Program-made: the position numbers and the translations under genes
Notes under the pieces: generated by a model
Told to the model about the DNA's origin: nothing
Databases searched by the model: none
Seen by the model: only the letters and a program-made list of their open reading frames with translations
Part shown: positions 1 to 64,000 of the stretch, piece after piece
Layout: each line of letters begins with the position of its first letter
Numbering within the stretch: the first letter of the stretch is position 1
Assembly (NCBI GenBank): GCA_051530055.1
Contig: CM121342.1
Span: 7,050,864 to 7,114,863, forward strand
DNA: 64,000 bases
Direction: 5' to 3'
From: Neoechinorhynchus agilis
Taxonomy: Eukaryota; Animalia; Acanthocephala

Positions 1-156
1 GAATTCGTACCGTTCGCCCATCGACGTTTGTTCCGAACCCGTCGTACCAAGTTTCTATAACCAGCGGGAAATATCTGACGTGAACTAGAAACTACTGCCA
101 TTATCACCGCATCTTCTAAAAGACCCAATACATGTCCGATGGCAATCAATTTAGAC

Positions 157-539
157 CATTAATTCTCAACTGGAACACCAATAAGTTGATCTCTTTTAAT
201 CTTAGAAAACCTGGTAAAAGTAGTATTTTCCCCTTTGAAATGCTTCATCGCTTTCAAAGTACTCTAAGTTATGAAAATCTAAAAAGACAAGCGACAAAGA
301 TCAAAAAATATAAAACTTTTGTTTGAAGATGATTGAATTATTGTTTATAATGGAAAAAATAGAAGGAACTCTATTAAATCCCACAGGGCTTACGTATTAG
401 AAAAGTTTCCAGCAACCTTCACACGATATTGTGTGCCCAAATAAATGGGATTCAATAAAATTTCTTCAAATATTCCGCCATAAACGAACATTAAACCTTC
501 GCTGCGTTGGGGGGCTTCAGTAGAACATGAGAACTAATG
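157..539. mobile_element. Non-autonomous hAT (Charlie/Buster-like) MITE, 383 bp
   Basis: Identical 8-bp flanks ATTTAGAC at 149-156 and 540-547. Terminal inverted repeats CATTAATTCTCA / CATTAGTTCTCA (11/12). Excision restores the host reading frame exactly. Confidence 0.9.
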
Positions 540-1445
540 ATTTAGACAAATGAACAGATATTGGTAATCTTGCCATTATTTGACCAACAAAAGTGAGATC
601 ACCATCGGAGAAATTTGTTTTGGCGGCTAAATCTTTGTCGACAGTTAAAGCTCCAAGTTCGAATAGAGTTAAGACATTTGATAGAACTCTGCTTTTCTCT
701 GGGGGTGATATTACACCTTGAAGAATGTCCCAAGGACTTCCAAGACCGAGTAATTTTGTTTGAAGAATAACGTTCAACAATGGCGTTCGCAACATCTCTG
801 GGCGTTCTGTTTTTGGTAGAGATTCATAGAAATCTCTTGGAACAAGTCTTATGCATACACCGTTGGCAACTCTACCGGCACGACCTTTCCTCTGTTCACA
901 ATTGGATTTGGACGCCCATGTCAGTTGAAGAGATGTGAACGAATGGCACGGATCACATTGTAACTGCTTGGTCATACAACAATCGATCACATATCGAACG
1001 TCCGGTACGGTAATGGAACTTTCGGCAATATTTGTAGCCAATATGATTCGCCGCTCACGAGGATTGTGCTTCTCAAAAACGACGATCTGATCGCTAATAG
1101 CGATCTCGGAATGCAGGGGCAACACGACAAACCTTGACGACTCTGGAAAATGCTGGCTTATTTGATTGTCGATTTCAATTATTTCGCCCATTCCTGGTAG
1201 AAAAACAAGGACAGTTCCTCGAACGAAGTTCCGTGGATTTGCTTCAAATTCATCATGATCCCATTTTTCGATTAAACGCAAAGCAGCAATGACCGAACTT
1301 GCGGATAAAAATGTTGCTGACTGTTGCTCGACCCTATCAATATTTGCTGCATCGAATACAGTTAATTGTCGAACTATTGGAAAATCAAAGTCATCAGCAT
1401 AAAAAAGATTCACGTTATACAAATGTTCTGTTATATAAGTCATTC

Positions 1446-1935
1446 AATTCGTTTCTCCAAAAATCCTTTAAAAAAAGAGTTTAAAACGCATTCTAATTGA
1501 ATCGATTTCAATAAACCAATTCTTTGATGAAATCTTAGAACACTTCAGGAGAAGCAAAAAAACAGATTTGAAATATGACAATGTCCAGGCAAACGATTGA
1601 GTAGTCAAATTGGCCAATCAGCATACAAAGAAGAACCATGTTAAACAAATGTTCTGCCATAGAAAATTAATTTGATTCGTTTCTCCAAAAAATCCTTTAA
1701 TAGAGTTTAAAAACGCATTCCAATTGAATCGATTTCCATAAACCAATTCTTTGATGAAATCTTAGAACACTTTAGGAGAACTCAAAGAATAAGAGATTTG
1801 AAATATGACAATGTCCAGGCAAACGATTGAGTAGTCAAATTGGCCAATCAGCATACAAAGAAGAACCACGTTAAACAAATGTTCTGCCAAAGAAAATTAA
1901 TTTGATTCGTTTCTCCAAAAAATCCTTTAAAAAAG
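1446..1935. repeat. ~230-bp tandem duplication (2 units plus partial) in TDRD9 intron
   Basis: TTCGTTTCTCCAAAA recurs at ~1448, ~1677 and ~1907. Each unit carries a diverged copy of the downstream exon's acceptor and 5' end. Confidence 0.9.
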
Positions 1936-2864
1936 GGTTAATATTTTTTATTTTTGTTAACTAGAAATATATATCCACGAACCATTGTCTTACCCGAAAA
2001 AGAGAGTTTACGAAAATATATTTTAATCGAGACGATTTCTATTGAAATTTTTTTGACCACAAAAAAGTGTATGAAGGTAAATCGAACGACTTAATTTAAA
2101 TTTATAATTTTTGGCGACGTAATTGTGGTAAAATACGAAGCGATTTCGTGTATCTGTAAAGTTGCACTCATGATAACGACTTTAGTATGTGGCGAGACGG
2201 TATTAAGAAACCTACTAACAAGTAGAAACAAGAAATCCATTTCCTTGGTTCGATCATGAGCTTCATCGAGTACAATATGACTATACTCGTCCAGTGATCT
2301 AGCTTGGATCAGTTTTTGAAGTAGAATTCCAGTGGTACAATAGAGTAGACGAGTAGAGTTCGAAACGGTTTTATCGAGTGAAACTTGGTATCCACAAATC
2401 TGTCCAAGTGGTTGACGGCGTTGAGCCGTGACCCACTTGGCAACACTGATGGCTGCGATTCTCCTCGGTTGAGTAACGACAATGTTACACGGTCGACTAT
2501 GTTGAACGCAGTCGTCGAGAATGTATTGAGGGATTTGGGTACTCTTCCCCGATCCGGGCTGACTGCAAATGAGTGTAACGTTGTTGCCGCTAACGGCGTT
2601 AAGAATTTCGTTTCGATGAACGTACACGGGCAGACTCTTGTTGTATTGAACATCACTAAGGTTCAACAATGGAGGAGGAGGAGCAGGATGGCGTGATGAA
2701 TCCGCTTGTACTGTCGACGGTCCCCCAATGTCGTAACCGAGGTGGCTACGGATTGTGTTAACTACTCGATCAGAAACGTTGTCGGGCATTAGATCTTAAA
2801 GAAAAAGAAGTCAATTTTTTTAGCCATTGGACCAAAATCAATCGTATACGAAAATGTCGACATG

Positions 2865-4797
2865 TGAGGCGGTACCGGGGGGGGAATGTGATTATTGGAA
2901 TTATTGTTTAGAAGTCTTCATTCGCGGTGAATGATTTCCTTTCGATTAAAAAGACGTTCTGTGGACCTCGTCGGATTACCGGGTGTAGACCTAAACAATA
3001 ATTCCAAGAAATGACGATATGTGAGGTACCGGGGGAATGTGATTATTGGAATTATTGTTTAGAAGTCTTCATTCGCGGTGAATGATTTCTTTTCGATTAA
3101 AAAGACGTTCTGTGGACCTCGTCGGATTACCGGGTGTAGACCTAAACAATAATTCCAAGAAATGACGATATGTGAGGTACCGGGGGAATGTGATTATTGG
3201 AATTATTGTTTAGAAGTCTTAATTATTGTTTAGAAGTCTTCATTCGCGGTGAATGATTTCTTTTCGATTAAAAAGAAGTTCTGTGGACCTCGTTGGATTA
3301 CCGGGCGTAGACCTAAACAATAATTCAAGAAATGACGATATGTAGGGTACCGGGGGAATGTGATTATTGGAATTATTGTTTAGAAGTCTTCATTCGCGGT
3401 GAATGATTTCTTTTCGATTAAAAAGAAGTTCTGTGGACCTCGTCGGATTACCGAATTGTAGACCTAAACAATAATTCAAGAAATGACGATATGTGAGGTA
3501 CCGGGGGAATGTGATTATTGGAATTATTGTTTAGAAGTCTTCATTCGCGGTGAATGATTTCTTTTCGATTAAAGAAGTTCTGTGGACCTCGTTGGATTAC
3601 CGGGCGTAGACCTAAACAATAATTCCAAGAAATGACGATATGTGAGTACCGGGGGAATGTGATTATTTGAATTATTGTTTAGAAGTCTTCATTCGCGGTG
3701 AATGATTTCTTTTCGATTAAAAAGACGTTCTGTGGACCTCGTTGGATTACCGGGCGTAGACCTAAACAATAATTCCAAGAAATGACGATATGTGAGGTAC
3801 CGGGGGAATGTGATTATTGGAATTATTGTTCAGAAGTCTTCATTCGCGGCGAATGATTTCCTTTCGAGTAAAAAGAAGTTCTGTGGACCTCGTTGGATTA
3901 CCGGGCGTAGACCTAAACAATAATTCCAAGAAATGACGATATGTGAGGTACCGGGGGAATGTGATTATTGGAATTATTGTTTAGAAGTCTTCATTCGCGG
4001 TGAATGATTTCTTTTCGATTAAAAAGACGTTCCGTGGACATCGTCGGATTACCGGGTGTAGACCTAAACAATAATTCCAAGAAATGACGATATGTGAGGT
4101 ACCCGGGGAATGTGATTATCGGAATTATTGTTTAGAAGTCTCCATTCGCGGTGAATGATTTCTTTTCGATTAAAAAGAAGTTCTGTGGACCTCGTTGGAT
4201 TACCGGGCGTAGACCTAAACAATAATTCCAAGAAATGACGATATGTGAGGTACCGGGGGAATGTGATTATTGGAATTATTGTTTAGAAGTCTTCATTCGC
4301 GGTGAATGATTTCTTTTCGATTAAAGAAGACGTTCTGTGGACCTCGTCGGATTACTGGGTGTAGACCTAAACAATAATTCCAAGAAATGACGATATGTGA
4401 GGTACCGGGGGAATGTGATTATTGGAATTATTGTTTAGAAGTCTTCATTCGCGGTGAATGATTTCTTTTCGATTAAAAAGTCGTTCTGTGGACCTCGTCG
4501 GATTACCGGGTGTAGACCTAAACAATAATTCCAAGAAATGACGATATGTGAGGTACCGGGGGAATGTGATTATTGGAATTATTGTTTAGAAGTCTTCATT
4601 CGCGGTGAATGATTTCTTTTCGATTAAAAAGACGTTCTGTGGACCTCGTCGGATTACCGGGTGTAGACCTAAACAATAATTCCAAGAAATGACGATATGT
4701 GAGGTACCGGGGGAATGTGATTATTGGAATTATTGTTTAGAAGTCTTCATTCGCGGTAAATGATTTCTTTTCGACTAAGGACAAAATGTGGACCTCG
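2865..4797. repeat. 151-bp satellite, about 12-13 units, with an internal 17-bp inverted repeat
   Basis: CCAAGAAATG recurs at 4531 and 4682 (period 151). Each unit contains TTGGAATTATTGTTTAG and its reverse complement CTAAACAATAATTCCAA. Confidence 0.95.
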
Positions 4798-5719
4798 AAA
4801 GGGATTCATCATCTCATTCTTTTAGTGTCTTTTTACAACAAACAAACTAATGATGAACCAGTTTCGAAACCCACAGAACATTTTTAATCGAAATAATCAT
4901 TTACCGCGGTTGTAGGCGTCTAAACTATAATTTCAATCGTATACGCAAAAGAATCGTGGCCTAAAAACGTCCGAATATTCAAATGTGCGCTTTTATTACG
5001 ATTGACACGAAAGAAAATTTTTTGTGGTCTAGTCAATTTTTCTAAAATTTCCGAGTTTCGGCGTCTTATTGTTTCGTCAGGAATCTGCACGGACGCGTAG
5101 GGATGTGAAGTTTCATGGATTCCTGCAAAAGCTAAAGACGATGAAACTCTCGAAAACAAAACGAAGAGTTCCCAATTAAAAGTAGAATTTCTCAGCCTGA
5201 GAAAAGGTATCGCTCACTGAAAACGGGCTGTGTGCTGTAGTTTTTACTTCGCATCAGAAAAGCATCCGCTTGCTATTGCCATTTGTAAAAACCTATAAAT
5301 CGAGACGAGTTTTTCCGCCATGACAAACGTCGAATGAAAATTTCGGAACCGGCTTTTCCTGGAACCAAATATTCGCTGTGCCCTGTCAACGATTCAACTT
5401 CGAATCAAGGAAATTGTGCAAAGAAGGCAACCTCAGCCATCACATTAATCAGGAGATGATCGCGGGTGCAGGATTTTAAAAAAGAATTCAAAGTAACGCA
5501 ACGAAATAATCGACCCATGACCCCCAGTTGAATAATTACGGAAAATTCCGTCCTCTCACCACTATTTTGAACACCATAACTTCGAACGGAAGAAAACCAT
5601 CGATAGAAAATCCTTCGGATTAGTCAAAGTATAATTTTGGTGAAAATACTACCGGTCCTCATCAGTGATTTAAAAATTAGTTTCACACATTAAGGATTTA
5701 AGCTCGAGTACGCGGGATC

Positions 5720-6990
5720 GTCAAACTCGAAGTTCGGGGCCAATTATCCACTCGAGCCTCCTGAGCTCCTCCCGAAGATACACTAACCCATCCTGTGCTC
5801 TCTACGATCAAAAAGATGGTGTAGCCATAGGATCGCCATTAGTCCGATCTTGGCCGACATCTACATGTGGAATTGGGAGTCCACTTTCTTGGAGCTTCAT
5901 AGTCATGAAAATCGGTGACGGCGTTATGTGGACGATGTATTCATTCTGAATGATTCAAATAACAACAGAGATTCACTAAATGCTGAACTTAACAGTCAAG
6001 GTCCACACATACAGTGGACAGTCAAAGAAGTGAACATCAACGGTGAATTCTCGTTCCTGTACGTTCTTGTCAAGCGCTCATCACAAGGCAAAGTTAGCAC
6101 CTCACTTTATCGCGAAGAGAACCTACCACGGGGACCACCACCACGCTGGTAAAGTCACAAACCGATGAAGCATAAAATCTCGGCTGTCAAGTCCTACTTC
6201 CGAAAAGCATCTCTTATCTCATCTACTCGATTTGCATGGATTAGGGAAAGGATAGTACAAGAGCTGAACAAATTAATTATAGACCGGGGAATCCGAGGAT
6301 GCAACTTTCATCCGCAAAAACACCAAAAAATCGCCTCCAGAGCCTGCATGCTTCGAAAGAGTGAACTTTATTGATGATGACACGAATCAAATGATCTACT
6401 CCATTATGAGTAAGAAGGTTGGAATTCGTCTATACAATACTAAAGGAATCGCTCTCAGAAGCACATTCAAGAGGAAGGGTAAAATTGAGCCGACTCATGA
6501 GATCTATAGAATGCACTGTGAACAGTGTGATGAAGTCTACATCGGACAAACGATGCAGGGCATTAAGAAGAGGGTCTCGCAACACAAGCAAGCTTGCATT
6601 CGAGTTGAGCATTCGTCGATAATCTCTAATCATCAAGAGACATTCAAGCATCGAGCGGATTTTGGTGGCACCAACCTTATAGAAATAGAGCAAAACCTAA
6701 AAAGACGGCTTGTTTTGGAGGCCTTACACATCGCTGCGTCAAACACAATGGAAGGAAATAAAGCTAATTTTAGCTTGAAACTTTCAGCCAGCGACGTGTT
6801 AAAAATCAATGCTAAAATCAATGGGAAAAAACGAGCGGATAATTGGTCCCTTCGAACTTCGGGTTTGGCGATCCCGCGCACTCCGAAATGAAACCCAGGT
6901 ACCGGTCATTTAAAACGAAATAATTGCTCATCCGCGTTTTGGCACCGGTTAAACACTAAAGTAGAGGATACCTAAACAAATTCGTACCAG
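5720..6990 (+). mobile_element. Penelope-like retroelement, decayed 3' part (RT, thumb, GIY-YIG endonuclease)
   Basis: QKDGVAIGSPL/SPILADIYM (frameshifted), RRYVDDVFIL, and GIY-YIG motif IYRMHCEQCDEVYIGQT...KRVSQHK...LEALHI in ORF 6361-6891. Stops and frameshifts present. Confidence 0.85.
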
Positions 6991-7175
6991 TTTGGACTTC
7001 GAGGACCCTCCGCCGCTGAGGTTGCCATAAAGTTCTGTTAGTAACCGTGAACTTTAGTAGACAAAAAATCAGCGCTGGTAAAAGTAATCCATAGAAACTT
7101 TGTCAGTTTTTTTTAATTTCGTTTATCTTCTATTTCAAAAAGTTTAACTATTTGGTAAATGTTTATTGCATAGTA

Positions 7176-8070
7176 GCATATTTTTGACTATTTCATCAAC
7201 TTGTTTTTGTATGCGAAAATTTTAGAAAACATGAGCGAAAATCAGCTCCCCTCTCGTGGTTTCTTCGAATATTAGAAAAGATTCTTGTACTCCGATGCCT
7301 CGCTTCAGAATCTAGACAGAGATTTGTGTTATGTTCTCGAAGCCTCATTAAGTTGTGATCTTACGATTATTTCTCTAACATGAATTCCAATTTTCAAATT
7401 CGTAGTAAATTTTACGATCTCAAACATCAAGCCAGTTTCGAAGTTCCCTACGGTGAGTGGGTCTATTCTATGTGTGCAAACGCCTCCAAACTGCTTTATT
7501 GTTTTATAAATTTGCAAATCGATAGGATCGCTATCGAAGTCCAGGACTACCTTTTGACCGGATTTTAAAAATTCGACACTTCTTGTCGCTGTCTTTTCTT
7601 CAAAAAATCTTCTATATTACCTTAAGCTACCTTTGAAAATTAGGTCTCAACGAGAATGCACGAATTCTTCGTGTTTTTTGAAAAGTACTTGATTTTCGAA
7701 GGTTGCTGAGGTAAGATTTAGGATTTAGGACGAAGGAAAAGTGAATGTGGTTAGATTTTTTCAAAAACCGCGAATCGTAGTCCTGAACTGATGCATAGAC
7801 GACACTGAGATGATGATGTATAAAATGATGAAGTAGGCGGGAGGAGTATGAACATGTAGACGAGGTTCACTCGTTAATGGGAGTTGTAAATTATAAATTT
7901 TGAACACCATAACTTTGAACGCTATTCGAGAACACATTCAATCTCGATCAAATGCCCCATAGATGTCAAATAGGAAAAGACAAGAAGAGTTATATTTAAA
8001 GCAATGAACAGGGTCATAAATGATCGCCACAACGTTATTTTTTTCATTAAAAGTCAAAATTATTTCACTT
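7176..8070 (+). repeat. ~895-bp direct repeat, copy A
   Basis: Near-identical to 12369-13264 by visual alignment; ORFs 7329-7517 and 12522-12710 translate identically. Confidence 0.95.
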
Positions 8071-8174
8071 GGAATTTACGGTTACTATAAAAGTCGTTTA
8101 GTAGCCGTGGACCTTAATAGACAAAAAACGATGGTAAAAGTAATCCATAGAAGCTTTGTCAGTTTTTCAATTGG

Positions 8175-8705
8175 TAAAGGCACGAAATTTATTAAAATTT
8201 ATAAGTTTTGGAAGATAATGTTCTGTGGAGCCGCGATTTTCCTCACACTGGCAGCATTCCCAAGGAATGATGTCGCACGCGGGTCCTTTTTCATCACCGT
8301 CGACCTCTTTGCTATATCTGAAACCAGCTGAAGTGCGGATTCTCCGAGGGCCATGAACGTTTCGATCCCGATAGGAACAAAATGGAAGTTCTTCAGTTCA
8401 GCGTATTTTGCCGCTTTCCGACGCTCCGCTACGGTCGCTACAGCACCGGGGCCTTTGCTGGCTAAAACAGCGAAAGATTTAATCATGGTGTCGGTGCAGG
8501 TTGCATCCCATAAGAGGCACTTCCCTCGGCTCCAAGGAAAGACTGACACACCATCCGGGCGCTTACCATCAGACCTGCACAGATTGCTCGGCTCCAAGAT
8601 GTTTTTAATGTTGATGTAGGTCAAGGCTCTACTCAGGATTGCGTTGATTTCGGCATGTCTATGCGACCGTCCGGCTGACCGAATGCACATGATAGAGCAT
8701 TTAAT
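8175..8705 (-). mobile_element. CRE-like non-LTR retrotransposon, C-terminal restriction-like endonuclease (RLE) part
   Basis: SAGRSHRHAEINAILSRAL...EPSNLCRSDGKRPDG...PWSRGKCLLWDATCTDT...AERRKAAKY...FVPIGIET: the PD-(D/E)xK RLE of early-branching non-LTR elements. Confidence 0.8.
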
Positions 8706-8709
8706 TGTT

Positions 8710-11700
8710 TGGCGTCTACTTACGAGCTACAGCGACATTCGTGTGGGAAGCAGATGGGGGCACCCAATCTCAAAGAGAAAGCTATCCGGAATGTTTCTTT
8801 GTCCAAAAGAGTCCCCAACTTTTCGGTCGGGATAGCTTCCAGCCAAGCGCCGGACCGCACCCTACCAAATCTGGAAATTTTCGTTTCGCCCCTTAGAAGC
8901 GAAAAATACCTTCGACGCGCACACTACCTCACCTCTTACCGTTACCTCTTCAACTCCCAATATCCTCTTTCCCCCCCACGAGTTCATCCCGCATGCACTG
9001 TTCCCACCCTTATGGTCCCTACACTCAATTCACCCCTAACTACAGTATCCACCCACGAATTCATTACCCCCGAACTACCCCATCGGTCAACTCCCATCCC
9101 TTCTCTCCCTGCTCAGTTTCAACCCTCTCTGTCAGTGTCCTCCCCTCATGTCCCTTCTAAACATCCCTTTCCAAAATCTTTTATTCTAACATCCGCAGCA
9201 TCCTCCCCAAACTGGATGAGCTCCATATAGTTGCCTCTTTTTGCAACGCCGACATCCTGGTAATTACGGAAACATGGCTCTCACCCCATAGCAAATTATC
9301 TGCCTTCCTTCCAAACTTTCAAGCTTTTAACCTCACAAGGGACTTCCTAAACGGTGGAGTCATATCGATCTTCATCCGCGCCTCTCTCCTTTGCCATTGC
9401 TCTCCACCCTACCTTTTCATCTCCGACTATCTTAAATGGCTACACATCCAAGTTCATCTCCCTCTCCGCAATGGTCAACGTGAGATCTCTATCACTGGCC
9501 TCTATCGCCCTCCTTCCCCAAACATCCCCAACACACTTCAACAAATAGACCACCTATTTACTGACCTACTTTCCACTTCCTCGGATCACTTCATCATATT
9601 GGGCGATTTTAACAAACTGCCGATCCCGTCCTCGCTCTCTCATCTTTCCTAACTCGTTACTTTCCCCACACGCTTCTCCTTCCGCGTTGATAAAATTTCC
9701 CGAACATCAGGCAATACTCGTGCACTACCAAACTCCCCCCGATCGCCTCGTCTGACCATTGTTTTATCCCTCTCTCCCCCTCATCACCTCAAAAACGTTC
9801 CTTTTCCGACCCCTACGTTGTCTGGGATAAGCGTGATCATCATACCCAATCCTTTGCTGCATGTGTCAATTCTCTTTTCACGCAAAACCACTCTACCATC
9901 TTTGGCCCGACCCCTCGATTGCAATGGGCTCTTTGTTAATCTAATAGAATCCGCGGTGAAGGCCCCCCTTTCCTCGCAAAACAATACGAATCTAGAATCG
10001 CGACCCTCCAAGATTCTCGCCTTTTCTAAAAACCCTCCGAATGCAGGTCACCAAAGCTTTCCGGTATGGTAATCCTGCTTACCCCTCCCTCTACTCCACA
10101 CTGACAAAACGCATCCGTATAGCCCGCAAAGTATTCCTCTCATCTCGTCTCTCGACCGTTCCCAATCGAAACTGGTGGCGTTAAATAAAAAATATCGCTG
10201 GTCTTGGTAGATCCACCCCTTTCGCATCTCTCCCCAAATCTGATCTCCTCTCAATCTTCAATACTATGAATAAAAACCTCTGTCCTCCCTAAACCTCCTC
10301 TCCGTTGTCCCAACCTCCCTTCTCACTTTTGGACCCGCCCATTCATACATGTCCTTCCTTAGTTTCCCCTCTTGAAATCCTAGAAATTCTTAAACGCCTG
10401 CCCTGCCATTCTTCCCCTAATTCGACTATCCCAAATTGGGCCATTCGTTTCATCATCCCTGAACTTATCGATCCTCTAACGCGCATAACGAACCTTAGCT
10501 TTCTACTGGGCTCTTTCCCGTCCTGTCTTAAGGAAGTCCGTGTCGCCCCTACCCAATAGCGATAAGCCGATTTCCTCCACATCCCTTCGTCCCATCTCTA
10601 TCTTCTCACCTTTCTCTAAAATCTTAGAATTTTTTTTTAAAAACCGCTTACTTCCCTTCTTCCTCAAAAACATCTCCCCTTCCCAATTCGCTTTCCGTCC
10701 CAATTACTCTTGTTCTGATGCCCTCCTCTGCATCTACGATACGCTTGTGCACAGCTTAGATTCCAGTCCAGAATCAATCGTCCGTCTCGTGCAACTGGAT
10801 ATTTCCAGGGCGTTACCATGTGCTTCCTTTGGCCTCCCTACTTGGCAACTCGCTTGGATTTCCTCTTTCCTCTCCAACCGCAAACAATATATTAAATGTG
10901 GAATTTCTTGCTCCTCTTCTCTACCCATATTTAAAGGGGTCCCCCAAGGCGCCGTACTTTCCCCTCTCATCTTTGACATTTTTCCAAATGACCTTCATCC
11001 CCTCACTCCCCCTACCAAATATTTTCTTTATGCCGGTGACCTCACAGTCATTACCATCGCATCTCTCCCTCTCCACTACCATAGACGAGCACAACTATCT
11101 CATTTCCTCGCTCTCCACCCTAAACCTCTCCTTAAATTTATCTAAATCTTTTGAGCTTGTCCCCCACATTTCCAAACGCAACCTTATCCCCGCGCCTCCC
11201 TCTCCCCATCCAACGCTCCTCTTCTCTTCGAATACTGGGCGTGATTTTACAAGAAAACCTTTAATGGGATGCCCACATTTCATTTACCCTCTCAAAAGCA
11301 AACCCTCGTCTTTACCTTCTCAAACTCCTCCGGCGTCTCGGCAATATGTGGGACTTGACTCCCTCCCCTCGACGCCCACCTCCACTCCATTTTCTCCAAA
11401 AACGCCATCCGTCCACTTCAACCCCCTCCACAATTTTCTTCCCTCTTCTCTGCTCTTCCCTAGTAAACACTCGGAACCCCAACCTTTTTCATCCTCCCAT
11501 CGCTCGTACCTCCCTCAACCAAAAATCTTTCTTTCCTCAAGCCCAATCTTTCCTTAACAACCGGAGAACAAGGAAAGACTCCTAATCTGCCATTCTCCTG
11601 TAAAACTCCAAAGACAAACCCCACCTTCCTTGCCTCAACATCCGACATCCAGACACCTTCAGCAAAGATAGATGCTTGCAAGTGTATGGATCGTTCTTTT

Positions 11701-11726
11701 CTTAAATTAATAGAACGTGTTTATAT
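8710..11726 (+). mobile_element. CR1/L2-group LINE, near full-length ORF2, decayed
   Basis: APE endonuclease SNIRSILPKLDEL...DILVITETWL (~9186-9280), GGV, LGDFN. RT motifs LRPIS..SPFSKILE, QFAFRPNYS, QLDISRA, GVPQGAVLSPLIF, YAGDL (degenerate YADD). Many frameshifts and stops; strong C/T skew on the + strand. Confidence 0.85.
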
Positions 11727-12368
11727 GGCCTTCTGCACGATCCGTAAGTCCAACGATGGCTGCTTTTGGCACGTCTGGGGTATTGTGGCTTGTCCTACTT
11801 TAGAGGTCCATAATACTCCGGATAGATCTTAAGGGCGTTCTCCCGACCAGCCGAAATCAAAGAAAGGCCGGCAATGCGACTTCCTTCATGAGTCTGAGTC
11901 CTGAACCTCCGTAGTTTGAGGGTAACGTCACGTGTTTAAACGAGGAATGGTCGAAATCGATATTGACGATTTGGCTGAGCTTATTCCGAAGAAGATCATC
12001 CAGACTCGATAGATCATCCTTGCACGCGAAGGCGGGTGCAGATCTCAGCCTGTGCAAAACCATTGGGATGTAGAGGCAGTTTCTAATCAAAAAACGGCCT
12101 CGTGAGATTTTAGATTTGAACATCTTTTACATAACAAACTCAGGGCGGCAACGATATTCGCTACGTCCTTCGGAACATTCTCTTTGAAAACGCATGAACC
12201 CAGCAGACTGATGTCGCAAATATTGATTCGTTTAATGCCTGGAGCGACATTTTTGAATTGCTCGTGCTACTGCGAGCTTTCTGTTTCGTCCATGTTCAGG
12301 AGTAGCAATTCACACTTTGAGCTGTTAAACTCGAGGCTTATCTTCGAGCTGATCTCGATGATGCCGTT
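11727..12368 (-). mobile_element. CRE-like non-LTR retrotransposon, RT C-terminal/thumb part (5'-truncated)
   Basis: LEFNSSKCE...LLGS, FLIRNCLYIP...LRSAP, VTLPSNYGGSGLR...ALPAFL. Same orientation as 8175-8705 and upstream of it in element order. Confidence 0.75.
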
Positions 12369-13264
12369 GCATATTTTTGACTATTTCATCAACTTGTTTT
12401 TGTATGCGAAAATTGTAGTAAACATGAGCGAAAATCAGCTCCCCTCTCGTGGTTTCTTCGAATATTAGAAAAGATTCTTGTACTCCGATGCCTCGCTTCA
12501 GAATCTAGGCAGAGATTTGTGTTATGTTCTCGAAGCCTCATTAAGTTGTGATCTTACGATTATTTCTCTAACATGAATTCCAATTTTCAAATTCGTAGTA
12601 AATTTTACGATCTCAAACATCAAGCCAGTTTCGAAGTTCCCTACGGTGAGTGGGTCTATTCTATGTGTGCAAACACCTCCAAACTGCTTTATTGTTTTAT
12701 AAATTTGCAAATCGATAGAATCGCTATCGAAGTCCAGGACTACCTTTTGACCGGATTTTAAAAATTCGACACTTCTTGTCGCTGTCTTTTCTTCAAAAAA
12801 TCTTCTATATTACCTTAAGCTACCTTTGAAAATTAGGTCTCAACGAGAATGCACGAATTCTTCGTGTTTTTTGAAAAGTACTTGATTGTCGAAGGTGGCT
12901 GAGGTAAGATTTAGGATTTAGGACGAAGGAAAAGTGAATGTGGTTAGATTTTTTCAAAAACCGCGAATCGTAGTCCTGAACTGATGCATAGGCGACACTG
13001 AGATGATGATGTATAAAATGATGAAGTAGGCGGGAGGAGTATGAACATGTAGACGAGGCCTACTCGTTACTGGGAGTTATAATTTATAAATTTTGAACAC
13101 CATAACTTTGGAGCGCTATTCGAGAACACATTCAATCTCGATCAAATGCCCCATAGATGTCAAATAGGAAAAGACAAGAAGAGTTATATTTAAAGCAATG
13201 AACAGTGTCATAAATGATCGCCACAACGTTATTTTTTTCATTAAAAGTCAAAATTATTGCACTT
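12369..13264 (+). repeat. ~895-bp direct repeat, copy A'
   Basis: Near-identical to 7176-8070; begins immediately at the CRE 5' truncation. Confidence 0.95.
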
Positions 13265-13864
13265 TATTGTGAGAAAGTCTTTAAAAAGATGCGAGTTTTA
13301 GATTAAAAATGCATTGAACGTCTAAAACGGTAGGTATATATCGTGGGGTCTTGGCATACCCTAACGTCTCAAAACCATTTAATGTGCGTTACCCTCTACT
13401 AAACGTTGAAGAGCACAATGATGTGAAATTGAGATGTGGAAGCCGAAATATATATGCCGAAATTGTTTGTTTTTGACGCTTCCGCATGCGGGCTATTTTT
13501 TAATGCCAAAGATCGGACCTCCGCATGTCTTGTTATAGAATCTTTTTAATTGCAGTGGAACGTCAATTATTTGAAAGACAACTTTATGCGGATCTGAATG
13601 CTGTCCCAATCAACTACTGTTTTTTGTTTATGTTCAGGCGAAATAAAGTAAAATCATATATTTTTATTAGTATTTCGTTCTCTACGTGGGTCTTCGTCAG
13701 AATAAGCAATTCTGGAGAAGTCCAACGTAGAAACACCTTTACAATTATTTAACTTCTTAATGAGATATATCATTGTCCTCGGGGTAAATTAGATTGTACG
13801 TTAGCGAATCCTGTCCCATTCTCATTTATTTGAGAAATGGTTCACAAGGTTTCAACTTGCAAGC

Positions 13865-14030
13865 AATAGCGACTGAAGAGGCAAGGAAAACCTTGTGAAA
13901 TATCTCTCAAATAGATGAGTATTTATAACACCGGGGACAGAATTCGTCAAGACACCAACTCACACATTTAAAACTTACAAGCAATAGCGACTGAAGAGGC
14001 AAGGAAAACCTTGTGAAATATTTCGCAATT
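13865..14030 (+). ncRNA. Tandem dimer of minimal type I hammerhead ribozymes (118-nt period)
   Basis: CTGAAGA-G-GCAAGG-AAAA-CCTTGT-GAAA-TA-TC at 13873-13904 and the same core ending TA-TT at 13991-14022. Stem I GCGA/TCGC is intact in copy 2. Confidence 0.8.
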
Positions 14031-15135
14031 AATAAACGAGTATCGATTACACCGGGGACAGGATTCGCCAACGTACAATATTTAACTTCTTTTGCTCGTA
14101 GATAATCAGTGACATTGCAGCGCAGAAACGAAGGCGTGAAATGGTGTTATTTTCCCAATCGCAAAAGTCAACCTTGCGAATTTTCAAGGCCTCGGCCTCC
14201 TTCTCAAGCATTGTTTGTTACTTGTTACAATTTGCCATTGAGAATACACATCTACCCGAAGGAACAATTGGATAGAATTACAATTTTCCGACAAAAAAGG
14301 CTAAAATTATGTAATTTTCCCCCTATTTTTATGTTTAAAGCCTCTTCAGCGATCGATTTAGTCTAAATCATCGGTTTGTCCGATATGCATCGGATTTGAC
14401 TGTATTATTACGTTGTCCTACAATTTTCCTAGATAAAAAATCATTTCGCCGCATTTGTTGATGGAAAAAGTCTCAACGCGTTTCTAGTTCACTTGGAACA
14501 AAATGAAACGTCATGGAATTCAGTTGAACAGTTTATATTGGAAAGATCCCGGTAACCAAGAGAATGAAACCGTCTTCTTGAGCGTCCAGTATGGGCGCGA
14601 GGATCGGCTTCGGTAACTATTTATCAGACAATACGTTCCCTATTCTTTTGAACCCTTTCCCCGCTGTTGTGGGTCGTCGGGTCTATGAGTTCTGAGATGA
14701 TGCCGCGAAGAGTCCAGTTTTGGATTGATTGAAAATAACATGAGTGAACGCGAGGCGGGAGAAGTATTTGGGTACGATGGAGGCAGAAACAAGCGAGTAA
14801 ATTGTTGTAAATTAATTAAAATCTTGATTTATGAAGGTTCATTTAAGATTAGGTTGAAGAACCTGCTCAGTGAAGTAGAAAGGCGAAAGGTGCATCCGAA
14901 AATTGAAATCGAATAAAAAACAATATATCGCTGTTCACACTAGGGACGCACAATGTGGAGTGTAACTTTTGTTCGCTTTTTTAAAATCATTTTTGACTAT
15001 TTCTGAATAAGTTTCAATTTGCACTATAGGCACCTGATATCTCATCAACAAGTTTATACAAAAACAATTGCCAATATCGTAGTTTAGATTAAGACGAACT
15101 CACATATTTAAAAACTTACAAACAAGTGAGGGAGA

Positions 15136-15172
15136 GTCCCCGAAGAAGCCGTAAAGCGGCGAATATTCGGAC
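15136..15172 (+). ncRNA. Degenerate minimal hammerhead ribozyme
   Basis: GTCC-CCGAAGA-A-GCCG-TAAAG-CGGC-GAATATTC-GGAC: stems I and II perfect, core mutated. Upstream AACTCACA.ATTTAAAA.CTTACAA is shared with the 118-nt monomer. Confidence 0.55.
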
Positions 15173-15829
15173 AAAATAAAAAACATCGTACTCGGGAACG
15201 TTTTGGGGAAAATCTATCTGTAGTTTACATTGATAACTCCACTAAGGATGGTCCCAAGCCCGGCTGAAAAAAGAGGAGGGTTGGCGTCAGGAAGGGCATC
15301 CGGCTGTAAAATTTTAGCTAAATTTTGAACCCAATGACATACAAATTATCACCAAATCGATGTTATATAAGGACCCGCGACCTCTCGAAAGAGAGAAAGG
15401 CGTCAGTGAGTAGTTTATATTGATTTTTACATCAATTTCCCGTGGTAGCACTCAAAATGTCTACTCCTGAACTCTACGTGGGTCGATTCACTGGCAACAA
15501 ACAATTAAAAGAGCACGCCCTCGGTGCCGGAAGGTGCAGCGTCCGCGGCCAAAAAGAAGAAGGCGACAAAATATATCAAATTGAGATCCCGGGGATTCGG
15601 CCTTTAAACTATGCGACGAATTGGAGCGCCGGATGATGGAAGCGATCACAGGAGTAGTATTTTAATCAGAGGATAAACATGATTGTATAGCGAGGGAAGG
15701 TCGTGATCGATAATGTGACAAAATAAGGTCTCTTTGAAAAAAAATTTACTTTAAAATGCCACAATTCTCTAGAAATCGATTCTTTATTTTTACGCATGAG
15801 TTCTTTATCCCGTTTAGTGTCTAGATTTT

Positions 15830-16935
15830 AATACACCTTCAAATTTTACTTTTTTTGTTAAAAATGAAAGATTTTAGTCAATTCATTAAAAATTTGATAG
15901 AAATGCCAAAATTTTCCAAGAAATCGATTCCCTATTTTTTCTTGTTTGAATTCTTTACCTCTTTTGAGTCTAGATTTCAAAGCACCTTCAGAATGGAGTT
16001 TTTTGTTCAAAAATTAAAGACTATATTCAATTCAATCGGTAGAAATCGCTTCAGTATAATTTTAATTTTAAGTTTCTTTATCTCGTTTAGTCTTTAGGTT
16101 TCAAAACACCTTCAAAATGAAGTGTTTCTTTTCGTTGGGAAATGAACGACTTAAGTCAATTCATTTAAGAATTTGATTGAAAATGGTAAAAATTCTATAA
16201 GAAATCGATTTCCTATAATTTTAATTCTAAGTTTCTTTACCCCGTATAGTCTTTAGATTTCAAAGCACCTTCAAAGCGAAGTTTTTTATTCAAAAATTAA
16301 AGACTGTATTCAATTCAATCGGTAGAAATCGCTTCAGTCTTAATCTTAATTCTAAGTTTCTTTATCTCGTATAGTCTTTAATATTTCAAAGCACCTTCAA
16401 AGCGAAGTTTTTTATTCAAAAATAAAAGCCTTTATTCAATTCAATCGGTAGAAATCGCTTCGGTATAATTTTAAATCTAAGTTTCTTTATCTCGTTTAGT
16501 CTTTAGGTTTCAAAACACCTTCCAAATGAAGTGTTTCTTTTCGTTGGGAAATGAACGACTTAAGTCAATTCATTTAAGAATTTGATTGAAAATGGTAAAA
16601 ATTCTATAGGAAATCGATTTCCTATAATTTTAATTCTAAGTTTCTTTACCCCGTATAGTCTTTAGATTTCAAAGCACCTTCAAAGCGAAGTTTTTTATTC
16701 AAAAATAAAAGCCTATATTTAATTCCGTAGAAATCGATTCAGTCTAAATTTTAATTCTAAGTTTCTTTATTTCGTATAGTCTTTAAGATTTCAAAGCACC
16801 TTCAAAGCGGAGTTTTTTATTGAAAAATTAAAGACTGTATTCAATTCAATCGGTAGAAATCGATTCAGTCTAAATCTTAATTCTAAGTTTCTTTATTTCG
16901 TATAGTCTTTAAGATTTCAAAGCCCCTTCAAAATG
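15830..16935. repeat. AT-rich satellite of ~123-bp and ~160-bp units with a ~410-bp higher-order period
   Basis: CAAAGCACC/CAAAACACC anchors at ~15980, 16101, 16261, 16387, 16511, 16670, 16792, 16916. Confidence 0.85.
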
Positions 16936-17493
16936 GAGCTCTTTTTTCCGACATAATCTCTCGCTCGATATTGTTTACGCCATCATCATGAACACCTTGG
17001 GCAACACAAAAAGACGAACGTAACAAGAGGTCCAAAGCAACTTCTCCTCATCGATGGTGGAGGTTATATAAGCGCAACATGATGACTTACTCCGAATATC
17101 CAGGAGCCTGGAACAACATTCACGATTACTTGGTTAGAGGCGCTCATTCACGAATGCGCTGCTGGTGAACACTCACGTTCGTTGTTGCTATCTCCATTCT
17201 TGCTCCAGTGAAGACGACGTATTATCTAACGTGCGTAAGGAGTGATGAACACCCTTTCTTATATTTTTCCATTCACACTCGTCTGCTTTCGACGAATCCG
17301 AGCGCATTTTCTATGTCGGTCCATCGTGGTTAAAAAGTCTTCATCCGGTTAATGGATTTAACTTTAAAAACCCATTCTAGACTATCTTTTAAGAACACAC
17401 CCTTTATTGATCGTACACTCACTCAAGCGAAACACTCATCGGAGCGAAACAAACCAATTTGGCGTTAGTAGGTGTTGATTGTTCATTAAATTC

Positions 17494-20400
17494 ATGGGAG
17501 CAAACCAAACTTCGTCTCATGGTGGAAAGCGGGACTTTTTCCATTCCCGCGACAACGAAACCGATGAAACGTCTACTCAAATTGGTATGTAACTGCTTTT
17601 TGTAGTTCTTGACACCATTGTTAAATTTGCATCGACTAGCTCTTATGCTTCTCGTCTTATTGATAGAAGTCTTTAATACCAAAAATTTGAAAAGCTTTGA
17701 CAATCTTAATTGCTCAAAATAAAATCCCAGTTTCGGATGCGCCTTTTACACTTATTCTTTTTTTGTTAGTTTACCCCATTAATTCCGACCGGGCAACATG
17801 TTCACAAAATCCCTAACCCTGGACTCATTGTCCACTAGAACCTCTGAGTTCAAAATTATCGAAGAAATATAGTGTTGTTTTTAATCCCCTGGGTGTCAAA
17901 ACTGCCCAAAAAAGTAACATTGATTTTATGAAACATTTTAATCCATTGTTCTTGCAAAGAAACCCATGAAAATTAGTTTGAAATGGGATCGTCTTTGTCT
18001 AGCCGTTTTAATGGGTTTTTCGCCCGGTTGCAGCTTTAAATGAAATCAGTGTTTGTCCGGAGTGTAGTTGAAGACTCCATTGTTAAATGGAAAAAATTGA
18101 TGCTTTTGTCAAAGTCTTAACGTTTGTTATAAAGCCTATTGTTTCGAACCCATCTTAGTGTTTCTTATTAACAATAAGGAACTTTCAAAAGCTGGCAATA
18201 CTCACGACGTTACTCATAAATCTACCTCGCACGCGTTCACATAAATTATCTATGCAAGTGAATACCGTTTTCGGTTCATCGTGCGAAAAAAGCCCTTGTC
18301 GATACTCCTTGGACGAAAAACGCACACACACACATCCATTATCGATCCTGTTTTCGGAACAAAAAACGCTACCAACATCCTCGTATACCCACGTCGTCGT
18401 TTTGTTTAGTGTTTCGTAGCAACACGACATTTGTTCGAAAAAGGGTTCGGGTTACACTTCTCTTTTTCCTGTCTCCGTGTATGCTTTTCATCTCTTGCTC
18501 TCCCATGTCAGAGTTACGCTTTGATGGTGGTGGTGGTGGCTCATAACCCCTTCCTACACTCTTTATTCTGAAGAACATTTCCAAGAGAACTAAAAAGACC
18601 ACTTAGATAACGTCCACATGCATGCCATCCGTAAAAAACTACACCAGTTGAAAATCGGCGGACGATCATCCTCGTCGCATTCCACTACACCGACGTCCGG
18701 TGGACAGAGTCTGTTCAGCTCAAAGAAAAAACAATCTTCTCAACCGTCGTCGTCGTCGTCGTCAAATGCCGTCAATACATCCAATATTAGCAACGCTGCC
18801 GTCGGGACCACAAGTAACTCGAGTCCGAATAAAGGCCACCCACCCGTTGAATCAACCGGATCGCCTGTGAAAGACCGAGAACAATGTAGGAAGGGGTTTT
18901 GGGGTTTTTGCTGGAATATAACAACGTATTTCCACGGCTAACACTACTTTTTAAGTCGAAAAATAACTCGAGTCCGAATAACCGGATCGCCTGTAAAAGA
19001 CCGAGAACAATGTAGGAAGGCGTTTTGGGGTTTTTGCTGGAAAATAACAACGTATTTCCACGGCTAACACTACTTTTTAAGTCGAAAAATAACTCAAAGT
19101 CAGAGTAAAGCCCCTTTCCTTCCGTTGAATCAACCGCATCGCACATAGAAGACCGAGATCAATGTAGGAAAGGGGTTTGTATTCGTTTTTTGCTGAAAAA
19201 TAACAACGCATTTCCGTACGAAGAATAACTTTTTTAAGTCGAAAGGAGCCCCTTCCCTTCCGTTTAATCAACCGCATCGCCTATAGAAGACCGAGAAAAA
19301 TGTAGAAAGGGGTGTTGGGTTCGTTTTTTACTCGAAAATAACAACGCATTTCCATATGAAGCACAACTTTTTTTAAGTAAAAAGAAACTCAGAGTAAAGC
19401 CCCTCCCCCTGGGTTCGCTTTTTACTCGAAAATAGAAACGCATTTCCATATGAAGCACAACTTTTTTTAAGTAAAAAGAAACTCAGAGTAAAGCCCCTCG
19501 CCCTGGGTTCGCTTTTTACTCGAAAATAACAACGCATTTCCATATGAAGCACAACTTTTTTTAAGTAAAAAGAAACTCAGAGTAAAGCCCCTCCCCCTGG
19601 GTTCGCTTTTTACTCGAAAATAGAAACGCATTTCCATATGAAGCACAACTTTTTTAAGTAAAAAGAAACTCAGAGTAAAGCCCCTCCCCCTGGGTTCGTT
19701 TTTTACTCGAAAATAACAACGCATTTCCGTACTAAACACAACTTTTTTAAGTAAAAAGAAACTCAGGGTAAAGCTCCTCCCCCCGTTGAATCAACCGCAT
19801 CGCCTATAGAAGACCGAGAAAAATGTAGAAAGGGGTGTTGGGTTCGTTTTTTACTCGAAAATAACAACGCATTTCCGTACTAAACACAACTTTTTTAAGT
19901 CAAAAATTACCTCTCGAAGGCAAGAGAAGAGTTCTACCAAAGATATGACAAACCACCATCGGTGAGATTATTCTTCGAGATAAACCCAATCTTCTTCTTT
20001 TTTTACAAAATAGTCAGAATCAAGCCTGGATGATTTCGAGTGCATTAGAACGCTCGGTACTGGATCCTTTGGCCGCGTAATGCTTGTCTGCAAAAAGGCT
20101 TCCGATGATTATTACGCTATGAAGATCTTGGACAAACAAAAGGTGCCACTCATTTGGACGAAAGTGTGTTTTTACCCCTAAGGATGAAATAGGTGGTGAA
20201 ACTAAAACAAATCGAGCATACACTTAACGAAAAACGCATTCTGAGTGCAGTCGATTTCCCGTTCTTAGTTAATCTTAAATATCACTTCAAGGTTTGATGC
20301 CTCTTTTTGCTTACCTATTTAGCTTCTTTTTTAGGACAATTCATATTTGTACATGGTCCTAGAGTTTGTTAGTGGAGGAGAAATGTTCTCACATCTGCGT

Positions 20401-21291
20401 AGAGTAGGCAGATTTAGGCTAGTAAATCTTCGTTTCTTCGCACCTTAAACTTTAAATAATAATAGTGAGCCACATTCGAGGTTTTACGCCTCCCAGATTG
20501 TATTAACTTTCGAATATCTACACTATCTCGATATTGTCTACAGAGATCTCAAACCGGAAAATCTCTTGATCAGTTCCGACGGATACGTCAAGGTTTTCTA
20601 CGTGTTTTTTAACTTTTTCTTTTCAAACAATAGGTTACTGATTTCGGTTTTGCTAAAAAAATCAAAGGACGGACTTGGACTTTATGTGGAACGCCAGAAT
20701 ATCTCGCTCCCGAGATTATTCTTAGCAAGGTTTCGTTGCACTTGTTTGTTAGAAAGCGTACAAAATTATATAAAAAGGGATACAACAAAGCGGTTGACTG
20801 GTGGGCTTTAGGAGTGCTGATATATGAAATGGCAGCGGGCTATCCGCCGTTCTTTGCGGATCAGCCCATTCAAATCTACGAAAAAATCGTTTCTGGCAAG
20901 GTTTATATTAATCTTTAAAGCGTCCTCGCAGTTTAAGTGCTTTCCAAAAAAGGTTCGATTCCCATCGCACTTTTCAAGTGATCTAAAGGATCTTCTTCGT
21001 AATATACTACAAACTGATCTGACAAAAAGATATGGAAATCTTAAAAACGGTGTTGATGACGTTAGAAACCATAAATGGTTCAGCAATACCGATTGGATTG
21101 CGACCTATCAGAAAAAGGTTTGATTCCCTGAACTTGATCATCGTACCATTCATCTACTGCCAAAGATTGAACCTCCCTTTGTGCCGAAAGTAAAGGGACC
21201 AGGCGATCCGGCTAATTTCGATGTCTACGATGAGGAATCGCCGAAAATATCATCAACTGAAAAATATGCGAAGGAATTCGAGGACTTTTGA
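17494..21291 (+). CDS. PKA-C: cAMP-dependent protein kinase catalytic subunit (spliced; isoform with exon 1a)
   Basis: Exons 17494-17584, 19900-19961, 20014-20142, 20193-20291, 20335-20417, 20466-20592, 20634-20729, 20778-20900, 20953-21117, 21166-21291. They give [62 protein letters not shown] and C-terminal EFEDF*. All phases are compatible. Confidence 0.95.
18618..18885 (+). CDS. PKA-C: PKA-C alternative first exon 1b (Ser-rich, not myristoylatable)
   Basis: ATG at 18618, 89 codons + 1 nt, donor T|GTAGGA in phase 1, matching exon 2 (xTC AAA AAT TAC). Confidence 0.7.
18886..19899. repeat. Degenerate tandem array filling PKA intron 1, built from splice-junction sequence
   Basis: 93-94-bp subrepeat about 5 times plus longer units. 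Copies of GACCGAGA..AAT|GTAG at ~19002, 19151, 19288, 19811 and about 8 copies of TTTTTAAG|T. Confidence 0.9.
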
Positions 21292-21713
21292 GCAAAAGGG
21301 GACTTTCAAAAGCAGTAGTCAAATTGGCACAAAAAAGGTCCTTGTGTCTGAAACAAAACGTTTGCGTGTGCTCGATTGAAAGCTCACTAAATTGTGTAAA
21401 CACATTTCTACTTCATTAATTCAAACACAATTACTGTTTAGAAATGAGTTTTGGCAATCTTTTAAATCGGAATGCACTATAAAAACTCGCCTACGAGTGT
21501 TTCAAGCGTTCAAAATTTCCAGAATCGCATGCACTATGAACGTTCAATAATACGTACTATGCTAACACGGAACTATTTTTACGCTTTTAAAATTGTTATC
21601 CTGAATGAACTTAAAAACATGGAAGCGATTAAAGAACTCAAAAATGCTCATTAGTTAGACATTCTATAAAAATATATTGGTCGATAGGAGAAAATAAATG
21701 AAATTAAGATTTT

Positions 21714-22100
21714 ATTGGATACTTCGATCCACTATCTCGGATCTTCTTCAGCGATCTAAAACACATATAACAGGGATTCTCAATTCACGCGTCACATAAC
21801 ATCCGGTGGGAGTCGCATCCTTAATTTGAAATCAGGTTTATTGCCCTCGAACGTTTCGAACCTATTTATAAGGATTCGATGATAATACGTCCGAAACGCC
21901 GACCATTGCGAACTTGTGTTGTAGCGGCACTAAAATCAATAGTGTGCCCTGTGTTTTTTGCATGGGCCACCACTGCGGAATTAATATCCGTGTTGCGAAC
22001 AACTGATGATTCGTGCTCCTTCATCCGTCGGGTGAAATTGTTGGTCTGCCACACATAGACCTGTTCGCAACCGGAGCACGGAATTTATTCCGTTCCTGGA
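21714..22100 (-). mobile_element. Penelope-like 3' fragment (GIY-YIG end plus terminal hammerhead)
   Basis: IPCSGCEQVYV(G>W)QT..RRMKEH...SAVVAH..NTGHTIDF...IIESL, then a hammerhead-like motif at 21714-21755. Confidence 0.8.
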
Positions 22101-22380
22101 TGTGTGGATATACCGATTGGCCAGTGGAAACTACACGACCAGCGTGTACCGAAAGAGAGGTTTACCAGTGGGCCTTGTGCCACGGACAAAATTTCGAGGA
22201 TTAGGTCACTCATCCACCGTGCTCTTACACATTGTAGCAACGCTAAGTTGTGTAACGAGGATCCAACAAAAATATATTACGAGTTTTATTCTCTGTTTGG
22301 ATAACATCACGAAGGGAGAATCCGTATTTTCTGGAATCACATTAATTTTGCACATTCAAAAACGAGTCGCAATAAAAGCG
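22100..22380 (+). mobile_element. Penelope-like RT thumb fragment, inverted relative to the adjacent GIY-YIG piece
   Basis: TTSVYRK and DKISRIRSLIHRALTHCSN..L..E motifs, frameshifted. Confidence 0.7.
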
Positions 22381-22410
22381 GAATAATTTTTGCTTTTAAA
22401 ATTGTTATCT

Positions 22411-23415
<1,005 letters not shown>

Positions 23416-23429
23416 TGACTTGTGGTGAA

Positions 23430-23830
23430 GATATTACTGGTTAGAAATCATTTTATTGTTCTGAAATATTTCGTGAGGAAACCTCACTTTATCAATAATC
23501 TAAAAAGGGTGATGAAAGCTTCGCTACTTCCAAGGTTTCGGGACCGCGTGCCTGCTCGTAAACCTTGCACTTTATCGTGTGTTCCATTGATTTTAACTAC
23601 GTCGCTAGCAGGTAGTTTTACGCTGAAAATCGCCTAATTGCCTTCCATTGTATTGGCCGCAGAGACGTGGACAGCCTCCAGAACAAGGCGCCGTCCAAGA
23701 TTTGACTCCTTCTCTATAAATTCGGTGCCTTCATAATCTATGCGATGTTGCATAGTTTCCTGGTGGTTTAAAATCGCAGATGAGCGATATACGTGTGTGA
23801 TTTCGTTAGATGTTAAGAACAGGGAGAGGT
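23430..23830 (-). mobile_element. Penelope-like 3' fragment, same family as 5720-6990, with degenerate terminal hammerhead
   Basis: HQETMQHRIDY..T..IEKE.NL.RRLVLEA.H..AANTMEGN aligns to ORF 6361-6891. TTGATAA-A-GTGAGG-TTT-CCTCAC-GAAA-TA-TT lies at 23465-23495. Confidence 0.8.
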
Positions 23831-24864
23831 GGGATGGTGATTAGGTGATGAGGGTGATATAATAAAAGTTTAGAATGAGAGGAGAGGTTTGAGGTCGTTT
23901 AGGAAAATATTCAAAAGATGTGGTGACAGAACAGCTCCTTGATGTAAGCCTTTGGTGAGGGATCGGCTGATCATTGAAGAGGCGACCCGGCGGAGAGTCG
24001 GGAGAGTTACTTAAAGAAGTCACCATAACATTGAAGCGATTAAACAACTTCAATTTGCTCATCATTTAGACATTACATAAAAATATTTTGCGACTTTCAT
24101 ATACGGTTCAAACAACTCAACCATTTACGAACCATCCCTTGACCCGGACGCAATAGCCATTAAATTTACCATATCTCGATTCATAATTTGATAAAGGATG
24201 AATAACGCTTTCCAGGTTTAAATAGTTTTCTTCAAGAAACTTGATTTATTACCAACCCGCGATCTTTGAAACCTTTATTTGCACAACGCCAATAGACGAA
24301 TATTTAAAATCGATTAAAACACGTTAGAATGTCTGAGCCCGAATTTAATGATCAGCGTTCCGTCTCAATACCATTTGAAAATTTTTTATCGAGTGTGAAG
24401 TGCTCATCGCAATTTCATGGATGTTTTCCGAAACGTGACATTTAATGGCTGACAGAAAAGGCCATATCCATAATAACGTTAGTCTTTGATTAAGAAGATG
24501 ATTTTTTACAAAACAATTTTAAAGTTTTCTTTTGAATTATTCGCATTTTTTAAACACGAATTTCAAATTCCATTTAAAAGGAATGATGATGTGAGTGCTT
24601 AGAGTGGAAATATCATCCATCCTTGCAAAACTTTGTTCTTGCAAGGCATTGCGAATCGATCTGAATAAGATGTCAGACGATAGATACCTCCTTGCATTTC
24701 GAATGTAGCAGCCGCTGTCATCCGAGAATCGGAGGCGAACGACTGGCACGCTGATGTTCCTCGGCTTGATAGGCGATTATCCTCATAAATGAGAACACCA
24801 GGAGTTATGACCGAGGTTAGTTTAAGATATTGCAGAAATTGATGGAGCTTTGCGACGGAAAAAG

Positions 24865-27800
24865 AGTTTAAGAGCTTTGCGTAACGATGACACGAAAGAA
24901 GGCTTTATATTACGTCACGAATACGTGATAATGGAGAATTTTAGTGAACAAAGTGAAAGGAAAAACAGTTTAAGAGCTTTGTGTAACGATGACACGAAAG
25001 AAGGACGGACGTTACGTCACGAATACGTGATAATGGAGAATTTTTGTGAAAAAGTGCAAAGAAAACACAGTTTAAGAGCGTCGTGGAATGATGACACGAC
25101 AGAAGGCTTTATATTACGTCACGAATACGTGATAAGGGAGAATTTTAGTGAACAAAGTGAAAGGAAACACAGATTAAGAGCGTTGTGTAACGATGACACG
25201 AAAGAAAGACTATCGTTACGTCACGAATACGTGATAAGGGAGAATTTTAGTGAACAAAGTGAAAGGAAACACAGATTAAGAGCTTTGTGGAATGATGACA
25301 CGAAAGAAAGACTGACGTTACGTCACGAATGCGTGATAATGGAGAATTTTAGTGAACAACGTGAAAGGAAACACAGTCCAAGAGCGTTGCGTAACGATGA
25401 CACGAAAGAAAGACTATCGTTACGTCACGAATACGTGATAATGGAGAATTTTAGTGAACAAAGTGAAAGGAAACACAGTCTAAGAGCTTTGTGGAATGAT
25501 GACACGAAAGAAAGACTATCGTTACTTCACGAATACGTGATAATGGAGAATTTTAGTGAACAAAGTGAAAGGAAACACAGATTAAGAGCGTTGTGTAACG
25601 ATGACACGACAGAAGGCTTTATATTACGTCACGAATACGTGATAATGGAGATTTTTAGTGAACAAAGTGAAAGGTAACGCAGTTTAAGAGCTTTGTGGAA
25701 TGATGACACGAAAGAAAGACTGTCGTTACGTCACGAATACGTGATAATGGAGATTTTTAGTGAACAAAGTGAAAGGAAACACAGTTTAAGAGCTTTGTGG
25801 AATGATGACACGAAAGAAAGACTGTCGTTACGTCACGAATACGTGATAATGGAGAATTTTAGTGAACAAAGTGAAAGGAAACACAGTCTAAGAGCGTTGT
25901 GTAACGATGACACGAAAGAAAGACTGTCGTTACGTCACGAATACGTGATAATGGAGATTTTTAGTGAACAAAGTGAAAGGAAACACAGTTTAAGAGCTTT
26001 GTGGAATGATGACACGAAAGAAGGCTTTATATTACGTCACGAATACGTGATAATGGAGATTTTTAGTGAACAAAGTGAAAGGAAACACAGTTTAAGAGCG
26101 TTGTGGAATGATGACACGAAAGAAAGACTGACGTTACGTCACGAATACGTGATAATGGAGATTTTTAGTGAACAAAGTGAAAGGTAACGCAGTTTAAGAG
26201 CTTTGTGGAATGATGACACGAAAGAAAGACTGTCGTTACGTCACGAATACGTGATAATGGAGATTTTTAGTGAACAAAGTGAAAGGAAACACAGTTTAAG
26301 AGCTTTGTGGAATGATGACACGAAAGAAAGACTGTCGTTACGTCACGAATACGTGATAATGGAGATTTTTAGTGAACAAAGTGAAAGGAAACACAGTTCA
26401 AGAGCTTTGTGGAATGATGACACGAAAGAAAGACTGTCGCTACGTCACGAATACGTGATAATGGAGATTTAGTGAACAAAGTGAAAGGAAACAGTCTAAG
26501 AGCGTTGTAACGATGACACGAAAGAAAGACTATCGTTACGTCACGAATACGTGATAATGGAGAATTTTAGTGAACAAAGTGAAAGGAAACACAGTTTAAG
26601 AGCTTTGTGGAATGATGACACGAAAGAAAGACTGTCGTTACGTCACGAATACGTGATAATGGAGATTTTTAGTGAACAAAGTGAAAGGTAACGCAGTTTA
26701 AGAGCTTTGTGGAATGATGACACGAAAGAAAGACTGTCGTTACGTCACGAATACGTGATAATGGAGATTTTTAGTGAACAAAGTGAAAGGAAACACAGTT
26801 TAAGAGCTTTGTGGAATGATGACACGAAAGAAAGCTGTAGCTTACGTCACGAATACGTGATAATGGAGATTTTTAGTGAACAAAGTGAAAGGAAACACAG
26901 TTTAAGAGCTTTGTGGAATGATGACACGAAAGAAAGACTGTCGTTACGTCACGAATACGTGATAATGGAGATTTTTAGTGAACAAAGTGAAACGAAACAC
27001 AGTTCAAGAGCTTTGTGGAATGATGACACGAAAGAAAGACTGTCGCTACGTCACGAATACGTGATAATGGAGAATTTTAGTGAACAAAGTGAAAGGAAAC
27101 ACAGTCTAAGAGCGTTGTGTAATGATGACACGAAAGAAAGACTATCGTTACGTCACGAATACGTGATAATGGAGAATTTTAGTGAACAAAGTGAAAGGAA
27201 ACACAGTCTAAGAGCGTTGTGGAATGATGACACGAAAGAAAGACTGTCGTTACGTCACGAATACGTGATAATGGAGAATTTTAGTGAACAAAGTGAAAGG
27301 AAACACAGTTTAAGAGCTTTGTGGAATGATGACACGAAAGAAAGACTTATGTTACGTCACGAATACGTGATAATGGAGATTTTTAGTGAACAAAGTGAAA
27401 GGAAACACAGTTTAAGAGCTTTGTGGAATGATGACACGAAAGAAAGACTGACGTTACGTCACGAATGCGTGATAATGGAGATTTTTAGTGAACAAAGTGA
27501 AAGGTAACGCAGTTTAAGAGCGTTGCGTAACGATGACACGAAAGAAAGACTGACGTTACGTCACGAATGCGATATAATGGAGATTTTTAGTGAACAAAGT
27601 GAAAGGTAACGCAGTTTAAGAGCTTTGTGGAATGATGACACGAAAGAAAGACTGTCGTTACGTCACGAATACGTGATAATGGAGATTTTTAGTGAACAAA
27701 GTGAAAGGAAACACAGTTTAAGAGCTTTGTGGAATGATGACACGAAAGAAAGACTGTCGCTACGTCACGAATACGTGATAATGGAGAATTTTAGTGAACA

Positions 27801-28996
27801 AAGTGAAAGGAAACAGTCTAAGAGCGTTGTGTAACGATGACACGAAAGAAAGACTATCGTTACGTCACGAATACGTGATAATGGAGAATTTTAGTGAACA
27901 AAGTGAAAGGAAACACAGTCTAAGAGCTTTGTGGAATGATGACACGAAAGAAAGACTATCGTTACGTCACGAATACGTGATAATGGAGAATTTTAGTGAA
28001 CAAAGTGAAAGGAAACACAGTTTAAGAGCGTTGTGTAACGATGACACGAAAGAAGGCTTTATATTACGTCACGAATACGTGATAATGGAGATTTTTAGTG
28101 AACAAAGTGAAAGGAAACACAGTTTAAGAGCGTTGTGGAATGATGACACGAAAGAAAGACTGACGTTACGTCACGAATGCGTGATAATGGAGATTTTTAG
28201 TGAACAAAGTGAAAGGAAACACAGTTTAAGAGCTTTGTGGAATGATGACACGAAAGAAAGACTGTCGTTACGTCACGAATACGTGATAATGGAGATTTTT
28301 AGTGAACAAAGTGAAAGGAAACACAGTTCAAGAGCTTTGTGGAATGATGACACGAAAGAAAGACTGTCGTTACGTCACGAATACGTGATAATGGAGATTT
28401 TTAGTGAACAAAGTGAAAGGTAACACAGTTTAAGAGCTTTGTGGAATGATGACACGAAAGAAAGACTGTCGTTACGTCACGAATACGTGATAATGGAGAA
28501 TTTTAGTGAACAAAGTGAAAGGAAACACAGTTTAAGAGCTTTGTGGAATGATGACACGAAAGAAAGACTGTCGTTACGTCACGAATACGTGATAAGGGAT
28601 TTTTAGTGAACAAAGTGAAAGGAAACACAGTTCAAGAGCTTTGTGGAATGATGACACGAAAGAAAGACTGTCGTACGTCACGAATCGTGATAAGGTTTTG
28701 TGGTGAACCAGTTAAGAGCGTTGTGTAACGATGACACGAAAGAAAGACTATCGTTACGTCACGAATACGTGATAATGGAGAATTTTAGTGAACAAAGTGA
28801 AAGGAAACACAGTTTAAGAGCTTTGTGGAATGATGACACGAAAGAAAGACTGTCGCTACGTCACGAATACGTGATAATGGAGAATTTTAGTGAACAAAGT
28901 GAAAGGAAACATAGTCAAAGAGCGTTGTGTAACGATGACACGAAAGAAAGACTGACGTTACGTCACGAATGCCGGATAATGGAGAATTTGAGTGAA
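24865..28996. repeat. 102-bp satellite, about 40 units
   Basis: Unit AGTTTAAGAGCTTTGTGGAATGATGACACGAAAGAAAGACTGTCGTTACGTCACGAATACGTGATAATGGAGATTTTTAGTGAACAAAGTGAAAGGAAACAC. Its length is a multiple of 3, which produces the 34-aa repeat ORFs. Confidence 0.97.
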
Positions 28997-29124
28997 GATA
29001 TCGAATTTGTAGAGAAATTTAGGCTGCATAAACGTTTGATTCTTTTAGAAATATTGATAGAATATGCGCATGGGTAATAACGTGTGTTGTTTTTCAATTT
29101 GATTAGTGACAAAAGTGGTCTTTA

Positions 29125-32100
29125 TTAGGTTGATAACTGTTCCAATTGAGGGACCAAAACTCCGACGATTCGAGTCACTGCTTCTTCGCAAGCTTCGTTT
29201 TGTGCTTTATCCTCAGTGGACCAATCGAAGGCCCATTTGCACATGAGATGACACATTGACTTCAAAGAATCTAGAATTCGTCGTCTAAGTTGGTGTTTAA
29301 GATTTGGATCGTTTATGAATTGAACAAAACGATTACTTTCCTTTTTGTTGGTACTGACTAAAGATTCCATGAGTGCTAAGCACTTGAGCCATTCTCCTGG
29401 CGAGGAACATTTTCGGACGAACACATGCGTAAGACGAGAATAATTGCCGAGAGCTTTGAAGATATTTATATCTCGATTCCCGATGATTTGTTCAAGAGTT
29501 TCATACAAATTGCCGGATGCGATACATTGTTCAATAAGACCACAAGAAACGAATGCATTGAACGCGTTTTCGAACTTATTTGCCAATATCCAATTTCTAA
29601 CACAAAAAAGAAGATTGAAGTATCTATCTTTGTTTTTTGAATCATTGAAAGCCCTTATCGCTTTTGCAGTGTATAATCTATCGGACAGATGAGGACACAA
29701 TGCGATTATTTTTGATTCCAAAGTCGATAATTGTGTGTTAGACGTACAAACTCGACAAAGAACGTCTTGAACTAAACATTGTGACGGTTTTTCCGGTTGG
29801 TTTTCGTCTTCTAGTACAACACAAGCCCATTCAATAAGACCAACACTTTCCAGTTCATCAGCGAATATCCGTGTGGCTATCTCGTTGGATCCGGAAATAC
29901 AACGAATGTTCGGTCGCTTTAAAGCGTATCTATTGGTCAGCAAAAGTCTACTTAGAAGCCAATTGAAATGGGGAGTGTTTGAAAACAAATCTAGACTCAC
30001 ATCGTCGTCGTCTCGATCACTGCTGCATAGAAGGCGAATTAGTGACCATCGATAATCTTTACACGGCATACATCGTCGACTTACTTCACGAACTGCTATT
30101 TGCAAATCGCGAGTAACGTATACGAGGATGTTTAAGAGCAAAATTAACCAGTTATTCGTAGGAAAAGTGGATTGTCCGTCGATTTCGAGTTGTCCGGCCA
30201 ATATACCATAGATTTGTCTTAATTGAACTGGCATTAAACGGGTTTGACCACTTTTAAGCCAATCATCGTTTTGCTGCCGCATAAAACAACGCAATGTTTC
30301 TCTATTTAATGCGCCTTTGGGTTCCATCGTTTGGAGCAGAATAAGCTGACCCAGTCGCCGAAATTTTGTCTCCTTTATGGCGTATGATGCTGCTCCCATC
30401 ATATCCAAATTTATGAGCCTGGAGTAGATTACTGCCAAAGGATCATTAGTGCTGTTAGCGGACTTTATATTGGTTGCAACGACGCCTTGACTATGATTAG
30501 TGCTTGTCGTCTTAGCCCCTGAAAAGAATTTTAGTGTTTGAAGACTGTCTGCAAAATAATTAAAGTAATTTATTGAATCCAAAATTTCGGAGGTTATTTT
30601 CGGGGGAAAATAACGAGACGAACTTTCCGCTTCGATGTCCATCGACATGCGCCATTCTTGACGAAGCCATAAGACGGCGATAGCCCGGAAATTCCAAATG
30701 TCTTGTTTTCGAAGACAAAACGTAATTTTGACTTGTGATGAAGATAATCCCGGTTAGAAATCTCTCGATATGATACGAAACTTAATTATGCGGCTTGAAA
30801 AGCAAGTAGTATTTCACAATGCATCTTCAAACCTTTTTTGAACGTATTTTTAAGCATAACTGAGATTGCCCTAAGAAAAACCGCTTTTAATGAAATTATA
30901 GAGATAACTGAACGTCCAATACGTAAAATTGCGTACTTTTAAACATTCAGCGTTTTAATGGGCAGTATTCGATATGGTCGCTTCTGCATCTTTTTGAACT
31001 GTTATATGGCTGAAAATACATCCCTTCAACGGTATTTCGCCCCCCCCCGCAGACCAGCGTTTCCCTGACCAATTTGCTTAAAATACGCTTTTTCAAACTT
31101 TAGGTGCAACAATTTTAAAATTCGCGGGTTGACTAAAAATCTTCATTAGGAAATTTTTACAACGTCTAACAGACCCAGATTATTGCCACAACTAATCGGC
31201 CGCAGTAAATGATAAATCGGAATCCATTCACGGCGGGACTACCGCAAAAATTGCGCCTTCGAAATTTTGGATTCAATAAATTTAATTCAAATTTTATGTT
31301 ATATATAAAACCAAATAGAATTTTTTCGAAAAACATGGTTTTAAGCCGAAGAGGTTAGCGATTTCCGCGCACTCGATAAAACTCATTTTTAGATGTTTGA
31401 TGAGGCGAGTTTACCTCCTCCTTCGAAATATTTCCCCAATAAATCAATTATAGGTTATGATCGGCGGATTATTTTCGCCAAAATTATAAACCTTGACTTC
31501 TCTGTCGATGACTTTTTGATTAGTTTAACCCCGGTGAAAATTTCACTAGACAAGCACTAATTGTCCATAAGAAAATCGATTAATGCACTTGAAGTATCAA
31601 CGGTGGGATCAGTCAGTATTTGGACGAGTTCTGTAGCTTCCTGAGCTTTCTTTACATTTTCATCGTCTTTTACAAAGTCTTTACCTCTCTTGAAAGCATA
31701 CACAAGAAAGTTTAACAGTTCACGCCGCTGCAGTGTACGTTCATCGATTTCGATTTTAAAACTGAAATGGCATGGTCTTTGGATCAGATTCGGACAAAAC
31801 CGTGAAGAAAACCGAAGTGAATTCGGTGATGGCTCCGGTAGGTCTTGGCGAACTTCCGTCGGTATTCGACTTATAGGCCTATACATCACACTTTCCTCCT
31901 CCTCCTCCTCAATATCGGTTCTTCGCTTTTTCGGTTCTGGAACAAAACGACCGAGACCGTAGCGACTAAAGTGAATCACTGAAAATCTTACAATGTCGCC
32001 ATCAAGCGTCAAGTCGTGAACTTCCTGTAACGAGAGCAAATTAAAAAGATCATTCGATTTGCATTTCATCTCAACGGAAGCAGGTCGATCCAAAGAGGAA

Positions 32101-32391
32101 CCTGTCGGAACTTCTACAAATCCATCTCCAATACGAACCAACCGGATCTCGTCGAGAGATGGAAGTTCAAACGTATCGTTCCACCGTATTTCCCCGTACC
32201 CCTCTCGAGTAATCGATAAAACAGGCGCTACGAATTTGTACTCTTGACAAACATACATTACCGGACAAACGAACGATTCGCGATTGATTGCAAATATCGA
32301 TGTATTTTCTGGAAATTTCACAGCTTTCTTCCGCGATCCGGTGATAATCGACGGATTTACGTTTGTGATGGACGTTCACTCTACTCTGCAT
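29125..32391 (-). CDS. NUP98: Nup98-96-like nucleoporin precursor: peptidase S59 autoproteolytic domain plus Nup96, no FG-repeat region seen
   Basis: SITREGYGEIRW...LDRPASVEM...FSVIHFSRYGL (HFS site 31965-31973). ORF 29125-30648 has Nup96-type motifs (RRLGQL, DWLKSG..LRQIYGILAG, DYRWSLIRL, FADELESVGLIEWAC.VL, AKAIRA). Plausible GT-AG introns at 32228-32261 and 31557-31601. Exon structure in 30650-31556 is unresolved. Confidence 0.8.
31397..31496 (+). mobile_element. Penelope-like terminal fragment with degenerate hammerhead, inside Nup98-96 intron
   Basis: TTGATGAGGCGAGTTTACCTCCTCCTTCGAAATATT plus ~60-nt tail; near-identical to the reverse complement of 57223-57324. Confidence 0.65.
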
Positions 32392-32760
32392 CTATACGAT
32401 TCTAACAATGCTCAAGGCAAAATAACATGTCCAGCCTTTGCGGAAAGCGAAGCATTTTCACTCTGCTCGCTCGAAGACCGACCAAAATAATAACATATCT
32501 AACCATCGCGCCAATTTTGCGAACGGTGGTGATTGCACGTTTTGTACTTTAACAAATAAAATTTAATGGCTTTTAACAGACCAAGAAAAATCTTACCACC
32601 TAAATGAGATCCTTATTATTCGGTCGCTTTTCGATCCTCAAGAAATATCAAGTCGAATTTATATTTCCATTGAATCACTGATTATCAATCGAAATAAATG
32701 TTCGACTTGATGTCTCTCGTGTTTTGAAGACCGGTCAAAATATCAAGTAACAGGAGGTTT

Positions 32761-33260
32761 GTGGTGCAGTCCCCAGGCGAAGCGGCTACTGACGCGGAGG
32801 ACCGAAAGGTGGCGAAATATAAAGAATTAAGCAGGTCTCACGTTTTTGTACCCTTTGGAGTGGAGACTCTTGGTGCGCTCAGTAGCTCGGCATTTAGATT
32901 TACGAGGAAGCTATCGAGTAGACTCCAGACCAAGGCAGGAAAGTGGAGACTCTTGGTGCACTTGGTAGCTCGGCACTTAGATTTACGAAGGAGTTATCGA
33001 GTAGACTTTAGGCCAAGACAGGAAAGTAGAGACTCTTGCTGCACTTGGTAGCTCGGCACTTAGATTTACGAAGGAGTTATCGAGTAGACTCCAGACCAAG
33101 GCAGGAAAGTGGAGACTGTTGGTGCGCTCAGTAGCTCGGCACTTAGATTTACGATGGTGGTGTTTGGGTGTTCCGCAAGAGAAAGTGAGATCTTGGGCCT
33201 CGTGTGGTGTTTGGGTTTGTTGGGGTTGGTGAGGAGTTATCGAGTAGACTTTAGGCCAAG
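32761..33260 (+). mobile_element. CRE-like RLE C-terminal fragment with an internal 83-bp tandem repeat (about 3.5 units)
   Basis: AATDAEDRKVAKYKEL...FVPFGVETLGAL; GTGGAGACT recurs at ~32860, 32943, 33026, 33109. Confidence 0.7.
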
Positions 33261-34014
33261 ACAGGAAATACAAGAGCGGGTGCCTTCCTGCGCTAAAACA
33301 TTGTGTGGTCGCGATCTAAAGAGGAACTGCAGCGAGTGTGGTCGAGACCACTGAAAGCAGAGCGATGCCTCTTCTTCGTGGACGGTGGTGATTGCTGAAA
33401 CGTTTTGTTGTTGTGTGGGTAAATGAAAGAGTTGCTTTCCAAAAAAAATTTCGCTTTGCCATCCGAATGCAATCCTTATTATTTGGTCGCTTAGAGTTTT
33501 TTTCATCCTGGATTAAATCGTTAAAATAATCAAAATTTTGCTTGTTGGATTTTTCTCGTGAAAAAAGTTTATGCCTTTGATTACTGTCTTCGGAGTAGGA
33601 AAAATACTTTCTTTTGGTTGTTATACAATGGCTCGGATTTAAATTATCTTATTTATTTCCCATCACATTTTGCACGTTGGATTTTGCCGGAAAAAAGTTT
33701 TATGCCTTTAATTACTGTCTTCGGAGTAGGAAAAATACTTTCTCTTAGTTGTTATTAAGTATTATCATTGCTTGTAAATTTTCTACGATGTTAGTTCGCG
33801 TGTGCTAATATCGTAGAAAAGCTACAGCCAAAGACGATTCTGCAATATCGGAAATAAATTAGTCAATTGACTTCAAAAAGAGTTTTGATTAGCCGATCAA
33901 TCATGTTTCCCTCTCAATTCAACGGACTAACTTATTTAACGTATTATGCACATACAGTAAGTAGATTTCGCTTTTTTGAAATCAGAGGAGGATCGTTGCG
34001 CTTATATGTTCATC

Positions 34015-37000
34015 TCATGTCTCCGTTGTGCTTTCATATTGTTTTCTAAAACAGTCTCCAACAGGAAAGAAGTCCCATCGTCTATTTTGATATTGATCCC
34101 AAACGTAACTTTCCTGCTCAATACAAACGGCATTCGGTCTTCCAAACAAATATCAAACCAACCTGTCCTGTGTGTTCCGTGTCAGGTTTATTGATTATGT
34201 GCATCAAGAAAAACATATACGCAGCAAAGTCGTGTTCTTTACTCGTGTGGATCTCAAAACCATGAGGTTCTTTGTTAAAGTAGTCCTGTCCAATGCCGCA
34301 AATGAAACATTTTGACTATTATTTAAGATTTAGTGTTAGACGAATGCTTCAAAAAACGGACCTCTAATGTTTCCTTCACTGAATCGAGTTGTTCTCTTAA
34401 TTCCCCAAACGCATCGATTATGAGACCTATAATTAAAAGGTGCGAAATTTAATTCTATTAGATTGCTGCACTGTTTTCAAACAAACTCAAAATTTTTGGG
34501 AATGAAACTAAGTGAATATCTCGGGACTCAGAGTTCCGAGTTTTTCTCTATAGATGCAGAATTCTGCATATGTGAAAAAATGTGAGAATTTAATCGCCAT
34601 CATTCATCGTACAACTAAAATTAACGTATTAATACAAACCTTGTAGAATAGCTAGTAGGATAACGACGACAAAGAAAAAGAATGTAAGATCGAAAATTAT
34701 TCGATACAATTCAAGTGGATCACCCGATGGTGATTCAAGTTCGTCACCGATTCCACCTCCGGCCCTAAGTCCATGATACACGTGAAACACAAAGCACTAA
34801 AAGTTTAGGTTTACGTTTGATTTTCACACTACTGAAAGTATACCGAAAACATATCCGTGCAGATTTCCTGAACTTTTCCATCGTCTTCTGTTTTATAGAA
34901 TTTCCGGAAAAAGTTAAAAGCGATTACAGAATAAACATAGACCACGACGGTCATTAACGTAATGGTCAGTAACAACTAAAACGAAATACATTTGATTTTG
35001 TTCTTAAAAGAAAATCCATCACTTACTTGGCGTCCATTCTGTGTAATTGAAACCATAATCGTGCTGAGCGCTTTGATACTGACTGCGATATCCAGCAAAT
35101 GGCACGCAAAGAAAAAGTAGTTGTGGTTTCCGAGTGTGGAGAAAAGGAAGTACCATAAGAGGTAGAGAAAAGACTATTATGTGTATTTTGTGATTATTTT
35201 CAAGAAAAAAAACTTACCCCATCTGTCAAAATTACACCCCATTTCCAAAAGTGATAACTTCCGTCAAACCTTTTTTCGAAGAGTTTATTCGCGAAAAACA
35301 CAAGCAATCTTCTTACCCTTTCAACCACGATTGAGGCGTTGTCTGTGTCGTTATTGATGATTCACTATCTTTAAGACCGAGCATTTTACTTAAATCATCA
35401 TAATCCAACTGATCTGAATATTTGTTTCTAACTTTCTTTTTGACAAACTTGTTCCAAAAGCATGTTGGAAACGATGGTGATCTGAGGACAATTTTGTCCC
35501 ATTTGCCTTTAAGATCATCTTCACTCGGTTGTTCTATAATCCACATTCCATCAAACTCCAACTTTCTTGAAATTTCCTTCTCTCTTCTGAATATCACCAA
35601 AGGAACCTACGCAAATAGACGCATTGGGAATTAGATTGAAACATTCGAAGGTTTACCTTTAGAACGTAGTAAGCAACCAGCATTGAAAATGAAACGCATG
35701 AATGAACAAATGCTACAATCCTAAGAGCGTATTCCATGTATGATTTCTCTGGATCAATTGCAATGTAGTCAGAAGAGCCATCTTTGTTTTGTAAAACCTG
35801 AATTTGAGCTTTATGACATTCTATACCTTGAGAAATTTTATTTACCTTGTACGATAAAACCATAAAATTTATTAGGAACGCTAAGATAAGTGCCAAATAT
35901 TTTAAGGTGTAGAAGTTTAGAGCGAGGAATGACTATGCATTTGTAAAAAAATTACTAATTTTTTAAGTTTGCCTTTGAAATACTTACTAGGAAGCGTCGA
36001 GACATGGTGGCGCCGCGAAACGAAGTTAAGCCAGGATTTTCTCGAGCGATAGAATTTATACCGTTATCGTCAGCCTTCTTTAGGCCGTCGATTGAAGTTC
36101 TGAACATTTAAGAATTTGGTTATATAGATATTATTGGTCAGATTTCAGCCAATTAGAAAACACGTTAAAGGATAATTAATGTCATATAGCATTAATCTTG
36201 TTAAAAAAATCCCGAAAACGTTGACAGTTTGTATATTTTTGAATTATAAAAAACAAAGAATGAAATGGTAATTTTTAAATTAAAGTCTTTTCGCAACTCA
36301 ATAGTAATTTTTTGAAAAATTCTAGTTTTAAAAGTTTTATTTGCGAACTTACGTATTCCCGGCGTCTTCAAGAGAACTATTGGTCTAAAACAACAAGCGT
36401 TGAGGTTAAAAAATGGACATGATATAATCTCACAGATTTGATGGCTAAAACTCCCCGGCTTTCTTCGTGGAATGGATTATCTAATTCGTCTAAATCATCC
36501 TCGAATGTAGGGCTAACGGCCATCTTTTGGTAAGCCATTCGTCCACCGGCAGCCGCAAAGTCATTTTCGATATTTCGAGCGAGATCATAGAAGCAATAGA
36601 ATAGAATTCTAAGTAATGGATAGAAATTCGCACAGCATCTCATGAAACTTACTTTCCTAAATTGAGCGTGCAGCTTCCGATGAACATAATTAAGAAAATA
36701 AGCTTCATAAGAATCAAACGGACCAACTGAGCCTTGCTGTATTTTCGAAGACTTTTTATGTTTTCAGTGATTTGTCTAATAGTGAAAAGACTAAGCGTGC
36801 GTTTAATTGCACTGTAAATTCCAGAAGATGCAGAAGATGCTGTGCTCCGAGCTCTCATGGCAGCAAGTTGGGATGACTCATCTTCACCACTGATTTGACT
36901 GGCGTGTTGCATCTTAAATGGATTTACTATTAAAACAAGGTAAAATCTCAATAAAGATCGAACCTCGAATATTGTATCCTCGCAGAAATTTACAAAAGAT

Positions 37001-40000
37001 TCCAGTTTTTCTTTATCGTCGGTTTCATTGACAATTGAATTTAAGAACTGTTTCTTAGAATCTTTAATTTGAGGTTTTGTCCATTGCTCCATATTGCTTT
37101 CCTTGATTTCGAAATAGACTCGTTCAATCCTTCCAGCGCTTCCGGTAATCTCGATCCGGCCTAACGAGCTTTCAAAATATCCAATAAAACTTCTTGCTTT
37201 GTCCATTAGTCGTTGCAGTCTATATTCCAATAAAAAAAATTGGTTATTGATCAAGAAATGATTTCGTATTTACCTAAGATCATGGGGCATGTGCTCCGAT
37301 AAATTAGTAAGAAGCACCGCCATGTTGAACCCAATATCTTTTGCTGGATTATGAAATCGCTCAGTGAATTCGATAAAATCGATTTTGCCGTCTTGATTTG
37401 CATCGACGCACATTAAGATATAATCAATCTCCTCTCTGTTAAAAAAACGTGAACAATCATGTAAAAATATTAAAAGAAACTTACTCAGTGTAGATTTTCT
37501 GAGCATCCATTGCGAGTCTAAATTCCTTCGGTGAAATAAATCCATCTTTGTTTGTATCAAATTCCTGCTTAAACTTTATTTAAAAGACAAGAGCACCAAT
37601 AATACAAACAAACCAAAAAGGTATCCGAAGTAGTGAGGCCCTTCATTTTCAAAAAGATATCAAAGAATTGAAGAATCATTTCAACATTTGTTTGAGATTC
37701 AATCAAAGTGTCTACCATTTGCTTTCCTATTGGACCGTTCAGAACATTTCCTTCTAGCATGGACAACAACATGATAATCATGTCCTTTTGCAATTTAAGA
37801 AGTTCTCTCATTAGCTCAATTTGTTTAGGATCCTAAAGAAAAATGTTTAAAGATCTGAACCCTTTTAAGTATAAATTAAGAAACCTTTGATAGCTTGTTT
37901 TGGAGATTGGCGAATAAGAAAATAAAACCACTGATCGCATCCCAAAGACGACTATTGGCAATTGCCAATTGATTCGGTAAACATGGTCCTTGAATGTATT
38001 CAGTCAATGTGTTTAAAACCTGTCGAGCCACAACGATGGCTTTACAGAAACTCTCTTTGCCGCTGTCATCCATACTGTCTTTTCCAGAAAAGTGCCAGTA
38101 AAAATCCATCATCGATTCTTGTAAAGATAACAAGTAGTCAACAGTACATATTACAATGTTAATGCTTGAATTATTTCCAGCTTGAGCTCTCAAAAAGTTT
38201 TGAAAATCTAATTCGGTGGGTTTTTGCGCAAATCGCATAAACGCTCCGTTTTAGTACAAACCTTGATAGTGACCCTCGCACAGAAGTTGAAGGAAACGAA
38301 ATAACGAACATATGAATTCGGAATCGCTCAAGTTCCCTTCAGTGAGACTGCCTTCAACGTATACACCAAGGGATTCAGCCTTCATGCATCTTTCGAAAAT
38401 ATTAAGATCCAAAACACTGCAGTTGACAATTAAGTTGGCCAATGAGCTAAAGAAATCGCTATCTTTCATCTCCTTGAGGTAGCTCAGCATCGCCTAACAT
38501 CAGTGGAATTCAATTGTGATATCATGGCCTCGCATACCTTTTGAACGTATTTGTTTCCGCCGTGCAATAACGAAATGCCGAGATTTATTGTTTCGCGAAG
38601 TGTCTCATTATTCTGACCTAAATGTAAATGGAGAGTGTTAGTGTAGATAGATGAAGAAAAAGCGTTAATTCCAAAACGTAAGGGTCTTCTATTTTTATTC
38701 GAATGTAGCCGTTGGGATATCCCATAAAAATATGTCAATAAAACCAATCTAGAGTCATTATCAGTCGAACAAGAAGTGCTTGAAAATGACTTAAATTTTA
38801 CTCTAGCCGCCTAAAGAGATATATTTCAATTTGAAATGAATAAAATCACCTTTTGATGCACTGATATAAAGTAGAACCGTTTCTGCAGCTCCTCTGGATG
38901 CTAGTCGATTTTGTTGAGACAGTAAGGTTTGCTTCTCAAGTTCTTGTTCCTATATTTAAAACTAGGAAAAAACTAAATGCATCTAACGCTAACCTCGATT
39001 GATTTAACCTCAGCTTCACCAGAGTCGTCATCATCATCGTCTTCTTCAATTATTATACTCTATTAAATTTAAGGACATAAATTTTCTAGAACAGTGAGTA
39101 CTCACCTCACTCATGATTTGAGCGTAGTTCATGTAAAGCTCATCCGATTTCATAAACTGATCACCGCTCTCGACAGTCGCAGCTCGATTTATGCAACCGA
39201 TATACTGTGAGATTGAATCGAATCTATCAATCTCTTCTTGAGTACTGATCAAATCGACTTCACTGTTGCCGTAACTTTCTTCACAAGTGATATTCTACAC
39301 CAAGAAAAAATCATGATTTTCAATGAAAATGATGAATTCATTGGTACATACGCATAGTTCATCAATAAGTGAGATATCTTTTGAATCGTCTTTAAGAAGC
39401 CAATTGTTTCTATATGATTCCAAGAACAAATTTATAGCTTTATGTTTTGGTATTGAATGAAGTGGTGCCATGCGGAAGCAAGCCATCACTGCTTTTTTCC
39501 GTTGACTACTAATAAGACGTCTCCAAACTCCTTTTTGGGCCGATGGAGGATGATCAACAAGATGAAGACTGTAAATAACATTTGTTATACTCATGATCCG
39601 TTCAATAGTCTCATCAATATTATAACTCCTTAATACTCGCCCTTTATCCTTTTCACTCATCTTTCGATATAAAGCACTTTGCCATGTAATTCCTCTCTTT
39701 ATATCATCACCTCTTAAGCGTGATTCTATTGTACACTTCAAATATTCAACTACCAACTCCCGGTGATCATTCTTAAGACTCAAAATCATTGTGTCTTCTC
39801 CAGACATTTCATTTACTGCTTCACTTATTTTCAACTCTACCATTTTATCCTTGGCAAGTTGAATTAACTCCTGATCCGTACCTCCGTACATATTTAAACC
39901 AATAGGCATCAATCGTTTCACAGACGACACAACCAAACTACAAAATATATCTCGGTCAGATTTACGCCTTCCTTTTCTTTGTTTATGTCCATATTTAGGA

Positions 40001-43000
40001 CCCTGAGTATTTGTACTGCAACTTGTCAAACGTGGAGGCAACATTGTTTTGGTATCGATTTCGTTTTGAACAATATAATTCATCTCTTCACGCTTAAAGT
40101 ATTTCGAACTTGCCCAAGCGTTAAATATTTCAGCAATGAGGTTATAAAGAGTTTGAGCGTTACTGTCATCACTTTTTAGCCAAACGGACCGATGGAGATC
40201 AATGTACTTGTTAAGAATTGGGAGGTACGCATAGATGGTTCGGATTATAGCCTCGAACTCAGTCACTATTTCGGCTTCCAGATTCTCACGTTCAGTCGGA
40301 TCACTTACACGGACCAACTTATTTCCAATTTCACTCTCAACCGCCGATCGAGATCCGTTTAAGATTAACTCAGCGACTGGTACGAAATGATTCGGAAGCA
40401 AATTCGCGTTCGTCATCGATATTATGGCTAAAGTGTCCAAGGCTATTCTTTTCATCCACGGTTCATCGCGAGAATCAATATTGAGACCAATGAGTTCCAA
40501 AATGAAACCGAGTAAGTCATCAGCATGGGATCCTTGAACTGCAGATACTTTGGTACGTTGATTCTGTGAATTCCTTCGATACCAAGACCGTAAATAACAG
40601 CAAAGCGTTGGAATCACCACTTCTATTATATGAGGACCGGACTCATAGTGACCGCCTTGTTTTACGAAATTCTGTATGTCCGCCAATAAAGTTGGAAGGG
40701 TTGGGAGAAGCTCAATTGCACGATTCATTGCGTCTTGGGCTTCTGGAGAAAGTAATGCCAATTTTGCTGAGTTTTCGTTCAGTTCGAAAAATTCCGGTTC
40801 AAAAAATGCAATTGGGAAACAACTTGCAAAACGGCCAAGACATTCACCAAGTAGAGGCCGATGCCGATCCATCTCATCTCGCAGCCATTGACGTTTTACA
40901 AAGGCAGCAGAAGCCGTTCCCATCATCCACGCAGAATTTAAGATTTTGAACCCGGCAATAGCGATTTCGTTGACGAATAACTCCGAGCCGAAATTATGTT
41001 CACCGAGATGATTCAACATGGATGTAAGAACCGGTATTGAAGCCATGTTTAAGTATAATAGACTACAACTACCTCTTAGAGAAGTCCCGTTAAGTGAACT
41101 ATAGTTTTCACTTTTCAAATTATTCACAGTTCTTATAAGATCTTCTGCACAAGCGTTGAAAAAAGGCAACAATGAAGCTCGGACTATTTCATATGAGTTT
41201 TTCATCACCGAAAATGCATCGATTGATTGAACAAGCACTTGAAGACATCTAACACAAGTGTTCACATCGATGCCAAAAGCCGAAAATTTCTGTCTGAGGA
41301 GCAACGCAAGTTTGCAGAATAAACTGCACACCATTTCCTTTTCTTTAACTCCTGCTATTCCACTGCTGCCTGAGGACGACACACGGCCAAGAAAATAGGC
41401 CCGATGAGCTTGAAAATATTTTTCAAGCAATGGTAAAATAACCTGCACAGTTGAAAAGATTAAGTAACCAAAAACTCAAAGAACTTTACCTTAGTGAAGA
41501 ATCTAACATCCTGAAGATCGTACGTATAAGTATCGAAATTCGAATAAATCTCACTTTCACGACTCATTTGCATATTGTTGGCAGCTTTATCGACATAGAC
41601 GAGCAATTTGGACAAAAATGAATATGCGAATCGACTGGATATTTTCTGGTCGTCATCCACTGGTGATGCGACCTTTGATGATCTTATCAATTTACTTTCA
41701 AATGTACATTTATAGAATTTTGACCAGAAAAATGCAAGCGAATACCTGTTAGTGGCGGATTTTTGTTGCTGTTCTCTTGCTGCTTCAGATCTATAATCGA
41801 TTTAAGATATTTAAAAATTAGCTCACAATCACTTACGCTGTAACCCTAACATTTTTAGTAGCCAACGTGTGCAGTAAATTCAAGTAAAATCTCTCTTCCT
41901 TTGAACGCTCCTTGGTTGTAAGCAAGTCATACGGAACGAAATTATAGTGGAGTATCGGTCGTTTTGTGTTAAAAGTAGCCATCATTTCAGTTTTAAATTT
42001 CAAAGCCCACATTTCATGGGCATTTTTTGCCAAGAGTTGCGCCAAAGACAACATATCACGAGTTACACTCATCGATCCGAAATCTATTGATTTCGGAGAA
42101 TAATCGGTAGCTTTACCATCGACAAAATACATCCTTATTCGCTTTTTTGTCAAAGATTTGAACGGAACTTTTGACGAATAATTTTCTACTCTTTCAAAAT
42201 TGTAGTCCAGCGAGACAATGGCTTGTAGAGCGTTTCGAATAAGAGATTCACATTTCTCACGTTCAGAAGTTAAAAGGTGATTATAGAACTTGAGGTTAGG
42301 ATGCAATTTGCGTTTTCCATTCAAAGTTTCACCATAACTCCATCCCTCTTCCATCTAAATAAATCATTTTATCTTTGTGTTTGTGTGAGAAACGTTAATA
42401 ATGACAGTTAAATGAAAATATAAATTAGTGCGTGGAAAAGTGCAAACTTGGGGAAATGAGCGAATTTCTTTATACTTTAGAATAAATCGTTTAAAATTTG
42501 AGGAGTCTGTTAACGGAAAATTACGTTTTGAAGTAGAGATTAATAAGTAAAATTTTTTGAATTCACCGGTCGATTTTCCTAAAAGATTTTTGACCATTCC
42601 GAAATATTCATAGATTGTCGCTCCGTTTTTTTTACAAAAACTCTGCTCATTACACTCTTTAATGAATTGATTATTTTAATATTGTATAAGTGCCGGCGTA
42701 CAGTAAGCGGGTACTAAGAAAAGCTCTGCAAATTATAAAAATTAGAATCAACAAATAATTGGGGAATTAAAACATTTAAAAAATGCCAGAGCAATTAAGA
42801 TTAATTACCATCTTGAACGACCATGCATCATGAATTAGCTCCCCGAATTCTGAAATATAACTGGACATTTCAGAACTAAGTTCCCTAAAACGGAGAGATT
42901 TGAGTCTGTAATTGAAGAAAAGTGCGGCGACTTACTTAAGAGCAACAGGATGAGGATTAAAGATTTTATTTTCATGGAAACTTATATCCTCTTCATCCCC

Positions 43001-46000
43001 GTTCTCATAATCAGAAACCATGAAATCCGGAGGTAGGGAGCAAGCAATGGCAATCATGCATGGAAGAGCACGGCTGAACAAATCTGGATCGTATCCTCTG
43101 TTGGAAAGAGTATCAAAAATGCACTGAAACAACAAAATCGTGAATTTCTGTTCTTTGTATCCAGCTTGTTTGCTTCCATAGTATTTCCGAAGACGCTCAT
43201 ACCAGTTTGTAAGAACTTTTAAGGTCACAGGTACGCTGTCGGACAAAGTAGGGATATCCTCAATCATTTGTTTGTATAGATTTATCATAAAACTGGGTTT
43301 TAGATGTCTAAAATCGGGCGTAGGTAAAGTTATATTCATTAGAAGAAAAATACTTGCCTAGTCAATGAAATAAGGAATTCTGTAACAATGTCACGTTGAA
43401 CCCTGGTAAGGGATGAACACTTGGAGTATCGATAAGCTGATTGAAGCATGAGTTCGATCACATGGGCGTATTTGTCGGAATTCGCAAAATATTCGGAATT
43501 TTGACTCATGAGAGGCATTACTTTATTGCACAAATATCGATTTAATGCCAGTGCAGTATCGGTGCTTCCAAGTTTGGCATTATCGAGAAGATTTGCACAT
43601 CTGATGTCGGGTAGAAAAGCATTTTCAAATAGATCGAAAAAGGTGGCTTGATTGGAGATTCCGTATATTCTCTCAAGGAAGAATAAGACGTCTAGTTTGT
43701 GATTAGGTTGTAGACCAGAAGGAAGTTCATTAGATTCTATACACAAACACGCATTTGAATGATTTTTAAAAAAACTCCATATCACTAACCTGAATCGATG
43801 GATCCGATGCAGAATCGTGCACTTAAAACGCCTTGAAGATCATCCAAACTTACAAGACTCCGTAGAATAGATCTTGCTTTAAGAGCACTTGGTTTACACA
43901 TCCTAATGGCTTCATCCGATGGAGCGCATGTACCCATGAGCTTTACAAGGGTAGTGTAAAACGTAAGTTCTGCAGCTCCAAGATCAATATACTCAGCATC
44001 GTTGCTTCTATGTTTGATTTCCATTTGTTTGTGTTCATCCGCGAGTCCTTTAACCTCATCTTCATCGGTCATTGTCTCATAATCGTGTTTAAGCGCATAA
44101 TCATGCGGATTTTGCTTGAGTGCAATATAAAGCGAAAGGCATATTCCTTCCTTGACAGCCTTCAAAAGTCCACCTCCTTCTTCGCGTAATGCAGGACCAA
44201 GACAGTCAGGTCTACGGATTAATAGTCGAATAATCAAATCAGCGTTCTCTTCAACAGTGTCGCCATTCACCCAAACACAAAATTTGAGAAAATCTAGGAA
44301 TCGTTCACCTTCAACTGGATCCCATCCTATATCGTGGTATCCTTGAGCGAAAAGTTCTTCATTTCTAGTAGTCCCACATCGACTAAGATAACTTGCTATC
44401 TTTTCCAAATGACTTTCCCGTAAAGCAAGAGCAAGTTCGTTGTTGTCCATCAATGAAGCACAAGCCACATCCAAGGGACATGACCCACGGAGTGATGGAC
44501 GGGCTAGCAACATTGAACTATTATCAAGCAGAAAGCTGAGATGTTCAAACATTGCGCGCTGATTCATTGCTCCAGTTCTACAGAAATAACTCAATAACTT
44601 GCAACAGGTTGTAGTAACTTCCACTTTCTCGTCTTGGGGCAGTACCTCCATTTCATCACCTTCGTCCATTAGACTATTTCCTTGAGCACAATGCTCCCTC
44701 TCTTGCTTTTGTCTATTCAATTGATTTACCATTATATCCATTACAGTCTCATGAATCGATAATTTCCGAATCAAATCAGGATGTTGAAAGAAAATCTTGT
44801 TGTCTATTATTTGGCTAAAGTTTTGTCAGGAGGAACAAAGATAAAAATGGGATATAGAAACAAAACGCACTTTAAATAAATTATAAGAAGGGATTCCTCA
44901 TCTGGAGACATTTGCACTTTAGCAAGAGATCGTACAATGCTCACTCCTCGCAACAGTTTCTTAATGTCCTCAATATTACAAACTCGTATAACATAAGTAT
45001 TGGCCAATGCACTGTTTATCTAGAAAATATTCCCATAAAATTCATGCAATATTTTGTATTTGTACCTCTTTTATGCCTTGAGCATATTTAAATAGAATCG
45101 AGTATATTATTCTTATAAGATTTTCATCATGGAGTTGAAACTGACGGGTCCATTCGATCAATACATCCGCCACACGTCCAACAAACGAAGTCTTTTTCGC
45201 TTTGACTTGCCTTTCATTGCCGTCCATTCGGTATCTAGTCTTTAAAATCCAGATAAAAAAGTTCTCCAATATTTGAGTTGACGGCTCACTAGGTCCATCA
45301 TCATAATCTTCGTTTGATTGTATCGGAGGCTCAGACTTTTAAGAGCAATAAAAATGCTGAATTGTTTTACAAAAGCAACCAACTTACCGAAGCTCCTAAT
45401 TGTACCAATAAATTTTCATGAAATCTCTTTAGAAACAAATATATATTTGATTGTGTCGGTGAAACGAAACCATTGGTATCATTGACGTTTTTCACTAAAA
45501 ATTGCATTTGCTCCTTTGCTGGACTGCGAAACTCTCTAGTCCTTTTCGCCATCATCGCTGGAGGAAGATTGGATTCCTTTAATCGTGTGTACCGACGTTT
45601 TTGATCTTTTTGAATATTCGATACAAAATCTTCCGAAAATTCAATTATCTGCTCCACAATTGAACGAGTCTCAATGTTGTGGATACAGCAAATAAGATTA
45701 CAAAGCTCAAGTTGAATGCTTTCCCCTAGCTTCTCGTGAATAAGACCTTCGTAAGCGTCTTGAATTGAGTTTCCATGAGAATAACCAACGATAAACTCGA
45801 CAATTTGTTGGAGTTCGCTATTTTTGAATAGGCCCATTATAATTAGTCGCTGGATAAGTTTAAGAACAGGAACAATAAAGTTTTGAAAATTTCCTCCTGG
45901 TGGATCACGAAGGGTAGGTAGACCTTTCTTACAAATCGTTTCCATCATAGTCATTGCGTGAGAAATCAGATTTTGGTAATCAATTGTTGGAGGCTTTAAA

Positions 46001-49000
46001 AGCTTTTGATGAACATCTTCTAATTGATTGATTTCCCTATCGATTGCAATAAGATCCAATTGAACTGAGTTTAAGGATTCAAAATTAGGACATTGTGTAT
46101 TGGCTCTCCGACTCGAGCGAGTCCAAGATTCTACACGAGTTTTAAAACCTGTTGTGATTGGAACGATATATTCGCGAGACGTTGTCAACCTTAGAAAAAA
46201 ACAAGTTAATTGTTGAGAGTGATTGATCACTTACTTTGCATAATAATCTCGTTGAAGGAACATATTAAACAATACTTGATAGAAGACTTGTCGTAGATCA
46301 CCGGGCATATCTTTTCGTTTATTATTTAGAATCGTAACGGATTTCTGGGAAAATACTCACATTCGTTCTGAATGCAGTACATCAGTTGCCTTTCATCGAT
46401 CAAATCGCAAAGCATATAAGCCGTGTGGCAGTTCGATTGAGCACAGATAGTAGCGTACAACTGAAATTGTTTATGGCAAAACCTGCAATTGTTTATGTTC
46501 TCCGTGACAGATAATATGTCGTTATTTACATTGCTTTCGGAAATGAACATTGCTTCAGTTTGAACTGTAAATAATATACGTTAACGGATTTTAGGGGTTA
46601 TTTATTTGCGTTTTAAATTTTAAAATTAAGGTTTTACACGGCATAGTGGTATGCTATCATTTTAGTAGGTCTTCGACACCCGAAAAACAAAAATCCTCCG
46701 GGAATAAAATATATTTTAATTGAATATTTCGCAAACAAGGCTTTAAATTCTCTACACTAAAATACAATCACTCAATTGCTTTGTATTGTTAATTTGTAAA
46801 ATATTTACGTTGTTCTGCTTCATGAACCGACAAATATTTAAAATCTTTACAGTTCAAGTGTTTTTTTATTTTTGAATTCCGTTTTCGGTTTTATTTTTAC
46901 GCTCACTACTTCAGAAAAAAAGCGACGAATTTCGAAATCTGTACTAAACATTTGAATACCCCGAGTCCTCACTTTTACCTTGTAAACTTTTCCTTAAAAA
47001 TTATTGGTTTCATTTTGTTAAATAATGCAAAAACCGCCACTAATCTTAAATAAATTTCTGTACAAAAACTTTGAAAACTCGGATTATTGTTAAATTGACA
47101 CAATCTCCCATTTACGTTATAGATTTTTTCTTAAAATTCGATCCATCAAAATATAAATTCAACTTGATCCCTCTTGGCTATCGAGGACAAATCCAAATAA
47201 TAACATATCTAACTACTCGAATGAAATCCTCAATAAGATCATGAGTTTATCTATTGTCATATTCAGAAAAGAAATTACGCTCAAAATTAAAACAGCAACT
47301 AAATTTTATTGGGAAAAAGTGGATAAATGTTAACGTACTTTATGTATTGTTCATAAAATAACTTGTATGTGGAATCACGTATCTCGAAAATTAAAAAAGG
47401 CTTACGGAAAAAGTTTATCCATATAAGAAACTCGATTAAAATAAACTTGTAAGTTTCAAACTGTTCAAAGGTAAAGCTTACCTGGTTCATCAGATAGCAT
47501 ACTCCATCCTCTCGAATCACTGAGCTTTAGCTGTTTCGGCAAAAGTATAGAATTAGGAACGCGCTCCCATCGATTTTTTTGCAGAATCTGAACATGAAGC
47601 CGAGGCGGTAAGCGTGGCTCGGCCTCCCGTCTCAAACTAGTAAAGCATCCAGCCGAATATGGTAAATAATGCTTAATAAAATGCCATTAATAAGAGTTCT
47701 TTTTAACAAAAACGCCTTACTTTAATCCTTCCGAACTCAAATTGAAATAAATCCCTAGTAGTTGGTTTTATAAGAACGGATGGGTATAAAACCATACCGG
47801 GCTCAACCTAAAAATCCATGTAGATACCGGATAGTTTCACTAATGGGAGAAAAACCTGAAATTTTAAGTCAGATTCGACGTCGTCCACGTAAAAATACAA
47901 GAGTCCGCAGCTAACATCAAGGCCACAATGAACTACGATTCCATTTCCAACTCCACTTGTTCCAGGTCTCATTTCAGTCAAATGGTTAAGTAGATTCGCA
48001 ACACTTATCAAATACGAATGCCTTCTTCGCACACTTTTGCCTCCATTCAATATATCTGTGACTAGTGTACACTGGCCTTCGATGCTATCATACTTTTCAA
48101 AATTCTTTTGATTAAACACCGAGCTGGTCCAACCAACTGCGATCTTGCTCGGTTCTTGCCCAGGATTTACTCGGACCGAAAATGTGTAGTCGAATATAAA
48201 ACCAGATAGTGCACGAGCTGCATCAAGAGCTAAAACGCTATCATCAACGGATTTGCTGTCATCAAGTTCATCCACTGGACTAATTCTTTGTTTAACCAAG
48301 GATCGATTTTGAATTTGGAATGCAGCCTTGGATTGTAATCGAACACTTTTAACAGGATTAGTCTTAGTCAAACGATTAAAGATTTTCCGTTTCTTGTCTG
48401 ATCGTTTATCACTCTTTTGGCCATCGGGCTCGAATTCGACAACTGATAGTTCAGTCACCGGTGTCGCTATATCTGATTGCAAAGCGTTTGAAGGTGTGAA
48501 TTTGTCTGTTGTCATTTGAGCAAAGACTTTCTTTTCTTGCAATTGATTCAGATAATCTGAATAAGCAGAATTACGTTCATCGGCTACCGAAGATCTATGC
48601 CTAAATTCTGCATTGCATTTTAGAGGCAGATTCAAGCGAAACATCATTCCATCTTCGTTGTATCCAATAGAATTCTTGGAATTCACTTTCAAAATTGGCG
48701 GATTGTCGCGACTCGCACCGATTCTATGAACTTCAATATTTGCTGCATCGCTGATTGGAGTAAATCTGCTTATATTGCATGAATACCAGAACGTTACATT
48801 TCGGGACATATTGACACAAAATGGTTCATAACCTTCTTGTAGACCGCAACTCGTAAAATATTTGAGATTATGAACGTTATGACCGAAATTGAACCGAATT
48901 CGTTGGTTTGGTCGCATAGCAATGAAAGGCAAAAATCCTGACTCGGAATAAACGCCATCAAAGGCGACATCAGTACCCACGGGATCGAACAAAAGTTCGC

Positions 49001-52000
49001 CGTTCATTGAGAATTCTTTATAATTACGATTAAAAACGGGCAAAGGCAAAAAAAAGGAGAATACTCACGGATGTTATGATCGTGAAGGTCGATCATTACT
49101 CCCATCACATCGCCGATTTTCCATTCATGACCAAACGGCTCGGCAACACTGTGGATTTTCTTCGCCTATTTTTTGTATTCAGATTAAACACGCAAATAGT
49201 TTACTTTTGAAAGTGAGAGTTGTACCTGTGTTCCGGAAAATAAATAAAATGAGGCACCGTCACATCCATATTCGATTTCAGTTGTTGGAACGGGAGTATT
49301 AGCTTTTATCCATCCAACCCGTACGTCTCCATGCGTCATAATTTCAATTTCATAATACCTATATAGCAAAAAATAGATCGTAAAAAACCCGCTTCAGCTG
49401 AACCATTTTCCTGATTTGACCGAAAAAGTTTCTTCAAGTCTATAAGCTCTAAAACTATTCCGCTCTTCATCCTTTAGAGTCATTAAGCCAAAATCTAAAC
49501 AAAATTGTATACCGGACCGATATGGAAAAGATACTTTTAATACCATCAGGAAATGGCTGGATTTCCTTTACATCGCTAGTCATTTCGAGATTGTATCCGC
49601 ACGCGATAATGAGCCGCACCAATTCACTTGCATTATCACTAAAAAACAATCGTTGTATTCGAATGTACATAAACTAAAATTGAGCAGCATACAGATTAGA
49701 TTTTTGAACATCAGGGTCCAATAGAGCGAATGGAAGCATTTGAGTCGAATTTTTCCTTTCAATATTCTACAAAAAAATTGGTTATTTTCAAATCATCAAA
49801 AATAAGTAATGAATTTTAATCACCTCGTGTAATCCATACGACCATCCTTCTTCGATTCTCTCTATCACCCATTCATTGTGCAGATTTTCGGCCAACAAAT
49901 CAATCAAAGACTCGAATTTTGTCTCAAGTGCAACTCCGGATATATCAACTGGTTTCGGTTTGTATCCGTTTTCTTGAGTAAAACTAGAAAACGAAAAGCG
50001 TTGTGGCTCAATTAAGGCGAGATTATCGCACCTATTAGACAATTTAATGAACTTGGTTGCTCGTTCATCGTGCCGGCCATCAATGTGAATCTTGTATCCA
50101 CACGCAATCACTCTCCTGAGTTTATTAAATCATCTTATAAGATGTTTTACGGATGTGAAAACGTACGCTACACTGTCGATGGATGACTGGATATAATGGC
50201 GTTTAATGTTTTCCGCAAGGTGCTCAAAAGGGACGAGTTGTGAGTCGATCATCGTTAGAGAATTGTGAACCTAAATCGATATATTAGCAGAAATGTGGGG
50301 CATTTTATGAATTTACTAACCTCTCCGTATCGAAATCCAGCAATTATTCGATTCATGCAAGAAATCTCATGAATATTCTCAGCCAAGCGATGTTGTAAGT
50401 CGAGCAAATAGTCAGGAACTGTTATCTTAAATCACAAATAATTAAAAAAAACCAAACATTTAGTTCTCATAGTGTTACCGATGAAATATCAATCGTTGTC
50501 GGAACGAATGCAAATGAATACGGCTTGGGATTGCTGCATTGAAGTAGACAACGATTTAAGTTTCCAAACGAAAAACACGGTTCAATTGTAATCCGTTGAG
50601 TTGGAATCGTTGCGTCAATGATTGGCATATATTCCTTTGGTCGATGGTATTGTAGTCGACCGTGGTTCTCGCCCAGAATGAAACGGCAACTAAAAACAAA
50701 AAAAATTAATTTTAGATAGTAGAAAATTTCAAGCTGTGTCCAATAGCATTTCAAGTTCATAAAATTCCTAACTTGTAATGAAGCAAAATTATCGAATTAG
50801 ATTTAATCCGGTTTTATTGAACGTAATTAGAAAATACGGAAATCATTACCGTACATTAATTTTTATACCTCACGGAAATTGTGAAACATTTTTCTACTAA
50901 CCTCACAAGAGCGGACATGCTAACAATTGGATAAAAGCTTCCTTCAATTGAGAATTCTTTGATGAAAAAGTTCAACTGAGCTCCATTGCAAGAAAATCGA
51001 ATTTCACTTTGCTTCAAATCAATCATGCAACCAATCACATCGTTTTTCTTAAGTTTTCCATTCGCAACAACAACGTTATGTCGTCCTCCAAACCAAACAC
51101 TTGATCCATCGAATGCCCACGAGTACGAGTCGTCACCTGCACCTACAGACCGGGACGAATGTCCGATTCCTGGTGCAAAACTGAATTTGTCATTAGCCCA
51201 TCCGATTCTCAAGAATGGTTCATCGGCCGATACTTTTTCGATTTGATCAACAACAACTTCAAAGTACCACCGGGGATACATTGTGGCATTCGGTTGGTAA
51301 GAGACTGCAATATTGGGTCGCATTGAAGATACCTGATCGATTAATGCAGTCTGGACTAAAAGATCTCGACGGGGCAACAAATTTTCGCAAATAATATTTT
51401 GATTGGTTCTAACTGCAACTTGCTTGTTGACACAGAGCGATGCAAGGACATCGAGAACCTATCGGGAGAATAATGCGTATAAAAAAGCGCAGAACTTCTC
51501 ACTTTTGGATCGCGTCCATTCCTATCTAAAAGACCAATAATTGCTAGGATATGATACTCCGCAATCATGTTCAATACTTCTGGACTCTCCAAAAGCACGT
51601 TGTTAATGACTTCAAGCACACCTAAATTCCAAAAGACGTTAACCAAAGAAACCCAGAGTAAATCGAACAAAATACCTGTTGAGGCGTTCTCAGACATTAA
51701 TTTATTCACAAGCCAGTTCAATCTGGCATATTGAGCAAAGTGTTTGCAATTTCTCCGATTTCCTGCTATCATCGCTGCGAGAACGTTGTAAAGTTTGTCG
51801 GTTACTGATTCAATTTTAAAATCTAGCGACTCGTGAAACGCCGCTTTATCGAACTTTTGACTGAAGAAGTTAATCGTTGAGATCAGTACATTAATCATTC
51901 CCTCCTCCTGTGACAAATCCTGTCGTTTCCTCAAATCCTTTAATAATTTTTGGTAGATTTCGTGCTCAAGAGATTGCTGTGGCGGCTCGAAATACTTTGT

Positions 52001-55000
52001 AAGATCATTTAAGAGTTCTTCAACAACGTCAACTCGATTGAGGAGAACATTCATGAGTTCCGCATCTTCAGGTCCTTGCAAACTGCGATAGTCCCTCAGG
52101 GTACTTGAACAGATTTTTATGATAGAAGCCGACCGCGCCTCTTCTCTTTGAGCTCTGACTAATTTAAAGCAATCGTCCATGCGTCCTTCTTCGGATCCGA
52201 TAAGTCTTTTCTGCTCAACTTTCCCGATACCTTTCAATGTCACCTCAAGAACTTCATAGGAAAGCCATAAACCGGTTGCTGCATGGCGTAGAAACAATAA
52301 AGTTTCGCCGTATTTAATTTCAGGATTACCGAATCCTTCAACAGTGCCTACTTCGTCGCTTAGTTTATCTTTTGATAGATAAAGTTCGAAAGTAACAGCT
52401 TCGAATGAGCATAATTTATGTGGAAGCGTAGTTATCACATAGCTATTTTCGTCTGGAGTGAGTGTGAGAAATTCCCCCGTCGTGACTTGTCTAAGTCGAA
52501 TCTTGTTTCCGATTTCGAGAAACCCAGAGTGCCATTTGACGTTAAATGGTTCAATCCTCCACAACGAACACGCCTGTTCTGGACTTGGGGATCCTTTTAT
52601 TAAGAGTCTCCGGTGCTTCTCGATGGTTGGAGCGTCGTCATTGACCGAAGTAATGCAGTGATCCATATTAGCGTGGAACAGCCGGACCACATCTCCACCA
52701 AACAAATATCCTGGGTTTTTCATTAAAAGTGCTCCGCTTGCAACCGGAGATAGTGACCATATTTGTTGCCGAAATGAAGCATTCACTCTTCCTCTGTCTT
52801 TTGAGGACATGTAAGCGTGCTAAATATATCCGGAGGTTAAGGAATTTAAACTCAAAAACGAACCAGAAACCGCTCGGAAAAAACGCTGACCAATATAACA
52901 TCATCGTTGAATCTCACTTTTTCACCTTCGGACCTTTGTTTTGAAGCCGGATGGACAGTGAACCAGCAAGCTTCGCCTTAATTTTATATATTCATTTAGA
53001 CGGAGAAATTTGGTTCACATTTAATTAACAAACTATGCTTGTGCGCCCATTCAATTGAATTTTCTCTCAGTTATGCGGGATTCCTACTCGCAAAACCTTC
53101 TTAGAAACAGTAAAATATTTTTTATTTCAGTCTTTTTTTGTAAAAAAAATTTTCTCCTTATTTTTCTTCATCTTTCGACTTATTAAAAACTCGGTCCCTC
53201 GGCTGACCTCCTCTTTTTATTTCAAAAAATATTTCAGCACTCGGATAAACACACCAACTTCAAAAGTTTGAAATAATTAAAAACAACATCAACTGAGACG
53301 GCTTTCCCTTTCTAAGATTAAATAGCCATTTTGTTTAAAATAATTGAAGTAACAAAAATTAATCTCACCTTCCGATCCGTCTTTTAGACCCACATCAAAC
53401 GCAAGTTTATCCGACGAAAATATTTCAGTCTTTTTTTGTAAAAATCATTTTCTCCTTATTTGTCCTCATCTTTCGACTTATTAAAAACTCGGTCCCTCGG
53501 CTGACCTCCTCTTTTTATTTCAAAAAGAATTTCAGCACTCGGATAAACACACCAACTTCAAAAGTTTGAAATAATTAAAAACAACATCAACTGAGACGGC
53601 TTTCCCTTTCTAAGATTAAATAGCCATTTTGTTTAAAATAATTGAAGTAACAAAAATTAATCTCACCTTCCGATCCGTCTTTTAGACCCACATCAAACGC
53701 AAGTTTATCCGACGAAAATATTTTAGTCTTTTTTTGTAAAAATCATTTTCTCCTTATTTTTCCTCATCTTTCGACTTATTAAAAACTCGGTCCCTCGGCT
53801 GACCTCCTCTTTTTATTTCAAAAAGAATTTCAGCACTCGGATAAACACACCAACTTCAAAAGTTTGAAATAATTAAAAACAACATCAACTGAGACGGCTT
53901 TCCCTTTCTAAGATTAAATAGCCATTTTGTTTAAAATAATTGAAGTAACAAAAATTAATCTCACCTTCCGATCCGTCTTTTAGACCCACATCAAACGCAA
54001 GTTTATCCGACGAAAATATTTTAGTCTTTTTTTGTAAAAATCATTTTCTCCTTATTTTTCCTCATCTTTCGACTTATTAAAAACTTATTTCAAAAAGATT
54101 TCAGCACTCGGATAAACACACCAACTTCAAAAGTTTGAAATAATTAAAAACAACATCAACTGAGACGGCTTTCCCTTTCTAAGATTAAATAGCCATTTTG
54201 TTTAAAATAATTGAAGTAACAAAAATTAATCTCACCTTCCGATCCGTCTTTTAGACCCACATCAAACGCAAGTTTATCCGACGAAAATATTTCAGTCTTT
54301 TTTTGTAAAAATCATTTTCTCCTTATTTGTCCTCATCTTTCGACTTATTAAAACTCGGTCCCTCGGCTGACCTCCTCTTTTTATTTCAAAAAGAATTTCA
54401 GCACTCGGATAAACACACCAACTTCAAAAGTTTGAAATAATTAAAAACAACATCAACTGAGACGGCTTTCCTCTAAGATTAAATAGCCATTTTGTTTAAA
54501 ATAATTGAAGTAACAAAAATTAATCTCACCTTCCGATCCGTCTTTTAGACCCACATCAAACGCAAGTTTATCCGACGAAAATATTTCAGTCTTTTTTTGT
54601 AAAAATCATTTTCTCCTTATTTTTCCTCATCTTTCGACTTATTAAAAACTCGGTCCCTCGGCTGACCTCCTCTTTTTATTTCAAAAAGAATTTCAGCACT
54701 CGGATAAACACACCAACTTCAAAAGTTTGAAATAATTAAAAACAACATCAACTGAGACGGCTTTCCCTTTCTAAGATTAAATAGCCATTTTGTTTAAAAT
54801 AATTGAAGTAACAAAAATTAATCTCACCTTCCGATCCGTCTTTTAGACCCACATCAAACGCAAGTTTATCCGACGAAAATATTTTAGTCTTTTTTTGTAA
54901 AAATCATTTTCTCCTTATTTTTCCTCATCTTTCGACTTATTAAAAACTCGGTCCCTCGGCTGACCTCCTCTTTTTATTTCAAAAAGAATTTCAGCACTCG

Positions 55001-56674
55001 GATAAACACACCAACTTCAAAAGTTTGAAATAATTAAAAACAACATCAACTGAGACGGCTTTCCCTTTCTAAGATTAAATAGCCATTTTGTTTAAAATAA
55101 TTGAAGTAACAAAAATTAATCTCACCTTCCGATCCGTCTTTTAGACCCACATCAAACGCAAGTTTATCCGACGAAAATATTTCAGTCTTTTTTTGTAAAA
55201 ATCATTTTCTCCTTATTTTTCCTCATCTTTCGACTTATTAAAAACTCGGTCCCTCGGCGACCTCCTTTTTATTTCAAAAAGAATTTCAGCACTCGGATAA
55301 ACACACCAACTTCAAAAGTTTGAAATAATTAAAAACAACATCAACTGAGACGGCTTTCCCTTTCTAAGATTAAATAGCCATTTTGTTTAAAATAATTGAA
55401 GTAACAAAAATTAATCTCACCTTCCGATCCGTCTTTTAGACCCACATCAAACGCAAGTTTATCCGACGAAAATATTTCAGTCTTTTTTTGTAAAAATCAT
55501 TTTCTCCTTATTTTTCCTCATCTTTCGACTTATTAAAAACTCGGTCCCTCGGCTGACCTCCTCTTTTTATTTCAAAAAGAATTTCAGCACTCGGATAAAC
55601 ACACCAACTTCAAAAGTTTGAAATAATTAAAAACAACATCAACTGAGACGGCTTTCCCTTTCTAAGATTAAATAGCCATTTTGTTTAAAATAATTGTAGT
55701 AACAAAAATTAATCTCACCTTCTGATCCGTCTTTTAGACCCACATCAAACGCAAGTTTATCCGACGAAGTGCTGCTCGATAGACACGCAAGGTACTACAT
55801 TAATGATTGAGATTAATGTGAAGAAGCATAATTCCTTCTTACCAAACTAGATGGATAATGTCTTAAAAGTACAGCATGTCCGTATAAGAGCGTCCGAAAA
55901 GAATGCGTTGATCCTTTGGATGAGTTTTTCTGGACGGATGTTGCTTGGGTACTCTTAGCTGATTGATTGAACCGTTCTTGAAGTGCTCTAATGGAAATCG
56001 CTTGTTCTACAACATATACACAAGAAGCTATATCAGGACATACGACCTAAATATAAAGGTCGAGGGCATTTATTTCAAAATAACACAACTTACATCTCCA
56101 CTGATATCTTCTAAAAAGCACATTCGATTTCCAAAGGCCATGGCTCTCAAAGCCATTCGTTTGTGGCCTCCAGCTGAAGGTACGCAATTCAAGCATATTT
56201 GGTCACCCTAAAAATAGTTTAATTTCTTTTTTAAAAAAACCGTTTTCCATTTATGAATCTTATACTTCATTTAAAGCTTTGTATTGAAATGGTAAATGTG
56301 GTCGCGTATGAAACCGCATAAACTCTGTAGACATGGATGGATTTCCTTTGTCTTTTTAGATAAAAGCGTTAAGCAAATTTGAACATGATAGTTTTTTTGG
56401 TTGTGTAAATAGCAGGATTTGGTGCAAGTGTGTGTTTTTTGGTGATGGTAGCACTTAGTTACATATCTTACACGGAGCGATGGAGCTCGAAGAATATAAA
56501 GGAAGCCAAAGTATGTAAAAAAGAGAGACGGTCGCACAGTATGAGTTTATGTGCAGGAAAACTAAGACGCATTTAATGTGGCACACAAAAGTCGGAACAT
56601 GCTAATCCTGATTTTAATAAACTTACCGTTCGAACAAACGATATTTCATCCTGGTCTGATTGCAATTGAGACAT
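34015..56674 (-). CDS. RyR: Ryanodine receptor (multi-exon, apparently intact)
   Basis: Exon 1 56627-56674 [16 protein letters not shown]; exon 2 56094-56207 [18 protein letters not shown]; [13 protein letters not shown]; [10 protein letters not shown]; [21 protein letters not shown]; MIR/RIH/SPRY/RYR-repeat regions; [11 protein letters not shown]; LTEYIQGPC; EF-hand [13 protein letters not shown]; [10 protein letters not shown]; pore [11 protein letters not shown]; KCFICGIG...HTSKEH; [27 protein letters not shown], stop 34015-34017. Not every junction was checked. Confidence 0.97.
53112..55768. repeat. ~298-bp tandem array (9 units) in a RyR intron, containing the 3' half of the upstream exon and its donor site
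   Basis: AATCTCACC at 53361, 53659, 53957, 54228, 54522, 54820, 55118, 55413, 55711. The last copy belongs to the real 76-nt exon 55719-55794. Confidence 0.97.
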
Positions 56675-57222
56675 TAAACGCCTGCTTTTGTTTTATCTAG
56701 CAATTTCCGCTAGATTAATTCGTGATTTCTCCTCTTTGCATCTGAAATACAAGTCCGACATGGAAAGGCGGAGCGCAATTTCCCAGTGGAGCGGAATTTA
56801 AAGATAAAATCCCTCAGTGGAAATAAACCTTTGAGATCTCTCATGGGAATGCATTCACTCATCGTCTTTAAATGCCATGCTACATTTGATGATCGAAAAC
56901 CCGGATTCGCATTATGGCATAAATGGATACTTTAAGGAAAACGGAATACCAACTTGGTCGTCGACTGAAATTTTGTACAGCATTATCATACGTCTAAATG
57001 AGTTCTATTCGCTTAAATTCAGGCAATTGGTTTTGACCAAAGAATGCGTTTTTTTACATTGAAGGAATTGTATCAATTGAGTTTTAACTGTTACTCTAAA
57101 ATTTTAGACAATAATGTAATTTACATCAAAAGCAACAACTGAAATCAAACTACTTTTTTTTGAATGTTACCATTTAGTTCGATAACGCCTTTAGAAGCCA
57201 TCAATAAAAAATCAATAGGGTT

Positions 57223-57458
57223 ACTCAAAGTTTATAACTTTGGTGAAAATAATCCGCTAATCATAACCTATAATTGATTTATTGGGGAAATATTTCGAAG
57301 GAGGAGGTAAACTCGCCTCATCAGTCATTGTTTTTTCACACTTGAAAAAACTTGCAAACAATGATTGATGAGGCGAGGTTACCTCCTCTGCGAAATATCT
57401 TAAATCAAAATCAAATATAGCTTATGACCGGGAGTATTTTCACCGAAATTATACTTTT
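57223..57458. mobile_element. Head-to-head inverted pair of Penelope-like terminal fragments, each with a hammerhead-like core
   Basis: Minus arm CTGATGAG...CGAAATATT (57324->57289); plus arm TTGATGAG...GCGAAATATC (57365-57399). The ~100-nt arms are diverged inverted copies. Confidence 0.6.
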
Positions 57459-58320
57459 AGAAGTCTCTACATTATTAATTCTAGACAATTTGAGTCGTAT
57501 TATGTAGAAATTTCTGCAGCGAATCGCTTTTTTTCATTTTAAAAGTAGTCAAAATATCTTCTAAAATCTTTTTCCTCTAGAAAATATCTTCACCAAGAAT
57601 CCAACCGGGTGAAATACTTGTGCATGAATCAAAACAGTACGTTTGATTTTGAATAATTCTCATTTTATTAGAAATTTCAACCGTAAATGCTTGTAAATGG
57701 TCGAAGATAAAATCATCATTAAAAAAAGTTAACAAATGGCATCCCGACATTTTCTTTAAATTAAAATCTATCTGTCAATGGTACCGATTTATCCAATAGT
57801 AACAAATGTATCAAAACGACTACCTCATTAGAGATTGAAAGCAATAAAAAAATATTAAACTAAAAATGAATGCTCTGAAATGCAGTTTTAGTAGTTTCAT
57901 TACAAATAACATTTTTTACTTTACGAATTCGGATATCCTGCTAATGAAAGCGTACATTACGCAGATCTCACTTTATATCTATTTCTTTTTATTCAAATTT
58001 CCTTGGAGCGAAATGTGTTTAACAATAGGAAGAAAAAGTCATGTGTCAAAATCGACAAAGCGCCAAAAAATCAAAATATATTGATAAAGGAATTTCGGCA
58101 TAATTTCCGATGATATTAAAGATGTCTATTTTATCAGATCTTCTTCAGTTTTGTAGCGTTTATTGATGTGGTGTTTCCCAAGGAAAAGCTGTCAGATAAA
58201 CCGGAAATGTTATTAAAAGCGATTAGATTATCGGAAATTCATATCAAAAGGTAATTTGTGTTGGCGATAATGGTACTCTTTTTCTCACATACTACAAGTT
58301 ATTATATAAATATTTTTTTA

Positions 58321-58460
58321 GTTTTGCCACCCCTACGGATTTAAATTCACTAATTTATTTCCGAAACGACAAACGTTTGGCAAATGTTGAAATTATGCGA
58401 CCGATGTGAGATATCGGGGAAATAAATTAATGAATTTTTGAATCCGTAGGGTTGCAAAAC
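58321..58460. mobile_element. 140-bp MITE with ~42-bp imperfect TIRs and TA flanks (Tc1/mariner-type target)
   Basis: Left GTTTTGCCACCCCTACGGATT..AATTCA.TAATTTATTTCC versus right reverse complement GTTTTGCAACCCTACGGATT..AATTCATTAATTTATTTCC; TA at 58319-58320 and 58461-58462. Confidence 0.75.
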
Positions 58461-59977
58461 TAAGAAAAAGAAAGTTTCTTTTCCTCCGTGTCGAGTAAAT
58501 AATTTTTTGTATTAAAATTTAGTTGTCACAGTCTATTTAGCGTCTTTTTTTCGAGGTTCATAGCGTTTTTAACAAAAAAATCCTTCACCACTACTAGATC
58601 AAAATTGGTCTTTTTAAGGAATTAGGTTGTTAAAAGACAATAAAAAAGGTGACGCTTGGATGAGTTTTCTGAGCACTTTCTGTATCTCAAGTAATTGTCC
58701 TATTCCCACAAAACAACAGGTTTGTGGTGCTCGACGACATTAGTAAGGCGGTGTTTTCCGCCCCAAGACCTGATGGATGTTGTTCGTGGGCGTATTCGCG
58801 TTAAATTCGGTCCCGGTATAATTGGCACACTTGTTCATGAGTGACCATAAAACCAATGAAGCCTTTTTTTACGGGGATAGAAGAGAAGACTTTACGGCAT
58901 AAAGCTTATGAGTTTGCGATGTAACAACCATTTGGTGGCATTGCATGTAACAGCGCACATAGAATGTAAGCAGCAGCCACACAGTGCCAGAAGCCAATAA
59001 AACTCCACATTTCACACGCTCATCGCATATGCAAATAGACGTTTTTACGGTGTAATAGCAGCTCCTCTCTCTTGTGCCACTGAACATCCACGATGTTGTG
59101 CACTGAGATTCATGGTATGCTCATCTTCGTGCTTATATTTGGATGTGGCATCCAAACACACATCCGTGAATATCTATATGGTTACGCAAAATGTTCCTAA
59201 CGGAGCAAATGAGGTTATGAAAGATGATATATCTAATGTTTTTGATCAATTGATTTGTAAATGTCGATATTTGAGGAACCGGGGATCAGCTTATTGTGTA
59301 TATTTTTTATTTGACTATATCGATCACATTAAAAAAACCGGAGGAGTTTAATTACTTCTTCCTCCGTTTTTTTGGTAAATCCCAAATCTTCATCTGAGGT
59401 TCCTTAACTGCAATATTATACTTTGAGATCTTTTCCATTGTCTGGTGTGGTGAATAAAGCTCTTCAGTTTTATTCCGTCGCTTCAAAATAAATATTGCCA
59501 TCAACTAATGGAACTCCTAGTTTTATGATGAAGCGTGTTATTTATAAGAAAATTTAGGTTCCATGGTTTATACTGTGGAACCTTAATAAACAATGAATTC
59601 CTCGAATTTTTTTTGATTTTCGATTGAGGTATGAAGTATAACCGTCAAGTTTAATCCGCCGCGAGATATCCTTTAAAACACGTCTTCAATGTTTCGAAGC
59701 CTTAGTAGGACTTTTCTATTGTAGCCCTGAAATGCTCCCAATAAAATGGTGTTGGACTTTGTTATATTAAAACGGAGAATTTTCTATGAGGCCATAGGAA
59801 TCGTGAGAATGTTGGATGGCAGTCCGGTACGATATGATGTCAACGCAGATAACAGTACTTTAAACGGATTTAAATTAAAGGGCTTCCGTTAGAATAATAT
59901 AATTATTTGCGAAATGTTTCAACAAAAAGAGTGCTGCCGTACGGGTGTTGTAAAGGTTGAAAGGATGGATTCAGCGT

Positions 59978-60655
59978 TTATAAACACGTTCTATTAATTT
60001 AAGAAAAGAACGATCCATACACTTGCAAGCATCTATCTTTGCTGAAGGTGTCTGGATGTCGGATGTTGAGGCAAGGAAGGTGGGGTTTGTCTTTGGAGTT
60101 TTACAGGAGAATGGCAGATTAGGAGTCTTTCCTTGTTCTCCGGTTGTTAAGGAAAGATTGGGCTTGAGGAAAGAAAGATTTTTGGTTGAGGGAGGTACGA
60201 GCGATGGGAGGATGAAAAAGGTTGGGGTTCCGAGTGTTTACTAGGGACGAGTATTTAGAGATGAGGGAAGAAAATTGTGGAGGGGGTTGATGTGGACGGA
60301 TGGCGTTTTTGGAGAAAATGGAGTGGAGGTGGGCGTCGAGGGGAGGGAGTGAAATCCCGAATATTCTAGCTGCTCTCTTGTGGAAGGTTTCGAGGGAATG
60401 GAGAGCATTGACGGAGAGGAAAGGGGGGGAAATCGTATGTAAGGATAGGAAGGATGGCATAAAGATAAAAGTGGACAAGGTGTTAAGGGGAAACGCCGAG
60501 ACGCCGGAGGAGTTTGAGAAGGTAAAGACGAGGGTTTGCTTTAGAGAGTGTAAATGAAATGTGGGCATCCCATTTAAGGTTTTCTTGGAAAGTCAGGCCC
60601 AGTCTAAAATCAGGCCCAGTCCGTAAAATCAGGCCCAGTTAAAAATCAGGCTGCT
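59978..60655 (-). mobile_element. 5'-truncated copy of the LINE family at 8710-11726 (3' end)
   Basis: Near-identical reverse complement of ~11235-11727; ORF 60023-60244 equals ORF 11460-11681. Confidence 0.9.
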
Positions 60656-60928
60656 CATTTCCATTAAGATAATATTTAAACTTGGAGTTACTGTACGCTC
60701 AAATGTGTATTTCAATTCACTTTCAATCAAAATATTTTACAGTAAGCTTAAATGTTTGTTTCTAACAAAGCAATATGTCAACAATCGTTGAGAACATTTT
60801 GCGAAAAACTCGCTCTATTCCGGACTTATGGACTATCTTTGTTTCTCAAATAGAATTTTAAACTCAAATTAAAAATTAAGCTTTATTACGAAGTTGAAAG
60901 GGATACTTAATTGCGAATTTGGTTGATT

Positions 60929-61227
60929 ATGGTATTTGGCACAAAGAATTCAATAAAAAGTACGTATCTTAATTCTTATATATTTGTACTGTTATTATTG
61001 GAAAAGTTAAATCTCCAAAGGCTGAGGATGTTGCCAATGAGCGTGCAAGCGATGCGCAAAATGTGGATATTGTGAGTATCGAATCGCTATTAAATTGGAC
61101 CTCTGCAAGGTCAAAGAATGTGAAAAAGCGAAGGACCAACATTATGATAACGAGGTCAGTGAACGCTTCTACGAGCAGTGATTCAAAGACTGAGATTGAA
61201 CCTATTTTAGACATTGAGTCGAGCTAA
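60929..61227 (+). CDS. Possible small spliced orphan gene or 3' end of a gene, acidic product
   Basis: Three consecutive GT-AG introns (60960-61006, 61072-61109, 61155-61188; 47, 38 and 34 nt) join in frame: MVFGTKNSIK-IKSPKAEDVANERASDAQNVDI-VKECEKAKDQHYDNE-TEIEPILDIESS*. No recognisable homology. Confidence 0.4.
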
Positions 61228-61310
61228 GTGAACAAAACTACTAAGAGACCCAAGTCTGTCACTATCGCTTTAACAATCGACCAAAACAGTATAAGATACA
61301 TCCTTATGTT

Positions 61311-61440
61311 TTATCCTAATTCTTATATATTTGTATTGTTATTATTGGAAAAGTGAAATCTCCAAAGGTCGAGGGTGCTGCCAATGAGCGTACAAGCGAT
61401 ACGCAAAATGTGGATATTGTGAGTATCGAATCGCTATTGA
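61311..61440 (+). repeat. ~130-bp diverged duplicate of 60965-61090 (acceptor, exon and donor)
   Basis: Direct visual alignment. Confidence 0.85.
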
Positions 61441-61449
61441 GTGATACCT

Positions 61450-62200
61450 TTACAACGCCAAAGATTCTTTTACTCAAAAATTTTGCTGTTAAGCGGTGCA
61501 GAGTTGTTCCAATTGCAATGGGACGAATCCCTTCCTCCTTTTTCGCGATGGCATACAGCGTATCGGCGACGAATTTTGCTGGCTTCGAGCGTGTCCACGA
61601 ACGTGGCGTCCCCTTGCCACGGGAATACTGCGACGCATCCGGTCTACGGCCATCGAATCGGCAAAGATTGCTCGACTCTAGGATGTTGGGCGCATTCTAA
61701 GAAGTGTAATGAGTTCCTTTTGCCCTATTGCCGGCGGCAGAAGAAGCCATGGTGTCCCGATAATTCCACGGACCCCAAGTATCAGGGACAATGTGATCTT
61801 TACTGTCTCGTCGGAGTGAAGGTTGATTGGGAAAGCGTTGAACCAAGCACCCGATTCTCTTGTAGAGACTGCCACCAATCGAGTTCGGTTCACCACGTCA
61901 CGAGAATCTGAAATTAAAGAGTTATGAATTCACGCTATCAGGGGTGAGTTCCAAACTGATTGTTTGCAACCATTGACGAGTACCAGCTCGCTGCCTGAAT
62001 CTTCACCCCAAAGATTAAGCGCCTCCACGAAATCTTCATCCAAGGTGTAATTCGCGCCAAGAAAAGACTGAACTATCCTGCGGTTTGCTTCATACGATCC
62101 CAAGTAAGCTGGCAGAGAAATATCGGCTATATTTCGGATAAATAAACCGCCGGACGACACAGGCAAGGACGTTTGACGCCCGGCCTCGTGTGACATCTGA
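61450..62200 (-). mobile_element. Rearranged, decayed CRE-like non-LTR element
   Basis: LPVSSGGLFIR...SLPAYLGS; RTRLVAVSTRESGAWFNAFP; NILESSNLCRFDGRRPD; DATFVDTL; followed by LYAIAKKEEGIRPIAIGTTLHRLTAK. Confidence 0.75.
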
Positions 62201-62409
62201 GATGTACAAAAGTCTTGTAAAGCTGGGATTTAGGAATTTGTATATTATTTGTAGCATGAAAATTTGTACAAATACTTTAGTAAGCTACAAATCGTTTATA
62301 GGTGAAAGATTCTCGAATGTTGACTACAACGTTTTTCTTTTAAGGTAACCTCTTTTATAAATATTAGGAAATCTCCGCAGCGTGATTAATTCAAGCTTTT
62401 ATGAATTTA

Positions 62410-63304
62410 TCGATTTAATATGTTCGTTTTTGTCATGCTTTGAGTGTATACTGCTGAGGCCGGTTCCACTGCTCACGTTCATCGACTGTAGTTAACCAGA
62501 AGCTTATCTTATTGGCATAAAACATGACCTGTCCAGTTGTACCGGAACATTCGATAAATGAAGTGGTCCTGAAATCTTAAAGGCAATTTCCTGGGCTTAA
62601 TAGAGACTGACCTCCGCCTTGACTACCACGAGCCAAATGCGAAAAAAAACCAGCCTTGCCATTACAGAACTGTAGCTTTGCCATTCCCATTCACCTGGAC
62701 AACTAGGCACTTGCATTGACATGCTGTGGACGGCACAACGACTGATATATGGTCTAATCAATTCATTTTCTACTGGTATCATTGGCATTTGCTCATTTGT
62801 AGATAAATAATAGGTCACATCGTTGGTTTGACCGTAGTAGCAAACGTTTGTCTGATCAAGGAAAACTTCTACGTACATGATCCGTCAGATCCCAAATCTT
62901 GCTCATATCCATATTCATTTGCATGAATCATCAAAAGACTGTATCCGTCTCATGCTTTTATTGTTCCCGGCGGGCAGAAAGGAATTTGTCGTCGATTGAG
63001 AATGACAAGTCAACATAAACCCAGTACGCTGCGGGCTGGCTCCATGTGAACCAGGAAACCCGGAGAATCAGGCTGACCAGGCAAGCCAGGGGAACCCGTC
63101 ATACCTGCCAATCCAGGCTCTCTTTTTTCTCCAATTCGACTTACCAAACCTGGTTACCGGGCAATCCAGGACTGCCGTGCATACCAAGAGATCCAACAAC
63201 ACCAGGCGAACCCGGAAATCCTCCTTCAGCTTTAGCATCTTTGTCTCCTTTAACAGATGGTCCAGATCCACACAACCCAGTTGTTCCGGGTAATCCTGAA
63301 ACAG
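62410..63304 (-). pseudogene. COL4A: Type IV collagen pseudogene (end of Gly-X-Y region plus both NC1 subdomains)
   Basis: GLPGTTG..GFPGSPGVVGSLGMHGSPGLPG; GFMLTCHSQ..QIPFCPPG; QDLGSDGSC; VCYYGQTNDVTYYLST; PYISRC; GGQSLLSPGNCL*DFR..FIEC; [10 protein letters not shown]. Stops at 62950-62952, 62869-62871, 62577-62579 and 62433-62435, several frameshifts and small deletions. Confidence 0.9.
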
Positions 63305-63869
63305 AATGCCAAATTTGGATTTTTTGTTCTGACTTCTTGATTCGTAGTTAAAAGTCCAGTTAATAATTGCTTATGAGTGTGATTTTAAAATCGGTTTAAG
63401 CGATTTAAAAGATCTATATAACACTTCTAATCATATACTCGGGTACTTTCTCACATATCGACATTTTAATGTGTTACTCCTGTTTCAAAAGCTTCACAAC
63501 AAGCAAGTGTGGTAGGCAGATATTGTTCAAGGATTAGCTTTGTTTATTGTGTTATAATGCAATTAAATATCAAATCGTCGTGACAAATGTACGCATTTCT
63601 AAAGTTATTTACCATATAAACATCGCAATAAACTAATTTTGCGGTCAAAGATACGAATATTGCGCGATTCACTCTTCGCTATATCTCGGCTATTGAATCT
63701 TCGGAGTTTTCGATTTAACCCAAAAATATAGCGATTTTAAATTAGTAAGCGCTTACATTTTATCTTTCAATAAACGACATTTAACTTCAATTTTTAACTT
63801 GTTATTTAATCTTTCTTTTTTGGAAGTATTCTAAATGCTTCAGCACCTGTTTGAAGTTCAATAATCTAT

Positions 63870-64000
63870 ATAATACGTTTATTGAAAATACAAAGAAAGG
63901 TTTGGGAGGACCCATGTACTTTGGGTCCTCATCCGTTAATATGGGAATATGCAGTCGAGGGATGTCCGTTCGGGAGGTAATATCTGATCGGAGGGATGTC
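63870..64000 (-). mobile_element. Probable LINE 3' end (continues off the window) with terminal stem-loop
   Basis: Perfect 9-bp hairpin GAGGACCCA-TGTACTT-TGGGTCCTC (63906-63930), homologous to 22672-22695, next to an AATAAACGT-like end. Confidence 0.5.

Follow-up and report, generated by a model that had tools for sequence, protein, structure and literature searches.

The block at positions 13759-14079 is best explained, with a probability of roughly 0.75, as the insertion relic of a short hammerhead family that derives from Penelope-type elements (PLEs), carries no open reading frame (ORF) and is flanked here by target-site duplications. Most likely, this insertion records one old event of a high-copy PLE-derived family and is now an inert relic. 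Within 345 bp of the window, by which the whole 64,000-nucleotide stretch under analysis is meant throughout, the locus brings together a compact Penelope insertion signature, namely a target-site duplication, a one-sided tail, an inverted and truncated copy, a partial tandem and two intact hammerheads. Since this signature is complete and comes without a gene, the element is assigned to the non-autonomous PLE derivatives. The hammerheads themselves, as judged from their sequence, are minimal type-I ribozymes of the PLE kind (termed “min-HHRs”), which are able to act only as dimers.

The block is a single composite insertion of 321 bp situated between target-site duplications of 12 bp (Table 1). 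The duplicated 12-mer, ATTTAACTTCTT, is found at 13747 and 14080 and nowhere else in the 64 kb, and such a match was given by 1 of 20,000 shuffles of the flanks. This duplication starts with ATT, and the target is AT-rich. The hexamer TACAAT found directly before the left duplication is the same as the last 6 nt of the element. On the left side of the insertion, the inverted copy starts within the 3' strand of helix II, has its GAAAUAU mutated to GAACCAU, lacks 11 nt of the tail and ends in AACGTACAAT. The one-sided tail continues for 28-34 nt past the AACGTACAAT end of this inverted arm, and nothing of the kind lies beyond 14079. By alignment and inspection, the tail extension (CTAATTTACCCCGAGGACAATGATATAT) bears a similarity to the inter-unit spacer that is too weak to decide homology. 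The first-pass annotation, made from the letters alone, had noticed an inverted copy of the monomer 3' end at 13795-13852; the complementarity is indeed present at 13793-13852, and continues for 28 nt more to 13765.

The two direct units are 87% identical over 100 nt (blastn). Formation of the tandem by the joining of hammerhead-cut ends was considered and rejected, as 63 nt separate the unit boundary at 13959/13960 from the cut site downstream of it. Among the ORFs listed (of at least 50 amino acids up to position 13800, and of at least 80 amino acids up to 20000), none starts or ends within 13759-14079, and for this reason too the block is regarded as a non-autonomous PLE derivative. The earlier proposal of a very small non-autonomous element is supported by the lack of an ORF and by the Penelope-type insertion architecture; the proposal of an isolated 118-nt repeat is not retained, because the unit sits in a 321-bp composite. 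Tandem Repeats Finder does not report the 118-nt repeat, owing to the small number of copies and their diverged tails. No tRNA genes were found in 12000-17000, and thus no tRNA head adjoins the element.

Table 1. Features of the composite insertion, its two hammerheads and the other hammerhead-like loci of the window (window coordinates)
Feature	Position	Strand	Description
Left target-site duplication	13747..13758	.	ATTTAACTTCTT
One-sided tail extending the inverted arm past its canonical 3' end	13759..13792	-	13765-13792 family-wide; 13759-13764 extra junction sequence
Inverted 5'-truncated unit copy	13793..13852	-	Inverted repeats I1-I3, alignment of the three pieces
Unit 1 (107 nt)	13853..13959	+	20-nt spacer remnant, hammerhead 1, 55-nt tail ending in ACACCAAC; direct repeats D4, D7
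Unit 2 (120 nt)	13960..14079	+	31-nt spacer TCACACATTTAAAACTTACAAGCAATAGCGA, hammerhead 2, 57-nt tail ending in AACGTACAAT
Right target-site duplication	14080..14091	.	ATTTAACTTCTT
Hammerhead 1	13869..13908	+	Stem I GCGA/UCUC (3/4 pairs), full core, predicted cut 13904/13905
Hammerhead 2	13987..14026	+	Stem I GCGA/UCGC (4 bp), full core, predicted cut 14022/14023
Copy 1 core	C3 13873, U4, G5, A6, A7, G8, A9 13879	+	Motif numbering
Copy 1 extra G	13880	+	Unpaired, between A9 and 10.1
Copy 1 helix II	13881-13886/13891-13896	+	GCAAGG/CCUUGU, loop AAAA
Copy 1 G12-A14	13897-13899	+	
Copy 1 A15.1-U15.2-A16.2-U16.1	13900-13903	+	Followed by C17 at 13904
Copy 2 core	Copy 1 positions +118	+	AUAU 14018-14021; U17 14022
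Hammerhead-like locus	14207	-	UUGAGAA-G-GAGGCC..GGCCUU-GAAAAUU-C; relaxed scan
Degenerate hammerhead relic	15141	+	
Hammerhead-like locus	23495	-	UUGAUAA-A-GUGAGG..CCUCAC-GAAAUAU-U; relaxed scan
Hammerhead-like locus	57324	-	Found by the simple pattern; partner of 57365 (+)
Hammerhead-like locus	57365	+	Relaxed scan; head-to-head pair with 57324 (-)

The 64-kb window contains the 31-nt string CTGAAGAGGCAAGGAAAACCTTGTGAAATAT exactly twice, both times on the forward strand (13873-13903 and 13991-14021), and none of 100 shuffles contains a match. The spacing of 118 nt that had been claimed for the two motif copies is thereby confirmed. Both copies are composed of CUGAAGA, a single unpaired G, a helix II of 6 bp, GAAA and AUAU, followed by H17, which is C in copy 1, U in copy 2 and never G; the catalytic boxes match in full, and in type-I order, in each. 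The first-pass annotation had described a complete core with a one-base insertion after A9, a stem I (GCGA/TCGC) that is fully paired in copy 2 and 3/4 paired in copy 1, and a stem III reduced to the self-complementary ATAT with no loop. All of these features are borne out, with every core position assigned in both copies and AUAU found at 13900-13903 and 14018-14021. Its assignment of the motifs to minimal type I hammerheads of the dimer-only kind likewise agrees with the structural traits of PLE min-HHRs, all of which are present except for the G10.1-C11.1 pair. At this place both copies have a wobble (G13881·U13896 in copy 1) instead of the conserved pair, and no variant at 13896 is seen among the best 40 of the 68 family variants from the DNA contigs. 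The unpaired nucleotide between A9 and 10.1 is G13880 in one copy and G13998 in the other, and an offset of 1 is needed for the best helix II register in all five motifs that the relaxed scan described below finds in the window. The loop of helix III is absent and 15.2-16.2 is palindromic, such that pairing is available only between two copies, and cutting would accordingly be possible only between two paired copies.

The Rfam hammerhead models (Hammerhead_1, _3, _II, HH9 and HH10) return no match at the gathering threshold in the window, and none at E<=10 in the 501 bases of 13700-14200. The Rfam matches actually returned, to MIR7533 (due to the hairpin) and to two snoRNA models, were dismissed as chance. 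The Rfam hammerhead models expect a helix III hairpin, which is a plausible reason for the missing match. Searching JGI metagenome contigs for the exact hammerhead pattern likewise yielded 0 matches. Within the window, the simple pattern CTGANGA-N8-30-GAAATAT is expected by chance 0.07 times and is seen three times, while a relaxed descriptor scan of both strands recovers the two motifs together with three more of like build (Table 1). Across five loci that are unrelated in sequence, the strands of helix II are different yet remain complementary (GCAAGG/CCUUGU, GUGAGG/CCUCAC, GAGGCC/GGCCUU and GCCG/CGGC), and at 14207 and 23495, both on the reverse strand, U3-A8 stands in place of C3-G8, which is a published covariant of the core. 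The presence of complementary but different helices, along with this covariant, at unrelated loci provides independent support for a genuine fold in this genome.

The PLE min-HHRs are characterised by a long helix II, a short helix I, an unpaired nucleotide between A9 and 10.1, a palindromic 15.2-16.2, the lack of loop 3 and activity only as dimers. They comprise many sequence families per genome, include the U3-A8 covariant, occur as dual opposite-strand motifs 100-700 bp apart, have a highly conserved G10.1-C11.1 pair and display low activity in vitro (Cervera and De la Peña 2014; PMC4209133). The motifs described here share with this class the type-I CUGANGA/GAAA boxes, the unpaired nucleotide, a helix II of 6 bp (6-8 bp in the class), a helix I of 4 bp (4-5 bp in the class, with copy 1 only 3/4 paired), the missing loop 3, the palindrome, the tandem and opposite-strand occurrence, the multiplicity of sequence families in one genome and, in neighbouring loci, U3-A8. 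They differ from it in the G·U at 10.1-11.1, and in the setting of the motif, which is a 118-nt unit devoid of ORFs where the class has the pLTR of a PLE with an ORF.

A similar comparison can be drawn for the insertion as a whole. PLE insertions are heavily 5'-truncated partial tandems, often with an inverted and 5'-truncated copy on their 5' side and a tail of 30-40 bp at one end (Craig et al. 2021; PMC8557442). This tail has been traced to two neighbouring internal sites, 85-92 nt past the hammerhead cut, at which the reverse transcriptase (RT) starts; targets are AT-rich and carry ATT (Frangieh et al. 2024; PMC11167929). The locus displays all four structural hallmarks, with its direct units arranged as a partial tandem, a 5'-truncated copy inverted beside them, a one-sided tail of 28-34 nt and a duplicated target site, and the PLE insertion signature is complete; it also shares the AT-rich target, which begins with ATT. 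At this locus the two termini, about 28 nt apart, are found 57 and 85 nt past the cut, as against the distance of 85-92 nt in the anole PLE. Whereas a PLE carries a single ORF for a telomerase-like RT and a GIY-YIG endonuclease (EN), no RT/EN ORF is found here, the insertion is only 321 bp in length and the tail is 28-34 nt.

The stretch is represented in five public runs from the same organism, one of DNA and four of RNA, all of them stored as assembler contigs, and the DNA run and three of the RNA runs were compared over 12500-15500 (3,001 letters). Over the element, the summed DNA word depth reaches 20,000-81,000, whereas the unique flanks have approximately 115-450 and single-copy contigs approximately 125. 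These depths are sums over assembler DNA contigs and not copy counts, but the excess over single-copy sequence is so large that hundreds of copies of the family are suggested. Positions 13765 and 14079 are both termini of the family, as 20 DNA contigs reach the former and 10 the latter before splitting, in each case, into flanks that are mutually unlike. The depth at 13786 is 56,834 compared with approximately 125 for single-copy DNA, and 13765-13792 thus belongs to the family sequence. In other copies the inverted arm is joined to the direct unit at different positions, including 13854/13957, 13854/13970, 13857/13970 and 13816/14032. Two contigs from the RNA runs, 6-8% divergent from the locus, span a tail, a spacer and the next hammerhead, which indicates that the tandem arrangement is not private to this locus.

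The hammerhead is better conserved than the tails, both among the variants of the assembler contigs (rare ones of which are dropped by the assembler) and within the locus itself. Among the best 40 of the 68 family variants, none falls within 13819-13903 or 13948-14036, and they cluster instead in the tails. Comparison of units 1 and 2 gives 0 differences in the 43 positions of 13861-13903, and 15 in the 56 positions of 13904-13959 with an additional 3-nt indel (Fisher p ~1e-4). Position 13904 is T in 27 of 27 other DNA contigs, from which it follows that H17 of the family is U and that C17 is private to copy 1. The three tails of the locus, those of the inverted arm, unit 1 and unit 2, are all different when aligned. 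The three pieces are accordingly taken to come from units that had already diverged while keeping the hammerhead block.

Trans-mobilisation by a PLE, and any self-cleavage, can be envisaged as follows. The unit of approximately 118 nt consists of the spacer, the PLE-type minimal hammerhead and a 57-nt tail that closes at the 3' terminus of the family. A multimeric transcript of such units would be copied in trans by the RT/GIY-YIG protein of a PLE, which would nick the AT-rich target TACAATT/ATTTAACTTCTT and begin reverse transcription at either of two internal sites situated about 28 nt apart. The outcome would be a partial tandem, an inverted and 5'-truncated copy on the 5' side, a tail at one end and a target-site duplication of 12 bp, and the empty site prior to insertion would be expected to read ...TACAATTATTTAACTTCTTTTGCTCG... 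Cutting of the transcript would take place only if two copies were to pair AUAU/AUAU and exchange their stem I strands, which is a thermodynamically disfavoured form.

The protein responsible would presumably be supplied by an intact PLE elsewhere. The window holds the relic of a PLE gene at about 5400-6891 (+), with a stretch resembling RT motif 4 near 5790 and RYVDDVF near 5925. The GIY-YIG segment of this relic, in an ORF at 6361-6891, matches Pfam with an E value of 7.6e-4 and 20.2 bits, under the cut-off of 22.6. This gene is 5'-truncated and frameshifted, with its motifs in different frames and interrupted by stop codons, and it therefore cannot be the mobiliser. In a search of the window, the sequence 3' of this relic neither resembled the element nor contained a clean hammerhead. 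A second RT lies in an RVT_1 ORF (10540-11145, E 1.3e-17), whose motifs, by inspection, are of LINE type. Both RT genes of the window were accordingly rejected as the mobiliser, the one as broken and the other as LINE-type, and the earlier suggestion of mobilisation by a resident Penelope RT falls with them, the only PLE ORF of the window being decayed. An autonomous PLE with the same order of spacer, hammerhead and tail was not found in the window.

Although the architecture can be accounted for by an inert relic, the same sequence could in principle belong to an active retrozyme, in which the double hammerhead cuts after 13904 and 14022 and the 118-nt RNA is circularised to serve as a rolling-circle template for the RT of a PLE. 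In agreement with this proposal, both cores are intact and identical, and the two units share an unchanged hammerhead along with 12 nt upstream of it, against a difference of 27% in their tails. The tandem order is seen again in the diverged contigs, a rolling-circle mode of copying circles has been suggested for PLEs (PMC4209133), and published consensus lengths of retrozymes extend down to 51 bp (bioRxiv 10.64898/2026.07.22.740005). Contigs of the family are also present in the RNA-library assemblies at a summed depth of 45-700, compared with 0-17 on the flanks, in assembler contigs that carry no strand or end information; the ratio of RNA to DNA depth is nevertheless lower for the repeat than for the unique flank. 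The locus has just two units, and units copied from one circle would be identical at insertion, yet all three tails differ. Furthermore, the folding predictions are unfavourable. Hammerhead 2 taken locally has a minimum-energy fold made of exactly stem I and stem II (pair probabilities of 0.82-0.87 and 0.93-0.99, respectively), with helix III open. In the tandem transcript (13853-14079), a nested pairing scheme for the double hammerhead is possible, but with an ensemble probability of only about 1%; its free energy is -23.6 kcal/mol with the pairs enforced against a minimum of -38.0 kcal/mol. When the locus is transcribed in full (-103 kcal/mol), the 3' half of hammerhead 1 is predicted to be taken up in pairing with the inverted arm and thereby sequestered. 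The 118-nt monomer folds no better than its shuffles (-13.1 kcal/mol versus -13.6 ± 2.8; z +0.17), has no rod-like structure and as a circle reaches -8.5 kcal/mol. Added to these are the G·U at 10.1-11.1 and the mismatch in stem I of copy 1. Published min-HHRs, moreover, cut weakly or need the PLE protein (PMC4209133, PMC11167929), and for the anole PLE no RNA ends were found at the hammerhead cut site, cleavage being dispensable for insertion in vitro (PMC11167929). Given the poor predicted folds, the low relative RNA depth and the weakness of the published relatives, self-cleavage and the formation of circles at this locus are, on balance, unlikely. The release of a 118-nt monomer or circular RNA, as initially put forward, thus finds no support, and an active retrozyme is a doubtful account of the locus.

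It might also be supposed that no separate family exists, and that the block is simply the 3'-most part of an ordinary autonomous PLE, its 118-nt period having arisen at integration, when the RT reached the 5' end of one short RNA and switched to the start site on a second. Most PLE insertions have lost much of their 5' part and min-HHRs in genomes are mainly solo (PMC4209133, PMC8557442), the positions of the head-to-head junctions differ between copies, and a relic of a PLE RT/EN gene lies 7 kb away, all of which would suit this explanation. It is rendered improbable by the diverged contigs of other copies, in which tail, spacer and hammerhead are contiguous in the same way, by the join between units 1 and 2, which is seamless and not at the hammerhead cut site, and by the lack of coding sequence after the tail in any unit. 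Least probable of all, and very unlikely, is a chance resemblance, that is, a generic repeat that happens to hold the CTGANGA and GAAA boxes. The missing Rfam match could be cited in its favour, and the two copies are one duplicated sequence rather than independent occurrences. Such a repeat would, however, have to produce a pattern expected only 0.07 times per window and to display the secondary traits of published PLE min-HHRs (the 10.1-11.1 pair being G·U) inside an insertion of PLE-specific architecture, while unrelated loci of the window keep the fold through compensatory changes in helix II and U3-A8.

As the relic of a non-autonomous PLE family, the locus can be set beside the retrozymes. 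The characterised metazoan retrozymes have canonical hammerheads, monomers of approximately 170-400 nt and abundant circles (Cervera and de la Peña 2020; PMC7229834), and the non-LTR retrozymes of vertebrates, whose consensus sequences measure 51-972 bp, have been concluded to derive from PLE pLTRs and to be non-autonomous (Li, Clavereau and Pollet 2026; bioRxiv 10.64898/2026.07.22.740005). Like the metazoan non-LTR retrozymes, which are known as monomers, dimers and multimers, the family is made of non-coding, AT-rich, head-to-tail units that each contain a type-I hammerhead, with a target-site duplication of more than 4 bp, an origin from PLE termini and a high copy number. Its unit of 118 nt is shorter than the ~170-400 nt of the characterised circRNA-forming retrozymes, though inside the consensus range of 51-972 bp. 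It further differs from the characterised retrozymes in its minimal hammerhead without canonical loop-loop contacts, in a monomer that is unstructured where their circles are structured, and in the two units at the locus. Published work already covers PLE min-HHRs, the ways in which they are arranged in tandem or inverted, and non-autonomous retrozymes of PLE origin with consensus lengths of 51-972 bp. The novelty of the locus therefore appears limited, and it stands out only by a very short unit and by having both cores intact.

What the relic does imply is that an ORF-less unit of about 118 nt sufficed for mobilisation. With a mobilised unit of only this size, the cis-signals for the Penelope RT would be narrowed to the hammerhead and the 57-85 nt downstream of it, a region that agrees with the in vitro mapping for the anole element. 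Only cutting and circularisation of the 118-nt RNA, were they to occur, would call for a change of concept. It is quite unlikely that the 118-nt unit is instead a complete and still active minimal parasite of PLEs, equipped with a dimer-dependent hammerhead and two internal RT start sites and propagated as a 118-nt circle by rolling-circle copying. Were it so, no ribozyme-bearing circRNA characterised so far would be as small as this circle, and the invariant spacer motif (ACTTRCAARCAAT) together with the hammerhead would define the cis-requirements for PLE mobilisation.

Beyond the element, a SINE-like repeat is located at 15245-15320, for which a string of the repeat has no full-text match in the literature. 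The host genes of the window are those of an animal, and include a ryanodine receptor, Nup98-96 and a DEAH helicase.

The focal insertion, an ORF-less Penelope-derived element with two minimal hammerhead motifs, is directly adjoined by a second family of minimal hammerheads. The motif of this neighbour (UUGAGAA-G-GAGGCC GA GGCCUU-GAAAAUU-C) has the U3-A8 core covariant along with an AAUU palindrome, and its summed DNA depth of 82,786, which is word depth summed over DNA-run assembler contigs and not a copy count, exceeds that of the focal insertion. Other copies of the family carry conserved sequence beyond 14174 that is absent from the window copy.

A short motif, ACTT(G/A)CAA(G/A)CAAT or ACAAACAATG, recurs immediately 5' of stem I in hammerhead families whose sequences show no relationship otherwise. 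This shared spacer motif could be a helix I extension, a promoter or a protein-binding site. In the head-to-head pair, which belongs to another family, the upstream motif AAACAATGA is one also present in the spacer of the focal insertion; the plus copy of the pair, UUGAUGAG, has a U3-G8 core, and helix II is decayed in its minus copy, CUGAUGAG. The solo hammerhead has a U3-A8 core and a stem I of one pair only.

Features of the window, with coordinates as window positions
Feature	Position	Strand	Remarks
Second minimal-hammerhead family	14165-14293	-	directly adjoins focal insertion
Spacers with the shared motif	13853-13872, 13971-13990, 15110-15125, 57347-57364, 14208-14225 (-)		upstream of hammerheads
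Head-to-head minimal hammerhead pair, another family	57278-57408	both
Solo minimal hammerhead	23453-23513	-	UUGAUAA-A-GUGAGG UUU CCUCAC-GAAAUAU-U
Degenerate hammerhead relic, then high-copy repeat	15094-15430		CCGAAGA..GAAUAU
Tandem array	24857-28996		period about 102 bp across 4.1 kb
Tandem array	2852-4797		period about 150 bp across 1.9 kb
Tandem array	15740-16956		compound repeat, 126/283/409 bp
Decayed, 5'-truncated Penelope-like ORF	about 5400-6891	+	RT motifs and GIY-YIG segment
899-bp direct repeat	7173-8070 and 12366-13264		97.9% identical
387-bp segment, two copies	11343-11725 and 59979-60365 (-)		96.9% identical, opposite orientation

The degenerate relic is preceded by the same spacer as that of the focal insertion, AACTCACATATTTAAAAACTTACAAACAA, and followed by a high-copy repeat containing GGTCCCAAGCCCGG...GAGGAGGGTTGGCGTCAGGAAGGGCATCCGGCTGTAAAA, which occurs in RNA libraries, where the contigs carrying it reach 1,287 nt. 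A literature search for this string gave no match. The string may resemble a teleost repeat, which, if true, would be notable, as the animal carrying it is a fish parasite. None of the three tandem arrays contained a hammerhead by the relaxed motif scan used.

The RT motifs of the Penelope-like ORF (…GSPL… and RYVDDVF) and its GIY-YIG segment are split among three frames, and the ORF is interrupted by stop codons. The 899-bp repeats enclose 4.3 kb of GC-rich sequence (0.47) with a strong C skew. A LINE-type RT ORF lies within this interval on the plus strand (10540-11145), as does, on the minus strand (8199-8690), another ORF bearing a restriction-like-endonuclease-type motif. The two 387-bp segments are probably copies of the LINE family present at 10.5-11.7 kb.
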